From: Escherichia phage vB_EcoM_G2469
Strand: one strand, 5' to 3'
DNA length: 64,000 bases
Sequence record: MK327934.1
In this document: positions 1 to 64,000 of the stretch, one piece after another
Layout of the letters: every line of letters begins with the position of its first letter
How positions within the stretch are numbered: the first letter of the stretch is position 1
Made by a program: the position numbers and the translations under genes
The notes under the pieces: generated by a model
Seen by the model: the letters and a program-made list of their open reading frames with translations, nothing else
Told to the model about the DNA's origin: nothing
Database searches by the model: none

Positions 1-1154
1 GAACGACCTTGTGGAATCACCTTGTTCTGCTCTTTAAGGCTATTAAAAATAATAGCATCCCATGTTTTAATTGGGCTAAACACAGATTGAATCTGTATCT
101 TAGCATAATAACCCATGTCCAAGCTCAAGTTGATGAACTGACGCTTAGCATCAATTTGCAATACACGATACACGTCGATAATGTTATAAGAAATATATCG
201 TTGGTGATTGCTTTCACGAAGCTTAGAAATAGGGCCGTCATATTTCAGTTTACCAACGTTCAATTCAAATTCTGAAATGTAATCCAGAGAATACGACGGT
301 TGATTGGTAAAAGAGAATTTTTTGTAAAGGTCAATGTAATCAAGAACAGAGATACCGAACAATGTAATGATTTCACGAGAACCATACATGTTTTCGATAA
401 CTTTAACACGAGTTTTACGATGCGGTGATAAACGTTTCGCAGTAGATTCGCCAAAAATATTCTTGATTCGGTTATACACATATGGAATATCAAATGACTC
501 AACGTTCCATCCAGTCAAAATGACAGGAGTTTTCTGTTGCCAGAAGTTGAGATATTCCATCAACAATTCTTTTTCGTTATCGAACGGCATATAAATGATT
601 TTATCGATAATTTCAGATGGAACTTCATCACCACCTTGTTCTTGAAGCTTAGCCGCAATTTCGATAGACCATTCTTCTACATTACCATATGGAGAATTCA
701 ATAGATCAAATACGTAGAACCTGTCGTCAATTGAGTCATAATGGGTGATAGCATCAATCGGATGTTTTGCTTGTGACGGCTCAGGGAACCCGTCTGGAGA
801 TGTTACTTCGATGTCGAAGTTAGCCACACGAATTTTTGTATGGTCGTATTTGATTTCATAGTTATAAGTGTCAGACAAATACGCCAATTTGAAATCGTCC
901 ATGCCAAGTGCTTCAAGTCCGATATCTTCCATGCGTTTAATCCATTGGGAGGCATCACGCATATTAGCGAACAACTTACGAGTACACGGCTTACCGTAGA
1001 TATCGAAATATTTCGTAGCCTGACTTTCTGGACAATGAGCAAACAGTGATGGTTTATATTCTACTTCACGAGTACGTTCACGGCCATTAGAATCGATGTA
1101 ACGTTCAAAAATTGAATCACCAATCTGTTCAACCGTTAAGTAAAATTCTTTCAT
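1..1154 (-). CDS. 43: DNA polymerase gp43, N-terminal portion (gene continues beyond window start)
   Basis: Minus-strand ATG at 1152-1154 opens a frame translating MKEFYLTVEQIGDSIFERYIDSNGRERTREVEYKPSLF...; open to position 1; matches T4/RB69 gp43 N-terminus from memory. Confidence 0.9.
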   Translation of the reverse strand, partial: MKEFYLTVEQIGDSIFERYIDSNGRERTREVEYKPSLFAHCPESQATKYFDIYGKPCTRKLFANMRDASQWIKRMEDIGLEALGMDDFKLAYLSDTYNYEIKYDHTKIRVANFDIEVTSPDGFPEPSQAKHPIDAITHYDSIDDRFYVFDLLNSPYGNVEEWSIEIAAKLQEQGGDEVPSEIIDKIIYMPFDNEKELLMEYLNFWQQKTPVILTGWNVESFDIPYVYNRIKNIFGESTAKRLSPHRKTRVKVIENMYGSREIITLFGISVLDYIDLYKKFSFTNQPSYSLDYISEFELNVGKLKYDGPISKLRESNHQRYISYNIIDVYRVLQIDAKRQFINLSLDMGYYAKIQIQSVFSPIKTWDAIIFNSLKEQNKVIPQGR

Positions 1155-1211
1155 TTAATTTCCTTTAGACGAGTTATTGTCTTTTGTTTGTTGATGAACT
1201 TATTATACTCC

Positions 1212-1229
1212 AAATGGGACCGAAGTCCC
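1212..1229 (-). promoter_or_regulatory. RNA hairpin GGGAC-UUCG-GUCCC between regA stop and gene 43 RBS (stabiliser/terminator or part of gp43 translational operator)
   Basis: Plus atgggaccgaagtcccat is a perfect 7-bp stem with a UUCG tetraloop on the transcribed strand, about 45 nt upstream of the gene 43 start. Confidence 0.4.
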
Positions 1230-1235
1230 ATTGCT

Positions 1236-1604
1236 TTAATTACCAATTGTATATTTTGCTTTCAAAGTCCAGTCATCTTTCTGTTTAAAAGAGATAACAC
1301 GGAAGTTATTAGTCAGGCCAAACAGATCTTCACGAGCAGAGTCTTCAATAACAATCAATCCCCAGTCTTCAAGCAACTGAGCAATCGAATCACGTCGCTG
1401 ATAGTCTTCACCATCAATATCAACCTGACGTCCGTCCATACGCAGCATTTCTTTAAAGTGGACGATGTAATATTTACCTTGCTTTTGTAGGATATGACAG
1501 GACTGATAAAGAACTTTATCCTTGTTATTAGCGATGCCCATACGGGTCAGAGTCTCTTTGACTTTCAGAAAATCTTCGGGGTTCTTCAATTTAATTTCGA
1601 TCAT
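1236..1604 (-). CDS. regA: translational repressor RegA
   Basis: ORF 1236..1613; from M4 reads MIEIKLKNPEDFLKVKETLTRMGIANNKDKVLYQSCHIL..., 122 aa, position between 43 and 62 as in T4. Confidence 0.9.
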   Translation of the reverse strand: MIEIKLKNPEDFLKVKETLTRMGIANNKDKVLYQSCHILQKQGKYYIVHFKEMLRMDGRQVDIDGEDYQRRDSIAQLLEDWGLIVIEDSAREDLFGLTNNFRVISFKQKDDWTLKAKYTIGN

Positions 1605-1606
1605 TT

Positions 1607-2170
1607 TTACCATTCCAATGCTAATTTTTTAAATTGTTTTTGTTCTTTCACATTTTTTGTAACTTCTTTGAGAAACTCATCAGTGACCATGGCCTTCAGT
1701 TCTTTAAGGACTATTGGCAACTTGTTATTTTTTTCAAGGAGCCGCTTATACTCGGTAGCATCATTCATGTTGATTGTGTAATGTTTCATCAACAGTTTGA
1801 TAACTAGTAACTCTGAAGTGTCTTCAACTAGTTTAGCCCATTTAGAGAATCGACGACCACGCGGAATTGCAGCCATCATATAGTTGAAGTGCGCTTCATC
1901 ACTTAATTCAGAACCGACTAAGTTCATCATGTAAACAGCTGGCATACATTCCGGGAACTGGGATAATGAGTTCTCAACCATAAATTTTGAGTAGTCGACC
2001 TGAGCAATTGACGTAGATTTCTTTTCATTAATAGCATTAATGATTTTAAAGAATTCATTCTCAGGTTTTTCTTTAAACATGTCAGCACATTTTTGAATCG
2101 CATCAGCGTCGTTAGACTTCCATGCAATTTGGTGCTCGTTAAGTTGGACGTCATCATCAAATAAGTTCAT
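1607..2170 (-). CDS. 62: clamp loader small subunit gp62
   Basis: 187-aa ORF, same size and position as T4 gp62; start overlaps gene 44 stop. Confidence 0.85.
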
Positions 2171-2171
2171 A

Positions 2172-3134
2172 TTATTTCCAAGTCAGTTCGCAGGTCAGTT
2201 GAAGAAGCATATACATAACATGTAATTCAATATTACTTGCTAATCCATGAAACTTATTGTTTTCGCCTGCAATTTCATAAAGCGAAATAATACTTTTACC
2301 AGGTGCAACTTGGTCATAACATTCTGAAACTAATTTATCGATGAACCATGAATAATCTGCGGCATATTTTGGAGCTAATGCACGAAGTTGTTTGATATCT
2401 TTATTTTTCATTGCTTCTATGACATCATCTACCGTGCCACGATCATTGGTTACAATCGACAAAATACCTGCATCAAGAACACCTTTAGACGAGTACTGGT
2501 CTAATTGACCAATTGTACGTCGAAAGTCCGGGAAGTTCTTTTTAACCAGAGCTGCAACAACTTTCATATCAGCGATTTCGATATTTTCGTTCTTACAGAT
2601 TTCAACCATGCGATGAATCATTTTCTTCATCATTGAGATTTTATCTTCTTCGGTTGGACGTCCGAATTCGATAACTCGACAACGACTACGTAACGGTTCG
2701 ATAATTCCATCGATGTTGTTGGCAGTAATAATAATAGAACAGTTACTAGAGAATTCTTCCATGAATGTACGAAGGTGACGTTGTGATTCAGCGAGGCCAC
2801 TACGGTCAAATTCATCAATAACAATAACTTTAGGCTTGCCTTCCATTGAGACTGAACGAGCGAATGCAGTTAATGGACCACGCACAAAATCAATCTTACA
2901 ATCAGAACCGTTGACGAACATCATTTCGGCATTGATATCATTACATAATGCTTTTGCTACGGTTGTTTTACCGGTACCAGGAGATGGAGAGTGTAAAATA
3001 ATATGAGGAAGTTTTCCTTTAGATACTAAAGACTTGAATGTTTCATGGTCATACGCAGGCAGAATACATTCGTCAATGGAAGAAGGACGATATTTCTGTT
3101 CTAGAATGTGTTCTTTGGAATTGATAGTAATCAT
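2172..3134 (-). CDS. 44: clamp loader ATPase subunit gp44 (AAA+)
   Basis: 320-aa ORF with Walker [11 protein letters not shown] and Walker B VIVIDEFD; T4 gp44-like. Confidence 0.9.
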
Positions 3135-3209
3135 GTAATTTTCCTCATTATCATTAAACTGGAGGATTTCTCCTCCATAATCGTATCACAATAAACGTAA
3201 AGCTTTGAC

Positions 3210-3966
3210 TTAGAAGTCGTGAGTAGAATCGGCTTCCATCGCAATAACATAACTTACTTGAGAGCTTTCAAACTTGGCTGCAACTTTATCACCAGCTCCC
3301 CACAACATTACTTTATAGTTACCTGGCTGGATTTTCATATTAGCCATATTGATTACGAAGTTAAAGTTGTTAGAACCATCATAATCGGTAAGAGTCAAAG
3401 AATACTTAGGACGAGTTAGTCCAGAATCTTCAACTTTATTATAGCCATTGATAACAATTTTACCATCTTTATTTGTAATAGCAATTGTATCAATCTGAAG
3501 ACCACGTGAAACTCGAAGTAATTGTTGAAGGTCTTCGGCTTTAATTTCAGTAATCACAGAAGCCACCGGGAATTGAATTGGCTTATTAGGAAAAACAATG
3601 GTGCTCTTGTCAGCGGCAGGCCAATAAACTGTGGAACGTGTATCTGCAATTTTAATATTGCCATCAGTGTGCATTGAAATTTCAGCATCATCAGACACTA
3701 GACTCAAAATGCTTAAGAAGCTATTCAAATCATAAAGTGCTATCATCAGACACTAGACTCAAAATGCTTAAGAAGCTATTCAAATCATAAAGTGCTACGT
3801 CAAAATCAATTTCATCAGAGATATTTGCTTCCGCATAAGTGGTGCCATTAACTGCACGAGTCATAATAAATTTACCTTGACTCAGCAGAATGCCGGAGTT
3901 AATAGAGGCGAAGTTTTTCAGAATAGCGATAGTATCTTTAGACAGTTTCATTTTATTTCCTTTCAA
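3210..3966 (-). CDS. 45: sliding clamp gp45, reading frame interrupted by a 55-bp tandem duplication; read as two ORFs 3730..3966 and 3210..3746
   Basis: N-fragment MKLSKDTIAILKNFASINSGILL...LSLVSDDSTL* and C-fragment MIALYDLNSFLSILSLVSDDAEISMHTDGNIKIAD...; removing one repeat copy restores a continuous 233-codon gp45. Confidence 0.85.
3688..3797. repeat. perfect direct tandem duplication, 2 x 55 bp
   Basis: 3688-3742 and 3743-3797 are identical (tcatcagacactagactcaaaatgcttaagaagctattcaaatcataaagtgcta); boundary ambiguous by 1 bp. Confidence 0.9.
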
Positions 3967-3993
3967 GACAATTAGAAGTTTATAACAAATTTA

Positions 3994-4410
3994 TTATGCA
4001 GCAACAATCTGCTTTTTAATAGCTTCAGGCAGTGATTCAATATATTCTGGAATTTTAGAAGCAACAATTTCGCCAGCTGCAATTAGTTGTTCGTCGGCAT
4101 CAACACAGTAGAAATCTTCTAGACGCTCAGAACCGTCTTTATCAAGAACTATTTTTCCGCCAGCTTCAATAGAATCTTTATAGTGCTTACGCATCAGATG
4201 AATCCACATATCAGATACATCATTATCAATAAAACCATAAATCATAAAACGAGTTTCTTGTGGCAAAGATTGGAGTTTTTTAGCACTTGCGTCATCACAA
4301 TGCAGGACCCATGCTTTACGAACACGATTATGGTTATGTGGGTTAGCGTCAGTACGGATAGAAGTAACTTTCAGATCAGCAGCAGTGAAACCTTTAGCAG
4401 TAGTAAACAT
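3994..4410 (-). CDS. rpbA: probable RNA polymerase-binding protein RpbA
   Basis: 138-aa ORF directly upstream of gene 45, position as T4 rpbA; named by synteny. Confidence 0.55.
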   Translation of the reverse strand: MFTTAKGFTAADLKVTSIRTDANPHNHNRVRKAWVLHCDDASAKKLQSLPQETRFMIYGFIDNDVSDMWIHLMRKHYKDSIEAGGKIVLDKDGSERLEDFYCVDADEQLIAAGEIVASKIPEYIESLPEAIKKQIVAA

Positions 4411-4422
4411 ATTATTTCTCTC

Positions 4423-4614
4423 TTATTCGTAGAAGTCGGTAACTGTCCATGCGGAATTGCGATTAGACATTATTTTATTATACTCATCTTTAAAAGCAGA
4501 TTTGAGCATTTGTTCAGTAACAATATGTTCTTCACCTGAAAACGTATTGGTCAAAACATATTTTTTAATTTCAGGGACAACGAGAAGATGTTGTCCGGTT
4601 GAATACTCCGCCAT
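4423..4614 (-). CDS. hypothetical protein (position of T4 45.2)
   Basis: 63-aa ORF between rpbA and gene 46 region. Confidence 0.5.
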   Translation of the reverse strand: MAEYSTGQHLLVVPEIKKYVLTNTFSGEEHIVTEQMLKSAFKDEYNKIMSNRNSAWTVTDFYE

Positions 4615-4638
4615 TATAAATCTCCGAGATTAAAGCAA

Positions 4639-4646
4639 TATAAATA
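4639..4646 (+). promoter_or_regulatory. T4-type late promoter TATAAATA for the plus-strand HNH gene
   Basis: Exact TATAAATA on the plus strand about 45 nt upstream of ATG 4692. Confidence 0.55.
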
Positions 4647-4691
4647 GGTTTATCAATTTATCTGTTGCTGTATCAAATAAGGATTTAGTAA

Positions 4692-5408
4692 ATGAATTAT
4701 AACTCAATATACGAAAAGCTTATCACCAATGCTAAATCAAGAAGTTTAGATGGTTATACAGAACGTCATCACATTATACCACAATGTTTAGGTGGAAGTG
4801 ATGATGCTTTAAACTTAGTAGACTTAACACCGGAAGAACATTATTTGGCACATCAACTGTTGGTAAAAATCCATCCAGATAATGCCTCTTTAATATATGC
4901 CGCTCGTATGATGACCATATCATCTCCTAAAGCAGATAGAAGCAAAAACAAATTATTTGGATGGCTTCGACGTAAGAATCAAGAAGTTCAAAAGAACAAA
5001 GAATTCACTGCTGAAACCCGTAAGAAAATGTCTGAGTCTGCAAAAAATAAACCAAAGATTACATGTCCACACTGCGGTTTAACCGGCACTGAAGGAAACA
5101 TGAGACGTTGGCATTTTGATAACTGTAAACAAGGCCCTACGCCTAAAATAGTAAAACTTGATCAAGAAACAAAAGATAAAATAATTAAAACCATGGCCAC
5201 GAAAATTTGGAAAGAAGATTCTTGCCCGTTTTGTGGCTTAACTACTAAGTTATCGGCGTTAAAGCCACATATAAAATTCTGTAAATCAAATCCTAACAGA
5301 AAGAAAAAAGAGGACAAGAAAATTAAATGTCCTCATTGCGATAAAATAGGGATCCCTGCTAATATGCATCGTTGGCATTTTGATAACTGTAAACATAAGC
5401 CTCATTAA
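4692..5408 (+). CDS. HNH endonuclease with three C-terminal zinc-finger-like repeats (putative free-standing homing endonuclease)
   Basis: HNH core ERHHIIPQCLGGSDDALNLVDLTPEEHYLAHQLL; three repeats of CPHCG...NMRRWHFDNC; only substantial plus-strand gene in the early block; AAGGA RBS upstream. Confidence 0.8.
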   Translation: MNYNSIYEKLITNAKSRSLDGYTERHHIIPQCLGGSDDALNLVDLTPEEHYLAHQLLVKIHPDNASLIYAARMMTISSPKADRSKNKLFGWLRRKNQEVQKNKEFTAETRKKMSESAKNKPKITCPHCGLTGTEGNMRRWHFDNCKQGPTPKIVKLDQETKDKIIKTMATKIWKEDSCPFCGLTTKLSALKPHIKFCKSNPNRKKKEDKKIKCPHCDKIGIPANMHRWHFDNCKHKPH

Positions 5409-7093
5409 GAGGCTTTCATTACAGTAAATCGTCCAACTTTGCTCATTTGCAAATGTTGTCCATAAGCTTGTGGGTCATGGTCTCTGTGACTAATTATAAA
5501 CACGTTTGCATCGGTTAGAGAGTTAAGAATTGTTGAAATAGCTTTAATACCTTCAGAATCAGTCGCGGAATCCATGACTTCGTCCATAATTAATGTATTG
5601 ATTCTAACACCAGAGACCTTTTCAGCGATATCTCGCCATGTAAACAACAATGCGATATCGATACGTGCCTTTTCACCTTGACTAAATGAAGCATAACTGA
5701 ATTCTTCACGTCCACGTGATTTTATAGATTCATTGAATTCTTCGTCAATAGAAAACACGTAATCAGCTTCCATGATTTTAAGATAATGGTTAATCTGCTT
5801 GTTGAACAGAGGCACATATTTTTTAATGATAGCACCTTTAATACCAGAATCTTTTAACATATCTGTGATAATACCACGATGGTATTTTTCAAGAACGATA
5901 TCCGATTTTGTTTTAATGATTTTATCAAGTTCTTTTTGAAGCAAAGCTATCTCATCGGCATGGTCGATAAATTCCGCCGAGGCTTGTTCTATTGCAGCTT
6001 TAACTTTCTTAGCTTTATCAATAGTGGCAATCATTGCTTGTTTCTTGGTACGAATATCAGATGCAATGTCCTGTTTAGTCTTAACATTAGCTCTATATTC
6101 GTCCACTAGGACACTCAGATTATCTCTGTGACAGGTAAGTTGCTCGAATGAGTGATTACATTCATGAAGCTTATCGGTAATCTTAGAGACAATAGGATCA
6201 CCCTGGTGCAACTGTGATGCACAAGTAGGACATGTGCCGCCATCATGATACATCTTAATAACTTTGTTATATGAGTCAATTTTAGATTTAATCAAGAATG
6301 CTTCTTGTCCTATCTTGTTGAATGCCTCAGTAGGGTCTTCATCAAGAACGATATTAAGTAGTCGCTCATTAGCTTCTTCTATTTCTGCTTTTAATGAACG
6401 AGCTTCTTTGGCTAGGTCGTCATACATATTCTGTAGACGCGCTACATTATCACCAGATAATTTCTTTTGACGTTCGATATTCTCGTTATAAATCTTAATT
6501 TGTTGGATAACACCATCTTTCTTGGCATCGAGAACTTGTCCCTGGGAATTAAGTTCTCGAACTTGAGACTTATTGATTTTATCCATTTCAGCGAGTGTGC
6601 CGACTTCTAAAAGGTCTTCGACAAGTTTTCTACGAGCAGGGGTGCTAAGAGCCATGAAAGGGGTATACCCTGCCGTCCCAAGCACAACTATTTGTTTAAA
6701 AGACGCGTATGACATTCCGATGCTACGTTCAAATTCTTCTTGGAAGTCACGACTGCTGGCAGATTCATCGAGACGAACACCATCAACGGAGATTTCGAAA
6801 ATATTGGGCTTTTGGCCACGTCTAATGAAGTATTTTTTATCATCGAATTCCATCCAAAGCTCAACTAAGAGCTCTTTCTTGTTCGTGCTATTAATGATTT
6901 GTCCTTTCTTAACATCACGAAATGGTTTACCGAAAAGTCCGAAAGTAATGGCTTCTAACATCGTAGATTTACCACCGCCGTTTTTACCTGTGATTAAGGT
7001 CTTTTGGACTTTATCTAATTGGATATCGATAAAATTTTGCCCAACAGACATTATATTTTTATAACGAACACGATTTAATTTAAATGTTTTCAC
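5405..7093 (-). CDS. 46: recombination endonuclease subunit gp46 (SbcC/Rad50-like ATPase)
   Basis: 562-aa ORF, Walker A GKNGGGKST, long coiled-coil, C-terminal signature; apparent GTG start at 7091-7093 directly after an in-frame stop. Confidence 0.9.
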   Translation of the reverse strand: MKTFKLNRVRYKNIMSVGQNFIDIQLDKVQKTLITGKNGGGKSTMLEAITFGLFGKPFRDVKKGQIINSTNKKELLVELWMEFDDKKYFIRRGQKPNIFEISVDGVRLDESASSRDFQEEFERSIGMSYASFKQIVVLGTAGYTPFMALSTPARRKLVEDLLEVGTLAEMDKINKSQVRELNSQGQVLDAKKDGVIQQIKIYNENIERQKKLSGDNVARLQNMYDDLAKEARSLKAEIEEANERLLNIVLDEDPTEAFNKIGQEAFLIKSKIDSYNKVIKMYHDGGTCPTCASQLHQGDPIVSKITDKLHECNHSFEQLTCHRDNLSVLVDEYRANVKTKQDIASDIRTKKQAMIATIDKAKKVKAAIEQASAEFIDHADEIALLQKELDKIIKTKSDIVLEKYHRGIITDMLKDSGIKGAIIKKYVPLFNKQINHYLKIMEADYVFSIDEEFNESIKSRGREEFSYASFSQGEKARIDIALLFTWRDIAEKVSGVRINTLIMDEVMDSATDSEGIKAISTILNSLTDANVFIISHRDHDPQAYGQHLQMSKVGRFTVMKAS

Positions 7094-7950
7094 TTAAATT
7101 TTTCCTCATGAATTCAGAAACTAAAGCCTGTAAAGAACTTTGTATAGGATATCCTAAATTGACTAAATTTTTAGAAAAAGTCACATATTTAGGTTTGTTC
7201 ATTTTAACCCATTCAACGTAAAGCATATCAAAATTTTCCCAATGATATCCTTTTCTTCTAGATTTCAAATGAGTGTCTCTAACTTTAGGATTTTTCCAAC
7301 TGCGTGAAACTCCAGCCGATAATGATTCTCTATATTCGGCTGTTTTAGATATTTTACGACAAGCATCCAAATGTTTTTGTTTATTAATAGGGTCACTAAA
7401 CCACTTTTGGGTCATAATAGAGACGGTTTCTTTAAATTCCTTTGAACTTGTCATAATTCTGTGTTTCTTTAAATTTTCCGGATTTTTAAACCATGCTTTT
7501 AAAGCTTGACTAATCTTAATTCTATTATCCTGATTGGAATAGTATAATGTCATTTTTATAGAATTAACTTTACAAACATTTTCGAATTCTAAAGAATACG
7601 CCTCGGCTATATTATTTAGTTCATGCGTTGTACAATTTAAATTAAATCGCCCGGTATACATTCTTTGAAGCGCGTTAATCATCTTATGGTTGCCAGTTTT
7701 TGCCAAAATGCTATGTGCAATAAAATGGTTATAATGACTTAAATGACACAAGTTCCATTTACATGTTTTAAAATCTGGAAAAATAGATTTTGGTAGTATA
7801 TGGTGAACCTGAGTCAGTCCTTTTACTTTATTAGTGGAATTAGTTTTTATAAAGTTTAAATACTCATCAAGTCCTTCCCACGAAGGGAAGGAGGTTTTAA
7901 GAATTTTATAAATTTGAGTTTCATAATCAGTCTTCGTCATTATACGCATC
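7080..7950 (-). CDS. HNH-like endonuclease with C-terminal NUMOD-like repeats (putative homing endonuclease)
   Basis: Motif VHHILPKS...WNLCHLSHYNHFIAH; repeats WFKNPENLKKH / WFSDPINKQKH / WKNPKVRDTHLK; overlaps gene 46 start and the upstream ORF. Confidence 0.6.
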
Positions 7951-8184
7951 CTCAATACACGCTTCAGCCATTTTAAGAATAGAGCCGGGAGTATCGTTGT
8001 CCATTATATTAAAGCTAAATTCAATAGCCCAGTCGGTGCAGACATGAACTGCTTTAACTTCATTGCCTTCAACGCGTAATGGCTCAATCCAATACTTGAT
8101 AGTGTTCTCGAATCCATCATCATCTTTAACGTCCATTTCAACTTCAAGCCCAAGCCCAGCATTGTTAAATTCATCTAAAGTCAT
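7927..8184 (-). CDS. hypothetical acidic protein (position of T4 46.1)
   Basis: 85-aa ORF between gene 47 and the HNH-like gene. Confidence 0.5.
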   Translation of the reverse strand: MTLDEFNNAGLGLEVEMDVKDDDGFENTIKYWIEPLRVEGNEVKAVHVCTDWAIEFSFNIMDNDTPGSILKMAEACIEDAYNDED

Positions 8185-9200
8185 TGTGTTGCCTCAATAT
8201 AAAGTTCGTTGGAATATTTGACCAGCGCTTCTCTGTCTTCGTCTGAGATATCTGGAATCGCGTCAATATATTCTTTAATGATATCTTGAAGTGATTTAAT
8301 CTCGATTTCCTGGTCGTCATCAAATTCAACACTATTATCAACTTTAGAAACCATACGAAGAGAGTGAACTACTTTTTCAAGTTCAGATTCAAACTTAGTC
8401 AACTCTGAATCAATTTCTGATACTATAACACGTACGGCTAGATTAGTATAATCAGAATAATTGATTTTGCCTTTAAACGGATAAGTGATTCGTCGATGCC
8501 ATGTTGTTTCATTAGGAATAAATTCCATACGTTCAACATCAGTGTCAAATACCCAGAATCCGCGCGGGTCGTTCTCATCACCTGCAGTAAGGGTCCATGG
8601 TGTCCCAATATATTTGACGTTAGCAGCTTCAGAGATTGTGTGGAAGTGGCCGGACCAGACTTGTTTATAGGTCTTTAAGAAATCAGGTTCAAGCCCATGA
8701 GACTTCATCCCTTTATAGAAATAAAAGCCATTCAGTTCCCAGTGACCAACACAATACGCTGCAGAAGAAGTCTTGATGTGCTCTAAGATTTCACCTGTAT
8801 TTTCTTCACACATCCATGGAACGATATCAATCAGACATCCGTCAAAATCTACAGTAGTCGGATGCTCATAAATAGTAAAGTTTTCAAATTGAGTTAACAA
8901 TTCAGAAACAGTGTTAGGTGTTATTGTATTCTTAAACGCCATGTCATGGTTTCCTATCGTGACATGAACGTGAATGCCTGCTTTAGAAATCATATCAACG
9001 ATTTCACGATTGAATTCCATTGTACGATGTGTTATTGCTTTACGGACGTCAAACCAATCACCGTACTGAATCCAAGTTTTAATCCCGTGTTTCTTAGAGT
9101 ATTCAATTGCTTGTCGAATACCATCACGTTGAATATCTTGAACCCATGGGTCGTCTTGTTTGACTCCGATATGGAAGTCGCCTAAGTGCAAAATTTTCAT
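8181..9200 (-). CDS. 47: recombination endonuclease subunit gp47 (Mre11/SbcD-like phosphoesterase)
   Basis: 339-aa ORF, MKILHLGDFHIG...GDWFD...GNHD calcineurin-like motifs. Confidence 0.9.
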   Translation of the reverse strand: MKILHLGDFHIGVKQDDPWVQDIQRDGIRQAIEYSKKHGIKTWIQYGDWFDVRKAITHRTMEFNREIVDMISKAGIHVHVTIGNHDMAFKNTITPNTVSELLTQFENFTIYEHPTTVDFDGCLIDIVPWMCEENTGEILEHIKTSSAAYCVGHWELNGFYFYKGMKSHGLEPDFLKTYKQVWSGHFHTISEAANVKYIGTPWTLTAGDENDPRGFWVFDTDVERMEFIPNETTWHRRITYPFKGKINYSDYTNLAVRVIVSEIDSELTKFESELEKVVHSLRMVSKVDNSVEFDDDQEIEIKSLQDIIKEYIDAIPDISDEDREALVKYSNELYIEATQ

Positions 9201-9245
9201 ATTATTTCCTCATTAGTTAATTCATTCTATCATCCGTTTATAAAG

Positions 9246-9270
9246 CAAAAAAGGAACTCCGAAGAGTTCC
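9246..9270 (-). terminator. intrinsic terminator (minus strand)
   Basis: Plus aaaaaaggaactccgaagagttcc: stem GGAACUC/GAGUUCC with UUCG loop followed by a U-run on the minus strand. Confidence 0.6.
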
Positions 9271-9273
9271 TAT

Positions 9274-9447
9274 CCACATAGTACACCGTACAGAGGCTCA
9301 TTTGAACTTTTAAATCGAATGGGCTTGTACGTAATAGTTCCTTCGGCTTTAGCTTTATCATAAGACTCTTTAAAACGTCTCATTCTTTCTGCTTTGCCTT
9401 TACGGATTTTATCGAAATTTTCAGAAGTCGGGATGTTCGTCATGCAT
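9274..9447 (-). CDS. hypothetical small protein (57 aa)
   Basis: Hand translation MTNIPTSENFDKIRKGKAERMRRFKESYDKAKAEG...; ends just before the terminator; below the ORF-track cutoff. Confidence 0.35.
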
Positions 9448-9482
9448 AATCATCTCTCAGAAAATACCTAAACCGATTTCTC

Positions 9483-9704
9483 TCATCGTTTCCACCATTT
9501 CTTAACTTGAAATGAATCGACCCACACGAGTTGTTTTGGGTCTGCCTTTACAATAGGCGGACAAATTTCTGTAATAGAACCGTCGTGATATTCCTTTTCA
9601 GAAATTTTAACACAAAGAGGACCTCCCAATTTAAGGGTGAACCCTGCGTTCAGCCTCAGACGTTTAAACTTTGTTTGAACTAGCGCCATTAATGATGTCC
9701 TCAA
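9483..9704 (-). CDS. hypothetical protein
   Basis: 73-aa ORF. Confidence 0.4.
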   Translation of the reverse strand: MRTSLMALVQTKFKRLRLNAGFTLKLGGPLCVKISEKEYHDGSITEICPPIVKADPKQLVWVDSFQVKKWWKR

Positions 9705-9987
9705 TAGCCTGACGAGTAGTAACCCACTGGATTTTAATTAACTTGTCATTGTATGGTTGTCGTAGAATATCCCGAGATTTCTTAATAGCATATTCGTAAG
9801 CTTCGAAGTTGTTTTGAATTGCTGCTTCTTGAGCATGAGCATAAAGACGGTTTAGTTCAAAACGATTCTTTTTAAGAATCTTTTCGGATTTTTTACGTGC
9901 TTCAGCTTCATTTTTCTTTTGGATTTCTTGTAGCATTTTAGCTACTGCATCTTCTGCTTCTTTATTTTCAATAATCTCGGTAGTCAT
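9664..9987 (-). CDS. hypothetical protein
   Basis: 107-aa ORF, lysine/glutamate-rich. Confidence 0.45.
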   Translation of the reverse strand: MTTEIIENKEAEDAVAKMLQEIQKKNEAEARKKSEKILKKNRFELNRLYAHAQEAAIQNNFEAYEYAIKKSRDILRQPYNDKLIKIQWVTTRQAIEDIINGASSNKV

Positions 9988-9988
9988 A

Positions 9989-10198
9989 TTATCTCATTAA
10001 ATTAAAATAAAAACGTCCATCCTCTTCAATACAGAACTCATATTCAACTGGAGTCCCGTTTATCGAAAATGACACGTCATGTGGGTTCAAAGGGTCGATG
10101 TCAAAATTAATTTTAAATTCACGACCCAACAGTTTTACCAAATAAGGGATTGCTTCGTCAAAAGGTTCTTCTAAGTAGTTAGAGATGTCAATTGTCAT
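9989..10198 (-). CDS. hypothetical protein (start trimmed to an internal Met to avoid overlap with gene 55)
   Basis: ORF 9989..10282 overlaps the gp55 C-terminus; internal [13 protein letters not shown] start is more plausible. Confidence 0.4.
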
Positions 10199-10763
10199 CC
10201 TCATATAAAAAATCCAAACTAGGCGAATCGCTAACAACTTCCTTCTTTTCAGCCCCAGGAGCTTTATAAGCGGATTCTTCATAATGCGTCATTTTATCGT
10301 AGATGTCTTGAATAAACGTTTCATCTACCAACGCTACCATATCATCGTCATGACTGTCGTAGACATTATGAACGAAGTAACTATATTTCTTTGCAACTTC
10401 CTTACGTTCTTTTTTGATACGTTGGACAAAAGCATTAAAACAAGCTCGAGTTATGTATGCATGTGGGTTATTGTACTTAGTTTCGTCGAAATTATGAAGT
10501 CCCTTAATAGAGGCTTCAATCCCATCTGCAATCATCTCCTGCTTCCAAGACTGGGTATATCCTGAAAAGTTGAAACGTTTGGACAGGCCTTCGGCGATAA
10601 GCATAATTGCTAAACCGATGGTATCATTCTGACGAATAATTTTGTTTGGGTCTTTATTATTTAAGAGCTCCTTTTTCCACTCGATTATAGCGGCGAGAAG
10701 CTCTTTATTATTCACATAGTTATTTTTAGGTTTTTGTTCAGTCATAAGTACCTCTTGGCTCAA
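10188..10763 (-). CDS. 55: late-transcription sigma factor gp55
   Basis: 191-aa ORF ...[72 protein letters not shown]..., matches T4 gp55. Confidence 0.9.
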
Positions 10764-10817
10764 TTCATAGGTCTATTATATCATAATATTTAGAGACCTA
10801 TCTTAAAGCACGAGATA

Positions 10818-11086
10818 CTATCGGAGCAAACAATAAGCCTGAAACACTTTTTCCATTAAACGTTTGAACTCATGGATATCGATATAAAGCTCAGTAAGAC
10901 CGGCATTATAAAGAAAATCTAAAAAGTTCTCATGTGTTTCGTTATAGTCGCCTTCGTTTAATTGAGATACATGAGTTTCCCAAAAACCAACACCTTTAAC
11001 GAATGGAAATACGTGACTTTCATGTATTCGTCAACATAAAATTCGCCCAGCTTTTCTTCAGTTATACTGATTCGAGTTAATTTCAT
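10818..11086 (-). pseudogene. small gene split between two reading frames (frameshift, pseudogene or sequencing error)
   Basis: ATG at 11084-11086 (ATGA-coupled to upstream ORF) reads MKLTRISITEEKLGEFYVDEYMK... then stops after 42 codons; a second frame continues ...ETHENFLDFLYNAGLTELYIDIHEFKRLMEKVFQAYCLLR* to 10818. Confidence 0.3.
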
Positions 11087-11310
11087 TCTAGTTCCTTTGC
11101 TGCTTCAAGAGCAGCATCCAGCGAATCAAATTGGTCAACGAAATCAATATTCAACGCATCGTCAACCGTAGCATATAACCACCATTGTTTGAATTCGTAT
11201 TCTAGAATAAATCCAGGACCTTCAATCTGAGGAAGACCTAGACTATTTGTACCAACTTCGTAACCAGCTAGACGCAGGTCATTAATCAAAGTTTCTGTTA
11301 ATACGCTCAT
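11083..11310 (-). CDS. hypothetical protein
   Basis: 75-aa acidic ORF. Confidence 0.45.
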   Translation of the reverse strand: MSVLTETLINDLRLAGYEVGTNSLGLPQIEGPGFILEYEFKQWWLYATVDDALNIDFVDQFDSLDAALEAAKELE

Positions 11311-11687
11311 TTTACCGCCTTAACAATTTTAAGGTCAACGAATTTTTTCTTACGTTGATTTTTCATACGACGGATAGTCTTTTCAGAGATTTCATGTTTC
11401 TGATAAGCTTTAGATTCAACACCAAATGCAGCAACGTCAAATTCAGAAAGAATATATTGTACTAGAATTTCACGAATAGAATTACGTCCAATTTTCTGGT
11501 CGTGTTTTTGCATGATTTCATAAAGACGGAATTCCCACGCATCAAGAACTTGAGGAGTAACAATATTGCCAGATTCCAGAAGAGCAACAACTTTATCGAA
11601 AGCGAAAGAATTAACTACGTTTTTGATTTTAGTAGACATATTATTTTCCTCGGTTATTTTATTATCCAACGAGAGAATTATACTCAT
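11307..11687 (-). CDS. hypothetical protein
   Basis: 126-aa ORF. Confidence 0.5.
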   Translation of the reverse strand: MSIILSLDNKITEENNMSTKIKNVVNSFAFDKVVALLESGNIVTPQVLDAWEFRLYEIMQKHDQKIGRNSIREILVQYILSEFDVAAFGVESKAYQKHEISEKTIRRMKNQRKKKFVDLKIVKAVK

Positions 11688-11705
11688 CTCTCAAGAGTTT
11701 GTATA

Positions 11706-11945
11706 CTATTTTTTAAGCATGAAAAGTAAGTAATTTGTATCACGTGGAGTAATATCAACACCCATATCAAAGATGCCTTTATAGATTGGGTATTTGTTTT
11801 CGGTTGTATCGAAGCTGAAACTATTTCCATCACAACTAACAGTAATAGCATCTGTTAAAATGTCATACTCAATCCTAACAATTGAATCCCCAATTTTAAC
11901 GTCGAGGTGTTTTTTGAATTTGATAAAATCTAATTCTTGGGCCAT
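11706..11945 (-). CDS. hypothetical protein
   Basis: 79-aa ORF. Confidence 0.45.
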   Translation of the reverse strand: MAQELDFIKFKKHLDVKIGDSIVRIEYDILTDAITVSCDGNSFSFDTTENKYPIYKGIFDMGVDITPRDTNYLLFMLKK

Positions 11946-12008
11946 GATATTTTCCTCATTTTAAGACGATAGGAAGATAATAACATGTCTTCCTATCGTT
12001 GTACATTA

Positions 12009-12209
12009 TTAACCGAACTTTTTAGCGCCTTTCCAGCCTTCGTACATAACTGCACAAGTCAGTAGTACAGCGTGCTGGCATTCTTTGTATTTGTAAATCC
12101 AGAACCAGCGTAAGAAGTCTTCATCCTCAACGCCGTTGAGTTTCATATTGGCAAAGAATTCGGCACGTTCTTCACGAAGCTTTTGCGATAACATAGATTC
12201 AGGATTCAT
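12009..12209 (-). CDS. hypothetical protein
   Basis: 66-aa ORF. Confidence 0.4.
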   Translation of the reverse strand: MNPESMLSQKLREERAEFFANMKLNGVEDEDFLRWFWIYKYKECQHAVLLTCAVMYEGWKGAKKFG

Positions 12210-12340
12210 TTTGTGTTCCAGGCCCCATTTTCATCGATGAACTTAATCCAGTCATTTACAGACCATTTAGTTGTATCACCCTTTGGATTAACATTTAAAG
12301 TATATAATCCCTGCTTAAAAAGCATTCGTTTGATATTCAT
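12206..12340 (-). CDS. hypothetical small protein (start trimmed to internal Met)
   Basis: ORF 12206..12433; internal start MNIKRMLFKQ avoids overlap with the upstream ORF. Confidence 0.3.
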   Translation of the reverse strand: MNIKRMLFKQGLYTLNVNPKGDTTKWSVNDWIKFIDENGAWNTK

Positions 12341-12347
12341 AATTTCC

Positions 12348-12641
12348 TCAACTGTAACGATAACATTCGTTAGCTTTACGTTTGGCTTCAGTATGAGAAG
12401 TATTATAATCATACTCTTCTTTACTGTAAACATCTTTTTTCAACTTACGAACTTCTTTGCGGAGTTGTCGATTCATTTCGTTCTTGACTTCAGAATCAAC
12501 GCCTTTCATACGTTTCCATTTATCTGAGCGGAAGATGTTTTCAACCATGTCTTTGTGGCTAACACCGTCAGGAGCTTTACGCTTACCAAAATAGTCGTAA
12601 TCGCGAACTTTCAAATCTTTACGACGATATGTTTTACCCAT
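12348..12641 (-). CDS. hypothetical basic protein
   Basis: ORF 12348..12668, probable start MGKTYRRKDLK; lysine/arginine-rich. Confidence 0.4.
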   Translation of the reverse strand: MGKTYRRKDLKVRDYDYFGKRKAPDGVSHKDMVENIFRSDKWKRMKGVDSEVKNEMNRQLRKEVRKLKKDVYSKEEYDYNTSHTEAKRKANECYRYS

Positions 12642-12648
12642 AAGTACC

Positions 12649-12897
12649 TCAGAGGTTGATTGATACAACGCGTTTGATAAAATTCACTTCACTTACTGAA
12701 AGGTCTTTAAGACCGATTGATTCTAAACGCTGAGTAAGCGTCAACATCGGGATATAATCCCAATGAGTTTTAGTTGCTTGATAAGTACGAACTCCATTAG
12801 CAATTTCAACGTTCAAATCGGAAATGGTAATGAATATCGGACGCTCGTCATTAACTTTAAGGGTTAGAACAACTTTCTTTGAATCTAAACTAATCAT
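12649..12897 (-). CDS. hypothetical protein
   Basis: 82-aa ORF. Confidence 0.4.
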   Translation of the reverse strand: MISLDSKKVVLTLKVNDERPIFITISDLNVEIANGVRTYQATKTHWDYIPMLTLTQRLESIGLKDLSVSEVNFIKRVVSINL

Positions 12898-13076
12898 GAC
12901 TTAATTTCCTTCGCAATTGAACAGAAGATACCACGGTCACAAAGCATTTCACCAATTTCTGGATATTTGATTGAACGGTACCAAACATCCAGGCTTGAAA
13001 CTCTGGTTATCTGTATGGCATTACCATTGACAGAATAGTACTGGTCAACCTTAATTTCTTTATCTTCAATTGTCAT
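12894..13076 (-). CDS. hypothetical protein (start at internal ATG 13074-13076)
   Basis: MTIEDKEIKVDQYYSVNGNAIQITRV...; the longer ORF 12894..13238 has an implausible N-extension. Confidence 0.4.
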   Translation of the reverse strand: MTIEDKEIKVDQYYSVNGNAIQITRVSSLDVWYRSIKYPEIGEMLCDRGIFCSIAKEIKS

Positions 13077-13242
13077 TTTATTTTCCTCTATAGTAGATGG
13101 TTTAATCTTAACACATCTATTGAGGATGTAAACTGTTTTATGAAAATATTTTTTGATTTGAGAGGGGCACAAGGAGATAGTGAAGTGAAGATTCCAATGG
13201 ATTATATTAGAAATGAGATAAAGAAGACCAGGCGGCACCTGG

Positions 13243-13566
13243 TCAATCTTCTATGATATCAGAGTCATATCCTAATGAAATCAAGGACTTTTTAAACTCT
13301 GCAATATTCTTTTGTTTCTTATCATTTAAAAATATGACAGGATAACGAATATTAAGTGAAGTGAATCCTGCACGTTTAGCAAGAGATACGATTAAAGGAC
13401 GGTCATATTCAATCTTACCATTATTAGTGAGGACTTTATAAAATGTATAAGGAGCATTGAGATCCTTTAAAAGTTTTGTAACAGCATAACATCCTGGACA
13501 ACGTCCTACTTCTTCAGGAATGCCATAGATTTCAATCTTGTTCTTTAAGTTCGAGTTTTGTTCCAC
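13243..13566 (-). CDS. nrdH: glutaredoxin-like protein, probable NrdH (start uncertain, possibly non-ATG)
   Basis: KIEIYGIPEEVGRCPGCYAVTKLLKDL... contains a CxxC redox motif; sits upstream of nrdG/nrdD. Confidence 0.5.
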   Translation of the reverse strand: MEQNSNLKNKIEIYGIPEEVGRCPGCYAVTKLLKDLNAPYTFYKVLTNNGKIEYDRPLIVSLAKRAGFTSLNIRYPVIFLNDKKQKNIAEFKKSLISLGYDSDIIED

Positions 13567-13849
13567 GAGAAATAATTCCTTGGTAAGCCCAATAAGGAGG
13601 ATTAACAGAATCCTCGCCAGAGTTTTCTTCAGGAAAATAAACCTGGATAACAAATCCAGATTCATCAAAGGTAAAATAAACCGTAGGCAATTCACCTAAC
13701 AATTCGGCACGAGCATTAATTTCTTCTAGATCTCGTTCACGTCCAGCCCAAAAACTAGGATTTAGATTACATTCGTAAAAATAATAGTCATTACCGAACA
13801 TATCAAAACCATTCCAACTCTCTACTACATACCGCTCAAAACTAATCAT
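13532..13849 (-). CDS. hypothetical protein
   Basis: 105-aa ORF. Confidence 0.45.
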   Translation of the reverse strand: MISFERYVVESWNGFDMFGNDYYFYECNLNPSFWAGRERDLEEINARAELLGELPTVYFTFDESGFVIQVYFPEENSGEDSVNPPYWAYQGIISRGTKLELKEQD

Positions 13850-13851
13850 AA

Positions 13852-14067
13852 TTAAGCCTTTTTATCAAGAACAGAATTCAGTTTATTAGTAATTTTGTCC
13901 AAACGTTCATTGAATTCGCTGGAGGATAAACCCTTTTCTGGAGAAATTAAACTAATCACGAAAAATACACCAGTAAAAGGAATAAGAAAAATAGCTCCAA
14001 CTGCCATAAACAAAAAGAACGTTACAGTTGTAAGAAAATCAGCTAAACCTTTACGAAATTTGTACAT
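13852..14067 (-). CDS. hypothetical membrane protein
   Basis: 71-aa ORF with hydrophobic segment TVTFFLFMAVGAIFLIPFTGVFFVISLI. Confidence 0.45.
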   Translation of the reverse strand: MYKFRKGLADFLTTVTFFLFMAVGAIFLIPFTGVFFVISLISPEKGLSSSEFNERLDKITNKLNSVLDKKA

Positions 14068-14177
14068 ATTTACCCTTAATTAACTAAGCATTGATAATCA
14101 TTAAACTATATTGCGAATAAAATTCTGGACCAAAACGAAAAATCATATCATTTATAGTATCCATAATGTAATTCAAT

Positions 14178-14648
14178 TTAATCATGTTTCCACACCCCAT
14201 CGGTATTTGACCAAAGTCGCTGATTATCTGATCCTCGCCACAGCTTTTTAGTCGGAAGATTTTTCTCATACTTCCCATCAATAATAACATCAACATATTT
14301 AAGCATTTCTAGTTGTTTAATATCTTCAAACTTATATCCTGTCCACAACCAAATGCTTTTATTGGGATAAAGATTTTTTACTGTTTGAGCAATGCAATGA
14401 ATAACATCTCGGTTATCAGGATAGAGAGGGTCACCTCCGGTTATAGTTAATCCTTCTATATAATCATTATTCAAACATTCAATTAATTGTTCTAGTGTTT
14501 CACCAGTGAATGGAACACCATTTCTAGCATTCCATGTTGATTTATTATAACACCCTTCGCATTTATGCAAACAACCCGTAACGAAAAGAACGACCCTGCA
14601 TCCGGGGCCATTCACAAAATCGCAAGGATAAAATCTATCATAATTCAT
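14178..14648 (-). CDS. nrdG: anaerobic ribonucleotide reductase activating protein NrdG (radical SAM)
   Basis: 156-aa ORF, CxxxCxxC motif GCLHKCEGC; adjacent to nrdD. Confidence 0.9.
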   Translation of the reverse strand: MNYDRFYPCDFVNGPGCRVVLFVTGCLHKCEGCYNKSTWNARNGVPFTGETLEQLIECLNNDYIEGLTITGGDPLYPDNRDVIHCIAQTVKNLYPNKSIWLWTGYKFEDIKQLEMLKYVDVIIDGKYEKNLPTKKLWRGSDNQRLWSNTDGVWKHD

Positions 14649-16462
14649 TGGTGTTTAACCCTATGCATGATTTCTTTATTTTTACCGAGATTAAATCCGC
14701 GTTCGTTCGGATTTCCCAAATAACCGCATGTTCTTCTTATGGTGTTCATCTTTTTAGGATCAGTTTCTCCACAGATAGAACAAACAAATCCGTTTTCAGT
14801 AGGAGTCATTTCATGGGTACTTCCACATGTAAAACATTTATCTACTGGCATATTAACACCAAAATAATCTAAATGTTGTGCAGCATAATCCCAGACGGCC
14901 TCAAGTCCTTTTAAGTTATTTTTCATATCAGGAAGTTCAACATAAGAAATGTGACCACCTGTCGCAATGAAATGATATGGCGCTTCACGAGAAATCTTTT
15001 CAAACGGAGTAATATTTTCTTCTACTGAAACGTGGAAACTGTTAGTGTACCAGCCTTTATCGGTAACATCTTTTACACTTCCATATTTTTCTGTATCGAG
15101 TTTACAGAAGCGATAACAAAGGTTTTCAGCAGGAGTAGAATACAAACTAAAAGCAAAACCAGTTCTTTCAGACCACTGTTTAAGATGAGCATTCATTTTA
15201 GTTAAAATTTCTTGTCCAATATCACGACCGACAAGAATATTCAATTCGTGAATACCAATGTATCCTAAAGACACTGAACTTCTACCGTTTTTAAATAACT
15301 CAATTATGTCGTCATCAGGTTTAAGACGAACCCCGAATGCACCTTCTTGGTAAAGAATAGGAGCAACAGTTGCTTTAACACCCTTTAAAGAACTAATTCT
15401 ACACATCAAGGCTTCAAAACACAGATCCATTCGTTCATTAAACAATTCGATAAATTTCTGTTCATTGAACTGTGTTCCAATATAAGAATCTAATGCGATA
15501 CGAGGAAGATTCAGTGTTACAACACCAAGATTATTACGTCCATCAAGAATTTCATTACCGGTTGAATCTTTCCACACACTCAAAAAACTGCGGCAACCCA
15601 TTGGAGAAACAGGAATAGATGAGCCGGTGATAGCTTTATTGTTCTTAGCTGAAATAATATCAGGATACATTCTTTTGCTTGCACATTCTAACGCAAGTTG
15701 TTTAATATCATAGTTCGGATCATCTTTATAAAGATTAACACCTTCTTCAACAAACATAACAAGCTTAGGGAAAATAGGAGTTATCCCATCACGACCAAGA
15801 CCTTTAATACGATTTTTCAGAATTGCTTTCTGAATCATTCGTTCAGTCCAGTCAGTTCCCGTACCAAATGTAATTGTTACAAAAGGCGTTTGCCCGTTTG
15901 AACTAAAGAGAGTGTTTACTTCATATTCATAAGCTTGGAATGCATCGTATACATCTTTTTCTGTTTTAGATTGAGCATAATTCAACGCATCAGCGATTTG
16001 CCATTTTTCTGCATCCTCAATATGTTTTGCATAGGTGCGTTTAACATAAGGAGAAAGTACTTTATCTACATTAGCAAAAGTCGTTCCGCCGTATTGGTGG
16101 GAAGCAACTTGTGCAGTAATTTGTGCCATAATTGCAGTAGCAACACCAATCGATTTAGGCGTTTCAATTTGAGCATTGCCTAATTTAAATCCGTTCTCAA
16201 GCATCCCCTTTAAATCGACTAAACAGCAATTAGTAAATGGAAGAGCAGGGGAATAATCAATATCGTGGAAATGGATAATTCCGCTTTCATGTGCTTTCAT
16301 AATAAAAGACGGGACCATATTTTTGGCAATGTGTTTAGACACAATACCAGCCATAAGGTCCCGTTGAGTTGGAAAAACACGAGAATCTTTATTAGCATTC
16401 TCGTTTAAAAGGTCTTTATTAGTTTTATTAATCAGTCCTTCAATTTCTTTTTCAATTTTCAT
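14645..16462 (-). CDS. nrdD: anaerobic ribonucleoside-triphosphate reductase NrdD, uninterrupted (no intron)
   Basis: 605-aa continuous ORF ending ...RRTCGYLGNPNERGFNLGKNKEIMHRVKHQ (glycyl radical region). Confidence 0.9.
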   Translation of the reverse strand: MKIEKEIEGLINKTNKDLLNENANKDSRVFPTQRDLMAGIVSKHIAKNMVPSFIMKAHESGIIHFHDIDYSPALPFTNCCLVDLKGMLENGFKLGNAQIETPKSIGVATAIMAQITAQVASHQYGGTTFANVDKVLSPYVKRTYAKHIEDAEKWQIADALNYAQSKTEKDVYDAFQAYEYEVNTLFSSNGQTPFVTITFGTGTDWTERMIQKAILKNRIKGLGRDGITPIFPKLVMFVEEGVNLYKDDPNYDIKQLALECASKRMYPDIISAKNNKAITGSSIPVSPMGCRSFLSVWKDSTGNEILDGRNNLGVVTLNLPRIALDSYIGTQFNEQKFIELFNERMDLCFEALMCRISSLKGVKATVAPILYQEGAFGVRLKPDDDIIELFKNGRSSVSLGYIGIHELNILVGRDIGQEILTKMNAHLKQWSERTGFAFSLYSTPAENLCYRFCKLDTEKYGSVKDVTDKGWYTNSFHVSVEENITPFEKISREAPYHFIATGGHISYVELPDMKNNLKGLEAVWDYAAQHLDYFGVNMPVDKCFTCGSTHEMTPTENGFVCSICGETDPKKMNTIRRTCGYLGNPNERGFNLGKNKEIMHRVKHQ

Positions 16463-16932
16463 TTTAAACTCTTTCTAAGCTGCTTTTTGAATGAAGCTAT
16501 TAATTGTGTTTTAGTATCAGATTCATTATATTCAAATCCTCTTTGAAGCATCTCGGTCATCATTTCCTCTTTACCTAGTCTTGAGAACTCTTTAGTTTTG
16601 TCTGGAACAAAATTAGGATGGATATTATTAGCAGAATAATCTTGTTTCAAATAAGCAAGAAGAGCTTCAAGCCATTCGAGGTAGTCGACATCACGACCTT
16701 TAAGACCAGAACGGTTGAACTTATGCTTCATTTGGCCTTCTGCTGCGTTGCACAGAGAACAGAGTAACCCACGAACTCTACCGGCTTTTGGCCCGTTTAA
16801 TTCATGGTCGTGGTCAAGATGGTTACCTTGAACATCAGGGTCTAATTCACGGTGGCAAATAGGACACTTACCATTCTGTGCATCATAAAATTTTTGTTTT
16901 TCTTCTTTATATTTTGCGCCTGATAATAACAT
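16459..16932 (-). CDS. 49: endonuclease VII (Holliday junction resolvase) gp49
   Basis: 157 aa, MLLSGAKYKEEKQKFYDAQNGKCPICHRELDPDVQGNHLDHDHELNGPKAG..., matches T4 endo VII. Confidence 0.9.
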   Translation of the reverse strand: MLLSGAKYKEEKQKFYDAQNGKCPICHRELDPDVQGNHLDHDHELNGPKAGRVRGLLCSLCNAAEGQMKHKFNRSGLKGRDVDYLEWLEALLAYLKQDYSANNIHPNFVPDKTKEFSRLGKEEMMTEMLQRGFEYNESDTKTQLIASFKKQLRKSLK

Positions 16933-16967
16933 GATAAACCCTTACCTTAAATAGATAAGGGTATTTA

Positions 16968-17393
16968 TTAACTTAAACGTCTTTCTAAATATTCAATGTA
17001 TTCTGCGGCTGCTTGCATCAGGTTACCTTCATAGCCGTCGTTATTTTCTTGTCCGGCTAATTTAGCTAATGCATAAGAAATTCGTTCACCTTCGAATTCA
17101 CCAAGTTTACTACCTAGCACATCCGCAATATCAGCCGAATCAATTTCTTCGAGTTCATCTATTGAATGTGATTCCCAGAAGCACCAAAGAGAAGTATCAC
17201 GGTCATAGATGCAAAGTTTCTCACCAGTATTCAACATCACTTCAATAATGCCATGGTCGCCATAACCATCTTCGGTCGTAGTACCAATTACCTTGATGAT
17301 TGTATCTTTCTTTAATTCAGGAAACTTATCTTGGAGTTCTTCGTCATCTTTAACAATCTTGAACCACTTACCACGTGTGTCAGAAATATTCAT
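16968..17393 (-). CDS. hypothetical acidic protein (occupies the position of T4 pin)
   Basis: 141-aa ORF downstream of gene 49. Confidence 0.4.
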   Translation of the reverse strand: MNISDTRGKWFKIVKDDEELQDKFPELKKDTIIKVIGTTTEDGYGDHGIIEVMLNTGEKLCIYDRDTSLWCFWESHSIDELEEIDSADIADVLGSKLGEFEGERISYALAKLAGQENNDGYEGNLMQAAAEYIEYLERRLS

Positions 17394-17394
17394 A

Positions 17395-17592
17395 TCAATA
17401 TCCTCTATAAAAGTTGCGATGCGTGCGTTTCGCTTTGCGAAGCTGACGTTTAGTTGGTCGAACCGTAAATGGTCGTCCGGAGAAAAAATTTGGTTCAGTT
17501 TTAATCAACACATACCAATCGTGTTCGCCACTTTTTAATAAACGGTATAACAATTTAACTTGCATAATAATCTCTTCCCATTTCCAAATCAA
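17395..17592 (-). CDS. hypothetical protein
   Basis: 65-aa ORF. Confidence 0.35.
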   Translation of the reverse strand: MIWKWEEIIMQVKLLYRLLKSGEHDWYVLIKTEPNFFSGRPFTVRPTKRQLRKAKRTHRNFYRGY

Positions 17593-17693
17593 TCATATCG
17601 TTTACTGTAGGTTCATCATAACACGTTTCTTCGTCGTTGTAAACTGTTTCGACGTCTGGCTCGACAGTTTCCCATCGAGCCGAATACCATGGT

Positions 17694-18050
17694 TTAGCCC
17701 CGGAGTTTATTGAGCTCTTCATAATCAATCCAGGATTCTAGCCCTGACGGCAGATCACATTCAATGTTCCACAGAAGCTCTTCAATGGCTTGCAGGCGAT
17801 TATATTCTTCAACGGTAATGGTAACCATTGGTGCAACCGGTTCTGCCTTTTTAACCATCATATCGTTCATCAGGACGTAAAGGCCATCACGAACGACAGT
17901 GTCGTTCCAACCCCATGATTTGGCTTCGTAAGCTAATGATGAAGGGAGCACATTTAAAACTTCAATAATAGTTGGAGCATCAGGACCAAGTTCATTGGCA
18001 CAAACTTCGTATACATCTTGGAAATCTTTAAGATTTAATGAATATGTCAT
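17694..18050 (-). CDS. hypothetical protein
   Basis: 118-aa ORF. Confidence 0.45.
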   Translation of the reverse strand: MTYSLNLKDFQDVYEVCANELGPDAPTIIEVLNVLPSSLAYEAKSWGWNDTVVRDGLYVLMNDMMVKKAEPVAPMVTITVEEYNRLQAIEELLWNIECDLPSGLESWIDYEELNKLRG

Positions 18051-18310
18051 TTAAAATATTCTCGTAGTTGGTCAAAGCCACCGATCGAAGTTCCATCAGG
18101 AGCAAACACCTGAGGCATCGTCAATCCAACATGTGTTTCACGTCCAAGCTTAGCCAGAAGCTCAGCAATTTTTTCTTCATCGAATACACCTTTTTCTGGC
18201 ATAACATTAATGAATTCGAACGGCTGTTTCTTAACAGTCAGCAATCGTTTCGCATTATCACAATAAATGCATTTATGAATAGTAGAGTCATACCCGTACA
18301 CTTTAAACAT
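18047..18310 (-). CDS. nrdC: thioredoxin/glutaredoxin NrdC
   Basis: MFKVYGYDSTIHKCIYCDNAKRLLTVKKQPFEFINVMPEKGVF..., matches T4 NrdC; an alternative ATG lies at 18323-18325. Confidence 0.9.
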   Translation of the reverse strand: MFKVYGYDSTIHKCIYCDNAKRLLTVKKQPFEFINVMPEKGVFDEEKIAELLAKLGRETHVGLTMPQVFAPDGTSIGGFDQLREYFK

Positions 18311-18716
18311 TATTTTTCCTTTCATCGATTAAATATGCAATGCCAAATACAATACATGTAATAAAACCTGTGATACAGATAGAAACCAACAACACTGTAC
18401 CAAAGAACCAAATCAAGTTATCTTTAGTAGTTTGTTTGATATCCATCTCACGAATTTCTATAGCTATCGTATCACCTTTATTCAGAAGCGTATAAAACGA
18501 CGGTGATACACGCCTGTCAAAAACTCGTCCTTGCTCATCTTTATAGACTGCAATAAATTCTAATTTAGAATATTTTCCTGTAGATTGGCCTGAGATTAAT
18601 TCCACTACCTCCACAGGAATTACTTTAGTTTCCATGTAAGTATTCTGACTGTTCCAAATGAATGGAATAATAGCAAAAACTAAAGCTGCGATAAAACAAC
18701 GAAGGCTATATCTCAT
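18303..18716 (-). CDS. hypothetical membrane protein
   Basis: 137-aa ORF with N- and C-terminal hydrophobic helices. Confidence 0.5.
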   Translation of the reverse strand: MRYSLRCFIAALVFAIIPFIWNSQNTYMETKVIPVEVVELISGQSTGKYSKLEFIAVYKDEQGRVFDRRVSPSFYTLLNKGDTIAIEIREMDIKQTTKDNLIWFFGTVLLVSICITGFITCIVFGIAYLIDERKNNV

Positions 18717-19021
18717 TATAATGTTCTCTCAAATTTGTGGAAGCATTTACGGCATTTCAATTTCAAGTTATCAGTGGTCCAGTTAACCAGTTGGACTTGG
18801 ATAGTTCCACATTCCGGGCATGGATGTTTTGCTGCCGATTTGGCAGCATTTTCACGTCGTTCAACCATTTTCATTATTTCGTTCCATGCCGGAGGAACGA
18901 ACTCTTCTTCACCGTGGATTTTATCTCGCTGAACAAATTCAATCTTTGAACTATCGTCAATAAACTTAACCAAGCGGTGATTAGTGTTCATATCAATATC
19001 CTCTAGAAGACGTAGGTTCAT
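18716..19021 (-). CDS. hypothetical zinc-ribbon protein
   Basis: 101-aa ORF with CPECG...CRKC motifs. Confidence 0.5.
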   Translation of the reverse strand: MNLRLLEDIDMNTNHRLVKFIDDSSKIEFVQRDKIHGEEEFVPPAWNEIMKMVERRENAAKSAAKHPCPECGTIQVQLVNWTTDNLKLKCRKCFHKFERTL

Positions 19022-19971
19022 TATAACACCTCAATGGCATTTCGTAAACCGTCCGCTTTCGCATTCAGAGCTTTTAATGATTTAGTTTGTTCTGCAATTT
19101 GGGCTTCGACTTCTTTCAGACGAGATTTGAGATATTCGCGTTCTTCAGCCATGATATCGACCTTTTCTGCTTTAGGTTCTTTAATAGGCTTAGGTTTATA
19201 CGTATTAGGGTTCTTCAGCTTAATTCGGGTACGAGAACTGTATAACATTGAACCGTTATCTTCGGATTCGTCGAACGTTTCAACAACATCCATAGTCTCT
19301 AACAATGTAATAAGTTTATAAGACAACGAACGAATAGTTTTGTTGTGCTTATTAATTTCTTCGGCTTTCATGGTACCGAGATTACGTGAGTAATAATAAG
19401 GAACCTGGATATCAATTGATAATGATGCGTTACCATTACCGGTTGGTTTGAATACTGCAGTAACCCAATCTTTAACATGAACTTTATTTGTACGACCATC
19501 ACCGCCTGTGAATAATTTACGAGAATGTTTAAAAAGCATATTCACTTGTTTATTGAATTCACAAGCAAATTTATCAGCGAATTTAGTTTCAGGAATGGTA
19601 GATAACCAATCAGCCAAATGAGTCTTTTTAACATCATTAACAATAGTGAATTCAACCAAATCGGTTTTAGATGTCACAGATTTAATAAAGCTCGGCTTCA
19701 TAAAGTTTTTAATGTTATCGCGAGCTACAGTAGAAGATAATAAACGAGAACGTTTGAACCATTGAAGCAGTGTCCCTAATGAATGAGAATACGCATTCTG
19801 AGTATCTTTACAGATATGATTTTCTTGGCCTGTGTATGTACCAAAATCGCGAAGAATACCACTTACTACATCTCGGTGTGGAACATCAAATCCTAGTGCG
19901 CCAGTAGCGCGCTGAGCATGAACGTTAGCGATAAGGCCGGCAAAGTATTCAATGTAATGTGAACGTGTCAT
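19021..19971 (-). CDS. hypothetical protein with C-terminal coiled coil
   Basis: 316-aa ORF. Confidence 0.5.
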   Translation of the reverse strand: MTRSHYIEYFAGLIANVHAQRATGALGFDVPHRDVVSGILRDFGTYTGQENHICKDTQNAYSHSLGTLLQWFKRSRLLSSTVARDNIKNFMKPSFIKSVTSKTDLVEFTIVNDVKKTHLADWLSTIPETKFADKFACEFNKQVNMLFKHSRKLFTGGDGRTNKVHVKDWVTAVFKPTGNGNASLSIDIQVPYYYSRNLGTMKAEEINKHNKTIRSLSYKLITLLETMDVVETFDESEDNGSMLYSSRTRIKLKNPNTYKPKPIKEPKAEKVDIMAEEREYLKSRLKEVEAQIAEQTKSLKALNAKADGLRNAIEVL

Positions 19972-20028
19972 AATATTTTCCTCTCGTTAAGATAAATTCA
20001 TTATACTCCAACCATCCTTGGTTGTACA

Positions 20029-21024
20029 TCATTCCTTAAGAAGTTTTACTACTTGAATAAGATTAGCTCGTTCTGTTTTATTTTTACCATTTAAGCCTGC
20101 TAATCGTGAGATTTCATCGTCAGTCTGTTGAATAGTTACATTAAGTTCGTTAATCAAAGCTTCAAAGTATTTGATTTGCTCAGCATGTTTTGATTCAAAT
20201 TTCTGAACAGGAATAACGTCTTGGTTCAGTTCATCAATAAGGTCTTTAAGAGCATCTTCTTGGTTGATATCATATTCAACTTCTTTTATTTCTTCAACGA
20301 GCTCGTCTTTATATCTAACGTCTTTTAGTCCTGGAGCTGGTCCTGAAATCTCTTCTTTAAGAGTACAAACATACCCAATACGGTATCCAACGCCGTCTCG
20401 CTTGATATCAACTTCGTCGATAAATCCACAATGTTTAAGTCCAGAGCCGATTATGTCAAAATATCCTTGACGTCGTCCTTCAAACGTTACACGAACTACT
20501 AAGACGGTTTTGCCACCGACCTTTTGAAGCTCACATTTATAAAAGTTTGTTGAACCTGAATAACATGGATGAGTTTTAAAGTTCATCTGACGATCTAGGC
20601 CCATTTGTAAACGTGCTGTTACGGCCATAAACCGTGTTTGGTTCTCGTTAAGATGAGCAACAATCCATTTCAAAGGCATTTTACCCTGTTCACGGCCGAA
20701 CAAATCAGTACGTCCTAGATTACGCAGGATGTTGTTAGAGTTAATCATCGACAGAACGTTAAGTTTATTCAGCGCGCTGAAGATTCCATCAGCCATTGAT
20801 TTTCCATAACCTTTACACGCTTTAATAAGTGCTCGCGGCAGATTAGTATAGATTTCAGACGGCATATGAAAATCAAATTTACTAGTCAGTAATTGATGAA
20901 CTTGGATAGCAATTTGCTCATAATTAAGTGCTCTGCGATCGTTATGGTCTTTAAACCATACTTTAATCTGTGAAGCACATAAACCGTTAATTTCATGTTT
21001 TACCGCATCAGATGTAATGCTCAT
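20029..21024 (-). CDS. hypothetical protein
   Basis: 331-aa ORF. Confidence 0.5.
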   Translation of the reverse strand: MSITSDAVKHEINGLCASQIKVWFKDHNDRRALNYEQIAIQVHQLLTSKFDFHMPSEIYTNLPRALIKACKGYGKSMADGIFSALNKLNVLSMINSNNILRNLGRTDLFGREQGKMPLKWIVAHLNENQTRFMAVTARLQMGLDRQMNFKTHPCYSGSTNFYKCELQKVGGKTVLVVRVTFEGRRQGYFDIIGSGLKHCGFIDEVDIKRDGVGYRIGYVCTLKEEISGPAPGLKDVRYKDELVEEIKEVEYDINQEDALKDLIDELNQDVIPVQKFESKHAEQIKYFEALINELNVTIQQTDDEISRLAGLNGKNKTERANLIQVVKLLKE

Positions 21025-21086
21025 AACTATTTCCTCAGATTGAATTGGAACTCAAAACCATTATAACCCGTCCTTGGGTAAAGCGT

Positions 21087-21614
21087 TTATGCGTGAACCG
21101 TCTTTAAACGTTCTTCAAATTTCCGAAGAGTACTAATACGTTCTGCTTTCTGTTTTGTATAGTTTGCAATACGTTCTGAAGTGAGAGCGTATCGTTCGTT
21201 TACTGTTTCTTTCATGAAGTCAGGGATTTCACGAGAAGCTTTAATTTCATCAAACTTATCGAGTACTGCCTGGTCTTCAGCAATTAAATTTTCGTACATC
21301 TCGATATCTTTCTTGATGAAGTCGATATCTTCCTGGGTTACTTTGGATAAACGAGATGCTTTATCCTTTTTGTACTGCTCGTTAGTTTCACGAGACCAGA
21401 ATAATGTACGTTTTTTGTTAGTGTTTTTGTAGACTTCCACAATTCCAACTGAATCGATGATAACAATCCAATTCCAGCGAGATTTGAAAATCTGACCTCC
21501 ATCTACGGTAATCTCGTTACCATAAGCAACGTCATTAAAGAACTTGCTTTGTGCTTCAGATTTAAATTTACCGTCGTTATAATTTACCAGGTTGAAAATA
21601 TCTTTAGCGTTCAT
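21087..21614 (-). CDS. hypothetical protein
   Basis: 175-aa ORF; promoter-like cassette upstream at 21630-21670. Confidence 0.5.
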   Translation of the reverse strand: MNAKDIFNLVNYNDGKFKSEAQSKFFNDVAYGNEITVDGGQIFKSRWNWIVIIDSVGIVEVYKNTNKKRTLFWSRETNEQYKKDKASRLSKVTQEDIDFIKKDIEMYENLIAEDQAVLDKFDEIKASREIPDFMKETVNERYALTSERIANYTKQKAERISTLRKFEERLKTVHA

Positions 21615-21672
21615 GTTTTACCTCCAGTAGTTGATAGGTCTATAATAACATAACCATAGACCTTGTAAACAA

Positions 21673-21960
21673 CTAAAAGAAACTTTTTTCGGTATTTTTT
21701 CCACTGAACCAAACAGACTTCGGGATTTTTTGTAATTTTTCAGATTTAAGTTTCTCTTCCTGTTCTTTCTTATATACACCCTTGTCGTACTGGAGCATCT
21801 CTATGGCATTCTTTTGCAAACGATCTAAGGTAATTAAGGCTTTAGTTTTTCCTTTCAAGGAAGAGTCCTGGCGAACCTCCTCACTATATTGCATCGTAGA
21901 ACTAACCATACGATGAGCATACAGTTCGACTGCGGCTTTAATTTTTTGCATAAAATCCAT
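21673..21960 (-). CDS. hypothetical protein
   Basis: 95-aa ORF. Confidence 0.4.
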   Translation of the reverse strand: MDFMQKIKAAVELYAHRMVSSTMQYSEEVRQDSSLKGKTKALITLDRLQKNAIEMLQYDKGVYKKEQEEKLKSEKLQKIPKSVWFSGKNTEKSFF

Positions 21961-22097
21961 AACATATCCTCTTTGATTTGTACATCATTATTTTAAATAT
22001 TTCTATGCCCTCAGTAGGTTCCTGGTGTCCTTCTTTGAGGTAAGCCATATGATTATTCATCTTTATGGCTTTTGTTACCTCAGAACTTCCTATAAGC

Positions 22098-23099
22098 TTA
22101 TTTCAGTAAAGTTACTTCAGAGATTTCTTCCCAACCATCTTTATCAGTTGAAATAAAATCTGCTACATAAAGAGCGGTACGTAATGATACATTGCGAAGA
22201 CGAGATACATTAGCCTTCATCCAGGACAATGCTTTATACGTTTCTGCATCCGTCAGACCACGTTTCTGCATCATGTCAGTAGATAATATTACATCTTCAA
22301 CTCGAACCATAATCTCTTCATTAGAGTGTACTCCAAGGTCGAGATACACTGAACGAGATACTAAAGCTTGAAGGTGTGGAGCAAGTTTCGAACCGCGTTC
22401 TAACTCTTTATCGATATCAACGTTTGTAATGAAAACGATAGTACCTTCAAACTCAAATTCTTTATCAATACCCTTATCATCGAGATAAGATGACGCAGTG
22501 CTCCAACAAACTTTGCGTTTATCTCCGGTATCTAATGCTGCTTTAAGAAGGTTCAAGATGTCCATATCTGAGAATACGTCAACGTCGTCGATTAAGAGAA
22601 CGCTGTCTGCATCACGGTTGAGCCAAAGTTGTTCGTAAAGGCCAATACCAGAGATTTTACCATTAATGCTTTTGTATTTGATGAAACCATTATCATTAGC
22701 ATTATTAAGTGCTTTATCCAGAGAATACGTCTTACCAATACCAGCTGCACCTGAAATAATGAGTGAACGAATTTTGCCATCGATAATGCCATTCGTCATC
22801 ATGTTCATTACTTTAAAGCGTTTGTTGATACGAGTTTTCATATCTTCGGTGCTTTCAACAACTGCAACCGGTGACGTCTCAACTCCTTCCATTACGATGT
22901 CTGATTTGAAGACCCATACTCCACGTTCAGAACCATCAATCATAACGAAAATTTTACCATCACCTAAGTGGGAACATTCAGGATTAAGCTTTGCCGGGAA
23001 CCATGTCTTTGTGGCAACATAAGAACCAGAGATTTCGTTATTACGATAGATACCTTTTTTGATTTGAACGTTGAACATTTTATTCTCCAATTTACTCAT
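22098..23099 (-). CDS. P-loop (AAA-like) ATPase, function unknown
   Basis: 333-aa ORF with Walker A GAAGIGKT and Walker B LLIDDVD. Confidence 0.6.
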   Translation of the reverse strand: MSKLENKMFNVQIKKGIYRNNEISGSYVATKTWFPAKLNPECSHLGDGKIFVMIDGSERGVWVFKSDIVMEGVETSPVAVVESTEDMKTRINKRFKVMNMMTNGIIDGKIRSLIISGAAGIGKTYSLDKALNNANDNGFIKYKSINGKISGIGLYEQLWLNRDADSVLLIDDVDVFSDMDILNLLKAALDTGDKRKVCWSTASSYLDDKGIDKEFEFEGTIVFITNVDIDKELERGSKLAPHLQALVSRSVYLDLGVHSNEEIMVRVEDVILSTDMMQKRGLTDAETYKALSWMKANVSRLRNVSLRTALYVADFISTDKDGWEEISEVTLLK

Positions 23100-23104
23100 T
23101 TCGT

Positions 23105-23145
23105 TTCGATAGGTCTATAATAACATGTTTAAAGCAAAAGTAAAC
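23105..23145 (-). promoter_or_regulatory. candidate early/middle promoter (GTTTAC -35, MotA-box-like TTTGCTTTA, -10 TATTAT)
   Basis: Minus strand reads GTTTACTTTTGCTTTAAACATGTTATTATAGACC upstream of ATG 23097-23099. Confidence 0.4.
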
Positions 23146-23147
23146 AA

Positions 23148-23367
23148 TTATTTGCGACGAGATTTTTTGGTAAGAGGTTGAAAGAACACTGCTTTACCGG
23201 CTGGGGTTAAGGTGACTCGTAATGCATTACCGATTCCTAAGGATGCTTTAACTAGACCTTTAGCTTTCAGTTCACCGAATGCTTGACGTTGGTCTGCATC
23301 ACGAGTGTTAACCATAAGACCTTTATCACCGGCTTCACGAATCATTTCTAACATTTTGGTTTTCATT
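23148..23367 (-). CDS. hypothetical small basic protein
   Basis: Probable start MKTKMLEMIREAGDKG...; the longer track ORF starts at GTG inside the promoter region. Confidence 0.4.
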
Positions 23368-23454
23368 TTGTTCTCCTCTTGTTTTGATAGGTCTATAATA
23401 ACATATCCTAAAAGCATGTACACTACTTTTTAAAAATATTTTAACCCCCTAAAG

Positions 23455-23470
23455 GGACCCGAAGGTCCCC
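23455..23470 (-). terminator. post-ORF UUCG hairpin (terminator or stabiliser)
   Basis: gggacccgaaggtccc immediately after the stop of ORF 23475..23756. Confidence 0.4.
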
Positions 23471-23474
23471 ACAT

Positions 23475-23756
23475 TTACTTATCGCACTTAGCAACATAAT
23501 TAGGCATATCACAGAATACGGAGCGAGTAACTACTCGGCCCTTTGACCATGCTTCAGTTGCTTGTCCGGCCGTGCTATTAATATAGCTTGATCTGATATT
23601 CTCAATACCCTGAGAATGTGATGCATTTACCGAACCATTGGAAGGCCCAGAAGACTGGTTACCACCAGCTCCTGCACTACCGCCGGCTGGACCTGTGGTA
23701 GCACCAACAGAGAATGCCATCATTACTGCGAATAAACCAATTACTAATTTTTTCAT
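23475..23756 (-). CDS. secreted Gly/Ser-rich low-complexity protein
   Basis: Signal peptide MKKLVIGLFAVMMAFSVGA then GPAGGSAGAGGNQSSGPSNGS. Confidence 0.55.
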   Translation of the reverse strand: MKKLVIGLFAVMMAFSVGATTGPAGGSAGAGGNQSSGPSNGSVNASHSQGIENIRSSYINSTAGQATEAWSKGRVVTRSVFCDMPNYVAKCDK

Positions 23757-23787
23757 ATTTACCTCAAGTTAATGGTTATTTATCTAC

Positions 23788-24777
23788 TTATTTATAGTAA
23801 GAATTATGATTTTCGAGATAGACTTGTTCAAGGAAGTCATCCCAGAAACTCATATCTACTTTTTGTTGCATACCGTTCTTAGCGGCTTGTTCTGATGCTT
23901 GTTCAACTTGGTCAACGATATCTTCTAGGAATTCTTGTACAGTTTTAAACGTATGTTTACCAAGCTTAACATCAAGAATAAATGGAGCGTCCTGAAGTGG
24001 GTAAACCAGGTCGCCGGTTTTGTAAATTTCCAGTAGTTGAAGTCCACCACGACATGCATGACTCAATGCTTTCCAGTCAATACCTTCGTTAGCTTCTGCC
24101 TTACGAGCACGTTCACCATAGTTCTCTTCCAGTTTAACCAGGATGGCATTGAACTCTTTATTGGTTAACGTATCTTGGAATTTACGGTCTAACAGATTAT
24201 AGAATGTTTGCTTACCTGTTTTCTCGTTTTCGGTTTCAACCCACGAAGCAAATTCACCTACAGGCAGAACATTCTTCATATGTGATAAACGAATTACTGC
24301 ACCATTATCAAAGTATCGTCCCCATTCATTAGAACGTTTAAGGGCTTGACGAAGAACAGCCAGTCGAGAACCCTTGACACCGTATTTAGAAGCTTGCTTA
24401 CGGACATACCCTAAATAAGATTTCATGTTAGTGGTATAGAAACGAGACCTGTTATCTTGAATATACTTCCATACATCAGGCAAATCAGATTTAACTACTA
24501 GACTTTGTGGAGTGTGAAGCATGTCTAATGCGACGGTTTCACCATCCGCAGCTAGTTTAAAGAAATATTTGAGACTATACAACTCATGGTCCACGTCGTC
24601 TTTTGTGTTCTTAGAAGATGTGTTATTCGTGTTCTTGCTCATGTGTTCTTTAACGTTACCGGTCAAGATATCACGAGCATGAGGGACATAAATTTCTTTA
24701 AAATCGACGTCAGATTCAGGAGTAGACGTTCCATAAAGGTGGCTACCAAAGTAGCCTTTCATAATTGTTTTCATCAT
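23788..24777 (-). CDS. predicted nucleotidyltransferase (Pol-beta superfamily fold), function unknown
   Basis: 329 aa; N-terminal signature GSHLYGTSTPESDVDF (hG[GS]x9-13 DxD). Confidence 0.5.
   Translation of the reverse strand: MMKTIMKGYFGSHLYGTSTPESDVDFKEIYVPHARDILTGNVKEHMSKNTNNTSSKNTKDDVDHELYSLKYFFKLAADGETVALDMLHTPQSLVVKSDLPDVWKYIQDNRSRFYTTNMKSYLGYVRKQASKYGVKGSRLAVLRQALKRSNEWGRYFDNGAVIRLSHMKNVLPVGEFASWVETENEKTGKQTFYNLLDRKFQDTLTNKEFNAILVKLEENYGERARKAEANEGIDWKALSHACRGGLQLLEIYKTGDLVYPLQDAPFILDVKLGKHTFKTVQEFLEDIVDQVEQASEQAAKNGMQQKVDMSFWDDFLEQVYLENHNSYYK
23789..23796 (-). promoter_or_regulatory. T4-type late promoter TATAAATA (minus strand)
   Basis: Plus tatttata 33 nt upstream of ATG 23754-23756. 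Confidence 0.45.
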
Positions 24778-25247
24778 TTAGCCTTATATTCAAGAGTAGG
24801 ACAGACTTTTTCTTTACGAGCTTTAAGGTATTCGCCTATTAATGATTTCTTACATTCAATAGGCTCAAGTCCATTTTTAATTCGTTCTTGGTTTTGTGCA
24901 ATGAGCTCAATTTCTTTATAATATTTTCTGTCGTTATATTTGTCTAACAACCAAGACGGACCAATTACCAACCCGGTAGAAATAAAAGCCATGACTGCTA
25001 CAATTAAAACGCCTACACCAATTGAAGCTGGAACTAATGTCCATAGACTGCTAAAAACAAAGAATTTAGTTAAAATTTCATGGCCAATGATTGTGACTGC
25101 TGCTAAAATCGCAAATCCAATAATTGAAACAGCTAATACCGGGATTAGCGTTTTCCAAAAATAAGCACACAACGTTTTCGGACGATTCCATGTACTATTG
25201 AACGCGGCATAAATTTTAAAGTGCCAAGAGTTTTCATTGATAATCAT
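24774..25247 (-). CDS. hypothetical membrane protein
   Basis: 157-aa ORF with two or three hydrophobic segments. Confidence 0.5.
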   Translation of the reverse strand: MIINENSWHFKIYAAFNSTWNRPKTLCAYFWKTLIPVLAVSIIGFAILAAVTIIGHEILTKFFVFSSLWTLVPASIGVGVLIVAVMAFISTGLVIGPSWLLDKYNDRKYYKEIELIAQNQERIKNGLEPIECKKSLIGEYLKARKEKVCPTLEYKAK

Positions 25248-25256
25248 AATAATTCC

Positions 25257-25799
25257 TTATTTCAAAGTTGGGATAATAGAATCGAGATAAGCTTTAAGAG
25301 CAACTGCTTCATCTTTGTCTAATGTAATGATATGTTGACGAAGGTCATCAATTTGGCGAATAACTACGACATCACCGTCTTCATAAGAAGGATTAACGCC
25401 TAGGACTGTTGTATAGTCAGGGCGGTCCTGATTTGTAATAAAAGCATTACGGCATTTAGCCCATTGAAGTTTTGCCTTTTTGGCTGTTTCAGATTCCATT
25501 AATTCTTTCACCTTAGTGACGAATGTTTTCCAATTATTGATAGAAAGGCATTCATCTTCTGTTTCGATATTAACCCCACTATAAAGACCGTGATAAAAAC
25601 GAACTTGAAGGTCTTCATCAATGTTAATTACAGATGCATGGCCGGGCGGATTGAGTTTCAAAATCTTGTCCAGTTCCATAGGAAGAATAGTAACAGCATC
25701 ATCTTCTTGTGTCAGAACGTAAGCATAACCACGTTTTTCGATACATAAATCGCCAAACAACTCGGTTGTTTCAATTACAGTTTTCATATTATTCACCAA
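25257..25799 (-). CDS. hypothetical protein
   Basis: 180-aa ORF. Confidence 0.5.
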   Translation of the reverse strand: MVNNMKTVIETTELFGDLCIEKRGYAYVLTQEDDAVTILPMELDKILKLNPPGHASVINIDEDLQVRFYHGLYSGVNIETEDECLSINNWKTFVTKVKELMESETAKKAKLQWAKCRNAFITNQDRPDYTTVLGVNPSYEDGDVVVIRQIDDLRQHIITLDKDEAVALKAYLDSIIPTLK

Positions 25800-26094
25800 T
25801 TAAAGTTTCAACAAAATTCACCAAAGCATCCTGGCAAGCATCAACCTGATTTTCATAAAAGTCTCCGTTATCATTTACCGCGTGATAAGCTACATCATTC
25901 AAATCTGAATCGGCTTCACGTAGGTCACGGATAAGGTCCATCAATTTATTAGCTTGTTCACGGGTCATTTTACCATACTCGTTTCAATAAGATTCACTAT
26001 GCCGTTTACCATGTTATAAGTAAACATCGGATAATTGTATTGTATCACAACGTATACGATAAGCAAAAGTTTCATTTTGTTCTCCATTTGTTTT

Positions 26095-26133
26095 GATAGG
26101 ACTACTATAACATAGTCCTATCAAGATGTAAAC
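26095..26133 (-). promoter_or_regulatory. early-promoter cassette: GTTTAC -35, -10 inside the palindrome GATAGGACT-N10-AGTCCTATC
   Basis: Plus gataggactactataacatagtcctatcaagatgtaaac; small ORFs start at 26074 downstream. Confidence 0.45.
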
Positions 26134-26366
26134 TACCGATTATGTTTTAAATGTTGATAAAGTTCTTCAACTTGTTTAGGGTCCAAAACAATTAGGTCAT
26201 TTTCTTGGCGAAGATAAATCCATCCCTTATCTCCAGGACCATTTTTACAAAACATCACCACCATATCATCATCTTCAGCGCTTTCAGGTAAAAGTTCAAG
26301 TACACCGTCTTCAGATTTTCCAGTATAATCGTAAAGCATAATATCCTCACATAATCTCGTTAACAT
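26133..26366 (-). CDS. hypothetical protein
   Basis: 77-aa ORF. Confidence 0.45.
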   Translation of the reverse strand: MLTRLCEDIMLYDYTGKSEDGVLELLPESAEDDDMVVMFCKNGPGDKGWIYLRQENDLIVLDPKQVEELYQHLKHNR

Positions 26367-26526
26367 ACATTTGCAATTCGGTGTGGGCGTCAGCCATCTT
26401 TTTCATAGCTCTGTTAATGTCGATGTCTCCATCTTCGCAACCATGAGCATTTTCCCAATCAGATACCGCATTAGCGTACTCTTCAATCAAAAACATTAAC
26501 TTAGAAATTTTTTCTTTACGTGACAT
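26347..26526 (-). CDS. hypothetical small protein (start MSRKEKISKL)
   Basis: ATG at 26524-26526 preceded by a GAGGAGAA RBS; the longer track ORF begins inside the promoter. Confidence 0.4.
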   Translation of the reverse strand: MSRKEKISKLMFLIEEYANAVSDWENAHGCEDGDIDINRAMKKMADAHTELQMYVNEIM

Positions 26527-26593
26527 AACGTTCTCCTCTAGTAAGTAAGGTTTACTATAACACAACCTGAGGAGAAGTAAACTGATAGATGCC

Positions 26594-26621
26594 AAAAAGC
26601 CCCGACCTTTCGGAAGGGGCT
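26594..26621 (-). terminator. intrinsic terminator (minus strand)
   Basis: Plus aaaaagccccgacctttcggaaggggct: GC-rich stem with GAAA loop followed by a U-run on the minus strand. Confidence 0.65.
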
Positions 26622-26627
26622 AGTAAA

Positions 26628-26930
26628 TTAGATAGATGTAGGCTCTAATTTTATTTTCATGAACTCGGCAAATTGTCTGGCAGTTTTTATGCCTTGTTCA
26701 TGACATTCAAATGCATCATCACAGGGACTATTTTTGTAATGCTTTGCCATATACTTATAGAATTTTTCAGAATTCTCGACATTTTGAATTTCAAACAAAG
26801 TATATACGTTTTTAATCCCTGATTCCATAAAGTTATCAAAATATGGGTCGATATATGCAGTACCAACGATAGGAGTTGTTGCTGCAAAAAACCCCAGCAT
26901 CGCCATGACAGCTATCGCTCTTAAGGCCAT
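26628..26930 (-). CDS. secreted protein, function unknown
   Basis: 100 aa with signal peptide MALRAIAVMAMLGFFAATTPIVGTA. Confidence 0.5.
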   Translation of the reverse strand: MALRAIAVMAMLGFFAATTPIVGTAYIDPYFDNFMESGIKNVYTLFEIQNVENSEKFYKYMAKHYKNSPCDDAFECHEQGIKTARQFAEFMKIKLEPTSI

Positions 26931-26942
26931 ATAGGCCTCCTG

Positions 26943-27155
26943 TTAATTTTGGCCAGTATTTATTTTTCGCCTTTGGACGGCCTTAACATCTGTGAGGTAT
27001 TTTTCCAGCTTGCGCTTGCGTGTATAATCAGCTTTAGAACCAGTTTGACGGATATCCTCGTTTAAATGAGAAATAGAATGTCCTAATTCTCTTCGGATTT
27101 CATCCAATTGGGTTACAGTAAGATTACGAAGTTGTCTTTCGTTTAATTGCTGCAT
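26943..27155 (-). CDS. hypothetical protein
   Basis: 70-aa ORF. Confidence 0.4.
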
Positions 27156-27182
27156 ATATACCTCTTGGTTAGATATTAGTAT

Positions 27183-27764
27183 TTATAACAACCCTGTCAA
27201 ATCGTTCCAATGCTTCCGGCATAATGACACATATCTATCGGTATCACCAATTTCAATTTGACTGCCATCTGTAATTGGAAGTCCGTCTTCCGTGACTCTA
27301 GCTACCATTGTGGCCTTTTTACCGCAATGACAGACACCTTTAAGTTCAACAAGCTTATCGGCAATAGCCATTAATGCTTGAGAACCTTCAAATAGATTAC
27401 CTTTAAAATCTGTTCGTAGTCCATATGCCATTACCGGCACATTGTATACGTCAACAATACGACTAAGTTGATACACCTTTTCAGTAGTTAAGAACTGAGC
27501 TTCGTCAACAAATACGCAGTGAATATCCTTTTGTGCTGCAGCCCATTTATAGAATTCAAAGATATCCATGTCTTTTGTAATTATATTGGCGTCCTGACGA
27601 ATACCAATACGAGAGACTATTTCACCTTTTGAATCGCGAGTATCAATAGCCGGTTTAAGAACTAATACACCCATGCCACGTTCTTTATAGTTATGTGCGG
27701 CAGTAAGTAATGAAGCAGACTTACCAGCGTTCATAGCGGCATAGGTAAAAATTAAACTAGCCAT
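27183..27764 (-). CDS. tk: thymidine kinase
   Basis: 193 aa, P-loop YAAMNAGKS, C-terminal CHCGKKA...CRKH zinc motif. Confidence 0.9.
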   Translation of the reverse strand: MASLIFTYAAMNAGKSASLLTAAHNYKERGMGVLVLKPAIDTRDSKGEIVSRIGIRQDANIITKDMDIFEFYKWAAAQKDIHCVFVDEAQFLTTEKVYQLSRIVDVYNVPVMAYGLRTDFKGNLFEGSQALMAIADKLVELKGVCHCGKKATMVARVTEDGLPITDGSQIEIGDTDRYVSLCRKHWNDLTGLL

Positions 27765-27773
27765 AAGAGTCCC

Positions 27774-27956
27774 TTATAGTGAATTCACGTAGTCAATGAG
27801 TTCTTGTTCTTTCCTGTCAAATGATTCCAACAATGCTTGATATTCTTCGTCCGTCAAAGGAGCATATTCATCATACGCATTGGTGGCTGCTTGCTCATCC
27901 AATAGGTCATGGATAAGTTCAAACAGTTTAGTTTTCTCTTCTTTAGTCAATTTCAT
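27774..27956 (-). CDS. hypothetical acidic protein
   Basis: 60-aa ORF. Confidence 0.4.
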   Translation of the reverse strand: MKLTKEEKTKLFELIHDLLDEQAATNAYDEYAPLTDEEYQALLESFDRKEQELIDYVNSL

Positions 27957-28165
27957 TTAGGTTCACCTTCTTTAACGAAATCTGGGTAAGGGTAAAATCC
28001 TGAGTAAAACCCTTCACCTTTATGATTGCTACAACCTTTGTTCGAACAGTAACACCAATAATCAAAATCACAAGCCATTTCGTCATTGCATAAAGCAAAA
28101 ACTACAGGCCATTCGCATTTTTCGCATTTAGCACCTGTAAGAATTTTTGTTTGACTCATAGCCAT
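27953..28165 (-). CDS. hypothetical Cys-rich small protein
   Basis: 70-aa ORF with about 10 Cys (CEKCEWP...CSNKGCSNHKGEGF). Confidence 0.45.
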   Translation of the reverse strand: MAMSQTKILTGAKCEKCEWPVVFALCNDEMACDFDYWCYCSNKGCSNHKGEGFYSGFYPYPDFVKEGEPK

Positions 28166-28383
28166 GTCACCTTTAAGCAGTATTCTTCTACATGCTGTTT
28201 ACGACCTTTCTTATCAATAAAGGTATATTCAACGAATGTTCCGATGTAGTCTTTATCTACATCATGTGGACTATTAATTGGACATTTGGTACGACAAATG
28301 CGTTCCCATTGACGAATAATTACTGCCTTATTCTTTGGATCGTATGGATGTGGATAATGTATATTCATAATAACGGTTCCCAA
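28156..28383 (-). CDS. hypothetical protein
   Basis: 75-aa ORF. Confidence 0.4.
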   Translation of the reverse strand: MGTVIMNIHYPHPYDPKNKAVIIRQWERICRTKCPINSPHDVDKDYIGTFVEYTFIDKKGRKQHVEEYCLKVTWL

Positions 28384-28862
28384 TCAACAATCACAATTTC
28401 TAGTTTAGTAGAATACGTATCTAAAATCTCTTCGATGACATCCCAGTTTCCACCACCAATACCTGCACCAATTCTTGGCATATAAATTACAGGCTTTATT
28501 ATCTTATTCTTTCCGAATTCATTTAATTCTATTATACAATTCATTAAAGCAGAGTACTCAAAATTAGGTCCCGGCTCAAACTGTGTATAAAGATTAAAGC
28601 AATAAGCTTTATGGGTCTTAAAATATTTTTCATAAACCGAATAAGTCCCGAGTTTAGACTTGTCTCCGAATTCGGTTTGAAGTTTATCGGCTTCTAAAAT
28701 TTTTGGATAAGCCTTTGCTAATTGGCCTGCTACACCGGCGCCCATTGTATGAAAACAATTACACCCATGAGCAATATTATTACCTTTAGAAAACAGGGCG
28801 ACAATATCGCCCTTGATATAGTTTTTAATCACTTGCTGCAAGTCCTCTATTATAAGAGTCAA
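28365..28862 (-). CDS. macro-domain-like protein (predicted ADP-ribose binding/hydrolase)
   Basis: 165 aa; motifs IAHGCNCFHTMGAGVAGQLAKAYP and MPRIGAGIGGGNWDVIEEIL resemble macro domain signatures. Confidence 0.5.
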   Translation of the reverse strand: MTLIIEDLQQVIKNYIKGDIVALFSKGNNIAHGCNCFHTMGAGVAGQLAKAYPKILEADKLQTEFGDKSKLGTYSVYEKYFKTHKAYCFNLYTQFEPGPNFEYSALMNCIIELNEFGKNKIIKPVIYMPRIGAGIGGGNWDVIEEILDTYSTKLEIVIVDWEPLL

Positions 28863-29172
28863 CTAGACGGTCCACCATAGAATTGCATGCTGCCTTATCT
28901 TTAGGTTCCGCCACCGAGCATTCTAATATTTGCCATTTTTTATAGTATCTTTTAATTAAGGTAGACGCCTTGAACCTACTAGACGCCCCATCTTTTTCTC
29001 CGTCTTTATACGCGTATAACAATTTTTGTGAAAAATCTACTTTACACTCTTGACTTTTACCACAATAATCAGACGCCGTTCTGTTTGTATACTCCGTTAC
29101 ATCAGTATATGTAGTATTAGCAAGAGCGTTAAATGAAACCAAGCTAACTATTAAAGCCAACATTTTGGTCAT
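28825..29172 (-). CDS. secreted Cys-containing protein, function unknown
   Basis: Signal peptide MTKMLALIVSLVSFNALA; 115 aa. Confidence 0.5.
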   Translation of the reverse strand: MTKMLALIVSLVSFNALANTTYTDVTEYTNRTASDYCGKSQECKVDFSQKLLYAYKDGEKDGASSRFKASTLIKRYYKKWQILECSVAEPKDKAACNSMVDRLVDSYNRGLAASD

Positions 29173-29711
29173 TCTTTTATTTCCAGTAGTTTATTTGATT
29201 TAAGGTAATTAGCCTTTTCTAGGACTTCAGAAGCATATTTACTTCCAGCACTTGTCTTCCATCCCGCATTATATGAGGATATAGCTTTTCTTATATCCCC
29301 GTTATGTATATTTAACCAATAAGAAAATTCGATATAAGCCCATCTGGCCGAATTAGACCGCTTAGATAGCATTTTCTTAATTTGGGCATCAGTCATATTA
29401 TAACCAAGTTGGTTAATTCTTGCCCTCATTGTTGGTAGATAATTTTGGAACATTCCATACGCATGGTGACCTTTCTTATCTTTAAGATTAATACCGGCAG
29501 ATGATTCCTGCCATAGTATTGCGGCCATTATGTATCCAAGTCCTTTCTTATGCATATTTTCATGCGTTTTAAATTTTCCGTCCTTAGAAAACTGTTCCCC
29601 AAACTGATAAGCATAATTCAAGTTATCGAGTTGGACATTACTAAAAGTATGCTCGGAGCTATGTGCTGATAACGAAAGAGCAAATAGACCAGCGAGTAGT
29701 GCTTTTCTCAT
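29169..29711 (-). CDS. secreted lytic transglycosylase-like protein (SLT domain)
   Basis: Signal peptide MRKALLAGLFALSLSAHS; motifs WQESSAG, AYGMFQ, SYNAGW. Confidence 0.55.
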   Translation of the reverse strand: MRKALLAGLFALSLSAHSSEHTFSNVQLDNLNYAYQFGEQFSKDGKFKTHENMHKKGLGYIMAAILWQESSAGINLKDKKGHHAYGMFQNYLPTMRARINQLGYNMTDAQIKKMLSKRSNSARWAYIEFSYWLNIHNGDIRKAISSYNAGWKTSAGSKYASEVLEKANYLKSNKLLEIKE

Positions 29712-29719
29712 GTTTACCT

Positions 29720-30178
29720 CTAGATTTTAATCACTGCTTTAGAAGCTTTTCCTGGTAGTCGTTTACTGTTAATAATAGCCATTCTGCATTGAAGAGTCTT
29801 CATTTTGAATGCCGGATTTTCGCGACAAACTGTAAGTCCTAACCAAAGATTTCCATCAGTTATTTCTAAACGGCCTGGGCGATATTCGACACCTTCGACA
29901 AAATCTTCATCAACATCTGGACGTGCCGGCATTGATAAAAATTCTGTAACTTCTTTAACATGATTTTTTACTTTATGAAATAATTCAAAAACGTAATTCT
30001 CATCTATTTCTCTCTGGATGGCACGATCTAAGAGATGTTGAGAATACTTGATATGAAAGCCTGGTAGTCCAAGAGACTTTGCAGCATCTTTTATACCGGC
30101 ATTTATTTTGCGGAACTCCGTTTCAAAGATTCGACGGAGTTTATTACGGCGGATAAAAACTTCCGAATTGATAGTCAT
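29720..30178 (-). CDS. regB: site-specific RNA endonuclease RegB
   Basis: From ATG 30176-30178: MTINSEVFIRRNKLRRIFETEFRKINAGIK...PGRLEITDGNLWLG..., matches T4 RegB. Confidence 0.85.
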   Translation of the reverse strand: MTINSEVFIRRNKLRRIFETEFRKINAGIKDAAKSLGLPGFHIKYSQHLLDRAIQREIDENYVFELFHKVKNHVKEVTEFLSMPARPDVDEDFVEGVEYRPGRLEITDGNLWLGLTVCRENPAFKMKTLQCRMAIINSKRLPGKASKAVIKI

Positions 30179-30185
30179 TTTGATT

Positions 30186-30235
30186 TCTCCTCTAGTTGAC
30201 AAGTCTATAGTAACACAACTAGAGGAGAAGTAAAC
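30186..30235 (-). promoter_or_regulatory. regB promoter with 13-bp inverted repeat pairing the promoter spacer with the RBS
   Basis: -35 GTTTAC (plus 30230-30235); arms 30186-30198 and 30216-30228 are perfect reverse complements; the downstream arm contains the GAGGAGA RBS. Confidence 0.5.
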
Positions 30236-30239
30236 TACT

Positions 30240-30455
30240 TTATTGATAAAATGGAGTTAAAGCCCAAGATTCTTTAGATACTATATTGGCGAAATGCCTC
30301 ATCTCTTCAATTTGGCGACGACGCTGGTCAGCATAGTCTTCTTCGCCTTCTTCCTTACAATCTTCAAGGTCTTCTTCAAGATACTTTAAGTATTCACTAC
30401 AAATTTTGTTGACCTTTTCTTGGAAGTCCAATAACCCAGTAATAGTAGAAGCCAT
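30240..30455 (-). CDS. hypothetical acidic protein
   Basis: 71-aa ORF. Confidence 0.45.
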   Translation of the reverse strand: MASTITGLLDFQEKVNKICSEYLKYLEEDLEDCKEEGEEDYADQRRRQIEEMRHFANIVSKESWALTPFYQ

Positions 30456-30721
30456 TAGTATTTTTCCTCAGGTCGAAATACTGCACGACATGCCCACATA
30501 CTGGCTTCTTTTAGATGTTGCTTAGCGTACTTAAGAGCCTGCACTGCATCCATATCTTCTTTGGTTTGTTGCTCTGTTTCATTTTCTTTCAAGATATATG
30601 CTTCTTCAATCAGAGCATCAAACAACAATCCAAGACGGACTTCAGCATCTTTAATAGCGTTCACTTTACCAATTTTATCATCGGTATGCGGCTTGTAACC
30701 TTTAATATCTTCAATCGACAT
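30455..30721 (-). CDS. hypothetical protein (start at internal Met MSIEDIKGYKP)
   Basis: ORF 30455..30889 trimmed; 88 aa. Confidence 0.4.
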   Translation of the reverse strand: MSIEDIKGYKPHTDDKIGKVNAIKDAEVRLGLLFDALIEEAYILKENETEQQTKEDMDAVQALKYAKQHLKEASMWACRAVFRPEEKY

Positions 30722-30935
30722 AAGGAATTTCCTCATCTGTGGCAAGGTCATATTCGACCAATTGGATAGGCTCATTAATACCATATCCACGTACAGTGAT
30801 ATCAGTTGTCGGATAGTTTCCAGTAATATCACCCGTTCTAAATGCTTCAATGAATGATTGCTCGCCTGAGCAACTAAACCAGGCGGCAAAACATTTTAAA
30901 ACATCTTCAGACCCTTCTATAATCAATTTAGCCAT
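30711..30935 (-). CDS. hypothetical protein
   Basis: 74-aa ORF. Confidence 0.45.
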   Translation of the reverse strand: MAKLIIEGSEDVLKCFAAWFSCSGEQSFIEAFRTGDITGNYPTTDITVRGYGINEPIQLVEYDLATDEEIPYVD

Positions 30936-31297
30936 TATAGACTCTCAGTAAAGGTGCGAGCGATAACGTCACGCTGCTGTTCCGGAGTCAGAGAGTTAAA
31001 GCGAACTGCATAACCGGATACACGGATGGTCAGCTGCGGATATTTTTCCGGATGCTTAACTGCATCTTCCAGAGTTTCACGACGCAGAACGTTAACGTTC
31101 AGGTGTTGACCACCTTCAATTTTAACTTTAGGTTGATGTTCAATTTCAATTTCACGGGCATTCAAACCGTAGAAAATTTCCGGGTCTACAATAGCGTCTT
31201 CTTTAAAAGTCTTAGAGACAATAATCCGGGCTTGAGTACCATCTTCAAAATAAATAGTGCCTTTATGTGCACCTTCAAGAATTTGATATGCTTTCAT
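30935..31297 (-). CDS. autonomous glycyl radical cofactor (GrcA/YfiD-like; T4 Y06I-type)
   Basis: 120 aa; C-terminal [62 protein letters not shown] is a glycyl radical domain, near-identical to E. coli GrcA as recalled. Confidence 0.85.
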
Positions 31298-31303
31298 ATA
31301 ACC

Positions 31304-31612
31304 TCAGTTAGAAAATAAATTTATCCAAGTTTTTTCTTTAATCAAAAATGGGTCGGAATTAAACGCCATTAAACTTTGAGTGATTAATCCCTTAAATGGC
31401 CCATCAATAAATTCCATTTTGAAATGCGGAATACTAGTCATCAACCGTGCATTAGGAGCAGTACAAAGAACCTGCTGCCCTGCGAACGGTCCTTTAGTCA
31501 AACGGTATCGTTTAGGTTTAAAATGGTAAATCTCGTAATTTTCTACAAGAGCCATTTTATTGCATACTGGGCTGTTATAACAATATTCAAAAACTTCAAT
31601 AGTGGTCATCAT
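31304..31612 (-). CDS. hypothetical protein
   Basis: 102-aa ORF. Confidence 0.45.
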   Translation of the reverse strand: MMTTIEVFEYCYNSPVCNKMALVENYEIYHFKPKRYRLTKGPFAGQQVLCTAPNARLMTSIPHFKMEFIDGPFKGLITQSLMAFNSDPFLIKEKTWINLFSN

Positions 31613-32148
31613 TGCATTCCAATCACAAAAAATTGAGGACGAGCATTACCGCCGATGCAATATTTGCTTTTGCAACAGTGTTGGACTGTTTTAATATGTA
31701 CATTGTAAATCTTATCCATATCAGGAGCTTTAATAGGCTCGTCAATTATGTACAGAATACGAGAAAGCGTTAATCCACGGAATTTAGAACCTTCATTGCC
31801 AATAAAACTACGAACAGAATCAGTAAATAAACGGAATCGAATATCGTCGCTAGAATAACGAGAAAATTCTTTTTTAATGTTGCCGGCAGAAATTTTAGCA
31901 TAAGCTGAAGTATTAGAAAGAACAATAACTGTTCCACCATCATACAGCCAATTAACAGCAAAATTAGTTACTGCGGTCGATTTACCTGATTGTCTGCCGC
32001 CGTCTAAACGAAGTGTACAGTACTGCTTGAGTACGTCTTCAAATGGTGGGACATAACCGTTCTTACAAATTTCTTCTACTCTAGCATCAGAATGGTGTGT
32101 AAAAGCATTCATCAGGGATAGATAAGGACCAGTTAAAAATGTTCTCAT
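31609..32148 (-). CDS. hypothetical P-loop protein
   Basis: 179-aa ORF with GGRQSGKST Walker A-like motif. Confidence 0.5.
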   Translation of the reverse strand: MRTFLTGPYLSLMNAFTHHSDARVEEICKNGYVPPFEDVLKQYCTLRLDGGRQSGKSTAVTNFAVNWLYDGGTVIVLSNTSAYAKISAGNIKKEFSRYSSDDIRFRLFTDSVRSFIGNEGSKFRGLTLSRILYIIDEPIKAPDMDKIYNVHIKTVQHCCKSKYCIGGNARPQFFVIGMQ

Positions 32149-32261
32149 TTAGTTTCTCTTTTAGGTTGGGCCATTCCGTGGCGCATGAATTGTCCATTTC
32201 TGTATTTACCCCTCCAAGTAATTATGAATATACTATCACAATTCTAGGAGAAAGTAAACTG

Positions 32262-32564
32262 TTATTTACCTTTAATTACTTTAGCTGCTTCGATAGCCGC
32301 TTGCTGAAGGTCATCCATAGACATACCGAATTTAGAAGCAAAGTTATCAATTTTCTTTTCGACAGCATTCAAAGGCTTGGCCTGTTTACCTTCATTAGCG
32401 CCAGGAAGAGCGAGAATACGCTCTTTGTCAATATAAAGGCTTACAAGTTTCTTACGGTCTTTATCGGACAAATCATGAAATGAATGGGCCTTTTTATTTA
32501 TAGCGGCTTCTAATTTACCTGCACTCACTCGCGCTTCAGTAATAAATTCTTGATATGTTTTCAT
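32262..32564 (-). CDS. ipII: internal protein II-like (capsid-targeting sequence MKTYQEFITEA)
   Basis: 100 aa, N-terminal CTS, basic. Confidence 0.6.
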   Translation of the reverse strand: MKTYQEFITEARVSAGKLEAAINKKAHSFHDLSDKDRKKLVSLYIDKERILALPGANEGKQAKPLNAVEKKIDNFASKFGMSMDDLQQAAIEAAKVIKGK

Positions 32565-32605
32565 ATGTTTCCTTTAAATGTAAATAGGTCCGAGTATTAG
32601 CTTTA

Positions 32606-33184
32606 TTAGGAATTACGGGCTGCATTAGCAACGGCGTAAGCGTACTGAACATTAGCGTCTTTAAACGTGCCCTTAGTTGTATCTAGTTCTACCTTAAAAC
32701 CGCCTTTAGCCATAACATCGGCAAATTCTTTACGGAAAGCCATTGCATCAAGACCTTTCCATGATGATTTATGCTTGGCAAATTCAAGACCTGCGAAGTT
32801 GACAGCTTTAGCTAATTTATTATCAATGACCCATTTACCTGCTTTAGGCACAAACTTCGGACCTTTTTGTTTAGAGAACAGTTTTAAATTCCAGCGACGA
32901 AGGTCACTGTCGGCTTTAACAAAAGCTGCGTCTAAGTTACTAGCAACAACATCTTCAATATGAGCAAATTTAAGTCCGTCAACTTCAATATTTAGATCAT
33001 TACGCCAGCGTAGTCCTTCCCAAGCGAAGGCTTTAAAGTCGGAAGCCTTTGTAGCTAAGTACCGTTCAATAGGAGCTGTTTTAGGGTCAAAGCCGTTTCC
33101 GCCACGATAATTCCACTCGTCCTTATTAATGCCTTGAGCTTTTCCTGCAAAGGCTTCGGCGATAAATTCTTTATATGTTTTCAT
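32606..33184 (-). CDS. ipIII: internal protein III-like
   Basis: 192 aa, N-terminal MKTYKEFIAEA. Confidence 0.6.
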   Translation of the reverse strand: MKTYKEFIAEAFAGKAQGINKDEWNYRGGNGFDPKTAPIERYLATKASDFKAFAWEGLRWRNDLNIEVDGLKFAHIEDVVASNLDAAFVKADSDLRRWNLKLFSKQKGPKFVPKAGKWVIDNKLAKAVNFAGLEFAKHKSSWKGLDAMAFRKEFADVMAKGGFKVELDTTKGTFKDANVQYAYAVANAARNS

Positions 33185-33247
33185 TTTTGTTTCCTTGTTT
33201 GTTTTGATAGAGTAATTATACCATATTAATACTTAAGCGTAAACAAT

Positions 33248-33508
33248 TTAAGCTTTACCGCCAGAAATAATTCCGAAGTTGTTAAAATCGTATCCAATAT
33301 CGTCAACATCTACTTTAGGACTTACTACAACATAAGCAATTTCACTACGTTTTGCATAGGTGTTGATTTCTTTACCATCGCCACCTAAGAAAGAATACCC
33401 ATTACGTTTTAATGAGCCAAAGTCTTCGGCATCACCAATGAAAGCTTTAACTTTAAATTTAGGACCTTTGGCATCTGCTTCAGCGATAAATTCTTGATAC
33501 ATTTTCAT
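33248..33508 (-). CDS. internal-protein-like small protein
   Basis: 86 aa, N-terminal MKMYQEFIAEA. Confidence 0.5.
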   Translation of the reverse strand: MKMYQEFIAEADAKGPKFKVKAFIGDAEDFGSLKRNGYSFLGGDGKEINTYAKRSEIAYVVVSPKVDVDDIGYDFNNFGIISGGKA

Positions 33509-33514
33509 TTTTCC

Positions 33515-33928
33515 TTAGTAAATTGATTTACCATAGTATTTGTACCAAGTCGGACGTTGAGCAATTTTTTCATCTAAGCGTGCTTGACTTATCGCAATGG
33601 ACGCTTCAGACGGGACGTAATTATTACGAAATTCTATAGGAATGTCGGAAATATCCTGGACAGTCGTGTCCTTGATTTTGAAACCACGTTTCAAACATTC
33701 GGCTATTAGCTCGATTTGACGTAAACGTAAAAATTCGAGTTTGTCGTAAAAGAATGTTACGTGACCTGTGCCTAAGATAAATGTTGGAGAGATTTTAAAA
33801 TCCTTTACACGTTTACCGTTTTGAACATGTTTACGGACTGCACCAAATACGCGTGGTAATTCACGATACTCAGCCATAAGATGTTGGTCGGTCAGTTCAG
33901 AAACAAGTGTTAAATTGATACGGGTCAT
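33515..33928 (-). CDS. denV: endonuclease V (pyrimidine dimer DNA glycosylase) DenV
   Basis: [35 protein letters not shown]..., 137 aa, matches T4 DenV. Confidence 0.9.
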
Positions 33929-33931
33929 AAT

Positions 33932-33985
33932 TTCCTCCAAGTAGTTGATGAATGTATAGTATCAAAGTCCTTGGAGGAAGTAAAC
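33932..33985 (-). promoter_or_regulatory. denV promoter with 10-bp inverted repeat (TTCCTCCAAG/CTTGGAGGAA) linking spacer and RBS
   Basis: -35 GTTTAC (plus 33980-33985); arms 33932-33941 and 33970-33979. Confidence 0.5.
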
Positions 33986-33986
33986 A

Positions 33987-34268
33987 CTATTTTTCTGAAG
34001 CGCCTGAAATATATTTTTCAAGACGCTGTTTCATCAACGAGCCGTTCTTAGCGATTTCTTCCGGTTTATCGCACATACGCAACAATGCTTCAAGCTTAAC
34101 GATATCACTGGTGCGCTCAAATTTGCGAGTATCTATCTTACTAGCAAGTTCAGAAATACGTGCTAATAGACTTTCGGCTTCAACCAAAGCTGCACCTAGC
34201 TTAGTTGCAAATGTGTCAGTAGCTTCGTTAAGAATAGATTCTGATAAAAATTCACTATATGTTTTCAT
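33987..34268 (-). CDS. internal-protein-like small protein
   Basis: Start [11 protein letters not shown] (CTS-like); 93 aa. Confidence 0.45.
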
Positions 34269-34753
34269 ATATACGCTTTCCAAGTTCCTGTTTTAAATGT
34301 TGAGATTACGCGTTTCGCGCGATTAGGTGTCTGACGATACCATTTAGATTGGGCTAGATTTACTGCCGCTTCGTCCCAACGTTTCTGTTGAAGCATACGA
34401 AGAGAATTAGTAAAACCGGCGACGCCTGCTACACCCATTTGGAAGACCATATTGACCAATGCACAACGACGAACCGCATCTAAAGAATCATATACCGGTT
34501 TAAGTTTAGCATTACCCAAGATTCCGCGAACGGCTTTATCAACGTCTTCATTAAATAGCTTTTCAGCCTCATCAAGGGTAATTGTACCGTTGCATTTACG
34601 ACCGATCATTCTGTCAAGTTCAGCTTTAGCTACGGCTAAAGACGGGTTCTTTGTTACCAAATGGCCTATGCCAATCGTCCAAAAGCCTTCAGTGTCTTTG
34701 TATAAAGTCAGTCTAAGACCTTCGTCATTACGAAGCATTTCAAATATATTCAT
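34265..34753 (-). CDS. e: endolysin (T4 lysozyme)
   Basis: [32 protein letters not shown]..., matches T4 lysozyme. Confidence 0.95.
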
Positions 34754-34781
34754 AATACCTCCCACGTTTATAGGAGGTATT
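34754..34781 (-). promoter_or_regulatory. hairpin sequestering the gene e RBS (9-bp stem AATACCTCC/GGAGGTATT)
   Basis: Perfect inverted repeat immediately upstream of ATG 34751-34753; the downstream arm contains GGAGG; loop and upstream flank carry late-promoter-like TATAAA motifs. Confidence 0.55.
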
Positions 34782-34787
34782 TATTAC

Positions 34788-35246
34788 TTATAGGAGGGTA
34801 GTGAGCACCTTATATAATGATTTGCCCATTACATATTCCCATTGAGAAGGTTTAATTAAAGCGAATGCATCAAATTCAGGAATCTGTCGTCCGTCTGGGA
34901 ATGTATGATAGGAATTACAAACACTGTTTCTGAATTGCTCGTGCTCTACAGGGATGGTATATTGGAACAGATGAATATTCTTATTGTCTGAGTAATGATG
35001 TTCACCTAGGTCTTTCAGGAAGGCAGGGTCATATTGTGTAAACCCAGTTTCTTCTTCGCATTCACGAATAGCGGCTTCAATAGGAGATTCGCCAGGTTCG
35101 ACACGGCCTTTAGGAATATCCCACCGATGAGCTAAAGAACCTTTAGGACGAGAACCAGTTACACGGCCCATGAATAATTCTTTATCTTCGGTAAGGAAAA
35201 TAATACCAGCTGATAGTTCTTTCACTTTATTTTTCTTACTCATCAT
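34788..35246 (-). CDS. nudE: Nudix hydrolase NudE
   Basis: 152 aa, Nudix box GRVEPGESPIEAAIRECEEETG. Confidence 0.85.
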   Translation of the reverse strand: MMSKKNKVKELSAGIIFLTEDKELFMGRVTGSRPKGSLAHRWDIPKGRVEPGESPIEAAIRECEEETGFTQYDPAFLKDLGEHHYSDNKNIHLFQYTIPVEHEQFRNSVCNSYHTFPDGRQIPEFDAFALIKPSQWEYVMGKSLYKVLTTLL

Positions 35247-35487
35247 CTCGGTCCCATGATTTGGCCATTAATTCGGACATAAATTCTTCAATGCGCGTTT
35301 CTTTAGATGGACTTTCACTATTAGAGACCGCAAGTTTGTAATCTGCAATAGGACAGAACATATCAAGGTCCATATTAAGATCGTCTTTGATTTTTTCTTC
35401 TGACACATCTTTATCGTATGTGTACAGATAACTATCACATGATTCTGATTTAATGTAAATTGCTATACTCATCTCAAATTCCTGCAT
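35236..35487 (-). CDS. hypothetical acidic protein
   Basis: 83-aa ORF. Confidence 0.45.
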   Translation of the reverse strand: MQEFEMSIAIYIKSESCDSYLYTYDKDVSEEKIKDDLNMDLDMFCPIADYKLAVSNSESPSKETRIEEFMSELMAKSWDRDDE

Positions 35488-35867
35488 TCGGTAATAAAAC
35501 GTTCAACTTCATTATTCTTGGCCTTTATCTTGTCTTTACGTTCCTGTAAACTACTTTTAACAAGATTAATAATGATGCCTACAGTACCTCCACCAATAAT
35601 ACCACCAATAATACTTACGATAGTAGATGCTAATAAGATAGCGATAATATCTAGTATAGCAAAGGCACTTACTTTAGTACTAAAAAACCACACTGACGGT
35701 ACAAATATAATCCATCCTGTTATCCATTGGCACTTATTGAAAAACTTTTCAAGCTCAGCTTGAGTTGTTCGTATTACTTCATCGATAGGTTGATATCCAT
35801 TAATGTATCTGTTCACGATAATACCTGCTGGCTGGTTGATTTTAAATTCTTGGCAAATATGTTTCAC
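35469..35867 (-). CDS. hypothetical membrane protein
   Basis: 132 aa with hydrophobic, Gly-rich transmembrane segments. Confidence 0.5.
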   Translation of the reverse strand: MKHICQEFKINQPAGIIVNRYINGYQPIDEVIRTTQAELEKFFNKCQWITGWIIFVPSVWFFSTKVSAFAILDIIAILLASTIVSIIGGIIGGGTVGIIINLVKSSLQERKDKIKAKNNEVERFITECRNLR

Positions 35868-35948
35868 TAAGTAGGATGGACATCCTGTCCAATCTACTGA
35901 ATAATACGAAATACCTTCGTTGATTAGACCAATATGTTTTGTTAATCA

Positions 35949-36635
35949 TTACCAGCCTTCCATAGGGAATTCCAGATAAACTTGAGCGTTGACACGAATT
36001 TCATTGGTAATCTTTTTAACTCGGTCTGTATTACGAGATACACGTCCGAACCAACGCCATCCGTTACTAATTGCACGAGAACCAGTGTGCCATGTTTGCC
36101 AATCAAACTGAAGAAGAGTACGGTCTGGAGCTTCCCATTTCTCTAGTTCACCTTTTTCAATTTTTTCGAGGACTTCTTTGTGCCACTGACGATAGATAAG
36201 TTCGCCATCAGGAATCTGACTGAACTCTGCAGTTCCTGTTGCAAAATGAGTAGGACACACATCAGCGTTAACAAGACCAAGAATATGTTCAGACAAATAG
36301 CGAGGATTGTCATAATCTGGTTGTCCTGCTGTAATAAAGTGTTGACCGACTGGAATATCAGGGCGTGGTATGTCGTCATGGTGATATCCAGGAATAGCAG
36401 GATACCAACCAGGCATCAGCATGTGGACTCGTGAATCAAATACTACATCAGAGTCTTTCCAATCGTCAGGAAGATTTTGGATAAAGCTACGAGTAATTGG
36501 GCCGCCATTATCAAAAGCAAAATTCAAATCGCAGTTAAAGAACATAGGCTCGTTTTTAATCTGGTTGTTTTTAATCGCATGAGCAAAACCACCTACTGCA
36601 CGAGCTTGACTATTAAACACTTTAGAACTATTCAT
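35949..36635 (-). CDS. hypothetical protein
   Basis: 228-aa ORF. Confidence 0.5.
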   Translation of the reverse strand: MNSSKVFNSQARAVGGFAHAIKNNQIKNEPMFFNCDLNFAFDNGGPITRSFIQNLPDDWKDSDVVFDSRVHMLMPGWYPAIPGYHHDDIPRPDIPVGQHFITAGQPDYDNPRYLSEHILGLVNADVCPTHFATGTAEFSQIPDGELIYRQWHKEVLEKIEKGELEKWEAPDRTLLQFDWQTWHTGSRAISNGWRWFGRVSRNTDRVKKITNEIRVNAQVYLEFPMEGW

Positions 36636-36636
36636 A

Positions 36637-36942
36637 TTATTTTCCTCGACATTCTTTAATGAAATTTTCTAGATTGGTAGATTCAATAGCTTTTTTACGA
36701 GCTTCTGCGTGTTCTTCTTCTGACAATTTACATTTATAATTGACCCAGACATTATGGTCGAAACTAGTCGTGGCATATAATAACAAAGCTCCGACGAATA
36801 ATAAAAACGGTGATAAGAATACAAAACCAGGAACACCATCCATACTGTAAGCCTTTTGTAATACTGCAACAGAAAGAGTTGCGTAAAAAAGTGATGCAAA
36901 TATTGTTAAAAGACCAATTCGGTTGGTTTCGCCTAATTTCAT
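36637..36942 (-). CDS. hypothetical membrane protein
   Basis: 101 aa, two hydrophobic helices. Confidence 0.5.
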   Translation of the reverse strand: MKLGETNRIGLLTIFASLFYATLSVAVLQKAYSMDGVPGFVFLSPFLLFVGALLLYATTSFDHNVWVNYKCKLSEEEHAEARKKAIESTNLENFIKECRGK

Positions 36943-37012
36943 AATATTCTCCTCATGTTTTGGTAGGACTACTATAACATAGTCCTATAATTGTGTAAAC
37001 AGTTTTGCGAAA

Positions 37013-37969
37013 TTATTTGAAAGGTTTTACCATATGGAAATTTTGTTTGAAACGTTTGACGTAATCGTCATGTCCTAAGCTTTGGTACATACTTACTACT
37101 TTGCTGTAGTTTTCCCAGGCGTATTCACGGAACCAACCGGAGGTGATGCTTGTGCAGACTTTTTCTAATGCCATCATGAAACTGGCTTCAGGGTTAATTT
37201 TAAAGTCATTAGGAATCTGAGAACGTTCTAATGCTAGTACACATGATTCTTCATATACACCGGCCAATTTGACCATTTCTGGTAACGATTCGAACTTCTC
37301 GCGTGAGGTCATGACTTCAGAACCGTCTTTCATATAAAATGTATAAGCCGGACGGTCTGTTAGTGCAATGGCTTCATGAATAGTATCATGGTCATATGTA
37401 TAGATGTCATCTTTAAAGAACGCACTTTTAGAAGTGTCAAGAACCGGGTGAGCATAGTTCAAGGTTTCTTTCTGGCGTTTCAGCATAATTTCAGTAAGTT
37501 CATCGTTCAGTGTAACACCTTTACCACGAAGATACTGAATATGGTTCATAGTCTTTAAAAAGAATGGATTATTTTTCTTGAAACGATGAGACATCTTAAT
37601 TGCAAGGCACATCTCAGGAGTTGCCCAGTAAAACCCGTTCAAACGGTCTTTAGTCAAATTTTTCTTGGCGTATTTTAAAAGGTCATAAGAAGACGTGAAA
37701 TCTTCAGGAGTGAGTTCACCAACTAATTCACGGACATTAGTGATTGCCGGAACAATATATGCTTCAAAATGAGTTTCGCGTCCATTATGGAAGCATTTGA
37801 AAACTTGGACATCAGGGTTATCTTGGTGAACATATACACCCATCATTTGATTTTTGAATGCATTCCAAGAACATTGGTCCGCAATAAAGTCCCAATCACT
37901 ATTTTTGATAGCGCTAGAATCAATAAGACCGTGATAGTGAAGTGCACGAGAACCAATAACCAACATCAT
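37013..37969 (-). CDS. hypothetical protein
   Basis: 318-aa ORF. Confidence 0.5.
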   Translation of the reverse strand: MMLVIGSRALHYHGLIDSSAIKNSDWDFIADQCSWNAFKNQMMGVYVHQDNPDVQVFKCFHNGRETHFEAYIVPAITNVRELVGELTPEDFTSSYDLLKYAKKNLTKDRLNGFYWATPEMCLAIKMSHRFKKNNPFFLKTMNHIQYLRGKGVTLNDELTEIMLKRQKETLNYAHPVLDTSKSAFFKDDIYTYDHDTIHEAIALTDRPAYTFYMKDGSEVMTSREKFESLPEMVKLAGVYEESCVLALERSQIPNDFKINPEASFMMALEKVCTSITSGWFREYAWENYSKVVSMYQSLGHDDYVKRFKQNFHMVKPFK

Positions 37970-37997
37970 AATATTTTCCTCGGATTAATTCATTAAC

Positions 37998-38249
37998 TTA
38001 AATTTCACGACATGCGATATTATATTCATCCCAGAGGTCATCATGTGAAGCCTCTACCAAAGGAACGATTGTACCGTTTATGTCTTCATTATAAGGGCAA
38101 ATTGTACAGTGCGCATCTTCGAATCGGATGCCTTTGTGTTCAGATTTTTTATAACGCATATCGAATATCTTTGCAAACTTTTCACGAGTAATGGTTTTAC
38201 CAACCACTTTGGTTCCGATACTTTCGTAATAAATCATTGTGGACTCCAT
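37998..38249 (-). CDS. hypothetical protein
   Basis: 83-aa ORF. Confidence 0.45.
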   Translation of the reverse strand: MESTMIYYESIGTKVVGKTITREKFAKIFDMRYKKSEHKGIRFEDAHCTICPYNEDINGTIVPLVEASHDDLWDEYNIACREI

Positions 38250-38256
38250 TTGTTTT

Positions 38257-38295
38257 GATAGGACTACTATAACATAGCCCTATCTTGTTGTAAAC
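38257..38295 (-). promoter_or_regulatory. early-promoter cassette with palindrome around the -10
   Basis: Plus gataggactactataacatagccctatcttgttgtaaac. Confidence 0.4.
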
Positions 38296-38299
38296 TGTT

Positions 38300-38497
38300 T
38301 TAGCAAGAATAACTAGATGATACCCAGCCTTGAACAGTGATACTATTGTGGGATAATGAGATCGCGTCCTGGAGATTCAGACCTGCGTTATCTTCAATCC
38401 ATAATGTAACTTCTTCGCGTTCTTCTGTTGCAATTTGGAACAGGTTTTCCAGGGCAGCTACTGCCGTACGTACAGCACAATCTAATTCACGAGACAT
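38300..38497 (-). CDS. small protein, paralog family with C-terminal G-W-V-x-S-S-x-x-C
   Basis: 65 aa ending GWVSSSYSC. Confidence 0.45.
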   Translation of the reverse strand: MSRELDCAVRTAVAALENLFQIATEEREEVTLWIEDNAGLNLQDAISLSHNSITVQGWVSSSYSC

Positions 38498-38506
38498 ATG
38501 ATTTCC

Positions 38507-38779
38507 TTAACAAGTGTGAGAAGATGCAACCCAACCGCCATCTTCAAGGCTCAGGTTGTAGTCGTATTGGTAAACGTCGGCCCATTCAGCATAGCCGTTT
38601 TTTGTACAACGTTCAAGATCGGCTTTAAGATGTCCGGGTGAATGATAGGTTCCACCCATACCATAAGCTGGGTACAAGTCGAATGTTGTGTTTTGTTTAT
38701 CAGCAATTTCTTTGGCAGCCTCAATAGCTGCATAGATTTTTGCTACAGCTTCAGCCAGTTCGGTTTGTTCTTTAGACAT
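38507..38779 (-). CDS. small protein, same paralog family
   Basis: 90 aa ending GGWVASSHTC. Confidence 0.45.
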   Translation of the reverse strand: MSKEQTELAEAVAKIYAAIEAAKEIADKQNTTFDLYPAYGMGGTYHSPGHLKADLERCTKNGYAEWADVYQYDYNLSLEDGGWVASSHTC

Positions 38780-38788
38780 AATGATTCC

Positions 38789-39094
38789 TTAGCACAACGC
38801 TGAAGACGAAACCCAAGCACCTTCAGTAATAACGTAACCATTACCTTCACGCTTAACATCGCCACCATTATTTTCAATTTCATTTTTCATCCACTGGGAT
38901 ACGATTTCACCCTTAGGATAATAAGTACGACCGCTACCATAATCACCTACAGAAAATGATACGGCATATTGGTCTGCGATCTTTGTTGCTTCTTCTTCAA
39001 TACGTTCAGCTTGATTCAGAAGTTTATAAATTGCATCTGAAGCGGATTTGGCATCATTAAACTCTGGTACTTTAATTTCAATAATCTTACTCAT
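38789..39094 (-). CDS. small protein, same paralog family
   Basis: 101 aa ending GAWVSSSALC. Confidence 0.45.
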   Translation of the reverse strand: MSKIIEIKVPEFNDAKSASDAIYKLLNQAERIEEEATKIADQYAVSFSVGDYGSGRTYYPKGEIVSQWMKNEIENNGGDVKREGNGYVITEGAWVSSSALC

Positions 39095-39192
39095 TTTCTA
39101 CATTCCTTAATAAAGTTTTCTATTGTTTCATTTTCACGTCTAGCTAGGAGTTCATTATAACTAATCATTTGAGAAGCGTAAACAGCATAAAT

Positions 39193-39615
39193 TCAGTTCA
39201 GGCTTTTGCATCTTATTTCCTTAACGAATTCCATAGCTTCTTCATATTCATACTTTTTAACAGCTTCATCATACTGAGCTTTGGCTTTCGCGCACTGAAC
39301 TTTCCATTCACGAACTCGAGCTCTGTGATGACGGCCTTGGTACCAATATCCCACCAAGTTAATAGGCATTAATAAAAATGGCACAATAAACGACCCGGCT
39401 ATAATAAGTAAAAACACTGCATCAGACGATATAACTTCACTAGAATCTAAAACAGCTCCTATAATCATAAAGATTAAAAATGCTAAAGCTAAAATAGGGC
39501 CAAATAGTACTTCATTTGGGATTAATTTACGCTTGTATTCGTATGCCCAGGGCTTAATTGGCATGTACAGGGTTGGCTTTGACATATTCTCTACATTCCA
39601 TAATAAATTGCTCAA
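39193..39615 (-). CDS. hypothetical membrane protein
   Basis: 140 aa with hydrophobic core segments. Confidence 0.45.
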   Translation of the reverse strand: MSNLLWNVENMSKPTLYMPIKPWAYEYKRKLIPNEVLFGPILALAFLIFMIIGAVLDSSEVISSDAVFLLIIAGSFIVPFLLMPINLVGYWYQGRHHRARVREWKVQCAKAKAQYDEAVKKYEYEEAMEFVKEIRCKSLN

Positions 39616-40177
39616 GGATTAAATTGTTAGTGAAATTAGGACTAACAACCATAGTTTCATAAAGCGCATCAATAGCACTTAAAGCATCAACTCTTTTAAG
39701 CAAAGGCTTGCCTTCATACATAGTTTCAGAATCGATGATTAACGTAAAGTAATATTTTTTATTATCGACTAGAACTTCCGTATCGATATAAAACATATTA
39801 GACCTCAGAAGCTTATCTCTAAAACCATAATAATCTTCAGAGCGTTCGCTGATATATTCCCATTCAGTGTTTAAACAACAAACAGACCATGTAGGAGCAA
39901 CGAAATCAGTGAATCTAATATCATGGTCTGCAACTAGTTTAGCAATAGCTCCGATATCATGAATCATAATACCTGGGGCTAATAAAGATTTTCTGCTATG
40001 GCTAGCCGTTTTCTCAGTAGTCTCATAAGAAGACGACCAGTACCATTTACGTCCAGTTGCAACATATCGTAATGAATCAACTAAAGACGTAGGTGGATTT
40101 ACCTTATTTCGGAACTCTTCGAACATTGAGTCAATATCATTATTTTGGTTTCGCATGTTAACTCCTTTATTATCCAA
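39554..40177 (-). CDS. hypothetical protein
   Basis: 207-aa ORF. Confidence 0.45.
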   Translation of the reverse strand: MDNKGVNMRNQNNDIDSMFEEFRNKVNPPTSLVDSLRYVATGRKWYWSSSYETTEKTASHSRKSLLAPGIMIHDIGAIAKLVADHDIRFTDFVAPTWSVCCLNTEWEYISERSEDYYGFRDKLLRSNMFYIDTEVLVDNKKYYFTLIIDSETMYEGKPLLKRVDALSAIDALYETMVVSPNFTNNLILEQFIMECREYVKANPVHAN

Positions 40178-40205
40178 AAGGAGGACCGGAGTCCTCCGTA
40201 TTATT

Positions 40206-40814
40206 TTATTTCAAAGAGTTAATATATTCTTGTACATCAGCAGAAGTGGTTTCGACGCCAGCTGGAGTGCCATTGAACGTTTCAACACGAGTCAGAGTGT
40301 CTTCGATATCAACCTTAGTCAGTGCAGCGATTTCAATTACATCATCAGCCGTAGAGATACCAAGGGCATTGGCTGCTCGAGTTTCACGAATGTATTCGAG
40401 TTTGATTGCCAGATTCTGACGAGCATCATCAAGTTCAACCACCTTACGAGCAATTTCAATTCGCATAGCGGCGTACCCGTCAGCTTTTGTATTAAGTTGT
40501 TCGGCAGTTCGACGATACAGAAGACCAAGCTTAGCATGCATAGTAACATCTTGTCCTTCGGCCAGGAGCTTACGAATTTCACGTTCCTTAGAAGCGGCTT
40601 GCTTGTTCTTTTCATTAACAAGTTCGCGAATACGTTTTTCTTCATTAATAGATTTAACAGAAGCCGTTTTTAGTTCTTTGATTTGGGTAATCAACTTATC
40701 TGCAGCTGCGTTATACTGTTCTTCGACAGTCAGATTTTTAGCCATAGCAGTACCCAGTTTAGTGCGGATGAATTCAACAAGTTTCTTCAGTGTGTTCATA
40801 TTATTACCTTTCAA
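40206..40814 (-). CDS. hypothetical coiled-coil protein (weak PspA/IM30-like character)
   Basis: 202 aa, long predicted helical/coiled-coil region. Confidence 0.4.
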
Positions 40815-40869
40815 TTGGTGGTTTATTATCCAACGAGAGCATTATACTCTGCTCTCAAGAGTTTGTAAA

Positions 40870-41097
40870 TTATTTTTTAATCAAATTGACATAAAACTTG
40901 GCGTCTTCGGGGTGCATGCCTTCGCAGTATTCTTCAACCATGAACTTCTTAATAGCTTCATAAGGACCACTCAGATTAAGCTCAGTTGTCCAGAACTTGG
41001 AATCTTGGGCTGAATCGATACGAACTTCAGGGTGACGGTTGCGAATAACTTCTTCGGTGTATTCATAATCAACGACATCAATACTAACTGTAGCCAT
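40870..41097 (-). CDS. hypothetical protein
   Basis: 75-aa ORF. Confidence 0.45.
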   Translation of the reverse strand: MATVSIDVVDYEYTEEVIRNRHPEVRIDSAQDSKFWTTELNLSGPYEAIKKFMVEEYCEGMHPEDAKFYVNLIKK

Positions 41098-41376
41098 TTT
41101 GTTTTCCTCTTGATTTGATAGGACTACTATAACATAAACTTACTTAGATGTAAATTATTTCAACGTCACCTTTAGCTGCTTTATAACCTTCAGCCCAAGA
41201 TACAACAGAGTTTTTATCTGAGGATTCAAATTCAGGCATTGGACTTTCACCAATATTCACACAGTATGTTTCTTCATTTTCATCGAACCAAATAATTAAA
41301 GTAGTCATTTTGTTTACTCCTCTGTAGTTGATAAGTCTATAGTATCACCATCCTTGGTGCTTGTACATCATTATTT

Positions 41377-41682
41377 TTAATTTTTCCAACTTAACAACTT
41401 GTAGTGTCCTTCATTCATACGTGGTTTATCCCAAGAAATACTAATATATGATTCGCTGTCAATAGAAGTCGCCGGGTTTTTCTCTACCGTAAGACCTTCA
41501 CTTTCCAGCCATTCAATAGTATTTGCGCATAAATCAGAAGAACACCTAATCGGAAACCGGCAAGATTTTTCACCTTTAGCTGCAGTGTTATACATCTTTT
41601 CTAAAATACGCTTTTGCACGTTTTTAAAAATAGTTTCAGCAGATTCTTCAGATTTTTTATTCAGTTCAGTGTAAAGACTCAT
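41377..41682 (-). CDS. hypothetical protein
   Basis: 101-aa ORF. Confidence 0.45.
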   Translation of the reverse strand: MSLYTELNKKSEESAETIFKNVQKRILEKMYNTAAKGEKSCRFPIRCSSDLCANTIEWLESEGLTVEKNPATSIDSESYISISWDKPRMNEGHYKLLSWKN

Positions 41683-41770
41683 AATATTCTCCTCATGTTT
41701 TGATAGGTCTATAGTAACACATCTAGGGAAGAAGTAAACAACTTTTTCAGTAAGTTATAGACCCCCTAAA

Positions 41771-41786
41771 GGGGACCGAAGTCCCC
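41771..41786 (-). terminator. post-ORF UUCG hairpin (terminator or stabiliser)
   Basis: ggggaccgaagtcccc just after the stop of ORF 41792..42418. Confidence 0.4.
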
Positions 41787-41791
41787 ATTCT

Positions 41792-42418
41792 TTACTTACG
41801 AGTTTTTGCATACTGAGCAGCGTCAGCAGCCAAACGACCTGCCTGACGAAGTTTTTCTTTAATCGCATCGTGAAGTGGTTGAGTGTACTTCAAACCTTCG
41901 ATAGTCAAATAAAGACGATAAAGGTCCGGGGTATCAAGGTTGTTGATATGTTGGCCATTACGAAGAATATTGAATTCACGAACGAGTGAAGATGTATCGG
42001 ATTCAATATCACGAACAAGCGAAGATAGTTGTTTATATTTTTTTTCCAGACTAGAAGTATCAAACTTAAGAGCAGGAGCTTTAGGAGTTGCTTTTACTTC
42101 AGGCTTAGGCTCAGGTTTTGCTATTGCTTTAGGGGTCGCAGGTTTAGGAATGGAAGGAGTAGGTTTTACTTTAGGCGAACCCGATTTAGCAGAAACACCA
42201 CCACTAACAATATCTTTGAATGCTTTAGAAGCTCTGTAATATTCTTTTTGGCTGGAAGTGTCGATACCGTACATGGCTTGAACGTTTTTGAAAAACTCTG
42301 TACTAGTTTTTGTACCAGAAATAGCATCGTAAGCAGCTTGCCATTTCTCTTTTGTCATACGTACACCGGCTTCGGTGATTACTTCCGTTTCGGCTAAAAA
42401 TTCATTAAAAGTATACAT
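41792..42418 (-). CDS. internal-protein-like protein with Pro/Lys-rich linker
   Basis: 208 aa, N-terminal MYTFNEFLAETE (CTS-like); late promoter upstream. Confidence 0.5.
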   Translation of the reverse strand: MYTFNEFLAETEVITEAGVRMTKEKWQAAYDAISGTKTSTEFFKNVQAMYGIDTSSQKEYYRASKAFKDIVSGGVSAKSGSPKVKPTPSIPKPATPKAIAKPEPKPEVKATPKAPALKFDTSSLEKKYKQLSSLVRDIESDTSSLVREFNILRNGQHINNLDTPDLYRLYLTIEGLKYTQPLHDAIKEKLRQAGRLAADAAQYAKTRK

Positions 42419-42453
42419 CGATGGTCCTTAGAAAGTAGGTTTATTGTTTACTA

Positions 42454-42461
42454 TATTTATA
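42454..42461 (-). promoter_or_regulatory. T4-type late promoter TATAAATA (minus strand)
   Basis: Plus tatttata about 36 nt upstream of ATG 42416-42418. Confidence 0.5.
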
Positions 42462-42462
42462 C

Positions 42463-42491
42463 AAAAAAGCCCCAACCTTTCGGAAGGGGCT
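42463..42491 (-). terminator. intrinsic terminator (minus strand)
   Basis: Plus aaaaaagccccaacctttcggaaggggct; near-duplicate of the 26594-26621 terminator. Confidence 0.6.
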
Positions 42492-42531
42492 ATATACCTT
42501 GTCGGGGTTCCACCTGCTAAGGCAAGTGTTT

Positions 42532-42625
42532 GTACGAAACGCCGGGATTCGAACCCGGTTATTAAGTAGTTGACGCTACTCAATATTTTTAAAAGGCCAT
42601 ATCTCGACCATATCCGAACGTTCCG
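42532..42625 (-). ncRNA. tRNA-like element (canonical T-arm plus acceptor-like stem; degenerate tRNA or stable small RNA)
   Basis: Minus strand has CCGGG-TTCGAAT-CCCGG followed by CGTTTCG that can pair with CGGAACG about 85 nt upstream; D and anticodon arms do not fold canonically. Confidence 0.3.
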
Positions 42626-42793
42626 TCAAAAACGCTACTCGGCTTACGGCAAAGATATTTCCTCGAATCGATAATTCGGTGCGCCGTTTCTGCTGTGATA
42701 TAAGGGGGCATTAACAAAACATAAAGATTTATTAATGCCAGTCCTTACTCAGGGAACATCAGTCCGACGACTTACCGGTAGCGACCCGGCTTC

Positions 42794-43138
42794 TTATTTT
42801 GGCATATCATCAATTTGCTCTCGACGCCGACGCCATAGATTAATCGCTTCATAAACACATTCTGCGTTTGGTATATGACGGCAATAATATAATGATTCGC
42901 GTTTCTGGAATCGATGTTGCAATGGGATTTCGTTTAAAAGGTCTTTACGGTCAAAGTATTCAAAACTAGTTAACCTGGAACGGTTTTTAATGAACTTCCA
43001 ATGACCAAATTCATTTTGAACATAGATGTAATCTGCATGTTGGTATAACAAATTAATCAATCGGTCTGAAATAACTGTATCATGTTCGTTAAAATAAAAC
43101 GTTAAATCATGAACTACTAAGTAAACATTACCTTTCAT
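42794..43138 (-). CDS. hypothetical protein
   Basis: ORF 42794..43186 trimmed to internal start MKGNVYLVVHDL so it does not overlap tRNA-Arg. Confidence 0.4.
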   Translation of the reverse strand: MKGNVYLVVHDLTFYFNEHDTVISDRLINLLYQHADYIYVQNEFGHWKFIKNRSRLTSFEYFDRKDLLNEIPLQHRFQKRESLYYCRHIPNAECVYEAINLWRRRREQIDDMPK

Positions 43139-43156
43139 ATTTTCCTCACTTAAAAT

Positions 43157-43233
<77 letters not shown>

Positions 43234-43333
43234 ATGATGCGGCTTTGGGTGTTTCAGTGTTACTCGTTTGTAGGTTCTACTTTTAACCCTTATTCGAACA
43301 ACTTACCTACCTAAGAGCGTACTCACCGCGAAT

Positions 43334-43408
43334 TGGTGGCCCTGGCTGGTTTCGATCCAGCTACCTATCAGTTATGAGCTGACAGCTCTCCCATTGAGCT
43401 ACAGGGCC
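43334..43408 (-). tRNA. tRNA with CAU anticodon (Met, or Ile if C34 is modified)
   Basis: Hand fold GGCCCTG-TA-GCTC-AATGGGA-GAGC-T-GTCAG-CTCATAA-CTGAT-AGGTA-GCTGG-ATCGAAA-CCAGC-CAGGGCC-A-CCA. Confidence 0.7.
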
Positions 43409-43504
43409 TAAATAACTTTCTATTATGAAAGGCACTTGAGGGAGCACCTTTGGTAATAGAGGGTAGATTAATAATAACACATAATTCTTAAAGCAAATTA
43501 CGTT

Positions 43505-43795
43505 TTACCGTACCATATTAATGTAGTTATATTCAATGCAACGTAATTTCAAAGGGTTCTTGAAAATATCATATTCAAGAGGGCCTTTTTCTGTTTCAAT
43601 AAAGAAATCAAAGTTAACTGTGTTAAATTTAACGTCTTCACAGAGTAATTTAACTTGTGAAGATGAACGGTCGATATAAACCTTTTCAACCTCAAAGATA
43701 GTCAGAATACCGTAGTCATTAACCAGTGCTTTAGCTGCACGTTGGTCGCTTTCATATCCGTTCTCAATGGACGATACTTTAGCATAAAGAATCAT
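43505..43795 (-). CDS. hypothetical protein
   Basis: 96-aa ORF. Confidence 0.45.
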   Translation of the reverse strand: MILYAKVSSIENGYESDQRAAKALVNDYGILTIFEVEKVYIDRSSSQVKLLCEDVKFNTVNFDFFIETEKGPLEYDIFKNPLKLRCIEYNYINMVR

Positions 43796-44154
43796 GAATG
43801 TTCCACCATTTCAAAGGTATGAGCATCAACAATATGATACCAGTCAAAATTTTCTTCCGCGTTTTTATAAATTTCGCGAAGAGCTTCAACAGTTTTTCCT
43901 GTAGCAACAAGATCGTCAATACCACCAAGAGGATAACAGTAATAACCAGCAAACAGAAGGAAATTAATAGTTTCTGTAGGTTCTGGATGCAGAACACCGT
44001 TATCATCTACCACTTCAAAGAAAGTGTAAGAAGGAGTACAAGTTTTAATCCAAACCCATGCTTGGGCTGCTGAATCAAATGGTCTGCGTATCAAACGACA
44101 ATCAGGGTCTTTAGAAGGATTTGCGTCAAAATCTGCATATACATGATATTTCAT
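43792..44154 (-). CDS. hypothetical protein
   Basis: 120-aa ORF. Confidence 0.5.
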   Translation of the reverse strand: MKYHVYADFDANPSKDPDCRLIRRPFDSAAQAWVWIKTCTPSYTFFEVVDDNGVLHPEPTETINFLLFAGYYCYPLGGIDDLVATGKTVEALREIYKNAEENFDWYHIVDAHTFEMVEHS

Positions 44155-44361
44155 TTACTCACCTTTTGCAATTTTATCCATAACGATAGCGATTAAGCCG
44201 ATTAGAAATGCTACTACCAATGAGATAGAATTTTCTGTTGTTGTCAGTAGTCCACAAATGAATCCTACAAACATCGAAAAACTAAAAGCCATTGAAGCAA
44301 TTACTACAGCAACATTACGAATCAGTTCAGCGCGTTTCATTTTATTTCTCCATTTACTCAT
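44155..44361 (-). CDS. hypothetical membrane protein
   Basis: 68 aa, two hydrophobic helices. Confidence 0.45.
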   Translation of the reverse strand: MSKWRNKMKRAELIRNVAVVIASMAFSFSMFVGFICGLLTTTENSISLVVAFLIGLIAIVMDKIAKGE

Positions 44362-44409
44362 TTGTTTTGATAGGACTACTATAACATATCCCTATAGGCT
44401 TGTATACCT

Positions 44410-44673
44410 TTATTTCAAATATATTGCGTATTTTTTATAGCCACCAGGCTCGTGTCGAAGACCTTTATCATTCGCAAAACGTTGAATGTTATTGAACTGA
44501 TTTTCATCAAGTTCGGATGTGTCAAATACGAAAAAGTTTCGTTTGTTACCAAGCGTGATATGCGGAGTTAAGTCAATGTTATACAAATTAAGAATATCAG
44601 CAATAACCTGATTGACCGCTTTGTTAATTTTCACACCAGATGATTCTGAGATGAATTCGTTGAAAGTTTTCAT
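44410..44673 (-). CDS. internal-protein-like small protein
   Basis: Start MKTFNEFISES (CTS-like). Confidence 0.45.
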   Translation of the reverse strand: MKTFNEFISESSGVKINKAVNQVIADILNLYNIDLTPHITLGNKRNFFVFDTSELDENQFNNIQRFANDKGLRHEPGGYKKYAIYLK

Positions 44674-44696
44674 TTTAGGTTCCATTTGGTTGTTTT

Positions 44697-44735
44697 GATA
44701 GGACTACTATAACATAGTCCTATCGTGTTGTAAAT
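44697..44735 (-). promoter_or_regulatory. early-promoter cassette with perfect palindrome GATAGGACT-N10-AGTCCTATC
   Basis: Plus gataggactactataacatagtcctatcgtgttgtaaat. Confidence 0.45.
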
Positions 44736-45046
44736 TATTTTATGCCTTTAGAAGAAATGGTATTTTGGCGTTTAACCCCTGTTTGTGAAAAATCGTGGTT
44801 ATCGATTTGGTCGACTCGCATAACACCAAATGCAGATTTAATTTTAGCCTTTGAACCTTTTTTGATACTAATTATCATATAAGTATCATTTTTCTTATAT
44901 TCGAAATTTGTTACTTCAACGCCTTGATTAGAAATTGACTTAATAATAGCATTAGCGTATTCATCATCTAACGGACCGGTGGTGTTAATAATAAAATTTT
45001 TATCGGCTTTAGTAGCTTCAGCGATAAACTCTTGATAAGTTTTCAT
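44735..45046 (-). CDS. internal-protein-like protein (ipI position)
   Basis: 103 aa, N-terminal MKTYQEFIAEA. Confidence 0.5.
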   Translation of the reverse strand: MKTYQEFIAEATKADKNFIINTTGPLDDEYANAIIKSISNQGVEVTNFEYKKNDTYMIISIKKGSKAKIKSAFGVMRVDQIDNHDFSQTGVKRQNTISSKGIK

Positions 45047-45125
45047 TTGTTTTTTCCGTTTGGTTTGTGATTTGATATGATGATAGTATCACACCATCAT
45101 CCTTATGTAAACTGTTTTGTGAAAA

Positions 45126-45811
<686 letters not shown>

Positions 45812-45815
45812 TTTA

Positions 45816-46550
45816 TTACCTTAAGATTGTTTCAATTTTAGAATAAAGCTCTTCTAAAGAGCCGTCGTTTGTAATAACTAAATCGCCTTCTTCAATAGGC
45901 AACCCAGCTTCTGTAATATGTTTATCAGTGGATTCCGTACCAGAGCGAACAACATGAATAACTGTAGCACCCATCGCTCTAGCGGTTTCCATTTCATGGA
46001 CTTGACGTGTATCGGTTACAACATAGTAATCGAAATCACTTCCAATATAATCCATATAGTTTAATGCAAAAAGCTTAACCCAATACATACGGTCAAATAA
46101 ATTAACGACAACATCCGTACCGAGGGCTTGCATAAGACGGCGGATTGACCATGTGTCGTTGATATTATTTATAGCTTCACGCAGGGCTTCATATGGTTTA
46201 ATATCTAGATACGAATATCCACCTTCTAACGATGATAATACTTTAACATTATTAATTGGTAAATATTGACTTTGCAAATAAATTAGCGCTTCTTCCAATA
46301 ATTCAATAACATCCAACTTATTGATATTTAATGGCGTTTCACGGTCATATCCGATACCTTCAAAGTATTCGTATTTCAACTCTGTGAATACATCAGGATT
46401 TTCAGCATGCCTACGTCCCCAGGCTATTGCTAGAGCGTCTTTAATTGGATATGCTAATTGGTATTTTACGGATTTAAAGTTTGAATTGATGTAATCAGCA
46501 GTAGTGTCTTTACCACTACGTTTGATGCCACTTAAAAAGATTAGCTCCAT
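45816..46550 (-). CDS. 1: deoxynucleoside monophosphate kinase gp1
   Basis: 244 aa, P-loop GIKRSGKDT; ...RLMQALGTDVVVNLFDRMYWVKLFA... matches T4 gp1. Confidence 0.9.
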   Translation of the reverse strand: MELIFLSGIKRSGKDTTADYINSNFKSVKYQLAYPIKDALAIAWGRRHAENPDVFTELKYEYFEGIGYDRETPLNINKLDVIELLEEALIYLQSQYLPINNVKVLSSLEGGYSYLDIKPYEALREAINNINDTWSIRRLMQALGTDVVVNLFDRMYWVKLFALNYMDYIGSDFDYYVVTDTRQVHEMETARAMGATVIHVVRSGTESTDKHITEAGLPIEEGDLVITNDGSLEELYSKIETILR

Positions 46551-46603
46551 AGGTTTTCCTCATATAATTTATGAGTGATTATAACATACGGAGCTAGAAG
46601 CGA

Positions 46604-47194
46604 TTAACGCAAGGAAGGGTGTCTAGAAATGGATTTAGATTCGGCTGCTTGACGAGGCTGTTGAGATACAATGACTTCGCCATCTTTTTCTATCGTCATA
46701 TACGCATAGTGAATAGTTGCTACGCACGTAACGGCAGGGTCAGAGTCTTCGGTGTAACTAAATTCAATTTCACTCAAATCAGAAATCCATGGTTTATAGA
46801 AATTTGCCGTCAAAACTACTTCTGTCTTATTGTTGTTTAAAATGTGCAAAGTAACAAACTCAGGACCATCGGAGTGTGCAGTATTATGCCCAGTTATATA
46901 GTTATTAGTGCTGAGCATCCATTTATACATGTTCATCCAGGACGTCATGTCTTCATCAACTATAAATCGTACAACAAAAGGGTCATATTCAAATGTGGTG
47001 CCTGCACGCATTGCACGTCCTAACCCCATTGTGCCTGTCACAGTTTCAACAACAGGAATTCTCACACCTGGCAATGGTGCCGTTTGGGCATTGAGCACAA
47101 AACCTGAAGTTCGTGTACTATCTGGGATATCCACAACAAAGTTTGTTATATTTGTTTGGTTAAAAATCTGTCTCGTTGGACGAGTCATAAGCAC
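46604..47194 (-). CDS. 3: tail completion / sheath stabiliser protein gp3
   Basis: 196-aa ORF; position between genes 1 and 2 as in T4. Confidence 0.7.
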   Translation of the reverse strand: MLMTRPTRQIFNQTNITNFVVDIPDSTRTSGFVLNAQTAPLPGVRIPVVETVTGTMGLGRAMRAGTTFEYDPFVVRFIVDEDMTSWMNMYKWMLSTNNYITGHNTAHSDGPEFVTLHILNNNKTEVVLTANFYKPWISDLSEIEFSYTEDSDPAVTCVATIHYAYMTIEKDGEVIVSQQPRQAAESKSISRHPSLR

Positions 47195-47290
47195 CTCAAA
47201 AACGCTTTAATAAAAATGCAGTATAATGGTTTTAGGTCTCTTCCATTAATCTGGTTCAACAGAATATCAGAAGAACGGAAGAGAATAGAA

Positions 47291-48112
47291 TTAAGATTTC
47301 CAAACAGTATTCGCAGAGAAACGTTTTCCTTTTGACATAAACTGCTGAGTAGGTAACATGATTATGTTAGCCCAGTCTTTAGGAGCTATTTCTGTTATTG
47401 TTCCTCTAATGTGGCCTGGCAGGTATGCTTTAATCATTTTGTCAGCACCTTGAAATCCTTTCACCTTGCTCCAGTCTATCTTCAACTTTGTGTTATTAGT
47501 AATAGTAGTTGTGCTAGCATATTGCTTCAGCAATTCTTCAAGAAACTGTTGACGTGCTTTAGGCGGGATATAGTGCAAGTTTAACCCATACATCAAATTA
47601 TGTTTACCTAATCCTAAATAAATAATCAAAGGATATCTGTCCCAGTATGGCAGAGTATCTTTATGTTTAGCATCATACACGTAAGTATAAATTTTGCCTG
47701 GTGTAGGCTTGACTACTTTATGACCTTTTACACTTTTCTTAATTGTTTCAACAAACCACTTAGATGATTTGTTGTTTACTGCTGCGCCTTCATTTCTAAT
47801 CTTTTCTCGTATTGAACTGCGAAACGAGTTTATCATCAGAAGTTGACGTTCTTGCTTATTGAGTTTATTTTTAGGTTTAGATTCAAGCGTTTCAATTTTC
47901 TGTGCAGTCTTAATAGATGTTGCATATCTAGTCATTGCAGATGTAAACGACGAGTATTTTATTCCTTTTGATTCTGCAAATGCTTTTGCAGTGATTCCTT
48001 TCTCTTTAGCTTTCTTGTATTCTAATCCTATCTCAATCCATTTTCTTTCATTCATAGACTGAGCAATCTTAGGGGCTTGTACGCCTTCAGATATAATTTG
48101 GAATATGCTCAT
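47291..48112 (-). CDS. 2: DNA end protector protein gp2
   Basis: 273-aa ORF, size and position as T4 gp2. Confidence 0.75.
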
Positions 48113-48114
48113 AA

Positions 48115-48564
48115 TTACCCCTTGTATCCGAGTTTTCTAAGACCATCTTCGGTTAGAACTCGAAATTTTATATTTCTCTTTTCAGCAACGGCAGAAGCGG
48201 CTTTCCATTTGTCACAGTTCACAGACCACGTGTAGATTTCATTCATATAACGTTTCTTAGCCGCAGTTGTAAGATTCACCGGTTTAATAGGTGGCTGAGT
48301 TTCTTTCTTTGGTTTTATTTCTACAAAAAACTCTTGACCTGATGCATCTTTCATCCATATGTCCATATAGTATCGACGTTTCTTACCTTCAGCATTACAA
48401 AAATATGGAATTACTGCCGTTTCGCTGCCCCATGCAATAATTTCTGGATTTTTATCCAACCATTCGAAAAAGAATTTTTCCCAGTTTGAACGATACGTTA
48501 TTTTGGTATGGTCTCCACGGTATTTTTTTAAATTTTTTGGGACCCATTTACCAGAGTAGGCCAT
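48115..48564 (-). CDS. 4: head completion protein gp4
   Basis: Start [18 protein letters not shown] at ATG 48562-48564 with GGAGGA RBS; 150 aa as T4 gp4. Confidence 0.8.
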
Positions 48565-48575
48565 GTTGTCCTCCT

Positions 48576-48583
48576 TATAAATA
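48576..48583 (+). promoter_or_regulatory. T4-type late promoter TATAAATA for gene 53
   Basis: Exact TATAAATA about 43 nt upstream of the gene 53 start. Confidence 0.55.
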
Positions 48584-48590
48584 GTATTAT

Positions 48591-48598
48591 TATTTATA
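48591..48598 (-). promoter_or_regulatory. T4-type late promoter TATAAATA (minus strand) for gene 4
   Basis: Plus tatttata 27 nt upstream of gene 4 ATG; divergent from the gene 53 promoter. Confidence 0.55.
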
Positions 48599-48625
48599 CC
48601 AATTTCATATTGGAAGGAGACTATC

Positions 48626-49201
48626 TTGTTATTTACATTCTTCGACCCAATAGGATATAGTGCTAAAACAGTTAATAAGAATGCACCTACTATTCCTATG
48701 ACAGACATATTTCGTAACTATAAAGAGTACTTTAAGCGTGTGGCTGCCAATTATAGATTACGTTCTTATTACATTAAAGGCTCTCCACGTCCTGAAGAAC
48801 TAGCAAACATAATTTATGGCAACCCTCAATTATACTGGGTCCTTTTGATGTGCAATGATAACTACGACCCGTATTATGGTTGGATTACATCTCAGGAAGC
48901 AGCGTATCAAGCTTCTATTCAGAAATATGCTAATGCCGGTGGAGACCAAATTCTTTATCATATTAACGAGAACCGTGAGAAATTTTACAATTTGGTTTCA
49001 TATCCAGACGAGCCTTTAGTGTGGTACGATAAAGGTGATGAAGCTCGTAAGTATCCGCAATATAAAGGACCTTTAGCTGCAGTAGATACTTATGAAGCGG
49101 CTATATTGGATAATGAAAAACTTCGTAAAATAAAAATTGTTGCAAAAGAAGATATAAACTCGTTTATTACTGATTTGATTCGTGAGATGGAGATTGCATA
49201 A
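48626..49201 (+). CDS. 53: baseplate wedge protein gp53 (apparent TTG start)
   Basis: (M)LFTFFDPIGYSAKTVNKNAPTIPMTDIF... matches T4 gp53; no in-frame ATG before the conserved N-terminus; AAGGAGA RBS. Confidence 0.85.
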   Translation: MLFTFFDPIGYSAKTVNKNAPTIPMTDIFRNYKEYFKRVAANYRLRSYYIKGSPRPEELANIIYGNPQLYWVLLMCNDNYDPYYGWITSQEAAYQASIQKYANAGGDQILYHINENREKFYNLVSYPDEPLVWYDKGDEARKYPQYKGPLAAVDTYEAAILDNEKLRKIKIVAKEDINSFITDLIREMEIA

Positions 49202-50934
49202 TGGAAATGATTAGCAGTAGCCTTAATTGGTTCGTGGGTGTTGTCGAGGACAGAATGGACCCATTAAAACAAGGGCGAGTTCGAGTGCGAGTAGTTGGGC
49301 TTCATCCCGCGCAGAGAGTACAAGGCGATGTGCAGGGTATTCCTACAGAAAAACTTCCATGGATGACTGTTATTCAACCTATTACGTCTGCATCAATGTC
49401 AGGTATTGGTGGTTCTGTTACAGGTCCTGTTGAAGGAACTCGAGTATATGGTCATTTCTTAGACAAATGGAAAACAAACGGGATTGTACTTGGTACATAT
49501 GGCGGAATCGTACGTGAAAAGCCTAATAGACTTGAAGGTTTTTCAGACCCGACAGGCCAGTATCCGCGACGTTTAGGTAATGATACGAACGTATTAAACC
49601 AAGGTGGTGAAGCTGGTTATTATTCGAACTCTAACGTAATTCAAGATAACAACTTAGATTATGGTATAAACCCAGACGATACAGATTTAGCAAATATTCC
49701 AGAAGATGATGACCCTAATTTTACAATAACAGAAATGTTACGTCGTGACGAAGGTCTTCGTGATAAAGTGTATTGGGACCATCTCGGGTATCCTACCGTA
49801 GGTATTGGACACCTTATCGTAATGGAAAAGACCCGAGATATGTCTCGAATTAATAAATTGTTATCTGACCAAGTAGGGCGTGAAGTAACAGGAAATCCAG
49901 GGACTATTACATTAGAAGAAGCAACAGCGTTATTTGAGAAAGACCTTGCTAAGATGCAGAAAGACATTCGTTCTAATTCTAAAGTAGGTCCTGTTTATGC
50001 TAAAATGAACAGGTCTCGTCAAATGGCATTAGAAAACATGTGTTTCCAAATGGGCGTTGGTGGTGTAGCAAAATTCAATACTATGCTTAACGCAATGGCC
50101 ATAGGTGATTGGAAAACTGCATACAAATCTGGGCGCGATTCATTATGGTTCCAACAGACTAAAGGACGCGCTTCACGTGTAACAACAATTATTTTAACCG
50201 GTAACATGGAATCATACGGTGTTCCTGTTAAAACACCGCCTTCACCAGGAGTTGGTGCCGATTTAGTTACTAGAAATACCGATCCAGAAGACCCAGCTGG
50301 TCCTCCTGTTCCATTAGATTCACGCATCCTTTTTAAAGAACCTGAATCAAGTTATCGTGGTGAGTATCCATACGTTCATGCTATGGAAACAGAAAGTGGT
50401 CATATCCAAGAATTTGACGATACTCCAGGTAATGAACGTTATCGCTTAGTTCATCCAACAGGGTCATATGAGGAAGTTTCTCCGTCTGGGCGTCGTACTC
50501 GTAAAACTGTAGAAGACCTTTTTGACATCACTAATGGTGATGGGAACTTCTTGATTTCTGGCGATAAGCTTGTTAACGTTGGTGCTAATGAAATATATTA
50601 TAACATGGCAGACCGCCTCCATCAAATAGACGGCAATGACACAATCTTTATTCGTGGTAACCAATCTAAAACTGTTGAAGGCGATGGAACTCTTTACGTT
50701 AAGGGTAATATCAAAATAGTTGTTGATGGAAATGCAGATATTCTTGTTAAAGGTGATGCTAAAACTCAGGTCGAAGGGAATCATGATTACACCGTCAACG
50801 GAAACGTTAAATGGACTGTTAATGGTAATGTTGATATGACTGTTGCCGGTGATTGGGCAGAAACAATGTCTACAATGAGCTCAGTAGCTTCAGGACAATA
50901 CACTGTTGACGGATCTCGTATTGATATCGGGTAA
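49201..50934 (+). CDS. 5: baseplate hub/cell-puncturing protein with tail lysozyme domain gp5
   Basis: 577 aa, MEMISSSLNWFVGVVEDRMDPLKQGRVRVRVVGLHP..., lysozyme-like segment DEGLRDKVYWDHLGYPTVGIGHL, C-terminal repeats. Confidence 0.95.
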   Translation: MEMISSSLNWFVGVVEDRMDPLKQGRVRVRVVGLHPAQRVQGDVQGIPTEKLPWMTVIQPITSASMSGIGGSVTGPVEGTRVYGHFLDKWKTNGIVLGTYGGIVREKPNRLEGFSDPTGQYPRRLGNDTNVLNQGGEAGYYSNSNVIQDNNLDYGINPDDTDLANIPEDDDPNFTITEMLRRDEGLRDKVYWDHLGYPTVGIGHLIVMEKTRDMSRINKLLSDQVGREVTGNPGTITLEEATALFEKDLAKMQKDIRSNSKVGPVYAKMNRSRQMALENMCFQMGVGGVAKFNTMLNAMAIGDWKTAYKSGRDSLWFQQTKGRASRVTTIILTGNMESYGVPVKTPPSPGVGADLVTRNTDPEDPAGPPVPLDSRILFKEPESSYRGEYPYVHAMETESGHIQEFDDTPGNERYRLVHPTGSYEEVSPSGRRTRKTVEDLFDITNGDGNFLISGDKLVNVGANEIYYNMADRLHQIDGNDTIFIRGNQSKTVEGDGTLYVKGNIKIVVDGNADILVKGDAKTQVEGNHDYTVNGNVKWTVNGNVDMTVAGDWAETMSTMSSVASGQYTVDGSRIDIG

Positions 50935-50937
50935 TAT

Positions 50938-51453
50938 ATGGCACAAATACTTCCTTTAAATACCGACTTAGGAGAAGACATGGAAGGGGCGTCTATTGAC
51001 GTCCTTTTTACTCCACAGTTAGAAACAACCGAAACTTTAGTGTCAATAAATATAACAGATTATGAACCGACACAAGGCATTACGGTAGATGGTAATCGTT
51101 TATATGGAACATATGAAAGTGTGTTTAGCTTTTCTTCGGATGCATTGAAATACCGATTAAATGATGATTTTGAAACCGCATCTTCATGGGATGATTTACC
51201 AAAAGATGAATCCACACAGTTATATTTGTGGAGAGCTCCTCAGAATCTTCGTAAAGTGTTTAGTTATACGGTTGAAATGATTTATAACCACCAAGAAGAA
51301 AGTTCATCAGGCGGTTCTAGAAGTGACTCTGGTACAGAACCTCCACCGGCTCCAGTACAAAAAACTCTTACTAAAGTTTATACAAAAACTATAGTAGGAA
51401 ATTGGAGCAAATGGGCTCATCAATTACGAAACTATGTTTATGAGAGGCCGTGA
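50938..51453 (+). CDS. 5.1: baseplate-associated protein gp5.1
   Basis: 171-aa ORF directly after gene 5. Confidence 0.6.
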
Positions 51454-51455
51454 AA

Positions 51456-51749
51456 ATGTCTGGATTAAGTTACGACAAGTGCGTTACAACAGGTCATGAA
51501 GCATGGCCTCCTACTGTAATAAATGCTTCCCAATCTAAAGTGTTCACCGGCGGTATTCCTGTTCTTGTGGCAGGAGACCAAATAACACCTCATACAGAAA
51601 TTAAAAACCCATACGAGACTCATGGAGGTGTTACTGAACCTCGTACATCTAAAGTATACGTCACCGGTAAAAAGGCCGTTCAAATGGCTGACCCAATTTC
51701 ATGCGGGGATACTGTTTCTCAGGCCTCGTCAAAAGTCTTTATCAAATAG
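51456..51749 (+). CDS. 5.4: PAAR-like spike tip protein gp5.4
   Basis: [19 protein letters not shown]...; 97 aa. Confidence 0.75.
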
Positions 51750-51757
51750 GAATTAAA

Positions 51758-53731
51758 ATGGCAAACACTCCTGTAAATTATCAGTTAGTCAGAACAGCGA
51801 ATGCTATTCCCGAGATTTTTATCGGGGGCACATTTGCCGAAATCAAACAGAACATTATTGAATGGCTCAATGGGCAGAATGAATTTCTTGATTATGATTT
51901 TGAAGGTTCGCGTTTAAACGTATTGTGTGACCTTTTAGCATATAACACTCTTTACATCCAACAGTTTAGTAATAGCGCAGTGTATGAAAGTTTTATGCGC
52001 ACTGCAAACTTGCGTAGTTCTGTTGTACAAGCGGCTCAAGATAACGGATATCTGCCTTCATCTAAATCAGCAGCACAAACAGAAATTATGCTCACATGTA
52101 CGGATGCATTAAATAGAAACTATATCACCATTCCACGTGGCACTCGTTTCTTAGCATACGCTAAAGATACTTCTGTTAACCCGTATAACTTTGTTTCTAC
52201 TGAAGATGTCATTGTAGTTAAAGACAAAAATAACCAATATTTTCCACGTCTTCGATTAGCTCAAGGACGTATTGTTCGCACTGAATTAACATTTGATAGA
52301 TTAAAACCTATCATTATTCGTGATAAGAATATTGACCGTAATTTGGTTAAGTTGTATGTTGACGGAGCAGAATGGATTAACTGGACTCGTAAGTCGATGG
52401 TTCACGCTGGTTCTACGTCAACAATCTATTATATGCGTGAAACAGTTGATGGGAACACCGAATTTTATTTTGGTGAAGGCGAAATCTCTATTAACACATC
52501 AGAAGGTGCGTTAACATCTAACTATATTGGTGGCCTTAAACCTGTTCAGGGTTCTAAAATCGTAATTGAGTATATTTCTACTAATGGCGCAGATGCTAAC
52601 GGTGCTGTAGGATTTTCTTATGCTGATACATTAGCTAATATCACGGTAATCGATATTAATGAGAACCCTAGCAATAACCCAGACTTTGTCGGGGCTGATG
52701 GTGGCGGTGACCCTGAAGATATTGAACGTATTCGAGAATTAGGCACAATTAAACGCGAAACTCAACAACGTTGTGTAACCGCTTCCGACTATGACACATT
52801 CGTCTCTGAGCGGTTTGGTTCTATTATTCAAGCGGTTCAAACATTCACAGATTCATCTAAACCAGGGTACGCATATATTGCTGCTAAGCCTAAATCTGGA
52901 TTGTATTTGACTTCTGTTCAACGCGACGACATCAAAAACTATTTAAATGATTATAACTTAGGGACTATTACACCTGTTGTTATTTCGCCTGATTATTTGT
53001 TTATCAAAATGAATATCAAAGTTACATACGCGTTGAATAAACTTCAAGAATCAGAGCAATACCTTGAAGGGCAGATTATTAATAAAATAGACCGTTATTA
53101 TATTGAAGATGTAGAAATTTTTAACTCATCGTTTGCAAAATCTAAAATGCTAACTTATGTCGATGATGCAGATATTTCTATTATTGGTTCTTCGGCTACT
53201 ATTCAAATGGTTCGCGAAGTACAAAACTTTTATAAAACGCCTGAGGCCGGTATTAAATACAATAATCAGATTAAAGATAGATCGATGGAATCTAATATAT
53301 TCTCGTTTGATTCGCACAGACCTAATCCAGAAAATGCAAACGAAACTATTAAATATGGTGTTCGCATAGTATCTTCTGACCGTAATGACCGTGGCATAGG
53401 TCAAGTTATTATTGGTCCATTTGCAGACGGCGATGTTGTTGAAAACGAAAATATACAACCTTATACAGGTAATGATTTTAATAAACTTACTGTTACTGAC
53501 GGACGAAACAAATACTATTCAATTGGTGAAGTGAATTATCCTGCCGATTCGATTTATTGGAACATTGCTAAAATCGACCTCACTTCAGATCGTTTTGAAG
53601 TTCAAACAATTGAACTTTATTCCGACCCTGCAGATGATATTATTTTTACAAAGGATGGTTCTTTAATCGTATTCGAAAATGACTTACGTCCTCAGTACTT
53701 AACTATAGATTTGGAGCCTATTTCACAATGA
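51758..53731 (+). CDS. 6: baseplate wedge protein gp6
   Basis: Start MANTPVNYQLV after an AGGA RBS; about 658 aa. Confidence 0.9.
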   Translation: MANTPVNYQLVRTANAIPEIFIGGTFAEIKQNIIEWLNGQNEFLDYDFEGSRLNVLCDLLAYNTLYIQQFSNSAVYESFMRTANLRSSVVQAAQDNGYLPSSKSAAQTEIMLTCTDALNRNYITIPRGTRFLAYAKDTSVNPYNFVSTEDVIVVKDKNNQYFPRLRLAQGRIVRTELTFDRLKPIIIRDKNIDRNLVKLYVDGAEWINWTRKSMVHAGSTSTIYYMRETVDGNTEFYFGEGEISINTSEGALTSNYIGGLKPVQGSKIVIEYISTNGADANGAVGFSYADTLANITVIDINENPSNNPDFVGADGGGDPEDIERIRELGTIKRETQQRCVTASDYDTFVSERFGSIIQAVQTFTDSSKPGYAYIAAKPKSGLYLTSVQRDDIKNYLNDYNLGTITPVVISPDYLFIKMNIKVTYALNKLQESEQYLEGQIINKIDRYYIEDVEIFNSSFAKSKMLTYVDDADISIIGSSATIQMVREVQNFYKTPEAGIKYNNQIKDRSMESNIFSFDSHRPNPENANETIKYGVRIVSSDRNDRGIGQVIIGPFADGDVVENENIQPYTGNDFNKLTVTDGRNKYYSIGEVNYPADSIYWNIAKIDLTSDRFEVQTIELYSDPADDIIFTKDGSLIVFENDLRPQYLTIDLEPISQ

Positions 53732-56700
53732 CAGTAAAAGCGCCAGCAGTCACAAGTCTCAGAATATCCAAGTTGTCCGCTAACCAAGTTCAAATACGCT
53801 GGGATGACGTTGGTGCTAATTTCTACTATTTCGTAGAAATCGCTGAGACTAAAACGGCAGACGGGGGAATAATTCCCCCTGCCAGCTACAGATGGATAAA
53901 TTTAGGATATACTCCTAATAGCAACTGGTTCGAAAGTAGCTTAGACCCATTAACTTCTTATATTATTCGTGTATCAACTGCCGCCGAAGGCTTCGAGAGA
54001 TCTGATTGGGTATATACCGAAATATTTGAATCATTTCAGACTAACGCGTATACATTTCAACATATGATTGAAATGCAATTGGCTAACACTTTTATTAGAG
54101 AAAAATTTACAAATAACAACATGGCTTATGTCGATTTTAATAACGACACTATAATGGCAGCTCTAATGAATGAATCGTTCCAATTTAGCCCTGCTTATGC
54201 GGATATTTCATCTATTAAAAATTTCATTATTGGCGAAAATGAGTATCATGAAATTCAAGGTTCGATTCAACAGGTGTGTCATGATATAAACCGTGTTTAT
54301 TTGATGGAATCCGAAGGAATTCTTTATTTGTTTGAACGGTATCAGCCTGTGGTTAAAGTCTCTAATGATAAGGGACAAACCTGGAAATCGGTTAAATTGT
54401 TTAATGACCGTGTAGGGTACCCTGTATCAAGAACAGTGTATTACCAGACAGGTTATACCACGTATGTTCTTGGGTATGATAAATTATTTTACGGCCGTAA
54501 ATCAACTGACGTTCGTTGGTCTGCTGATGATGTGAGATTTAGTTCCCAAGATATAACATTTGCTAAAATCGGCGACCAGTTAAATTTAGGATATGATGTA
54601 GAAATATTTGGTAACTATGCATCATTACCTGCTAACGTATCACGTATTGCAGAAGCTATCGTTTGCAATGACGATTATGTATACGTTGCTGCTCGAGATA
54701 AAGTTCGTTTTATTAAAACTAGTAATGCCCCTATCGATTCAGACCCGTTATCTCCGACATATTCCGAACGTTTGTTTGAACAAGAAACATTTAACATCAC
54801 AGGTAACCCTAAGGCAGTTTGTTATAAAATGGATTCTGTCGGTGGTAAAATATTTGCACTGATTATCGGTGAAGTTGTTAATCTTAACGATGACCCGAGG
54901 ACCACTCCTATTGTTGATTCTGCTGATAAGGGTGTTTACGTTCTAGACCATGATGCTGGCACATTTAAACGTGTGTTTGGTAATACTGAAGAAGAACGTC
55001 GTCGTATTGAACCTGGGTACACCAGTATGTCTACTGATGGTGTTGAGTTATCTATTTCATCTAGTAATTTTAAATTTCTAGAATCTGATATTGTTGATGA
55101 CCCAAAAACACAAATCAAGTACGGTTTAATCGGTGCTGTTAAATATGAGTATCCTAGTGAATGGCTGGCTGATAAACATTATCATATGATGGCATTTATT
55201 TCAACTGAAGACTCTCAATGGGAATCGTTCACTCCCCAACCAATGGAATACTATGCTGAGCCATTCTTTAGTTATTCTAGAAAGTCTGGTACTCGTTGTT
55301 GGATTAATAACTCAGACAAAGCCGTTGTAATTTATTCTGATTTACTTTACACTAAGGTTATTGAGAATCATCCACTTAGTTCTTTAGACCGTGAAGTTCA
55401 TGAATATTGGAAGGATGGCGACTGTACAATAGTGATGCCTAACGTAGATTTCACCGGATTTAAAAAATATGCATCCGGCATGATTTTCTATAAATCATCA
55501 GGTGAGATTATTTCTTATTATGATTTTAGTTATCGTGTTAGAGATAATGTTTCTATAATTTGGAAGCCTACTAATATATTCTTAACAGCATCGTTACAAA
55601 ACCAAGAAAAAGATACCACATGGACTCCTGTAGAAGAGAACGGCATTGCGGACCCAGATTTACGACCATTGCTCACTACAATGATGCCGGAGTCTTATCT
55701 TTTAGATAATACAAACTTCGAAGCATTCTGCGAGGCTTATATTCAGTATCTTTCTGACGGCTATGGGACCCATTATAACAACCTTTTAAATCTTATTAAA
55801 AATCAATATCCGCGCGAAGAACATGCGTGGGAATACTTATGGTCTGAGATTTATAAACGAAACATTTACTTAAACGCCGAAAAACGCGATTTAGTGTCTC
55901 GTTTCTTTGAATCAAGAAGTTATGACTTCTATTCAACTAAAGGAACTGAAGCATCATATAAATTCTTGTTTAAAGTGCTTTATAACGAAGATGTTGAAAT
56001 TGAAATTGAATCTAGTTCCGGGACCGAATATGATATCATCATTGAATCTGATTCGTTGACAGAAGATTTGGTCGGACAAACCATATATACCGCGACAGGA
56101 CGTTGTAATGTGACGTATATCGAGAGAAGTTACTCTAAAGGTAAATTACAATGGACTGTAACAATTCACAACCTTTTAGGACGTTTAATCCAAGGTCAAG
56201 AAGTTAAAGCTGAAAGACTCCCGGGTTTTGAAGGTGAAATTGTTCGTGGTATTAAAGGTAAAGAGCTTTCTCAGAACAACATCGATTACATAAATCGTGG
56301 TAGAGCATACTACGTAATGAAGATTAAATCTAAACTTCCATCATCTCGTTGGAAATCAGACGTATTACGTTTTGTTCATCCGGTTGGATTTGGATTTATC
56401 GCAATTACCCTTCTCACAATGTTTATTAACACCGGATTAACACTTAAACATGTTGAAACCATTATTAATAAATACAAAAACTATAAGTGGGATTCTGGAT
56501 TACCGACTAAATATGCAGACCGAGTGGCTAAATTAGACCCACAAGGAAATGTTGAGTTTAACCCTATTACAGGTGAAGCGATATACGAAATAGGCCCTAT
56601 GGCTGGTCAAGATTATCCATTGCCTGAAGATTATAACGCTGAAAACAATAACTCCATATTTCAAGGTCAACTTCCATCGGAACGACGTAAACTGATGAGC

Positions 56701-56826
56701 CCATTATTTGATGCGTCCGGAACAACATTCTCTAGATTTAGAGATTTGGTTGAACAACGGTTAATCGATAATGTAGGAAATCCAAGAGACCCCGTGAATC
56801 CACCACAGGTTAAATTAGATGAATGA
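53728..56826 (+). CDS. 7: baseplate wedge initiator gp7
   Basis: 1032-aa ORF, same length and position as T4 gp7. Confidence 0.9.
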   Translation: MTVKAPAVTSLRISKLSANQVQIRWDDVGANFYYFVEIAETKTADGGIIPPASYRWINLGYTPNSNWFESSLDPLTSYIIRVSTAAEGFERSDWVYTEIFESFQTNAYTFQHMIEMQLANTFIREKFTNNNMAYVDFNNDTIMAALMNESFQFSPAYADISSIKNFIIGENEYHEIQGSIQQVCHDINRVYLMESEGILYLFERYQPVVKVSNDKGQTWKSVKLFNDRVGYPVSRTVYYQTGYTTYVLGYDKLFYGRKSTDVRWSADDVRFSSQDITFAKIGDQLNLGYDVEIFGNYASLPANVSRIAEAIVCNDDYVYVAARDKVRFIKTSNAPIDSDPLSPTYSERLFEQETFNITGNPKAVCYKMDSVGGKIFALIIGEVVNLNDDPRTTPIVDSADKGVYVLDHDAGTFKRVFGNTEEERRRIEPGYTSMSTDGVELSISSSNFKFLESDIVDDPKTQIKYGLIGAVKYEYPSEWLADKHYHMMAFISTEDSQWESFTPQPMEYYAEPFFSYSRKSGTRCWINNSDKAVVIYSDLLYTKVIENHPLSSLDREVHEYWKDGDCTIVMPNVDFTGFKKYASGMIFYKSSGEIISYYDFSYRVRDNVSIIWKPTNIFLTASLQNQEKDTTWTPVEENGIADPDLRPLLTTMMPESYLLDNTNFEAFCEAYIQYLSDGYGTHYNNLLNLIKNQYPREEHAWEYLWSEIYKRNIYLNAEKRDLVSRFFESRSYDFYSTKGTEASYKFLFKVLYNEDVEIEIESSSGTEYDIIIESDSLTEDLVGQTIYTATGRCNVTYIERSYSKGKLQWTVTIHNLLGRLIQGQEVKAERLPGFEGEIVRGIKGKELSQNNIDYINRGRAYYVMKIKSKLPSSRWKSDVLRFVHPVGFGFIAITLLTMFINTGLTLKHVETIINKYKNYKWDSGLPTKYADRVAKLDPQGNVEFNPITGEAIYEIGPMAGQDYPLPEDYNAENNNSIFQGQLPSERRKLMSPLFDASGTTFSRFRDLVEQRLIDNVGNPRDPVNPPQVKLDE

Positions 56827-57823
56827 TTCAAGTGTTATCTATCGTGCAATAGTTACATCAAAATTTAGAACAGAAAAAATGCTGAATTTTTATAATTCAG
56901 TTGGGGATGGAGATGATAAGAACTCCATTTATATTACGTTTGGACGTTCAGAGCCTTGGGCGTCAAATGAAAATGAGGTGGGCTTCGCCCCACCTTATCC
57001 TACAGATTCTGTTCTTGGTGTTACTGATATGTGGACCCATATGATGGGCACCGTTAAAGTTTTACCTTCAATGTTAGATTCTGTTATTCCTAGACGTGAT
57101 TGGGGAGATGTGCGATATCCAGACCCTTACACGTTTAGAATTAACGATATAGTCGCATGTAATACTGCTCCGTACAACGCGACAGAAGTTGGAGCCGGTT
57201 GGTTAATTTACCGTTGTTTAGATGTCCCTGACGTAGGGCTCTGTTCAATAGAATCTTTAGATAATAAAGATGAATGTCTTAAATTGGGTGGTAAATGGAC
57301 TCCGTCTGTTCGTTCTATGTCTCCTCCTGAAGGCAGAGGCGATGCTAATGGGGTTATCGAAACCGGTGATGGATATATTTGGGAATATCTTTATGAGATT
57401 CCTGCCGATGTGTCAATTAACCGTTGCACTAACGAATATCTTGTAGTTCCATGGCCGGAAGAAATTAAAGAAGACCCTACGCGTTGGGGATACGAAAATA
57501 ACTTAACTTGGCAACAAGATGACTATGGCTTGATTTATCGTGTTAAAGCTAATACGATGCGGTTTAAAGCATATTTTGATTCTGTTTATTTCCCTGAGGC
57601 AGCTTTGCCTGGTAACAAGGGTTTTAGACAGATATCAATTATCGCAAACCCGTTAGAAGCTAAGAAAAATCCAAATGACCTTAATGTTAAAGCAGAAAAG
57701 GATTATTACGACCCTAGAGACCTGCAACGTCATTCTGGTGAAATGATTTATATGGAAAACCGACCACCTGTTATTATGGCAATGGACCAAACAGAAGAAA
57801 TTAACATTTTGTTTATGTTTTAA
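56819..57823 (+). CDS. 8: baseplate wedge protein gp8
   Basis: 334-aa ORF, as T4 gp8. Confidence 0.9.
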   Translation: MNDSSVIYRAIVTSKFRTEKMLNFYNSVGDGDDKNSIYITFGRSEPWASNENEVGFAPPYPTDSVLGVTDMWTHMMGTVKVLPSMLDSVIPRRDWGDVRYPDPYTFRINDIVACNTAPYNATEVGAGWLIYRCLDVPDVGLCSIESLDNKDECLKLGGKWTPSVRSMSPPEGRGDANGVIETGDGYIWEYLYEIPADVSINRCTNEYLVVPWPEEIKEDPTRWGYENNLTWQQDDYGLIYRVKANTMRFKAYFDSVYFPEAALPGNKGFRQISIIANPLEAKKNPNDLNVKAEKDYYDPRDLQRHSGEMIYMENRPPVIMAMDQTEEINILFMF

Positions 57824-57826
57824 TTA

Positions 57827-57850
57827 GGGAGCCTTCGGGCTCCCAATTTT
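57827..57850 (+). terminator. intrinsic terminator after gene 8
   Basis: gggagccttcgggctccc (7-bp stem, UUCG loop) followed by aattttg. Confidence 0.65.
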
Positions 57851-57853
57851 GTA
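57846..57853 (+). promoter_or_regulatory. T4-type late promoter TATAAATA for gene 9
   Basis: Exact TATAAATA about 43 nt upstream of ATG 57896. Confidence 0.6.
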
Positions 57854-57895
57854 TCTATAAATAGAATATAATATCGGACAACAAAAGGCAGAATT

Positions 57896-58768
57896 ATGGC
57901 ATTTTTTAAGCAAACTCCTAAACAATTAATCGATACTGGCGAAATTGGTAATGCCTCAACAGGTGATATCTTATTCGACGGTGGTAATAAAATAAATGAC
58001 GATATCAACGCTATTTACAATGCATTTGGCGATCAACGTAAAATGGCCGTAGCAGATGGAACCGGACCTACAGGTCAAACTATTCATGCCACAGGATATT
58101 ATCAAAAAGGAAAGGCTGTTGATTATCAAACTCCTATTAAACCCGGCACCATGCATGATATTGATGCTTCTGATGGTGGTGTGATTGTTATTATTGACCG
58201 TCCTGAATTAGGTGACTCGGTAGAATTCATAAACTCTAATGGGTCTATTTCTGTTAACAATCCTTTAAGTATCCAAGTAACTGATGGTTCAATTAAAGGT
58301 GTTCTTAATAATCTTGTTATTTCCACCCCTTATACCCATGTTGTTCTTCGTTGTGTTGAACTTAATGGGCCGACTTCAGTATGGAATTATTCTACTGATA
58401 GCATGTTTGGGCAGAAAGAATCTCCTGTCGATGGAACTTGGAGTCTTACAGGAAACACAGTTTCTATTCCTCTGTTTTATCGCACGGATTATAACATGGC
58501 TAAATTGCTTGTTACATGCCAATCCGCTGACGGTAGAAAAATAAAAACATGCGAAATAAATATTCTAATAGATACAATTAACTCAGAAGTTCTTTCTACC
58601 GAATTTGCAGTAATGCGAGTTGGTAATGTAGATGAAACCGACGAGATTGCTAATATTAGCTTTAGTATTATTAACAACTTTGCTACTATGACGATTACAT
58701 CAGATATTATTGGATTACGTGCAGCAGTTAAAATTATCTCAACTCAGAAAATTGGGGTCGCTCAATAA
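57896..58768 (+). CDS. 9: baseplate wedge / long tail fiber socket protein gp9
   Basis: 290-aa ORF, as T4 gp9. Confidence 0.9.
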   Translation: MAFFKQTPKQLIDTGEIGNASTGDILFDGGNKINDDINAIYNAFGDQRKMAVADGTGPTGQTIHATGYYQKGKAVDYQTPIKPGTMHDIDASDGGVIVIIDRPELGDSVEFINSNGSISVNNPLSIQVTDGSIKGVLNNLVISTPYTHVVLRCVELNGPTSVWNYSTDSMFGQKESPVDGTWSLTGNTVSIPLFYRTDYNMAKLLVTCQSADGRKIKTCEINILIDTINSEVLSTEFAVMRVGNVDETDEIANISFSIINNFATMTITSDIIGLRAAVKIISTQKIGVAQ

Positions 58769-60573
58769 TGAAACAAAATATTAAAATTGGTAACGTCGTT
58801 GATGACGGACAAGGCGATTACCTTCGTCGAGGTGGTGAAAAGATAAATGAGAACTTTGACGAAATCTATTATGAATTAGGTGATGGTGAAGTTCCTTATG
58901 CCGCTGGCGCATGGAAGACTTATGATGCGGCTGATGGTCTTAATCTTAAGGCTGCTTGGGGTAAATCTTATGCAATTAATACTACTTCTGGACGGGTTTC
59001 GGTAAATCTTCCTAAAGGGACAATTGCAGACTATAATAAAGTTATTCGTGCTCGTGACGTATTTGCAACTTGGAACATTAACCCTGTTACTTTAATTCCG
59101 GCAAACGGAGACACGATTAAAGGTTCTTCATCTCCGGTAGAAATTAACGTTCAGTTCTCTGATTTAGAATTAGTTTATTGTGCTCCTGGACGTTGGGAAT
59201 ACATCAAGAACAAACAAATTGACAAAATAGTTAGCTCTGACATTAGTAACGTTGCTCGTAGAGAATATCTGGTTGAAACCCAAGGTCAGACCGATTTCAT
59301 GGATGTTTTTAATGGAACCTCTTATAACGTTAACAACATTCGCGTAAAACATCGTGGCAACGAATTGTATTATGGCGATGTATTCAGTGATAATAGTGAT
59401 TTTGGTTCTCCAGGCGCTAATCCTGGTGAACTGGTTGCACTTGATGGATTTAATATTAGATTACGCCAACCATGTAATGTTGGGGACACTGTACAAATTG
59501 AGACATTCCTAGATGGTGTTTCTCAGTGGCGTAGTTCATATACTCGTCGCCAAGTTCGCATTTTAGATAGTAAATTGACTGCTAAAAAGTCTATTGATGG
59601 AAGTATTTACGTCACTGATTTGAGTACGTTCCGGTCTATTCCATTTACAGCATTTGGTATTAATCCTACAGAACCACCTAACCCGAATTCGTTAGAAGTT
59701 CGCTTCAATGGTATTCTCCAAGAATTAGCTGGTACTGTTGGAACTCCTATTTTCCGTTGTGAAGGTGTGGATGCTGATTCTGAAGAGTCATGCGCTAATC
59801 TCGGTGGGACATGGACCCAATCGTATACAGATTATGCGATTGAATATACTGATAATATCCCTAGCGCAATTCTGTTTGACCGTCAATTTGAAGACCAAGA
59901 CATTATTACCATCACATGGTTTAATAACGATTTAGGAACTCTTCTTGAAATGGAAGAAATCCTTGATGTCGCTGATGAGAAATATGTTTCTCAAGGGTCT
60001 AACATTGAAATTACTGGTGACGTTGCATTAACCGATTTCGATAAAATTGGATGGCCTAATGTAGAACCTGTTCCTAAGTATGAACGTGAATTCTCGACTA
60101 TCTCAGCAATATTTGATACAATTTATCCTGTTGGGACTATTTACGAAAATGCGGTTAACCCTAATAATCCGGCCACTTATTTAGGTTTTGGTTCGTGGAA
60201 AATTTGGGGACAAGGCAAAGTATTAGCAGGTTGGAATGACGACGCGTCGGATCCTAATTTTGCATTAAATAATAATGACCTTGACGTCAATGGTAACCCT
60301 ACTCATACCGCAGGTGGTACTGTTGGTGTAACAACCGTCACATTAGAAAATGCTGATTTACCGGCTACACAAACCGATGAAAAGGTTCTTATTTCTGATG
60401 ATAATGGTACAGTAATTATAGGCGGTTGCCAATATGACCCGGATGAAGAAGGTCCTATTTACACTAAATATCGTGAAGACCATGCAAAGACTAACGGATC
60501 TCATGTTCCAGCGCGTTCTATAACTAATATTCAGCCATCTATAACTGTATACCGTTGGGTAAGGATTGCATAA
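58768..60573 (+). CDS. 10: baseplate wedge protein gp10
   Basis: 601-aa ORF, as T4 gp10. Confidence 0.9.
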
Positions 60574-61232
60574 TGACTGTACTTAATACAAAGGCGGGAG
60601 TTATTTCCCGTCATGCTGATTTTTTGAATTACAGAAAAAATCCAGCTCAAATTGATGTTTTAAACAACCAAGCTGTAGGTTCCGTGACTATTTCTCAGTT
60701 AGCTCGTGGTTTTTATGACGCTAACGTAGAATCTGCAATAAATGATGTCCATAATATGGCACGAGCCGATATTGGTACTGTTGTCACAAACACTTCAGGC
60801 GTATCGCCTGAAGGTACAGCACAAGTTGATTATTGGACTTTTTCTGGTGATGTTCTCGACGATACTTTGGCCCCTGGAACGCCGGTCGTTATTAACGTAT
60901 TTGGACTTGCTGTTAAAGCAACAATCGGTATGACTGATAACGAATTAACGGCACAAGTTCGTATAGCTTTACAAGAAGCCATTGCTAATCAAATCGCTAT
61001 TTCTTCTTATAAAGACCATCCATCCGAAGGTAATAAACTTCAGGTGACATATTTAGATAACCAACGTCATGTGTTGCCAACATATGCTTCGTTTGGTGTA
61101 ACAATTTCGCAAGAAATTTTGTCTGAAGCAAAATCCGGATACGGAACATGGAATTTATTGGGTGCCCAAACGGTTACTCTTGATAACCATGATACTCCTA
61201 CCGTTTTCTACCACTTTGTGAGAGCCTCATGA
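60573..61232 (+). CDS. 11: baseplate wedge / short tail fiber attachment protein gp11
   Basis: Start MTVLNTKAG overlapping the gene 10 stop; 219 aa. Confidence 0.85.
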
Positions 61233-62812
61233 GTAATAACAATACATACCAACACGTTTCAAATGAATCTATTTACGTTGAATTCGACCCTACGGGGTCG
61301 AATTTTCCAGACACAGTCACTAATGTCCAAGCCGCATTAGCTGCCATTTCTCCTTCAGGTGTTAATGGCGTACCGGAAGCAACAACTACTACACCTGGAA
61401 TTATTCAAATAGCTACTCCACAAGAAGTTATTGATGGATTAGATAATAGTAAAGCTGTTACTCCAGCATCACTGAATGCTCGTCTACAATATCCTAATGC
61501 AACCGAAACTCAATATGGCTTAACTCGTTATGCTACTGAAGATGAAGCAGTAACAGGAACTATTGACGATGCATCAATTACTCCGCTTAAATTGAATCAA
61601 AAAATAGACGATGTATTTCAGACAAAAGTGTCAACAGAAGCAACAAATGGTGTAATTAAAATTTCAACTTCTGCTGCGGCATTAGCCGGTTCTGACGATA
61701 CAACGGCAATGACCCCGTTAAAAACGCAACAATTAGCAATTAAACTTATTTCGCAAATTGCTCCAAATAATAGTGACGCCACCGAATCTATTACCGGTGT
61801 TGTTCGTTTGGCTACAGTTGCTCAAGCGCAACAAGGCACCCTGCGTGAAGGCTATGCAATTTCACCTTATACCTTTATGAATTCAGTAGCATCAGAAACT
61901 AATAAAGGTGTCGTTAAACTAGGGACACAGACAGAAGTAAATAGTAACAACTCTTCAGTTGTAGTGACCGGCGCAACATTAAACGGACGTGGTGCTACAA
62001 CTTCTTTACGTGGAGTTGTTCGTTTAACTACACAAGTGGGTAGCCAATCAGGCGGTGATGGTTCTTCTGCCCTTGCTTGGAATGCTGATGTTATCCACCA
62101 ACGAGGCGGCCAAACTATTAATGGCACGCTTCGCATTAATAATACGTTGACGGTTGGTTCTGGTGGTGCTAATATAACTGGTAATGTCAATATGACTGGT
62201 GGTTATATTCAAGGCAATCGTATTGTGACTCAAAACGAATTAGACCGAATTCTTCCAGTTGGCGCTATTACAATGTGGGCTGCAGATAGTTTACCGAGTT
62301 CTGATTGGCGCTTCTGTCATGGCGGGACCGTTTCTGCTTCAGAATGTCCGGTATATGCTTCCAGAATTGGGACACGATATGGCGGTAGTTCTTCTAACCC
62401 GGGCTTGCCTGATATGCGTGGATTATTTGTTCGTGGCTCAGGTCGTGGCTCTCACTTAACAAATCCAAATGTTAATGGTAATGACCAGTTTGGTAAGCCT
62501 AGATTAGGTGTAGGTTGTACTGGTGGATATGTTGGTGAAGTACAGAAACAACAGATGTCTTATCATAAACACGCTGGCGGATTTGGTGAGCATGATGATT
62601 CTGGAGCATTCGGTAATACCCGTAGATCAAATTTTGTTGGTACACGTAAAGGACTTGACTGGGATAACCGTTCATACTTCACCAATGACGGATATGAAAT
62701 TGACCCGGCATCACAACGAAATTCCAAATATACATTAAATCGTCCTGAATTAATTGGAAATGAAACACGTCCGTGGAACATTTCTTTAAACTATATCATT
62801 AAGGTAAAATAA
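61229..62812 (+). CDS. 12: short tail fiber protein gp12
   Basis: 527-aa ORF, as T4 gp12. Confidence 0.9.
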
Positions 62813-64000
62813 TGGCTGATATAACTCTGGTAGATTTACCATATGTTGACGGCCCGCCAGACGCGGGTCAGAGTCGTATTGAATGGATTAAAAACGATGA
62901 AGAAATAACAGGTGCTGACACAAAATACGGTTCTGAAGGTGTAATGAACCGCCCTATTGTTGAAGTTCAACGTAACGTAGAAGCGTTAGATGTTAATATT
63001 AAAACTATAGCATCTTCTTTGAATACGGCCAATGAAGATATCAAAGCTATTCAAGGTATTTTAGATGTTTCTGGGGACGTTGATGCTCTTGCACAGATAG
63101 GCCAGAACACCCAAGATATTGATGTCATTAAAGTCACAGTTCAAACCCATGCTAGTGAATTGAATGATTTGAATGAACATATTGATGCGAATACTGATGA
63201 TATTGGTGTTTATAATCAGGAAACAGATTCAGTTTATAGAACGGTTCGTAACGACCTGCTTTGGATTAAAAACGAATTAGGACAATATACTGGCCAAGAT
63301 ATTAATGGGGTTCCTACTCCAGGAAATGATAGCACTGGTATGAAACGCCGTATTATGACTAATAGCTCCGTAATTGTTGACCATGGTGTTCGATTAACTG
63401 ATTTAGAAACTAAATTTGCTGATTCTGACGTCGGCTCTTTAACTATTGAAGTCGAACACTTGCGCGAAGAAATGGGGCCTCGTACTTCTTTCACTACTCC
63501 AGTGTTTAGTCGTCTTTCCAGTATTGATTTAACTTTGTCGCGTCAAAATGCTGACTTGGATGGCATTAAACAGTCTATTGGGTATCCTAATACGACTTCT
63601 ATTATTACTACAACTAATGCGAATAGTTCAGCAATAAACGACATTAATCTTGAGCTCAATCAATCCGGTGGTATTAAACCTCGTTTGACTACAGTAGAAA
63701 CTGCCATTGGCGCTGATGATTTGCCTACTACAATCCAAGGACGTATTAAACTCAATACTGATGCTATCGGAGCATTGAACACTGTTGTCGGCTCTGATTC
63801 TTCGTCAGGATTGCGTTTTAATGTGTCATGGTTAAATAACGTAGTTGGTGTTGACGCTTCAGGTGGGAAACCGGAACCAGACGGCTCTTTGCTTTATCGT
63901 ACTCGAGAGCTCGAAGGAACTATCGGTGGGCTGAGTAATGACATTCAGAACATTCAAACCGATGTTGGGACTAATTCCACAGGAATTAAGGGTTCTGTAA
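62812..64000 (+). CDS. wac: fibritin (whisker antigen control) Wac, N-terminal part (continues beyond window end)
   Basis: From ATG 62812: [43 protein letters not shown]..., matches T4 fibritin N-terminus; open to window end. Confidence 0.9.
   Translation, partial: MADITLVDLPYVDGPPDAGQSRIEWIKNDEEITGADTKYGSEGVMNRPIVEVQRNVEALDVNIKTIASSLNTANEDIKAIQGILDVSGDVDALAQIGQNTQDIDVIKVTVQTHASELNDLNEHIDANTDDIGVYNQETDSVYRTVRNDLLWIKNELGQYTGQDINGVPTPGNDSTGMKRRIMTNSSVIVDHGVRLTDLETKFADSDVGSLTIEVEHLREEMGPRTSFTTPVFSRLSSIDLTLSRQNADLDGIKQSIGYPNTTSIITTTNANSSAINDINLELNQSGGIKPRLTTVETAIGADDLPTTIQGRIKLNTDAIGALNTVVGSDSSSGLRFNVSWLNNVVGVDASGGKPEPDGSLLYRTRELEGTIGGLSNDIQNIQTDVGTNSTGIKGSV

Follow-up and report, generated by a model that had tools for sequence, protein, structure and literature searches.

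The analysed stretch of DNA (the window) comprises 64,000 nucleotides of Escherichia phage vB_EcoM_G2469 (MK327934.1). At positions 28365..28832, its minus strand carries the coding sequence of a macrodomain protein of 155 amino acids plus stop codon, the homologue of tk.4 (adfM) of phage T4; this extent is the same as in the annotations of phages JK42 and JK45. The gene is tightly embedded between two other T4-like genes on the same strand: upstream lies the homologue of vs, the valyl-tRNA synthetase modifier (28825..29172, minus strand, assigned from the JK42, JK45 and T4 annotations), and downstream the homologue of tk.3 (28156..28368, minus strand), identified by annotation and by its DUF7202 domain (Pfam PF23832, E = 1.6e-38). 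The vs stop codon overlaps the start of the tk.4 homologue, and the ATG of the tk.3 homologue overlaps the TGA stop of the tk.4 homologue (ATGA); such overlapping gene ends reflect the tight packing that is typical of T4-like early regions. Pfam searches of the flanking genes identify thymidine kinase, DUF7438, a phage zinc-binding domain and DUF7202 on the downstream side and RegB on the upstream side, and the gene order tk, tk.1-3, tk.4, vs, vs.1, regB is the same as in T4 and RB32. Between vs and tk is also where the macrodomain gene is found in Moonvirus, Gelderlandvirus and Roskildevirus; in Marfavirus it adjoins tk. The whole region (27000..30300) is 98-99.4% identical to many Escherichia and Shigella phages of the Tevenvirinae (NicPhage, F31, JK42, APCEc01, JS09 and others), and in these near-identical phages the gene is labelled 'macro domain-containing protein', 'T4-like phage protein with Macro domain, Poa1p_like family' or 'phosphatase'.

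A promoter scan of positions 27000..32500 returned 18 promoter-like sites, with 17.6 expected from shuffled sequence, and thus no excess. An Rfam search of the whole window at gathering thresholds identified only two tRNAs (43160..43408) and no group I intron. Three open reading frames on the plus strand (28192..28485, 28475..28567 and 28722..28880) were dismissed as short shadow ORFs within a minus-strand gene that is under strong purifying selection. Both Vs (28825..29172, minus strand; MTKMLALIVSLVSFNALA...) and Vs.1 (29169..29711, minus strand; MRKALLAGLFALSLSAHS...) have hydrophobic, signal-peptide-like N-termini, which in the case of Vs is unexpected for a reputed modifier of a cytoplasmic synthetase; Vs.1 is labelled SLT transglycosylase in some records. 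Homologues to a Nudix hydrolase and to 57B are present at 34791..35243 and 45129..45581 (both minus strand) and are 97% and 100% identical to their JK45 counterparts, respectively. The 57B protein of T4 is the anti-CBASS nuclease Acb1, and the Nudix hydrolase of T4 (gene e.1) hydrolyses ADP-ribose, which a macrodomain hydrolase would release as its product. The anaerobic ribonucleotide reductase gene nrdD (14648..16462, minus strand) appears uninterrupted; JK45, a phage that is nearly identical elsewhere, has its nrdD split by a gene for an I-TevII-like homing endonuclease.

The initial annotation had described a protein of 165 amino acids with two glycine-rich motifs, and had left the strand unstated. 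Translation of the minus strand at 28365..28862 indeed yields a 165-amino acid open reading frame with IAHGCNCFHTMGAGVAGQLAKAYP (28704..28775) and MPRIGAGIGGGNWDVIEEIL (28422..28481), but this length is the result of choosing the first TTG past a stop codon (TTG at 28862) as the start. Three observations place the start further downstream, at the GTG at 28832 (28830..28832, minus strand), which overlaps the vs stop codon (GTGATTAA): the annotated coding sequence in the GenBank and RefSeq records of near-identical phages has 468 nucleotides and corresponds to 28365..28832 (in JK42, and in the JK45 RefSeq record with the same coordinates as in the window); the ATG of T4 tk.4 aligns exactly with this GTG, with an in-frame TAG directly 5' of it in T4; and the first residue that tblastn matches in T4-type phages is residue 11 of the 165-amino acid frame. 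A Shine-Dalgarno-like GAGGA (28843..28847, minus strand) is positioned 10 nucleotides 5' of the GTG and is conserved in T4, RB32 and JK42. The TTG start was therefore dropped: both motifs are there, and the macrodomain protein most likely has 155 amino acids and starts at GTG 28832..28830. The ten additional N-terminal codons (28833..28862, minus strand) lie inside the 3' end of vs and are probably not translated as part of the macrodomain protein. All residue numbers below refer to the 155-amino acid protein.

The protein is 85% identical to T4 Tk.4 (NP_049723) over 155 of 155 residues without a single gap, with only 81% identity at the DNA level. Synonymous change between the two genes is near saturation (dS about 1.3) and dN/dS is 0.067, indicating that the macrodomain gene is under strong purifying selection. 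Of 50,697 phage records searched with tblastn, 2,798 contain a homologue. From the full-length identity and the conserved genomic position, the gene is assigned as the orthologue of T4 tk.4 (adfM), in an RB69/T4-like phage of the Tevenvirinae. The gene product is made in at least one relative: the Tk.4 protein of phage T2 was detected by proteomics, and on Hfq the T2 tk.4 mRNA was captured together with ArcZ, a host sRNA, while protein levels remained unaffected (bioRxiv 10.64898/2026.06.19.733364).

Codons 7-13 of the macrodomain gene contain an 8-bp GC-rich hairpin (AGGGCGAUAUUGUCGCCCU) at 28795..28813 (minus strand), which is followed by a run of U. The hairpin is part of a stretch of 26 nucleotides (28795..28820) that is identical to T4 in a gene with otherwise nearly saturated synonymous sites; it is also identical in RB32 and KMB42, and absent from Moon, Melville, F48 and Cronus. 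The 71 nucleotides around the vs/tk.4 junction fold better than shuffled sequences (z = -2.8), and the GAGGA ribosome-binding site can pair with the U-run. A role in translational coupling or as an attenuator is conceivable for the hairpin, or it may be no more than shared junction sequence. The longest run of identity to T4 within the gene is found at its other end: 28 nucleotides at 28375..28402 (minus strand), at the 3' end and just 5' of the tk.3 start, and both junctions of the tk.4 homologue are better conserved relative to T4 than the interior of the gene. Given this similar identical run at the 3' junction, the hairpin may be conserved because junction sequence is shared or was recombined, and not for its structure.

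Sequence profiles and structure prediction agree on the fold. The protein matches the Pfam macro domain (PF01661) with 28.4 bits at a gathering cut-off of 22 and over model positions 2-117 of 118, and it matches PHROG 335 with E = 2.7e-66. When a profile of 56 homologues is compared with the PDB, the matches are BT1257 (1e-17), TARG1 (8e-17), SCO6735 (2e-14), Poa1p (1e-13) and DarG (2e-12). The AlphaFold2 model (pLDDT 95.9, pTM 0.91) is a high-confidence three-layer alpha/beta/alpha macro fold, and the structure prediction proposed in the initial annotation as a check for such a fold thus came out in its favour. The two glycine-rich motifs that had been noticed correspond to the canonical macrodomain loops, and alignments place both putative ADP-ribose-binding loops with their invariant glycines in the phage protein. 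Loop 1, the catalytic or ribose loop, is encoded at 28731..28760 (minus strand) and reads N25-C-F-H-T-M-G31-A-G33-V34, with N25, G31 and G33 invariant or nearly so; loop 2, the diphosphate-binding loop, is encoded at 28443..28478 (minus strand) and reads P119-R-I-G122-A-G124-I-G-G-G-N-W130, with P119, G122, G124 and W130 invariant. As judged from alignments and the predicted structure, the protein is a stand-alone 155-amino acid macrodomain of the ALC1-like class, which includes TARG1, DarG, Poa1p and SCO6735.

The codon of Gln84 (28581..28583, minus strand) is at the position of the catalytic lysine in TARG1 (K84) and DarG (K80), a position that in SCO6735 is taken by the essential Gln85. In a joint alignment, this position is a lysine (FPTK / LITK) in DarG, PhiKZ gp104 and TARG1, and a glutamine (LYTQ / MIGQ) in the phage protein, T4 Tk.4, BT1257 and SCO6735. 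Q84, N25, G122 and G124 are invariant in the 56 homologues, which reach down to about 40% identity, and also in the bacterial relatives that were read; they align with Q85, N27, G126 and G128 of SCO6735, and N25 aligns with the corresponding asparagine of DarG, too. SCO6735 cleaves thymidine-linked ADP-ribose from DNA and rescues cells from DarT toxicity; Gln85 and Asn27 are required, G128E reduces activity, and mutation of Q85, N27, G126 or G128 abolishes or greatly reduces the removal of thymidine-ADP-ribose from DNA (PMC9411070). Mutation of the asparagine at the position equivalent to N25 strongly reduces the activity of both SCO6735 (Asn27) and DarG, and the mechanism proposed for SCO6735 is independent of a lysine and water-mediated (PMC9411070).

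The phage protein was also considered as a candidate DarG, the antitoxin of the DarTG systems, and rejected. Its score against the NCBIfam DarG equivalog NF048014 is 32.7 bits, far below the cut-off of 250, and only the N-terminal positions 4-146 of the 338 model positions are matched; in this comparison, the C-terminal DarT-binding domain of DarG was not found in the 155-amino acid protein. There is no DarT gene beside the macrodomain gene, its neighbours being vs and the tk.3 homologue, and the catalytic lysine of the DarG macrodomain of DarTG2 (PDB 5M3I, 5M31, 7OMU; K80 in Thermus aquaticus DarG, FPTK motif) is Gln84 in the phage protein. The DarG-like phage protein gp104 of PhiKZ, which is also named AdfM, has the FPTK lysine where the protein described here has glutamine; BLASTP aligns only 23 residues between the two, and the PADLOC DarG model scores the latter with 35.7 bits and PhiKZ gp104 with 132.9 bits.

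Bacterial relatives with 35-45% identity exist in Ruegeria, Desulfobacter, Verrucomicrobia, Planctomycetes and others. They keep the signature HGCNC...YTQ...IGAGxAGGxW and are stand-alone proteins of about 150 amino acids, encoded in varied housekeeping neighbourhoods: the upstream neighbour is a class I tRNA synthetase at 8 of 77 loci, a NADAR protein at three and an NAPRTase at two. The neighbours of 80 relatives were determined rather crudely, from the longest open reading frame within 500 nucleotides on each side; among these, DarT was found neither in the PADLOC list of upstream neighbours, which is complete, nor in the top 25 families of three other neighbour summaries. This suggests an orphan macrodomain lineage, and not a DarTG2 operon, as the source of the T4-type gene. 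More tentatively, and as a possibility that we hold at less than even odds, T4-type AdfM would not be a DarG stolen from such an operon, but would belong to a separate and widespread orphan clade that carries the HGCNC...YTQ...IGAGxAGGxW signature, is common as well in bacteria lacking an adjacent DarT, and uses a lysine-independent mechanism of glutamine, asparagine and water like SCO6735. If true, phages have reached anti-DarT2 activity at least twice, with macrodomains of the T4-type and of the PhiKZ-type lineage, and the substrate range of the T4 type might be broader than thymidine-ADP-ribose or different from it, and might for example include nucleic acids with other ADP-ribose marks or small molecules derived from ADP-ribose.

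The function of the T4 orthologue is known from a genetic screen. When a T4 transposon library was grown on E. coli expressing DarTG2, tk.4 was the single significant hit, a clean deletion of tk.4 sensitised T4 to DarTG2, and the gene was renamed adfM (anti-DarT factor Macrodomain) in the corresponding preprint of November 2025 (bioRxiv 10.1101/2025.11.20.689424). DarT2 ADP-ribosylates thymidines in single-stranded DNA, and the guanosine modification made by DarT1 is handled by a different T4 protein, the NADAR protein AdfN (PMC11825919). The PhiKZ macrodomain gp104 removes the thymidine-ADP-ribose made by DarT2 in vitro (PMC13309987). The suggestion of the initial annotation that the protein removes ADP-ribose marks as a countermeasure to host defence is thus supported by the protection from DarTG2 that its 85%-identical orthologue provides (transposon screen and tk.4 deletion, in T4 only).

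In our opinion, the phage protein is probably a DNA ADP-ribosylglycohydrolase that erases DarT2 marks from phage thymidines; from the data on relatives, we infer both the hydrolysis of thymidine-ADP-ribose and that the T4 phenotype carries over to the present phage. Host DarT2 would attach ADP-ribose to thymidines of single-stranded phage DNA and block replication. The macrodomain would bind the ADP-ribose in the cleft between its two glycine-rich loops and hydrolyse the bond between ribose and thymine, restoring the DNA and releasing free ADP-ribose, and the phage would escape DarTG2. The active site would be of the SCO6735 type: Gln84, held by Asn25, would position the distal ribose, and the chemistry would be done by a water molecule and not by a lysine.

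Protection could also be achieved without any catalysis, if the protein bound DarT2 or the ADP-ribosylated DNA and served as inhibitor or reader instead of hydrolase. The macrodomain of ALC1, a non-catalytic reader of poly(ADP-ribose), likewise has a glutamine at the position equivalent to Q84. Moreover, catalytically dead SCO6735 (Q85A) still inhibits DarT efficiently through interaction (PMC9411070), and the authors of the T4 study propose that T4 Tk.4 removes ADP-ribose from DNA and say of this enzymatic removal that it 'seems likely' (bioRxiv 10.1101/2025.11.20.689424). Two further points speak against a hydrolase: the catalytic lysine of DarG and TARG1 is absent, and so are the mobile loop of SCO6735 and aligned counterparts of its Lys34 and Lys89. 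Still, protection by binding is unlikely: the very residues that SCO6735 needs for hydrolysis (Asn, Gln and two Gly) are invariant, in the 56 phage homologues as well as in those bacterial relatives that were read, as expected for an enzyme, and the C-terminal DarT-binding domain of DarG is missing. Equally improbable is an enzyme that acts on a small ADP-ribose derivative, be it as ADP-ribose-1''-phosphate phosphatase (like Poa1p), as O-acetyl-ADP-ribose deacetylase or as degrader of an immune signal: the sole phenotype known for the T4 orthologue depends on DarTG2, a system that modifies DNA, Poa1p has a serine at the key position that is an invariant glutamine in the phage family, and the 'phosphatase' labels in the databases have been inherited by homology. 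The two activities need not be exclusive.

The initial annotation had offered a further role, the editing of targets of the phage's own ADP-ribosyltransferases, and the protein could in principle reverse or tune modifications made by Alt, ModA and ModB. These enzymes make arginine-linked ADP-ribose, the cleavage of which is the job of ARH/DraG-type enzymes; macrodomains are not known to cleave this linkage. Three ADP-ribosyltransferases are encoded by T4-like phages (PMC9503650), so there would be marks to erase; however, tk.4 was significant in the T4 screen only with DarTG2 (bioRxiv 10.1101/2025.11.20.689424), and none of the bacterial relatives has a transferase as immediate neighbour, among the families listed. 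We consider this role highly improbable.

The presence of a macrodomain gene at this position was already known, as the gene is annotated in near-identical phages and its function has been assigned for the T4 orthologue; the present result is a confirmation and not a discovery. What our sequence comparisons add is the glutamine-type active site and an apparently non-DarG ancestry. The reading as an eraser of DarT2 marks is of wider relevance: DarT toxins, which ADP-ribosylate phage DNA, are widespread in bacterial defence, some phages escape them by means of macrodomain erasers, and host range on strains with DarTG2 is easier to predict for phages in which the presence or absence of a functional AdfM is known.

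Among macrodomains of known structure, the phage protein shares features with several classes. The orphan ALC1-like macrodomains SCO6735 of Streptomyces coelicolor (PDB 5E3B) and BT1257 of Bacteroides (PDB 2FG1/2AFC) have 22-29% identity to it, and SCO6735 has the same catalytic constellation of glutamine, asparagine and two glycines. There are differences, too: both proteins have an insertion of 5-6 residues, the 'mobile loop', which is absent from the phage family and seen as a gap of six columns after G88, opposite KDSKGL of BT1257. The subclass of SCO6735 and BT1257 is typified by a loop that exceeds that of DarG and TARG1 by five residues. The DNA-positioning Lys34 of SCO6735 is Ala32 in the phage protein, and Lys89 falls into the loop region that is shorter there; other lysines could take their place. 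With no mobile loop and no aligned counterparts of Lys34 and Lys89, the protein was rejected as a strict member of the SCO6735 subclass; because of the missing loop and Lys34, the phage macrodomain is best placed on a branch distinct from SCO6735. Human TARG1/OARD1 (PDB 4J5R/4J5S) has the same macro fold class, but its catalytic dyad K84/D125 is Q84/G126 in the phage protein, which is thus no TARG1-type glycohydrolase. The fold class is also common to yeast Poa1p (PDB 6LFQ), which shares the H-x-C-N-C motif. H22 aligns with H23 and T29 with S30 of Poa1p, two of the three residues (H23, S30, F152) that were probed by crystal structures of Poa1p mutants. Poa1p differs by the serine at the position of Q84 and by a longer insertion before loop 2.

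The closest counterpart is T4 Tk.4. The two proteins differ by 23 substitutions, among them residue 127 in loop 2 (glycine here, lysine in T4), and their genes by the start codon (GTG here, ATG in T4) and by the length of the overlap with vs (8 nucleotides here, 4 in T4). They are alike in the length of 155 amino acids, in the site between vs and tk.3, and in all four residues N25, Q84, G122 and G124.

Follow-up and report, generated by a model that had tools for sequence, protein, structure and literature searches.

Host grcA Sequence in the Glycyl Radical Domain of a T-Even Phage vs.6 Gene and Its Probable Origin by Gene Conversion

Introduction

The locus studied here raises the question of how most of one half of a gene in a strictly lytic phage can be indistinguishable, at the DNA level, from a gene on the Escherichia coli chromosome. 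The stretch of DNA analysed (hereafter the window) comprises 64,000 nucleotides from Escherichia phage vB_EcoM_G2469 (MK327934.1). An earlier note, made from the letters alone, had assigned one of its open reading frames (ORFs) to a glycyl radical cofactor close to E. coli GrcA (YfiD), and left the choice between a recent host-derived acquisition and strong constraint.

YfiD and the T4 protein Y06I are "spare part" proteins of about 14 kDa. Both are radicalised by the activase of pyruvate formate-lyase (PFL) and form complexes with O2-cleaved PFL (cPFL), by which activity is restored (Wagner et al. 2001 as cited in PMC8683613). These two are described as the only biochemically validated spare parts (PMC8683613). 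The radical and cleavage site of PFL is G734. Residues 1-60 of YfiD are disordered and help cPFL binding and activation, and residues 61-127 are structured and duplicate residues 693-759 of PflB (PMC8683613). The gene and its biochemical role are already known, at textbook level for T4, and the finding as originally described is an ordinary one.

Results

The gene and its genomic setting

The following features define the gene in the window.

30935..31297, minus strand, predicted ortholog of vs.6 / Y06I, autonomous glycyl radical cofactor (ORF list, Pfam, PHROG, BLAST, and synteny)
31302..31305, minus strand, Shine-Dalgarno sequence GAGG, 4 nt 5' of the ATG of the vs.6 ortholog (sequence inspection)

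The ORF list and the sequence indicate a real ORF at 30935-31297 on the minus strand, which runs from ATG to TAA and encodes 120 amino acids. Its DNA is 99.7% identical to that of the Mosigvirus vB_EcoM_G53 and 93-94% identical to vs.6 of Tequatrovirus. T4 vs.6 is located at 63557-63919 of NC_000866, and its product (NP_049730) is annotated as "autonomous glycyl radical cofactor GrcA". The comparison with the T4 and G53 annotations and the collinear BLAST blocks revealed the neighbours in T4 order: homologs of vs, vs.1, regB, vs.3 to vs.5, vs.7, vs.8, and denV. Its position in the regB-denV cluster is conserved, the vs.5 and vs.7 homologs flanking the ORF on the same strand. Based on the sequence identity and the T4 gene order of its neighbours, the ORF is considered to be the Mosigvirus-type ortholog of T4 vs.6 (Y06I).

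T4 Vs.6 likewise has 120 residues, 112 of which are identical (~93%), and shares the synteny, the mosaic structure, and the left junction described below. Seven of the eight amino acid differences are in the N-terminal half, and T4 has H73 where both the window phage and E. coli have R73.

The gene is one of a closely spaced group on the minus strand. Its Shine-Dalgarno sequence overlaps the stop codon of the vs.7 homolog upstream, and its own stop codon overlaps the start codon of the vs.5 homolog (TAATG). No promoter or terminator signals above the shuffled expectation were found near the gene in a consensus scan of the region. The gene appears to be transcribed by read-through from upstream.

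A glycyl radical domain joined to a diverged N-terminal half

The ORF is divided into two halves of different character.

31118..31297, minus strand, 5' half, codons 1-60, AT-rich, of phage lineage, diverged homolog of the disordered GrcA N-terminal half (composition, homologs, and BLASTP)
30938..31117, minus strand, 3' half, codons 61-120, glycyl radical domain, 60/60 amino acids identical to E. coli GrcA 68-127 (also alignments to PflB 696-759 and 6OWR)
31013..31015, minus strand, codon GGT of Gly95 in the RVSGYAV motif, predicted radical site, equivalent to GrcA G102 and PflB G734 (codon table and PflB alignment)

In the global alignment with E. coli GrcA (WP_000627804, locus L001), GrcA residues 68-127 are identical to phage residues 61-120 at 60 of 60 positions. 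The near-identity of the last 60 or so residues reported in the earlier note is therefore complete, and the similarity is far from distant. The peptide quoted there started with RVEGG, as in E. coli, but the phage protein reads KIEGG. Exact identity begins at E61, preceded by KI in the phage and RV in E. coli. Pfam Gly_radical corresponds to residues 60-101 of the phage protein (E = 2e-18), and phrog_1209, annotated as "unknown function", covers it at full length (9.1e-63; residues 1-120 versus profile positions 1-121). The phage protein can be aligned with PflB 696-759 over residues 57-120 and with the YfiD structure 6OWR over residues 21-120 (2e-42).

E. coli GrcA (YfiD; P68066; 6OWR; TIGR04365) and the phage protein have the same organization: both are small stand-alone proteins in which a diverged or disordered N-terminal half precedes a PflB-like domain with the RVSGYAV loop. 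The 120-amino-acid ORF corresponds in this respect to the stand-alone small proteins of the GrcA/YfiD type (TIGR04365, IPR011140; about 14 kDa). The phage protein is 7 residues shorter than GrcA. When the two N-terminal halves were compared as a pair with BLASTP, they showed 35% identity over 40 amino acids (E = 3e-6). The HMM alignment with TIGR04365 extends from residue 18 to 120 of the phage protein (model positions 23-126), and the alignment with the YfiD HMM starts from residue 21. The N-terminal half is thus likely to be a strongly diverged GrcA N-terminal half rather than an unrelated sequence. With the NCBIfam GrcA equivalog model (TIGR04365), the phage protein scores 159.1 bits, below the 170-bit cutoff, while E. 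coli GrcA scores 233.9 bits; the shortfall is due to the divergence of the N-terminal half.

Homologs of the 5' half are common to phages of Klebsiella, Enterobacter, Citrobacter, and Cronobacter (Jiaoda-, Slopek-, Pseudoteven-, and Karamvirus homologs). The 5' half is considered to represent an old phage lineage, based on this distribution. The N-terminal half had been called phage-specific. This holds as far as its age and strong divergence are concerned, but it is still a homolog of GrcA.

The repair of oxygen-damaged PFL, suggested earlier as the function, is right but not new, as T4 Y06I restores O2-cleaved PFL (Wagner et al. 2001 as cited in PMC8683613). The protein in the window is predicted to be a PFL spare part by its ~93% amino acid identity to Y06I. 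As for the T4 ortholog in vitro, PflA, the host PFL activase, would radicalise the conserved glycine, here predicted to be Gly95. The C-terminal domain would substitute for the piece of host PflB lost on O2 cleavage at G734, and PFL activity would be restored. The supply of acetyl-CoA and ATP by fermentation may be maintained in this way during infections in the micro-oxic gut.

The 148-nt tract identical to E. coli grcA

Inside the 3' half, the similarity to grcA extends to the nucleotide level.

30972..31119, minus strand, putative gene-conversion tract, gene nucleotides 179-326, 148 nt, 100% identical to E. coli grcA (codon table and megablast)
30938..30971, minus strand, last 34 coding nucleotides (third base of codon 109 and codons 110-120), right edge of the tract, 5 synonymous differences from E. 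coli grcA

Codons 61-108 are the same as those of E. coli grcA at every base, and with two bases of codon 60 the exact run reaches 148 of 148 nucleotides. Such a match is far beyond chance. Upstream of codon 61, identity to grcA collapses. Downstream, all five synonymous differences from grcA fall within the last 12 codons. The last three codons are GAG AGT CTA in the window, G53, and other Mosigvirus-type sequences; GAG AGT TTG or GAA AGT TTG in Tequatrovirus; and GAA AGC CTG in E. coli. In T4, identity to E. coli grcA extends to codon 118, whereas in the window it extends to codon 108.

Base composition changes abruptly at the junction. The GC content is 34% in the 5' half and 49% in the 3' half, and GC3 is 0.22 and 0.41, respectively. 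The codons common to the phage gene and grcA include ones that are non-optimal in E. coli: CAA64, AAG81, CAT82, TAT86 and TAT96, GTA93, and TTT100, and also GAT.

Megablast searches found the tract with 100% identity in many E. coli genomes and with at least 99% identity in 5,220 of 5,432 E. coli records. Apart from the tract, nothing in the 64-kb window matched 5,426 E. coli genomes by megablast; positions 1-25000 and 50001-64000 gave no match to these genomes. The genes pflB and tdcE were considered as donors and rejected, the tract being only about 80% identical to pflB. The 3' half is likely to be recently derived from the host, but not the whole gene; of the recent acquisition proposed before, only this part stands, and the 5' half is of the old phage lineage.

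The tract is also a local peak of identity between T4 and the window, at 98-99%, with flanks at 70-80%. There are further islands of 98-99% identity between T4 and the window besides the tract, and T-even genomes are mosaic.

Amino acid constraint in bacterial grcA genes

A set of 82 bacterial grcA genes, from 80 species plus E. coli and Cronobacter, was compared with the window. The 60 amino acids of the domain are invariant or nearly so across Enterobacterales; the same 60 residues are found in E. coli, Serratia, Edwardsiella, Pectobacterium, Erwinia, Cronobacter, and several phage genera. The DNA of bacteria with these invariant residues differs at 12-33 of 144 sites. The dS between E. coli grcA and its homologs is 0.36 for Citrobacter, 0.72 for Klebsiella, 0.72 for Serratia, 1.0 for Salmonella, and 1.4 for Yersinia, with dN of about 0. 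The strong constraint postulated earlier is thus real.

In the first 144 nt of the domain, no site differs between the window and E. coli; 2 sites differ for another Escherichia species, 12 for Citrobacter, and 27 for Salmonella. The median difference between the window and the 82 bacterial genes, over all 180 nt of the domain, is 29. The gene of the Cronobacter phage leE differs from Cronobacter grcA at no amino acid but at 34 of 180 nt, a pattern considered to reflect protein-level constraint alone. Constraint alone is inadequate for the window, because it has no synonymous difference over ~36 synonymous sites while leE differs at 34 of 180 nt. Recent transfer and constraint had been offered as alternatives; judged from these comparisons, both apply.

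Age and direction of the transfer

The nucleotide comparison with grcA, suggested earlier as a way to date the transfer, was informative. There are no differences between the two in the 148 nt, and the divergence of the tract from its donor is less than roughly 0.08 (Poisson bound from 0 changes over about 36 synonymous sites). It is considered to be on the scale of divergence within Escherichia (0.05-0.07).

A second estimate comes from T4. In the 5' half, dS between T4 and the window is 0.35 (10.5 synonymous differences over 37.7 sites) and dN is 0.055. In the 148 nt of the tract, they show no synonymous difference, and the sole difference is R73H in T4. Because of this contrast, the tract is considered to be younger than the divergence of Tequatrovirus and Mosigvirus at this locus.

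The 3' half of E. coli grcA holds a normal position in the bacterial tree, grouping with Escherichia sp., then with Citrobacter, and then with the rest, and its dS is like that of its own 5' half. Since the E. coli 3' half is phylogenetically normal and the phage 5' half is common to other phages, the direction of transfer is considered to be from host to phage.

Distribution of the tract among phages

In 431 phage records, the E. coli tract is present with an identity of 99% or more, and another 211 records have it at 95-99%. The carriers sampled all belong to the Tequatrovirus or Mosigvirus types, some of which were isolated on Shigella, Yersinia, Citrobacter, or Salmonella. Conversion would not be fast relative to laboratory host switching, because Tequatrovirus isolates from Yersinia, Salmonella, and Citrobacter keep the E. 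coli tract.

At the left junction, all examined sequences of Tequatrovirus and Mosigvirus read AAA ATT | GAA GGT. The right end is variable: most sequences are identical to E. coli over 125-173 nt, and one (L105) over 71 nt. Three private variants of the tract in IMG/VR phages (65-3 C>T, 73-3 T>C, and 94-3 C>A) are identical to segregating bacterial alleles. These coincidences suggest more than one E. coli donor allele. Parallel synonymous mutation could also yield them, with a rough p of about 0.02-0.05. For the E. coli phages taken alone, the observations suggest, but do no more than suggest, independent events.

Other lineages do not carry such a tract. The Krischviruses Phi1 and MIZ4, which infect E. 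coli, are unconverted, at least 34 nt from any sampled grcA. Slopek-, Pseudoteven-, and Karamviruses and T5-like phages come no closer than 25-50 nt to any of the 162 bacterial grcA tails and show no host-identical tract, and none was found in jumbo phages when phage tails were compared with the sampled bacterial grcA. Krischviruses, T5-like phages, and most other lineages lie 30-50 nt away from any sampled grcA, and the longest exact runs that they share with it are 17-56 nt. Host tracking in every phage lineage was considered and rejected, on the basis of the 34 of 180 differences in leE and the unconverted Krischviruses and T5-like phages.

The GrcA-like genes of T5-like phages (Tequintavirus) and of jumbo Klebsiella phages resemble vs.6 in encoding stand-alone Gly_radical proteins of about 120-122 amino acids, starting with MKAYQ or MTIKAKQ. 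Unlike vs.6, their domains are about 10 amino acids and at least 45 of 180 nt away from host GrcA.

Allele-specific tracts in Klebsiella Jiaodaviruses

Metagenome contigs were searched for Klebsiella-type GrcA, and 162 bacterial tails were compared with all phage tails. The phage KPV15 (KY000080; IMG/VR L126) shares an exact run of 140 nt with the bacterial loci L180-L182, whose protein corresponds to GRCA_KLEP7, the GrcA of K. pneumoniae, by exact protein look-up. A second Klebsiella allele, L183, encodes the same protein as L182 and differs from it by 15 synonymous differences over the gene. A total of 115 phage records contain the K. pneumoniae tract at 95% identity or more. The 5' halves of Jiaodaviruses are only 0-6 nt apart, but their tracts differ in kind.

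KPV15, 15882-6-5, and KPN6: tract of the L182 allele
17-11: all six synonymous variants of the second Klebsiella allele, L183
OU509536 and AM_K2: tracts mixing the L182 and L183 alleles
KpV477: 16 nt from the L182 allele, assigned to neither allele type
Roth17 and PKO111: 21-23 nt from the L182 allele

The Jiaodavirus tracts likewise have their left edge at codon 61, and the codons ACA GAG GCA CTA at the end of the gene, which are specific to the phages, are kept. Because near-identical 5' halves carry different, mixed, or unconverted tracts, the events are considered to be independent. The overwriting in Jiaodaviruses is considered to be independent of the case in E. coli phages and to involve at least two Klebsiella donor alleles. 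At least three overwriting events probably took place at this locus; they involve two phage groups and three donor alleles.

Discussion

A model of conversion by host grcA

The vs.6 ortholog is very probably a spare-part cofactor gene whose domain half has been repeatedly overwritten by host grcA via gene conversion. The mosaic structure, the donor specificity, the independent events, and the (nearly) all-synonymous nature of the changes come directly from sequence comparison. The process would be homologous gene conversion from chromosomal grcA, with the left edge at codon 60/61 and, in the window, the right edge near codon 109. Through extreme purifying selection on the 60 amino acids, the similarity of phage and host DNA would be held at about 85-90%, exact runs being 20-40 nt long, and such similarity may let the phage recombination system use fragments of host DNA as donors during infection. 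For unconverted phage alleles, the identity to host grcA is put at about 87-90%, and their exact runs at about 30-40 nt. T4 recombination depends on UvsX/UvsY and 46/47, and recombination between T4 and plasmids is used in T4 genetics. Tracts would stop where homology runs out, to the left where the conserved domain begins and to the right close to the stop codon. As the protein is the same before and after, conversions would be silent or nearly so, neutral or mildly favourable, and could persist. A possible gain is host-matched codons, or an exact fit to PflA and PflB where few residues differ.

T4 degrades host DNA early, and T-even phages use modified cytosine. Donor availability should be limited because of this early degradation. 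Lytic T-even-type phages, though degrading host DNA, probably still acquire host sequence by homologous recombination where constraint preserves homology, with separate events in E. coli and Klebsiella phages.

Alternative explanations

Several other explanations of the identity can be considered. An ancient acquisition whose C-terminal domain was too constrained to diverge would fit the same 60 amino acids across Enterobacterales genera and several phage genera, with dN of about 0. Purifying selection acts on amino acids, however, and synonymous sites are saturated in other pairs with identical proteins (34 of 180 nt in leE; dS of 0.72 between E. coli and Serratia), while the window has no synonymous differences from E. 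coli over about 36 sites. Selection is refuted as the sole cause, and this explanation is very improbable. It is just as hard to credit that the two genes, both being highly expressed, reached the same optimal codons independently. Many of the common codons are in fact preferred in E. coli (CTG, CGT, GGT, AAC, and CCG), but convergence by codon bias is excluded because non-preferred codons (CAA, AAG, CAT, TAT twice, GTA, TTT, and GAT) are also common to phage and host. Moreover, grcA genes of Citrobacter and Salmonella, with similar bias, are still 12 and 27 of 144 sites apart from the window, no such convergence is seen in Krischviruses infecting E. coli or in T5-like phages, and the Klebsiella phages carry allele-specific synonymous variants of two Klebsiella alleles. 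Sequence identity by itself carries no direction, and one may ask whether the 3' halves of grcA in E. coli and Klebsiella were instead overwritten from phages. The normal position of the E. coli 3' half in the bacterial tree with a dS similar to its own 5' half, the host-like composition of the tract within an AT-rich phage gene, and the different bacterial alleles in phages with near-identical 5' halves make this highly implausible. Least probable of all is an artefact in which host reads were chimerically assembled into phage genomes. Host DNA is present in phage lysates, but the tract with in-frame junctions is also found in the T4 reference genome and, at 95% identity or more, in 642 independent phage records as well as in IMG/VR contigs, and the lineage-specific 3' ends are kept.

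A serious alternative, though held to be rather less probable, is a single host-to-phage transfer into the pool of Tequatrovirus and Mosigvirus, spread by recombination between phages, with no recurrence in E. coli phages. The shared left junction agrees with it, as do the mosaicism of T-even genomes with the other islands of 98-99% identity between T4 and the window, and the retention of the E. coli tract in isolates from Yersinia, Citrobacter, and Salmonella. For the E. coli phages, it fits the data equally well as repeated events. The shared junction is also expected under recurrence, however, since homology ends there. The right ends vary among close relatives (125-173 nt, and 71 nt in L105), the three private variants equal segregating bacterial alleles, and the Klebsiella phages show repeated events with different donors at this locus. 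On balance, it is slightly favoured that vs.6 is a hot spot of host-to-phage conversion in strictly lytic T-even-type phages and that this process is both recurrent and previously undescribed. At such a hot spot, the domain half would be rewritten with the allele of the recently used host species or even lineage, from E. coli in Tequatrovirus and Mosigvirus and from two alleles of the K. pneumoniae complex in Jiaodavirus. No description of nucleotide identity or gene conversion between vs.6 and grcA was found in the searchable literature, although it could still be published in older T4 papers, and vs.6 is not mentioned in the main text of a T4 omics paper.

Comparison with known systems and implications

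The closest parallel may be the cyanophage genes psbA and psbD, in which Zeidner in 2005 and Sullivan in 2006 are said to have described intragenic recombination between host and phage. They resemble vs.6 in being constrained host-derived metabolic genes of T4-like phages with patches of host alleles, which would imply repeated conversion. In the case of vs.6, the hosts and the pathway are different, and the tract is in one domain while the other half has no usable homology. The carriers of vs.6, unlike the cyanophages, are T-even phages, which degrade host DNA and have modified cytosine. The setting of the phage gene also differs from that of its donor: it lies in a lytic early-gene cluster, whereas E. 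coli grcA is chromosomal. The chromosomal locus is regulated by FNR/ArcA.

The putative conversion tract in the DNA seems more interesting than the identity of the gene, and its recurrence appears clear in Klebsiella phages. The vs.6 gene would be a simple natural system for measuring host-to-phage recombination, and the result may matter. If conversion is recurrent, the tract would record recent host use and would offer a ready assay in phages thought to be nearly closed to the host genome.

There are also practical consequences. A 2026 typing study selected grcA as the Straboviridae marker gene for the design of PCR/qPCR primers (PMC12845203). Primers located in its conserved 3' half would find matching stretches of up to 148-173 nt on the E. 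coli chromosome as well and could cross-react. In the same way, pipelines for read mapping or decontamination may misassign reads from the tract.

Variation in vs.6 and Its Host-Identical Tract

In the T4 reference (NC_000866), codon 73 of vs.6 is CAT, encoding His; it is CGT, encoding Arg, in E. coli GrcA and in the other T-even sequences that were compared. Codon 73 of T4 is the sole nonsynonymous change in the 148-nt tract that vs.6 of the window shares with E. coli grcA.

The domain-coding 3' tract of vs.6 from Klebsiella phage KPV15 (KY000080) is the closest to K. pneumoniae grcA. In the 5' half of the same gene, a T-run lacks one base that the relatives have, leading to a frameshift. This points either to a pseudogene or to a sequencing error in the homopolymer.

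Another irregular copy is seen in Escherichia phage vB_Eco_Some (OZ034686). At positions 301-800 of this locus, vs.6 contains a 79-nt tandem duplication within the host-identical tract, and the repeat unit 'CCATCCGTGTATCC...ACCTT' is present twice. The duplication makes the annotated vs.6 CDS longer and frameshifted. It could be genuine or could be an assembly error.

The 19-kb contig IMGVR_UViG_2706794630_000006, classified as "viral" in IMG/VR, encodes a GrcA-like tail which differs from Yersinia artesiana grcA at 16 of 180 nt. This tail is far nearer to bacterial grcA than most phage homologs are. Either a fragment of bacterial DNA has been included in IMG/VR, or the contig may represent a further case of the proposed conversion of phage sequence by host grcA.

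Tract-Matching Sequences in E. coli and Primer Design

The E. coli genome search revealed a median of 2-3 tract-matching places per genome, which correspond to grcA, pflB, and tdcE-type genes. One genome has 21-22 such places; amplification, engineering, or assembly could be the cause.

A phage-typing paper published in 2026 chose grcA as the marker gene of the Straboviridae on which to design PCR/qPCR primers (PMC12845203). If these primers are placed in the 3' half, they could amplify host DNA, because 148-173 nt of this half are identical to the chromosomal grcA of E. coli.

Neighboring Regions Similar to T4

Two short islands, at 28154-28400 and 32058-32147 of the window, are 98-99% identical to T4, and their surroundings are 70-80% identical. 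Both islands were compared with E. coli, and neither has a match there. Such islands are typical of the usual T-even mosaicism generated by phage-phage recombination.

The following ORFs are found near vs.6:
31609-32148, minus strand, vs.8 homolog of 179 aa
32262-33508, minus strand, three consecutive ORFs of 100, 192, and 86 aa, each starting with MK(T/M)YQEFI(T/A)EA

The shared start of the three ORFs resembles the N-terminal capsid-targeting sequence common to the internal proteins IPII and IPIII of T4. Across these ORFs, identity to the ipII/ipIII area of T4 reaches 91-94%, against 70-80% in the adjoining regions. The vs.8 homolog matches its own PHROG and also shows a weak match to phrog_2, the large-terminase family (profile positions 279-371, E = 1e-5), which hints at a P-loop ATPase-like fold.

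Follow-up and report, generated by a model that had tools for sequence, protein, structure and literature searches.

The seven genes described here very probably constitute the internal-protein (Ip) palette of a Mosigvirus, operating by the same mechanism as in T4. They lie in a 64,000-nucleotide stretch of DNA (the window) from Escherichia phage vB_EcoM_G2469 (MK327934.1), an RB69/JS09-like relative of T4 that is 97.8% identical to Escherichia phage FL31. Seven minus-strand open reading frames, and no others in the 64 kb, start with M-x-x-[YF]-x-E-F-[IL]-x-E; they are called A to G here, in order of position. Their N-termini are at 32564, 33184, 33508, 34268, 42418, 44673 and 45046, and their products are 86–208 residues long. 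An earlier note on this DNA had listed the same seven frames, all of which are present on the minus strand, the coordinates quoted there being the stop-codon ends. It had also proposed that they form a diversified set of injected proteins bearing a capsid-targeting sequence (CTS). Homology and the literature back that proposal, but the supposed expansion is neither new nor unusual, since close relatives carry 6–8 Ip genes in the stretches scanned. The proposal correctly reads an ordinary and already known feature, variable palettes having been described since 1994.

The shared N-terminus is one line of evidence. In a six-frame scan of the 64 kb, the core motif [YF]xEF[ILVM]xE had seven matches, all on the coding strand at these seven N-termini, and none elsewhere; the mean chance expectation from 200 shuffles was 0.17, or 0.005 with an initiating Met required. 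The longer pattern originally put forward, MK[TM][YF][QNS]EF[IL][AST]E[AST], is exact in only five of the seven: the fifth residue of B (MKTYKEF) is Lys, and the second residue of E (MYTFNEF) is Tyr, not Lys. Positions 4 (Tyr or Phe), 7 (Phe), 8 (Ile or Leu) and 10 (Glu) are kept in every member. By the account given in PMC9026906, which takes the targeting roles from Mullaney and Black 1996, positions 4 and 7 of the T4 IPIII CTS drive packaging and positions 8 and 10 cleavage by gp21. The cleavage-type sites (the slash marking the cut) are I-T-E/A once, I-A-E/A three times, and L-S-E/S, L-A-E/T and I-S-E/S, a small residue following in each case; D and E have a second (I/L)-x-E/A site shortly downstream of the first. 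Two of the starts need adjustment from the mechanical list of reading frames. The frame at 33987 is listed from an upstream TTG (MESVYMKTY...), and the one at 44410 as MEPKMKTF..., but annotated relatives start the former at the MKTY ATG at 34268 and the latter at the ATG at 44673. A looser N-terminal scan added false positives only, namely a Met inside denV and RB69ORF146c (MSLYTELNKK), where the cleavage motif is missing.

Behind this common leader, the bodies are as divergent as had been claimed. Past residue 11 there is no significant pairwise similarity, apart from a weak match between F and G (E=6e-4), and although C and G both match phrog_2667, their direct alignment covers the leader alone. 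Scans of all seven against Pfam and NCBIfam gave nothing above threshold, and no enzymatic domain was matched. Six of the seven, E being the exception, belong to PHROGs whose annotation is internal head or virion protein (phrog_7857, 5341, 2667 twice, 3499 and 7673). The genes occupy the two classical ip loci, A–D around denV and e and F–G beside 57B, with E outside both.

Two members of the denV–e locus are direct counterparts of T4 proteins. A (32262..32564, minus strand; 100 residues, MKTYQEFITE/A, predicted mature pI 9.7) is the IpII orthologue, with 94% amino acid identity to T4 IpII, 94.4% identity to T4 at the DNA level and a match to phrog_7857, "internal virion protein" (E=4.5e-55). 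B (32606..33184, minus strand; 192 residues, MKTYKEFIAE/A, mature pI 9.6) is the IpIII orthologue, with 91% amino acid identity to T4 IpIII and a match to phrog_5341 (E=2.7e-117). The ipII–ipIII cassette is 91–94% identical to T4 in nucleotide sequence, compared with 69–83% for its flanks. A T4-early-type sigma-70 promoter, TTTACG-17-TATAAT, lies upstream of both genes (33215..33243, minus strand; 10 of 12 matches in a consensus scan, with a TG extension); A begins 41 nt downstream of B, and the promoter scan found no promoter of its own. C (33248..33508, minus strand; 86 residues, MKMYQEFIAE/A, mature pI 6.4) starts 6 nt past the denV stop codon and matches phrog_2667, "internal head protein" (E=4.3e-21); it carries that label in many records, including RefSeq p000v, and is "hypothetical" in others. 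D (33987..34268, minus strand; 93 residues, start MKTY, with a cut predicted before Ser) shares bases with lysozyme e, its ATG and the e stop codon overlapping as ATGA. It matches phrog_3499, "internal head protein" (E=1.2e-46), and its equivalent in phage mogra is mogra_153, "putative internal head protein".

At the 57B locus, F (44410..44673, minus strand; 87 residues, MKTFNEFISE/S, mature pI 9.0) is of the Ip9 type, matching phrog_7673, "internal head protein" (E=4.8e-49), with mogra_129, "Ip9 putative internal head protein", as its equivalent. G (44735..45046, minus strand; 103 residues, MKTYQEFIAE/A, mature pI 9.5) sits at the ipI locus proper and is of the Ip7 type: it matches phrog_2667 (E=2e-38), corresponds to mogra_128, "internal head protein 7", and has homologues that go by the name Ip7. 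AF2 predicts for G a small beta-alpha-beta-beta-alpha-beta domain and a disordered basic tail. Matches to this model in the PDB were marginal and generic, of ferredoxin/ACT-like type (best E=2.4e-3, with T4 IPI* not in the top 50), so no functional conclusion is drawn from the fold; PDB sequence searches with C, G and a profile of the E family likewise retrieved no relatives, T4 IPI* included. The "internal head protein" labels of C, D, F and G probably derive from the same N-terminal motif and would thus not count as independent evidence.

F and G each have an early-type promoter of their own. That of F, TTTACA-17-TATAGT, overlaps a perfect 10-bp inverted repeat (44697..44734, minus strand; PeSL-like), and that of G, TTTACA-17-TACTAT, overlaps a 9-bp inverted repeat (45079..45111, minus strand). 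Such promoter–hairpin modules raise the question of whether the shared start could be a by-product of cassette shuffling, that is, a recombination and translation-initiation module, with some members, especially E, being ordinary cytoplasmic proteins that stay out of the head. The ip loci have indeed been proposed to recombine at conserved regulatory or leader sequences (PMC4122927), and packaging of five of the members is predicted from the motif. However, the leader codons of the seven vary at synonymous sites, so that it is the peptide that is conserved and not a DNA repeat, and at the four functionally mapped positions the type of residue never changes. The upstream contexts vary as well: three genes have early-type promoters and one a late-type box, A follows B, D overlaps e and C starts just after denV. 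We regard this explanation as very improbable, and a selected targeting peptide as the better account of the common N-terminus.

Member E (41792..42418, minus strand; 208 residues, MYTFNEFLAE/TEVITE/AG, mature pI 9.7) departs from the others in several ways. Its second residue is Tyr in place of Lys, the protein is twice as long, and its gene is away from the ip loci and is preceded by a late-type box, as opposed to the early-type promoters upstream of B, F and G. Its site, between the e.6/RB69ORF146c/frd.3 block and the rnaC–rnaD–tRNA cluster, constitutes a third locus. E matches phrog_2280, "unknown function" (E=1.9e-57), and is a "hypothetical protein" in every annotated record among the matches listed, of 138 matching records. 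The PHROG comprises two divergent allele types, one present in 138 phage records and the other in 512. The E type ranges over Mosigvirus, Dhakavirus-like phages, Winklervirus, Karamvirus, Kanagawavirus, Marfavirus and Yersinia phage fHe-Yen9-01; the second type is also found in many Tequatrovirus, and the gene is absent from the T4 locus examined. The leader persists in at least seven genera, even though overall identity across genera is only 30–40%, which points to selection on the peptide and further argues against a shuffling by-product. The gp21-type sites are in tandem, the second being E16–A17, with E16 invariant across the family.

The late promoter that had been ascribed to E is there: a T4-type box, TATAAATA, lies at 42454..42461 (minus strand), 35 nt before the ATG, and is directly preceded by a hairpin and T6 run at 42463–42490, the rnaC terminator. 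(No Rfam family was found for the rnaC/rnaD-like stretch upstream of E.) The box shows no enrichment in the window (9 occurrences, 8.2 expected), and all that gives it weight is that it precedes E and is conserved in other genera: the E homologues of Karamvirus, Marfavirus, Winklervirus and Kanagawavirus have TATAAATA, GATAAATA or CATAAATA at the same upstream position. The AF2 prediction for E is a small helical N-domain, a disordered Pro/Lys/Ala linker (residues 74–113) and a helical C-domain (residues 120–208). Foldseek searches of this model against the PDB and BFVD matched only its own family, the remainder being non-significant helical hairpins. On balance, phrog_2280 probably represents an unrecognised and widespread class of head-packaged internal protein of the T4 type, at a third ip locus, although we hold this less firmly than the reading of the set as a whole. 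As for virion proteomics on the E family, the data for phiR1-RT come from a phage without this gene, and the papers on the fPS phages and GADS24 contain no virion mass spectrometry. E seems to be the sole member of the seven that has never been labelled an internal protein, which makes this a partly new point, and phrog_2280 probably deserves re-annotation as a candidate internal protein. Packaging of E would make it a conserved injected protein and not a hypervariable one, with a target that is probably unlike those of the small Ips.

How would these proteins act? By analogy with T4, each would be made with a 10-residue N-terminal CTS that attaches it to the scaffolding core during prohead assembly, with the aromatic fourth residue and Phe 7 as the determinants. 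The gp21 prohead protease would then cut after Glu10 of the (I/L)-x-E site, leaving the mature protein in the head with the packaged DNA. At infection, the mature proteins would be ejected with the DNA, and so could act before any phage gene expression. Their likeliest job would be one-to-one inhibition of GmrSD-family type IV enzymes, which cut DNA with sugar-modified cytosine, and palettes would differ between related phages because recombination swaps the cassettes. Our own evidence consists of the motif, homology, promoters and the protease in a near-identical genome, while packaging, cleavage, injection and the anti-GmrSD activity of Ip1–3 come from published work on T4. The literature proves packaging for the T4 orthologues of A and B; for C–G, the motif predicts it, and no virion proteomics or N-terminal sequencing of these five was found in the literature. 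We infer that C, D, E, F and G would behave like the T4 Ips, targets included; GmrSD as the target of every Ip is unproven. In 2025, T4 Ip1, Ip2 and Ip3 were shown to inhibit GmrSD type IV restriction enzymes, a different one for each, and ten other ip genes had no anti-GmrSD activity in a single screen (PMC12373910). IpIII is required to infect ECOR17. The cytosines in this type of phage are modified with arabinose, not glucose (PMC13326640), and the relevant restriction enzymes may therefore differ.

The proteins could conceivably be packaged via the CTS and yet serve a mainly physical role, as basic counter-ions, DNA-condensing fillers or minor components of the core or scaffold. Five of the seven mature forms are basic (pI 9.0–9.7), and the T4 head holds about 1000 internal protein molecules embedded in its DNA (PMC3012670). 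The negative screen of ten ip genes fits such a role too. It would apply above all to E, with its histone-tail-like linker, its retention in many genera and a late-type box as in structural genes. On the other hand, C and D are near-neutral (pI 6.3–6.4), all three T4 Ips have specific anti-restriction targets, and the high turnover among close relatives suits an arms race better than a structural job. We therefore consider a primarily physical role improbable, if less so than the shuffling explanation, and favour an injected, anti-restriction palette.

This turnover is evident even between near neighbours. FL31 has an eighth gene, which is Ip10-like; JS09 has IpI and Ip10 in place of Ip7, Ip9 and IpIII; and mogra, 97.9% identical over the region, has a different allele at the E locus. 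No further CTS-type start occurs in the remaining 123 kb of mogra. Its 20-67-68-21-22-23 block includes a gp21-type Peptidase_S77 (E=2.9e-107) and GP67; the counterpart genes lie outside the window. Since internal proteins accompany the DNA into the cell and are active ahead of phage gene expression, they help to decide which wild E. coli a T4-type phage infects, an effect on host range that matters for choosing therapy phages. The window itself adds no new principle: it holds a typical Mosigvirus palette, two members of which have experimentally characterised T4 orthologues.

Among known systems, the Dar (defence against restriction) proteins of phage P1 are also packaged in the head, are ejected with the DNA and blunt restriction (PMC12810830), but their sequences are unrelated to the seven. 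T4 Alt and other gp21-processed head proteins likewise enter the head, are cut by gp21 at (I/L)-x-E and are injected so as to act ahead of phage gene expression (PMC9026906). Alt, however, is a large ADP-ribosyltransferase carrying a propeptide at each end, whereas the seven are small and match no enzymatic domain. There is a close parallel with T4 IPI, IPII and IPIII, which have the same 10-residue CTS and gp21 cleavage site, A and B being direct orthologues of IPII and IPIII. The T4 genes occupy the same two loci, near denV/e and beside 57B, and T4 ipI has an early promoter and hairpin upstream, in the same arrangement as G. The gene order differs, being e-ipIII-ipII-denV in T4 and e-D-denV-C-ipIII-ipII in the window, which has no orthologue of T4 IPI and carries the Ip7 and Ip9 types at the ipI locus instead. 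T4 IPI and RB69/JS09 IpI have a longer, 19-residue propeptide (MKTFKEFTSTTTPVSTITE/A), unlike all seven here. Knowledge of ten or more Ip types in the T-even relatives goes back to Repoila, Tetart, Bouet and Krisch 1994, as cited in PMC12373910. The Ip4–Ip13 set of these relatives likewise consists of unrelated small bodies behind a conserved CTS, exchanged among close relatives at the ip loci (PMC3012670, PMC9026906, PMC12373910). F belongs to it as an Ip9 type and G as an Ip7 type, and Ip10 occurs in FL31 and JS09; the set sits in the ip loci, whereas E is found at a third locus.

Seven genes in the window, all on the minus strand, begin with a common leader: A (32262-32564, MKTYQEFITEA), B (32606-33184, MKTYKEFIAEA), C (33248-33508, MKMYQEFIAEA), D (33987-34268, starting at an MKT ATG), E (41792-42418, MYTFNEFLAET), F (44410-44673, MKTFNEFISES) and G (44735-45046, MKTYQEFIAEA). 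(The mechanical ORF list opens D and F a few codons early; annotated relatives use the MKT ATGs.) An earlier note, which gave the genes by their 3' ends, had claimed seven such ORFs with divergent bodies. All are present with the motif at the start, and by BLASTP the bodies are unrelated, the sole exception being a weak match between F and G. The exact residue pattern it proposed holds for five of the leaders and misses B and E by one residue each. In a six-frame scan of the window, [YF]xEF[ILVM]xE had exactly seven matches, every one at these starts; shuffled sequence gave a mean of 0.17 matches, and 0.005 when Met three residues upstream was also required.

Could the shared leader be mere recombination debris? 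Synonymous codons differ among the seven leaders, contradicting such an origin, and their upstream contexts vary. Moreover, the conserved residues are exactly the mapped ones. In all seven proteins, position 4 is Y/F, position 7 is F, position 8 is I/L and position 10 is E, with A, S or T next. As PMC9026906 sums up the work of Mullaney and Black (1996), ten N-terminal residues of IPIII are enough for head incorporation; targeting depends on positions 4 and 7 and processing by the prohead protease gp21 on 8 and 10, whereas position 2, tested as well, did not prove critical. These kept positions, along with homology, protein families and the literature, support reading A-G as internal proteins (Ips) bearing a capsid-targeting sequence (CTS). 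A shares 94% identity with T4 IpII, and B 91% with T4 IpIII. Six of the seven fall into PHROGs annotated as internal head or virion protein (A phrog_7857, B 5341, C and G 2667, D 3499, F 7673), E alone belonging to one of unknown function, phrog_2280. In the related phage mogra, the equivalents are annotated as ipII, ipIII, "putative internal head protein", Ip9 and "internal head protein 7", and C is an internal head protein in many records, including RefSeq p000v. Searches of Pfam, NCBIfam and PDB sequences added nothing on identities.

The gp21 gene lies outside the window; mogra has a 20-67-68-21-22-23 block, in which the gp21 equivalent matches Peptidase_S77 (E=2.9e-107). Given this block and the kept positions 4, 7, 8 and 10, the CTS would attach each protein to the prohead core, gp21 would cut after E10, and the mature protein would remain with the packaged DNA and leave the head together with it at infection.

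A 14-kb stretch of the window matches 1028 phage records. Escherichia phage FL31 ranks first, at 97.8% identity and 98% coverage; next come mogra, p000v and JS09, and all four belong to the genus Mosigvirus (Tevenvirinae). The T4-map order is kept on the minus strand: 2, 3, 1, 57A, 57B, ipI locus, tRNA.4-.2, tRNAs, e.6-e.2, nudE, e, denV, ipIII/ipII locus. At 38300-39094 (minus strand), three tandem small ORFs of 65, 90 and 101 aa end in a shared signature, G-x-W-V-x-S-S-x-x-C, and have the appearance of a local family of paralogues of unknown function, equivalents of RB69ORF136c/137c/139c.

Within the stretches covered by the scans, eight CTS genes were counted in FL31 and seven in mogra, whose E locus carries another allele. 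JS09 showed IpI, D, Ip10, IpII, E and a truncated C, and the corresponding region of T4 holds three. The eighth FL31 gene, Ip10-like (MKTYKEFIAESANQ..., 32646-32960 of the FL31 piece L008), lies between ipIII and C; the window is without it, the B-C gap being just 63 nt. No other CTS-type start was found by scanning the remaining 123 kb of mogra, so the set is complete for this phage type. The ipII-ipIII cassette (window 32229-33196) is 91-94% identical in nucleotides to that of T4 (compared over T4 63500-76500), whereas flanking conserved genes are 69-83% identical, and in T4 it lies on the opposite side of denV. The higher identity and different position suggest that the cassette may have moved laterally, fairly recently, between Tequatrovirus and Mosigvirus lineages.

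What would such proteins do? T-even internal proteins form a highly diverse defence set in which the conserved CTS is the only shared part (PMC3012670). T4 Ip1, Ip2 and Ip3 inhibit GmrSD type IV restriction enzymes, each a different one; at least ten Ips are encoded among related phages, and ten more ip genes assayed gave no new inhibition (Silas et al. 2025, PMC12373910). ECOR17 infection requires IpIII (Srikant et al.). From these T4 findings, A and B would be expected to block ECOR21-type and ECOR17-type GmrSD enzymes, respectively. A purely structural or charge-neutralising role for A-G is possible, above all for E, which is basic, but it fits the high turnover and T4 genetics less well.

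The CTS-bearing set is an ordinary, previously described feature, six of its seven members being annotated as internal head or virion proteins in public resources; only phrog_2280, a family at a third locus, offers a modest lead. Among 138 matching records, every listed one with an annotation gives E and its homologues as "hypothetical protein", as does every named database cluster. Alignments span Mosigvirus, JS98-like phages, Winklervirus, Karamvirus, Kanagawavirus, Marfavirus, Kosakonia phage 305 and Yersinia phage fHe-Yen9-01, and all aligned groups start M-[KLY]-x-[FY]-[NK]-E-F-[IL]-x-E-[ST], usually followed by a second site, [IL]-[ST]-E-A, with E16 invariant. In the AF2 model of E, a disordered Pro/Lys/Ala linker joins a small helical N-domain to a C-domain that is helical and modelled with confidence; no informative fold match emerged, and no virion proteomics covering the family was found. 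On balance, E is somewhat more probably than otherwise a genuine packaged protein, unlabelled so far. The ORF immediately 3' of E (41377-41682, minus strand; 101 aa, 167 aa in mogra) begins MSLYTELNKK..., faintly leader-like at Y4/E6/L7; lacking the cleavage motif, it is probably not an Ip.

The late promoter that the earlier note assigned to E is borne out by TATAAATA, 35 nt upstream of the start; the octamer is not enriched within the window, and a similar box stands at equal distance upstream of E homologues in four other genera. Directly before it are the terminal hairpin and T-run of a stretch just downstream of tRNA-Arg (42459-42799, minus strand), 90.9% identical to T4 rnaC and rnaD (stable 'species 1 and 2' RNAs) and matching no Rfam family; the ORFs called at 42428-42583 and 42589-42717 are unlikely to be genuine. 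At the same locus, mogra has a divergent phrog_2280 member (mogra_134, 11747-12211 of the mogra piece L001; MKSYAEFLTEQ..., 154 aa, E=1.1e-53), with AATAAATA, a box resembling a late promoter, following the same terminator; thus, the third locus is itself polymorphic. This allele type occurs in 512 phage records, many of them Tequatrovirus; it was not found in the corresponding T4 region, where the CTS scan gave ipII and ipIII only.

A promoter of the T4 early type, TTTAC[AG]-17-TAxxxT, stands directly upstream of each of B, F and G. A follows B at a distance of 41 nt, and no promoter of its own was found. The C start is 6 nt past the denV stop. The D start codon overlaps the stop of the lysozyme gene e (ATGA, 34265-34268), which suggests that D, an internal protein, may be translationally coupled to e. 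The promoters of F and G each overlap a hairpin, as happens upstream of T4 ipI, an arrangement similar to the PeSL modules that have been proposed to drive cassette shuffling (PMC4122927). The variation among Mosigvirus phages and relative to T4 matches the shuffled "IP palette" that has been in print since 1994.

Follow-up and report, generated by a model that had tools for sequence, protein, structure and literature searches.

The window, i.e. the whole 64,000-nt stretch of Escherichia phage vB_EcoM_G2469 DNA that was analysed (MK327934.1), comes from an RB69-like T-even phage (Mosigvirus), and its region 34200-35300 showed 98.6-98.9% DNA identity to RB69, JK36 and many relatives. Gene e is located at 34265-34753 on the minus strand and encodes a T4-type lysozyme (endolysin) of 162 aa, as identified from its open reading frame and a Pfam Phage_lysozyme match (E = 7.5e-14). 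Its start codon ATG occupies 34753-34751 (minus strand), and the protein begins with MNIFEML, the same as in T4. The upstream neighbour is nudE (e.1; 34788-35246, minus strand), which encodes a Nudix hydrolase (Pfam NUDIX, E = 4.5e-16). The order nudE then e is common to the window, T4 and RB69, with denV located downstream in RB69; judged from its sequence and from the same position behind nudE, gene e is the orthologue of T4 e. The gap between the two genes is 34 nt and reads on the mRNA as UAA (the nudE stop)-GUAAUAAAUACCUCCUAUAAACGUGGGAGGUAUU-AUG.

The e leader of RB69 is identical to that of the window at every base. In the RB69 RefSeq record (NC_004928; L056 10201-10674, equal to window 34265-34738), e begins at the second ATG and the product is given as 157 aa starting with MLRNDEG. 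The conserved MNIFEML start lies 5 codons upstream of this position and is preceded, 4 nt before, by GGAGG; by this comparison the RefSeq start of RB69 e is probably mis-annotated, 5 codons late.

An earlier note on this DNA had described two perfectly complementary 9-bp arms before the lysozyme gene, the downstream one being the ribosome-binding site (RBS) on the mRNA, and both points were borne out. AATACCTCC (34754-34762) and GGAGGTATT (34773-34781) show 100% complementarity across a spacer of 10 nt, and the Shine-Dalgarno sequence GGAGG (34762-34758, minus strand) is followed by 4 nt (UAUU) and then by AUG. On the e mRNA the layout across the hairpin is AAUACCUCC-UAUAAACGUG-GGAGGUAUU-AUG, the downstream arm being the reverse complement of 34754-34762. 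The RNA stem is longer than the 9-bp repeat: RNA folding gave 12 bp, two of them G-U, and a loop of 4 nt. In this 12-bp form (all on the minus strand) the 5' arm AAUACCUCCUAU covers 34770-34781, with the perfect 9-bp part at 34781-34773, the loop AAAC covers 34766-34769, and the 3' arm GUGGGAGGUAUU covers 34754-34765 and ends at the base before AUG. GGAGG lies inside the 3' arm, and on long transcripts it is paired there with a probability of about 1.

The stability of this hairpin is unusual. Its energy was -16.3 kcal/mol (z = -4.6), none of 200 dinucleotide-preserving shuffles folded equally well, and the 12-bp hairpin was the minimum-energy feature also in a 111-nt context. Among 89 crude gene models (positions -45 to +6), the e start region was the most stable, with -16.3 against a mean of -6.0 (sd 3.6). 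The frequency of 9-bp inverted repeats by itself was not significant in the 64-kb window in comparison with shuffles, 11 overlapping hits at 6 places being found for perfect repeats with a loop of 3-12 nt versus 4.65 +/- 2.4 in shuffled sequence. The repeat at e stands above chance because it is placed exactly over the RBS, ranks first among the 89 starts and is conserved across genera. A scan of 34500-35000 against Rfam, with E up to 10, gave no covariance-model match at the hairpin.

A duplicated CCTCCTATAA/CCUCCUAUAA had also been pointed out around the hairpin. The duplication is real (34797-34788 and 34777-34768, mRNA strand) but looks incidental, because the upstream copy consists of the last nudE codons and the stop (...ACC CTC CTA TAA) and is already changed in the nearest IMG/VR relative, which has CCATCCTATAA (L057). 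As a functional repeat it was rejected, the upstream copy being the coding end of nudE and not conserved.

The likeness to T4 gene e that the earlier note had drawn is right in substance, since the gene is orthologous, the stem core is the same and the mechanism has been published for T4; its promoter assignment has to be corrected. In T4, long early transcripts of e form an inhibitory structure and lysozyme synthesis is down 100-fold, while mRNAs initiated at either one of two late promoters, located immediately upstream, are without the 5' part of the structure and well translated (Uzan and Miller, PMC3014915, where the original hairpin work of McPheeters et al. 1986 is summarised). The same 2010 review states that the e leaders of close T4-type relatives are similar and that 'each' has a late promoter where the 5' strand is encoded; RB69 appears in neither of its exclusion lists (PMC3014915). 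The arrangement is in this sense already known, as the review covers T4 and its close relatives, and the e lock in the window opens no new question.

The T4 e leader (TATAAATACCTTCTATAAATACTTAGGAGGTATTATG / UAUAAAUACCUUCUAUAAAUACUUAGGAGGUAUU-AUG) has the same stem core as the window, ACCUUCUA/UAGGAGGU; the two share ACCU(C/U)CUA with UAGGAGGU, and also the GGAGGUAUU-AUG arm. By the same method, the stem is 12 bp and -16.3 kcal/mol in the window versus 11 bp and -13.3 kcal/mol in T4, and the loop is 4 nt versus 8 nt. In both leaders, the outer part of the upstream arm is formed by the 3' half of a late-promoter motif. However, T4 has two perfect TATAAATA motifs, one over the upstream arm and one in the loop, whereas the window has AATAAATA over the arm and TATAAACG in the loop.

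The best candidate for a late promoter of the gp55 type (-13 to -6) is AATAAATA at 34785-34778 on the minus strand, the last 4 nt of which are the outer 5' arm. It matches the consensus TATAAATA at 7 of 8 positions and has A at -13, a position that is commonly A or T in RB69 and related genomes (PMC1524935). This was the only motif at e whose position is conserved in all relatives examined. From the -13 to -6 rule we infer a start at about 34772-34771, just past the CCUCC core. The minus strand of the window contains three AATAAATA sites, and each lies 24-29 nt before a start codon, the genes being those of lysozyme, endonuclease VII (gene 49) and the antiholin rI. No enrichment of TATAAATA was found in the whole AT-rich window (9 sites versus 8.2 expected), and such counts alone are uninformative because the genome is AT-rich. 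No site at e is included among the 31 RB69 late promoters predicted in a published HMM-based list; we read this absence as a limit of that HMM search, and it was also counted against the candidate, as was the imperfect 7-of-8 match.

The earlier note had instead drawn attention to TATAAA-type, late-promoter-like motifs in the loop and the upstream flank. Motifs of this kind are present in both places, but neither is consensus: the loop motif TATAAACG (34765-34772, minus strand) matches at 6 of 8 positions, with mismatches at the last two, and the flank motif TATAAGTA (34785-34792, minus strand), which overlaps the nudE stop TAA (34790-34788), at 7 of 8. It would be conceivable that the lock works as described and that late transcripts come from one of these motifs, since both resemble TATAAATA, the position of TATAAACG matches that of the second T4 late promoter, which has a perfect TATAAATA there, and both T4 promoters are reported to be used (PMC3014915). 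We consider this improbable. A start 6 nt downstream of TATAAACG would fall at 34759 and leave only GG of the RBS, so that this degraded counterpart of the T4 loop motif lies too near the RBS for a usable mRNA and is probably non-functional; a transcript from TATAAGTA would start at about 34779-34778 and retain 9-10 bp of the stem. Neither motif is conserved beyond its own phage type, the loop motif not being conserved outside the T4 type and TATAAGTA occurring only in the RB69 type, whereas the nATAAATA motif over the arm is universal. The late-promoter role given to the loop and flank motifs is consequently better assigned to the conserved candidate AATAAATA.

The energy for forcing the RBS and AUG open was computed for each transcript start. 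The opening cost was 16.8 kcal/mol for the long (early read-through) transcript, 12.9 kcal/mol for the transcript from TATAAGTA, 3.5 kcal/mol for that from AATAAATA (start at 34772 or 34771), and 0.8 kcal/mol for that from the loop motif TATAAACG, in which the RBS is truncated. A late transcript starting at about 34772, as predicted, would lack the AAUACCUCC arm; a weak alternative pairing of the RBS with codons 3-4 would still be possible in it.

For the comparison among relatives, e loci were collected from IMG/VR in two scans, which gave 40 loci with 23 distinct leaders at about 60-100% lysozyme identity to the window. All 23 distinct leaders have [T/A/G]ATAAATA 28-35 nt before AUG, directly followed by C(C)UCC, and a hairpin (-7.5 to -16.6 kcal/mol) with the GGAG of the RBS in its downstream arm; the hairpin begins within or right behind the nATAAATA motif. 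The same plan was found in Dhakavirus IME341, Winklervirus Virsaitis27, Karamvirus VPA32, Gaprivervirus VR7, Jiaodavirus KP1079 and Muldoonvirus PS2, as well as in the unclassified Klebsiella phage Roth66, so that the named genera with the design, T4 and RB69 included, number eight. More distant e genes, namely those on Aeh1-size Aeromonas-type contigs, in rV5-like phages and at loci of 52-57% identity, were found without the design. Judging from these leaders, conservation of the design extends considerably further than the phages that the 2010 review had compared.

The CUCC core of the 5' arm is invariant or wobble-compatible in the 23 distinct leaders, and the four core pairs (CUCC/GGAG) together with the next two inner pairs show hardly any variation, because of which classical covariation is weak. 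MAFFT alone placed a 1-nt indel (ACCUCC versus ACUCC) of the 23 leaders wrongly, and its alignment was unfit for pair counting; pairs were therefore counted in a pseudo-alignment for which the U-A pair of CUCC/GGAG served as the anchor. Paired cells amounted to 76.6%, compared with 39-49% when the partner column was slid by 1-3, and changes on both sides were found in five pairs, including U-A to C-G inside the RBS of VR7-type leaders (ACCCC/GGGGU); in Serratia phage PS2, two inner pairs are changed on both sides (A-U to G-C and U-A to A-U). These counts support a selected pairing and fall short of proof, because the pseudo-alignment was built from the structure and the counts are biased towards it.

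More telling than the pair counts are four other features: the sliding of the stem, the pair change inside the RBS of VR7-type leaders together with the two-sided changes in PS2, the wobbles on the sense strand, and a CUCC that the promoter does not need. Where the outer pairs are lost (GUCCU for GUAUU before AUG), inner pairs are gained (UAUC/GAUA), and a helix of at least 7-8 bp over the RBS is retained in all leaders, even where the stem slides. The wobbles in the leaders are all G-U on the e-sense strand, where the opposite strand would have A-C mismatches, which points to a function at the RNA level. CUCC is absent behind the other TATAAATA sites in the window and is therefore not a promoter requirement.

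Against this background we find it hardly credible that RNA structure plays no role and that the repeat is either a palindrome formed by chance in AT-rich intergenic sequence or a protein-binding site at the DNA level. It is true that perfect 9-bp inverted repeats are expected several times per 64 kb (4.65 in shuffles), and that the invariant core pairs limit covariation. However, the e start region ranks as the most stable of 89, all the genera examined have retained the hairpin although protein identity is 60-88% and the loops vary, inward sliding rebuilds the stem where outer pairs are lost, and G-U wobbles are confined to the sense strand. Chance is excluded because the hairpin is conserved.

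In Karamvirus/Jiaodavirus-type leaders (e.g. L076, L139, L142) the outer stem is lost, and a small second hairpin (GUCC....GGAC) brackets the AUG; this small hairpin would remain in late transcripts.

The hairpin sits in the 34-nt gap behind nudE, and like an intrinsic (rho-independent) terminator it is a stable intergenic stem-loop right after a gene. It might serve mainly as an RNA end or processing element rather than as a translational lock, being a nudE terminator, a 3' stabiliser, or a shield of GGAG from RegB, the endoribonuclease that cuts GGAG in early mRNAs (PMC3014915) and whose gene regB is annotated in the RB69 record. This explanation is very improbable to us. The stem differs from a terminator in that it has no U-tract behind it (its tail is AUUAUGAAUAUA), by which a terminator is excluded, and the terminator scan did not call the hairpin. 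In addition, the 3' arm covers the e RBS in every case, even with the stem slid in other genera, and the homologous T4 structure blocks translation (PMC3014915). Protection from RegB could be an added effect of the translational lock rather than an alternative to it.

Upstream of e on the same strand, early-promoter-like sites were found as consensus matches only: TTTACA-17-TG-TATAGT at 36999-36971, with others further upstream, and a weaker site at 35459-35431. The site at 36971-36999 (minus strand), located in a repeated palindromic cassette, is the nearest strong one, and between it and e the minus strand contains only one weak terminator-like site (35763-35749). By its sequence and position it may be taken as the candidate source of early transcripts that would read through nudE into e.

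The palindromic cassette TAGGACTATGTTATAGTAGTCCTA occurs on the minus strand at 26097-26120, 36964-36987, 38259-38282, 41119-41142, 44371-44394 and 44699-44722, i.e. six copies with at most 3 mismatches versus 0 expected. In the scanned stretch, four of these copies coincide with promoter-like TTTACA-17-TG-TATAGT hits; for these four, the loop and 3' arm of an 8-bp inverted repeat contain the -10 element. Similar promoter-plus-stem-loop cassettes are known from other T4-type phages. Elsewhere in the window, at 9235-9270 (minus strand), TTGCTTTATAAACGGATGATAGAAT resembles a MotA-box middle promoter (TGCTTTA, 12-nt spacer, TAGAAT), with a 339-aa ORF 34 nt downstream.

Taken together, the e hairpin of the window is very probably the RB69-type orthologue of the translational lock of T4 gene e. 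The structure of the hairpin, its unusual stability, its position and conservation, and the conserved promoter motif are directly supported by the data above. The start site, the early read-through transcripts and the effect on translation are modelled on the T4 precedent, and a literature search for transcript-end, transcriptome or translation data on RB69-type phages found none that was relevant. On this model, transcripts from early or middle promoters would read through nudE into e and carry both arms of the hairpin; the 12-bp hairpin would bury GGAGG and end at AUG, so that 30S subunits could not bind and no early lysozyme would be made. Late in infection, RNA polymerase with gp55, the late sigma factor of the phage, would recognise AATAAATA (34785-34778), the 3' half of which is the outer upstream arm, and start transcription about 6 nt downstream, near 34772. 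With such a start the late mRNA would lack AAUACCUCC, the hairpin therefore could not form, and the mRNA would be translated.

Such a lock would prevent synthesis of a cell-wall-degrading enzyme from early read-through, premature lysis being otherwise a possible risk, and it is a classic case in which the timing of a gene is set by the choice of transcript start and not by a regulatory protein. For annotation, the analysis fixes the true start of e and names a likely late promoter, AATAAATA, missed by the published RB69 list. Somewhat tentatively, and leaning slightly to the doubtful side, we suggest that in RB69-type phages the lock may depend on the single non-consensus promoter AATAAATA, the loop promoter of T4 having decayed to the non-functional TATAAACG; more broadly, the interlocked design, in which the outer stem is formed by the promoter's 3' half and pairs with the spacer between RBS and AUG, may go back to a common ancestor of at least eight T4-like genera and may track changes in late-promoter specificity.

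A late promoter combined with a hairpin over the RBS is also known from T4 49, soc and I-TevI, and from I-TevII, I-TevIII, segB and Aeh1 mobE (PMC3014915, PMC2988022). These genes resemble the window e in that the long transcripts made early or at middle times are locked, and translation proceeds from late transcripts starting within the structure; however, the genes are different and the stems unrelated, so that the design is shared without homology. In the window, a second copy of the design was observed upstream of gene 49 (16462-16932), where AATAAATAC followed by a 10-bp hairpin over the RBS occupies 16933-16969 (minus strand). At the rI antiholin gene (26631-26930; Pfam Antiholin, E = 4.4e-24), we found no convincing hairpin over the RBS in the leader; the third AATAAATAC site lies 26 nt upstream of this gene, at 26957-26964 (minus strand).

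Related leaders were also seen at more remote e genes. The e leader of Cronobacter phage S13 (L089 540-600, with 100% identity over 1 kb) contains a very stable RBS hairpin of -22.7 kcal/mol with TCTAAATA in the upstream arm and loop, which replaces nATAAATA and resembles the CTAAATA late-promoter variant reported for Aeh1. Five distant e homologues on contigs of 9-35 kb (L119, L120, L121, L134 and L135, at about 555-600; 38-45% identity) have CATAAATA (in L134 and L135) or CTAAATA in an upstream arm that pairs with GAGG. The presence of CATAAATA or CTAAATA in these distant e hairpins could be due to convergence or to shared ancestry.

Follow-up and report, generated by a model that had tools for sequence, protein, structure and literature searches.

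Three adjacent small genes of a T4-like phage encode acidic proteins that end in a common tail, W-x-x-S-S-x-x-C. This tail marks a phage-restricted family whose genes lie on the same strand as, and nearly always upstream of, a gene for a predicted nucleotidyltransferase (NTase) with the domains DUF7277 and DUF7275. We consider it likely that the small proteins and the downstream NTase are functionally linked in some way. As to the nature of this link, we tentatively favor a model in which the tail is recognized by the NTase and serves as an acceptor or pseudosubstrate.

The small-gene array and its surroundings

The window, i.e., the whole 64-kb stretch of DNA analyzed, belongs to a Mosigvirus, a T4-like phage of the RB69 group, and over the 1.8 kb at this locus it shares 97-98% identity with Escherichia phages moha, pEB20 and numerous others. 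The following features are used below:

39154..39182, minus strand: early-type promoter-like site (TTTACG, 17 nt, TATAAT), about 60 nt 5' of the first small gene; a consensus match only
38789..39094, minus strand: 101-aa small acidic protein, ortholog of RB69ORF139c/138c; phrog_899
38792..38815, minus strand: W-V-S-S-S-A-L-C tail codons of the 101-aa protein, directly 5' of the TAA stop
38507..38779, minus strand: 90-aa small acidic protein, ortholog of RB69ORF137c; nearest to the family consensus
38510..38533, minus strand: W-V-A-S-S-H-T-C tail codons of the 90-aa protein
38300..38497, minus strand: 65-aa small acidic protein, ortholog of RB69ORF136c; phrog_4882
38303..38326, minus strand: W-V-S-S-S-Y-S-C tail codons of the 65-aa protein
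38266..38294, minus strand: early-type promoter-like site (TTTACA, 17 nt, TG-TATAGT) separating the array from the next two genes; a consensus match only
37998..38249, minus strand: 83-aa protein, phrog_3723; an intervening gene, not a member of the Cys-tail family
37013..37969, minus strand: 318-aa DUF7277 + DUF7275 protein, ortholog of RB69ORF134c; predicted MenT/AbiEii-like NTase

The preliminary description of this DNA had reported adjacent ORFs of 65, 90 and 101 aa with a shared tail, and they are indeed present at these positions, all on the minus strand. Consecutive small genes are separated by 9 nt; each is preceded by the Shine-Dalgarno sequence TAAGGAA, and the stop codon of one gene sits within the Shine-Dalgarno sequence of the next. 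The three small genes end 331-820 bp upstream of the NTase gene, on the same strand. Early-type promoter-like sites of the T4 kind (TTTAC[AG], 17 nt, TATAAT/TATAGT) occur on the minus strand at 36971-36999, 38266-38294, 39154-39182 and 40841-40869, where they precede gene groups and are spaced roughly 1-2 kb apart; it should be noted that they are no more frequent here than expected from shuffling. No finding suggests a virion role of the small genes; the region is of the early type, and a promoter-like site of this type precedes them.

The RB69 counterparts (ORF139c/138c, ORF137c and ORF136c) are flanked by e.2 and e.3, in a part of the genome where the RB69 annotation names no T4 counterpart. 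In RB69 (69734-70040), the 101-aa ortholog is frameshifted into ORF139c (71 aa) and ORF138c, so that the main fragment is left without the tail. In most Mosigvirus genomes, RB69 among them, an e.3 homolog separates the 101-aa gene from e.4. This homolog is missing in the window phage; its place is taken by a 98-bp spacer with a promoter-like site (39095-39192), a difference of 239 bp, and Mosigvirus records carrying e.3 align to the window in two pieces. The e.4 homolog (39193-39615, minus strand), a predicted membrane protein, is labelled 'sulfurtransferase' in GenBank records F27, JK45 and JK36, a label for which no Pfam support was found. Its application to the small genes was rejected, since in related records it belongs to the e.4 homolog.

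Three neighbors were also inspected. The 83-aa phrog_3723 gene is restricted to enterobacterial T4-like loci among those compared. A different 83-aa acidic protein, encoded beside nudE (35236-35487, minus strand), has homologs immediately 5' of tail-bearing arrays in Xanthomonas jumbo-phage-type loci (L008, L009, L014, L017, L018, L029 and L030), and may be a further component of the module. The 228-aa ortholog of RB69ORF132c (35949-36635, minus strand) has no Pfam match and contains the residues GYHHDD...WHTG, which, judging from the motif, could form an H-x-D...H metal site. Its similarity to a 218-aa protein encoded just upstream of the divergent NTase of DSS3_VP1 is marginal (E = 0.067), and it was rejected as a conserved partner, as it is not kept beside the module in distant phages.

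The three small proteins end in GAWVSSSALC (101 aa), GGWVASSHTC (90 aa) and QGWVSSSYSC (65 aa). No other ORF of the 64-kb window has the same tail; among the 161 ORFs of at least 60 aa, five terminate in Cys. The Ser/Ala codons of the tail are TCG TCT TCA, GCA TCT TCT and TCA TCT AGT in the 101-, 90- and 65-aa genes, respectively, and the terminal Cys codon varies between TGC and TGT. These differences in the motif codons are indicative of selection at the protein level. Together with the DNA identity of 45-54% among the three genes, they led us to reject the idea that the common tail stems from a DNA repeat or a recent duplication.

Paralogy is clear for the 101-aa and 90-aa proteins (BLASTP E = 2e-6), and both match phrog_899 (E = 1.8e-22 and 4.8e-19, respectively), the 65-aa protein matching phrog_4882 (E = 7.7e-37). 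The full core, consisting of a helix, the hairpin GDYGSGRTYYP and the tail, is found in the 101-aa protein (pI 4.69). The hairpin motif Y-G-x-G-G-T-Y reads DYGSGRTYY in this protein and AYGMGGTYH in the 90-aa protein; the 65-aa protein has the N-terminal helix and the tail without the Gly-rich hairpin. A hidden Markov model (HMM) built without 65-aa-type sequences gives 9.3 bits on the last 16 residues of the 65-aa protein and E = 0.04 on the same protein minus its tail. The 65-aa protein thus resembles the others almost only through the tail; the term tandem paralogs, applied to all three in the preliminary description, is appropriate for the 101-aa and 90-aa genes and less certain for the 65-aa gene. 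Pfam, NCBIfam and PADLOC searches found no known domain in the three small proteins. Weak matches of the 101-aa protein to the XkdF protease and to E217 gp32 were dismissed as chance, because they are seen in only 2 of 112 family members.

The tail-bearing family and its linkage to the nucleotidyltransferase gene

Using tblastn, we found relatives of the three proteins in 250-400 phage genomes, with homologs of the 101-aa protein in 397 phage records. In profile searches, the family comprises 206 clusters when grouped at 90% identity; at 50% identity, 998 cluster representatives match with E <= 1e-3, and for 402 of these E is <= 1e-10. No family cluster carries a Pfam domain, and a search for a characterized member found none. 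The database clusters phrog_899 and phrog_4882 are unannotated and record neither the tail motif nor the NTase linkage. A literature search covering the family names in Pfam and PHROG, the ORF designations in RB69 and the motif itself returned nothing relevant, and the small genes are known so far only as hypothetical proteins.

Family proteins are 60-175 aa long and acidic (median pI 4.56, net charge -7). Their consensus order is an N-terminal helix (..A...AE.IADE.G) with conserved Ala positions A22 and A26, a strand (.F.F), the hairpin AYGMGGTYYP, a variable linker that is often rich in Asp, Glu, Trp or Ser, and the ending GWVSSSxxC-COOH. The profile match extends to the last residue of the protein, and no part of the family is better conserved than the tail with its W, S, S and C. 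In the alignment of 112 sequences, G42, W83, S86 and C90 are invariant. Of 243 family sequences, 226 terminate precisely with W-x-x-S-S-x-x-C and 11 more have one extra residue, so that Cys is ultimate or penultimate in 237 of the 243. The few exceptional sequences are mostly truncated or frameshifted. A lack of the motif in homologs, which the preliminary description had named as grounds for refutation, was not observed, the W, S, S and C being invariant.

The fold is predicted, with confidence, to be alpha-beta-beta-alpha-beta, and in this model the tail block has a mean pLDDT of 85 compared to 93-98 elsewhere, which is compatible with flexibility. The strongest, though weak, fold matches are Phd/YefM/RelB antitoxins, and the modelled small fold is new. 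Additional W-x-S-S copies occur in the variable linker of 47 of the 243 members. Furthermore, the tail is found on differing bodies within the same arrays, namely on the 65-aa type, on a subfamily with an internal DW-x-N-S-S-C and a terminal W-x-P-S-S-C, and on short helical proteins (loci L033 and L037); in the farthest loci, short helical proteins end in W-N-S-S-D-C or W-N-S-S-N-C-F. The metagenomic protein P0082 (134 aa) is a tandem fusion of two family units, the first with an internal tail W-A-A-S-S-Q-S-C and the second ending in V-W-D-H-S-G-C-A-F.

Phages carrying the tail infect Xanthomonas, Acinetobacter, Pseudomonas and Myxococcus, and the tail was also found in MAGs binned as Saccharibacteria. 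A scan of bacterial genomes, one per species, covering 185,579 species, yielded five loci, all on MAG contigs; HMM-detected family members are present in three of them, and the other two contain only short W-x-S-S-x-C ORFs. The family and its module are phage-restricted and essentially absent from bacterial genomes; the idea of a bacterial toxin-antitoxin origin visible in genomes was rejected on this result.

The DUF7277 + DUF7275 gene is also located downstream of the small genes in Klebsiella phage F48, in VR7, in Phapecoctavirus phiWec190 and in the Xanthomonas jumbo phage XbC2. We examined this linkage in two sets of loci. The first set was obtained from IMG/VR with a degenerate DNA pattern for the YGMGGTYY hairpin, a search that is blind to neighbors. 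It returned 24 uncultured-virus loci, 18 of which hold enough downstream DNA, and 17 of the latter have a same-strand DUF7275 gene downstream of the array. In the sole exception (L022), a different gene comes next and then the stored DNA ends. The second set started from the enzyme, whose genes form more than 2200 DUF7275 clusters, and included more distant phages (Pseudomonas Otagovirus, Acinetobacter Lazarusvirus and Stenotrophomonas Menderavirus) and the five MAG contigs. At least one tail-bearing small ORF is present within about 1.6 kb in 32 of the 33 loci with a complete long-type DUF7275 gene, some of which have a further tail-bearing copy up to about 3 kb away. The tail-bearing ORFs are never on the opposite strand and are nearly always upstream of the NTase gene, with one to five of them per single NTase gene. 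The linked loci cover Tevenvirinae, Marfavirus, Phapecoctavirus, Otagovirus, Lazarusvirus, Menderavirus, the jumbo Mimasvirus and MAG contigs, and no other gene family is common to all of them. In no case was a family member found fused to the NTase.

The long-type locus without the family is that of DSS3_VP1, whose enzyme is 26% identical. The Cys-tailed family is likewise missing from a clade of short-type NTases (250-270 aa; actinophages and KVP40), represented by Mycobacterium phage WXIN, Streptomyces phage Faust, Gordonia phage ClubL and Vibrio phage KVP40 (L042-L045). These short-type NTases adjoin a different, beta-rich protein of about 100 aa (Faust versus KVP40, E = 6e-5), which was rejected as a family member (hhalign probability 0.3%). 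An NTase with a small neighbor may be a wider rule.

A Pfam scan of the 318-aa protein at E <= 1 returned DUF7275 and DUF7277 only, without a match to AbiEii/DUF1814 at the sequence level. Likewise, there was no PADLOC hit, no meaningful NCBIfam match and no PDB match by sequence. The best structural match is MenT1, followed by TM1012, JHP933-like and LnuA NTases. The protein resembles MenT by fold only, with 8-12% identity, and because the fold match comes without an AbiEii/DUF1814 sequence match, we call it MenT/AbiEii-like by fold rather than a family member. It shows the MenT-like NTase fold, including the G-[SG]...D-x-[DE] motif and the third acidic position. Across 58 diverse homologs, G6, S7, D25, D27 and E69 are invariant, and these correspond to the G-[SG]...D-x-D motif and the third carboxylate of Pol-beta-fold NTases. 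The helical DUF7275 domain also has many invariant residues (K125, H128, K139, R165, H174, H194, D195, H198, C272 and others), and C243 is nearly invariant, being Ala in L037. The 318-aa protein is thus predicted to be a MenT-like NTase with intact catalytic residues, and it is probably active. In other phages, the NTase gene is found near RNA ligase genes, a tRNA cluster or MazG-like/pyrophosphatase genes (L041 830-1810; L043 1857-2504; L044 4847-6112; L038 1052-1465; L045 2039-2359), a context that is compatible with, and hints at, RNA-end or nucleotide chemistry.

Possible roles of the tail

Among Pol-beta-fold NTases, GlnE, GlnD, MntA and CitX are known to modify proteins, and MenT toxins add nucleotides at tRNA 3' ends. 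We propose that the three genes encode phage-restricted, small, acidic, early-expressed proteins that would be partners of the NTase encoded just downstream. The predicted N-terminal helix is amphipathic, most members add a small beta-sheet around the Gly-rich hairpin (YGMGGTY), and the Trp would anchor the W-x-x-S-S-x-x-C-COOH tail to the fold. The tail would be the element recognized by the MenT/AbiEii-like NTase and would enter the acceptor site of the enzyme, where the hydroxyls of both Ser residues (or the thiol of the final Cys) may serve as acceptor or pseudosubstrate for nucleotidyl or phosphoryl transfer. A single enzyme could serve a variable set of one to five tail-bearing proteins. 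We infer the physical interaction, the role of the tail and any modification. This role is favored because the tail, and not the body, is invariant, because the motif must be terminal, because the tail recurs on different bodies and as internal repeats, and because the number of tail-bearing proteins varies per one enzyme. There are precedents for its elements: the 68-aa antitoxin MenA1, encoded upstream of MenT1, blocks the MenT1 active site (PMC10435456), and MenT toxins undergo Ser auto-phosphorylation, other MenT toxins being controlled through Ser phosphorylation (PMC11375011).

Several observations speak against the acceptor model. The spacing of W, SS and C varies among distant members, which is a poor fit with a rigid active site; the divergent NTase of DSS3_VP1 and the short-type NTases occur without the family; the likeness of the modelled enzyme to MenT is limited to the fold, at the low identity given above; and in the window, the array and the NTase gene, split by the 83-aa gene and a promoter-like site, are not tightly coupled. 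A further reading, which we regard as rather unlikely, takes the tail to be a transferable C-terminal tag that is covalently modified by a dedicated phage MenT-like NTase. The two Ser residues would be NMPylated or phosphorylated, or the terminal Cys would undergo some reaction, and this would represent a hitherto unknown phage protein-tagging system that activates or regulates a diversifying set of small acidic effectors of host takeover. Taken to its extreme, this reading would have the Ser activated and eliminated and the Cys then added, yielding a C-terminal thioether ring. The preliminary description had suggested a shared processing, modification or targeting signal, or a diversifying effector family. 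The occurrence of the tail on different middle parts in the same arrays fits a recognition or modification signal that is common to the members of a diversifying family; the conserved NTase neighbor had been missed.

The main rival of the acceptor model, which we judge to be unlikely, is that the small proteins are antitoxin-like stoichiometric inhibitors that bind the NTase mainly by the N-terminal helix and block its electropositive cleft, as MenA1 does, without covalent modification, the tail adding only affinity, stability or turnover. The order of small gene(s) followed by the NTase gene is the same as in MenA1-MenT1, and MenT1 is the best structural match (PMC10435456). Strong acidity is expected of an inhibitor that competes with nucleic acid, and the conserved helix Ala positions, as well as the top, albeit weak, fold matches to Phd/YefM/RelB, are in line with this rival. 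However, inhibition leaves unexplained why the strictly terminal W..SS..C is invariant and the helix is not, why the tail is present on different bodies and as internal repeats, and why there are up to five paralogs per enzyme; in addition, the module, unlike classical toxin-antitoxin systems, is essentially absent from bacterial genomes. The remaining explanations are less likely than the acceptor and inhibitor readings. An independent, host-directed action, where the proteins would be anti-defense decoys, signal-nucleotide sponges or metal-bridged oligomers, the tail would bind a ligand, metal or host protein, and the linkage would reflect co-transfer in an accessory early-gene cassette, is distinctly unlikely. 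Many phage counter-defense proteins are likewise small, acidic, early, copy-variable and diversifying; the NTase gene of the window has its own promoter-like site with another gene in between; and the Gly-rich hairpin together with Ser and Cys could form an anion- or metal-binding site. Nevertheless, the linkage persists across phage groups, always on the same strand and without any other common neighbor, so that hitch-hiking is hard to uphold, and there is no likeness to known sponge or anti-defense folds.

The position of the Cys raises another explanation. In DsrC/TusE, the hallmark of the active Cys is its location as the ultimate or penultimate residue of the C-terminal arm. A swinging arm of the DsrC/TusE or carrier type, with a reactive terminal Cys that shuttles a persulfide or an acyl or nucleotidyl group to or from the NTase-like enzyme, possibly on tRNA or nucleotides, would agree with the near-constant terminal Cys on an arm of small residues, with the RNA ligase, tRNA and MazG/pyrophosphatase genes near the NTase gene in other phages, and with the invariant C272 and nearly invariant C243 of the enzyme; we nonetheless consider it very improbable. 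Finally, host proteases (ClpXP, Lon, Tsp-like) might recognize the tail as a signal for degradation or stability, giving early proteins a short, regulated lifetime. Known C-terminal degrons require the extreme C-terminal position, where the motif must be placed too, and antitoxins are typically labile. Still, the motif is unlike known E. coli C-terminal degrons such as LAA-COOH, is conserved over very different hosts (from Xanthomonas, Acinetobacter, Pseudomonas and Myxococcus to the Saccharibacteria-binned MAGs), and also occurs internally. This explanation leaves the NTase linkage unaccounted for as well, and we regard it as extremely unlikely.

Significance and comparison with known systems

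MenT/AbiEii-like enzymes are so far known as bacterial toxins or abortive-infection effectors that modify tRNA ends. If the link is functional, hundreds of lytic phages (T4-like, rV5-like and jumbo) would carry an unrecognized two-part system in which a MenT/AbiEii-like enzyme is paired with partners of a new class, marked by their terminal Ser-Ser/Cys tail. Phages would then use an enzyme class that bacteria turn against phages, several 'hypothetical' early genes of therapeutic Mosigvirus-type phages would be assigned a role, and a new protein modification or a new control of NTases may emerge.

The mechanistic analogue of the acceptor model is HEPN-MNT, in which MntA oligo-AMPylates a Tyr near the C-terminus of HepT, so that a small partner encoded beside a minimal NTase is covalently modified by it at a conserved residue of its C-terminal region. 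In contrast, the phage partner does not belong to the HEPN RNases, Ser or Cys would replace Tyr as the acceptor, and the NTase is MenT-like and not of the MNT type. DsrC/TusE are also small proteins with a conserved last or second-to-last Cys on a flexible C-terminal arm; however, the fold of the phage family differs, there is no sequence, Pfam or structural match, and no sulfur-metabolism genes are nearby. RiPP/lanthipeptide precursors were rejected, because the neighbors contain no LanB/LanM/LanKC/LanL or radical-SAM maturase domains, and the 'leader' is a confidently folded domain.

The MenA1-MenT1 pair of Mycobacterium tuberculosis has no sequence similarity to the phage pair (PMC10435456). 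Compared to MenT1, the phage enzyme is larger and has the highly conserved all-helical DUF7275 domain. The small proteins are predicted to have a different fold from that of MenA1 (alpha-beta-beta-alpha-beta) and carry an invariant terminal W..SS..C, a tail that MenA1 lacks. Furthermore, the phage partners form arrays of one to five paralogs, and the module resides in lytic phages, not in bacterial chromosomes. Neither a MenA1 homolog nor a COG5340/AbiEi-like antitoxin, as in MenAT and AbiE, is part of the phage module. In AbiE and MenA3-MenT3, the toxins are DUF1814 NTases regulated through Ser phosphorylation (PMC11375011, PMC7450476), whereas the phage enzyme has no Pfam AbiEii/DUF1814 or PADLOC match, and the conserved Ser-Ser of the phage module is in the partner rather than in the enzyme. 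The pairing of an NTase with a small partner is already known from MenAT, AbiE and HEPN-MNT; the partner family, its Cys-terminated tail, the arrays and the restriction to lytic phages are new.
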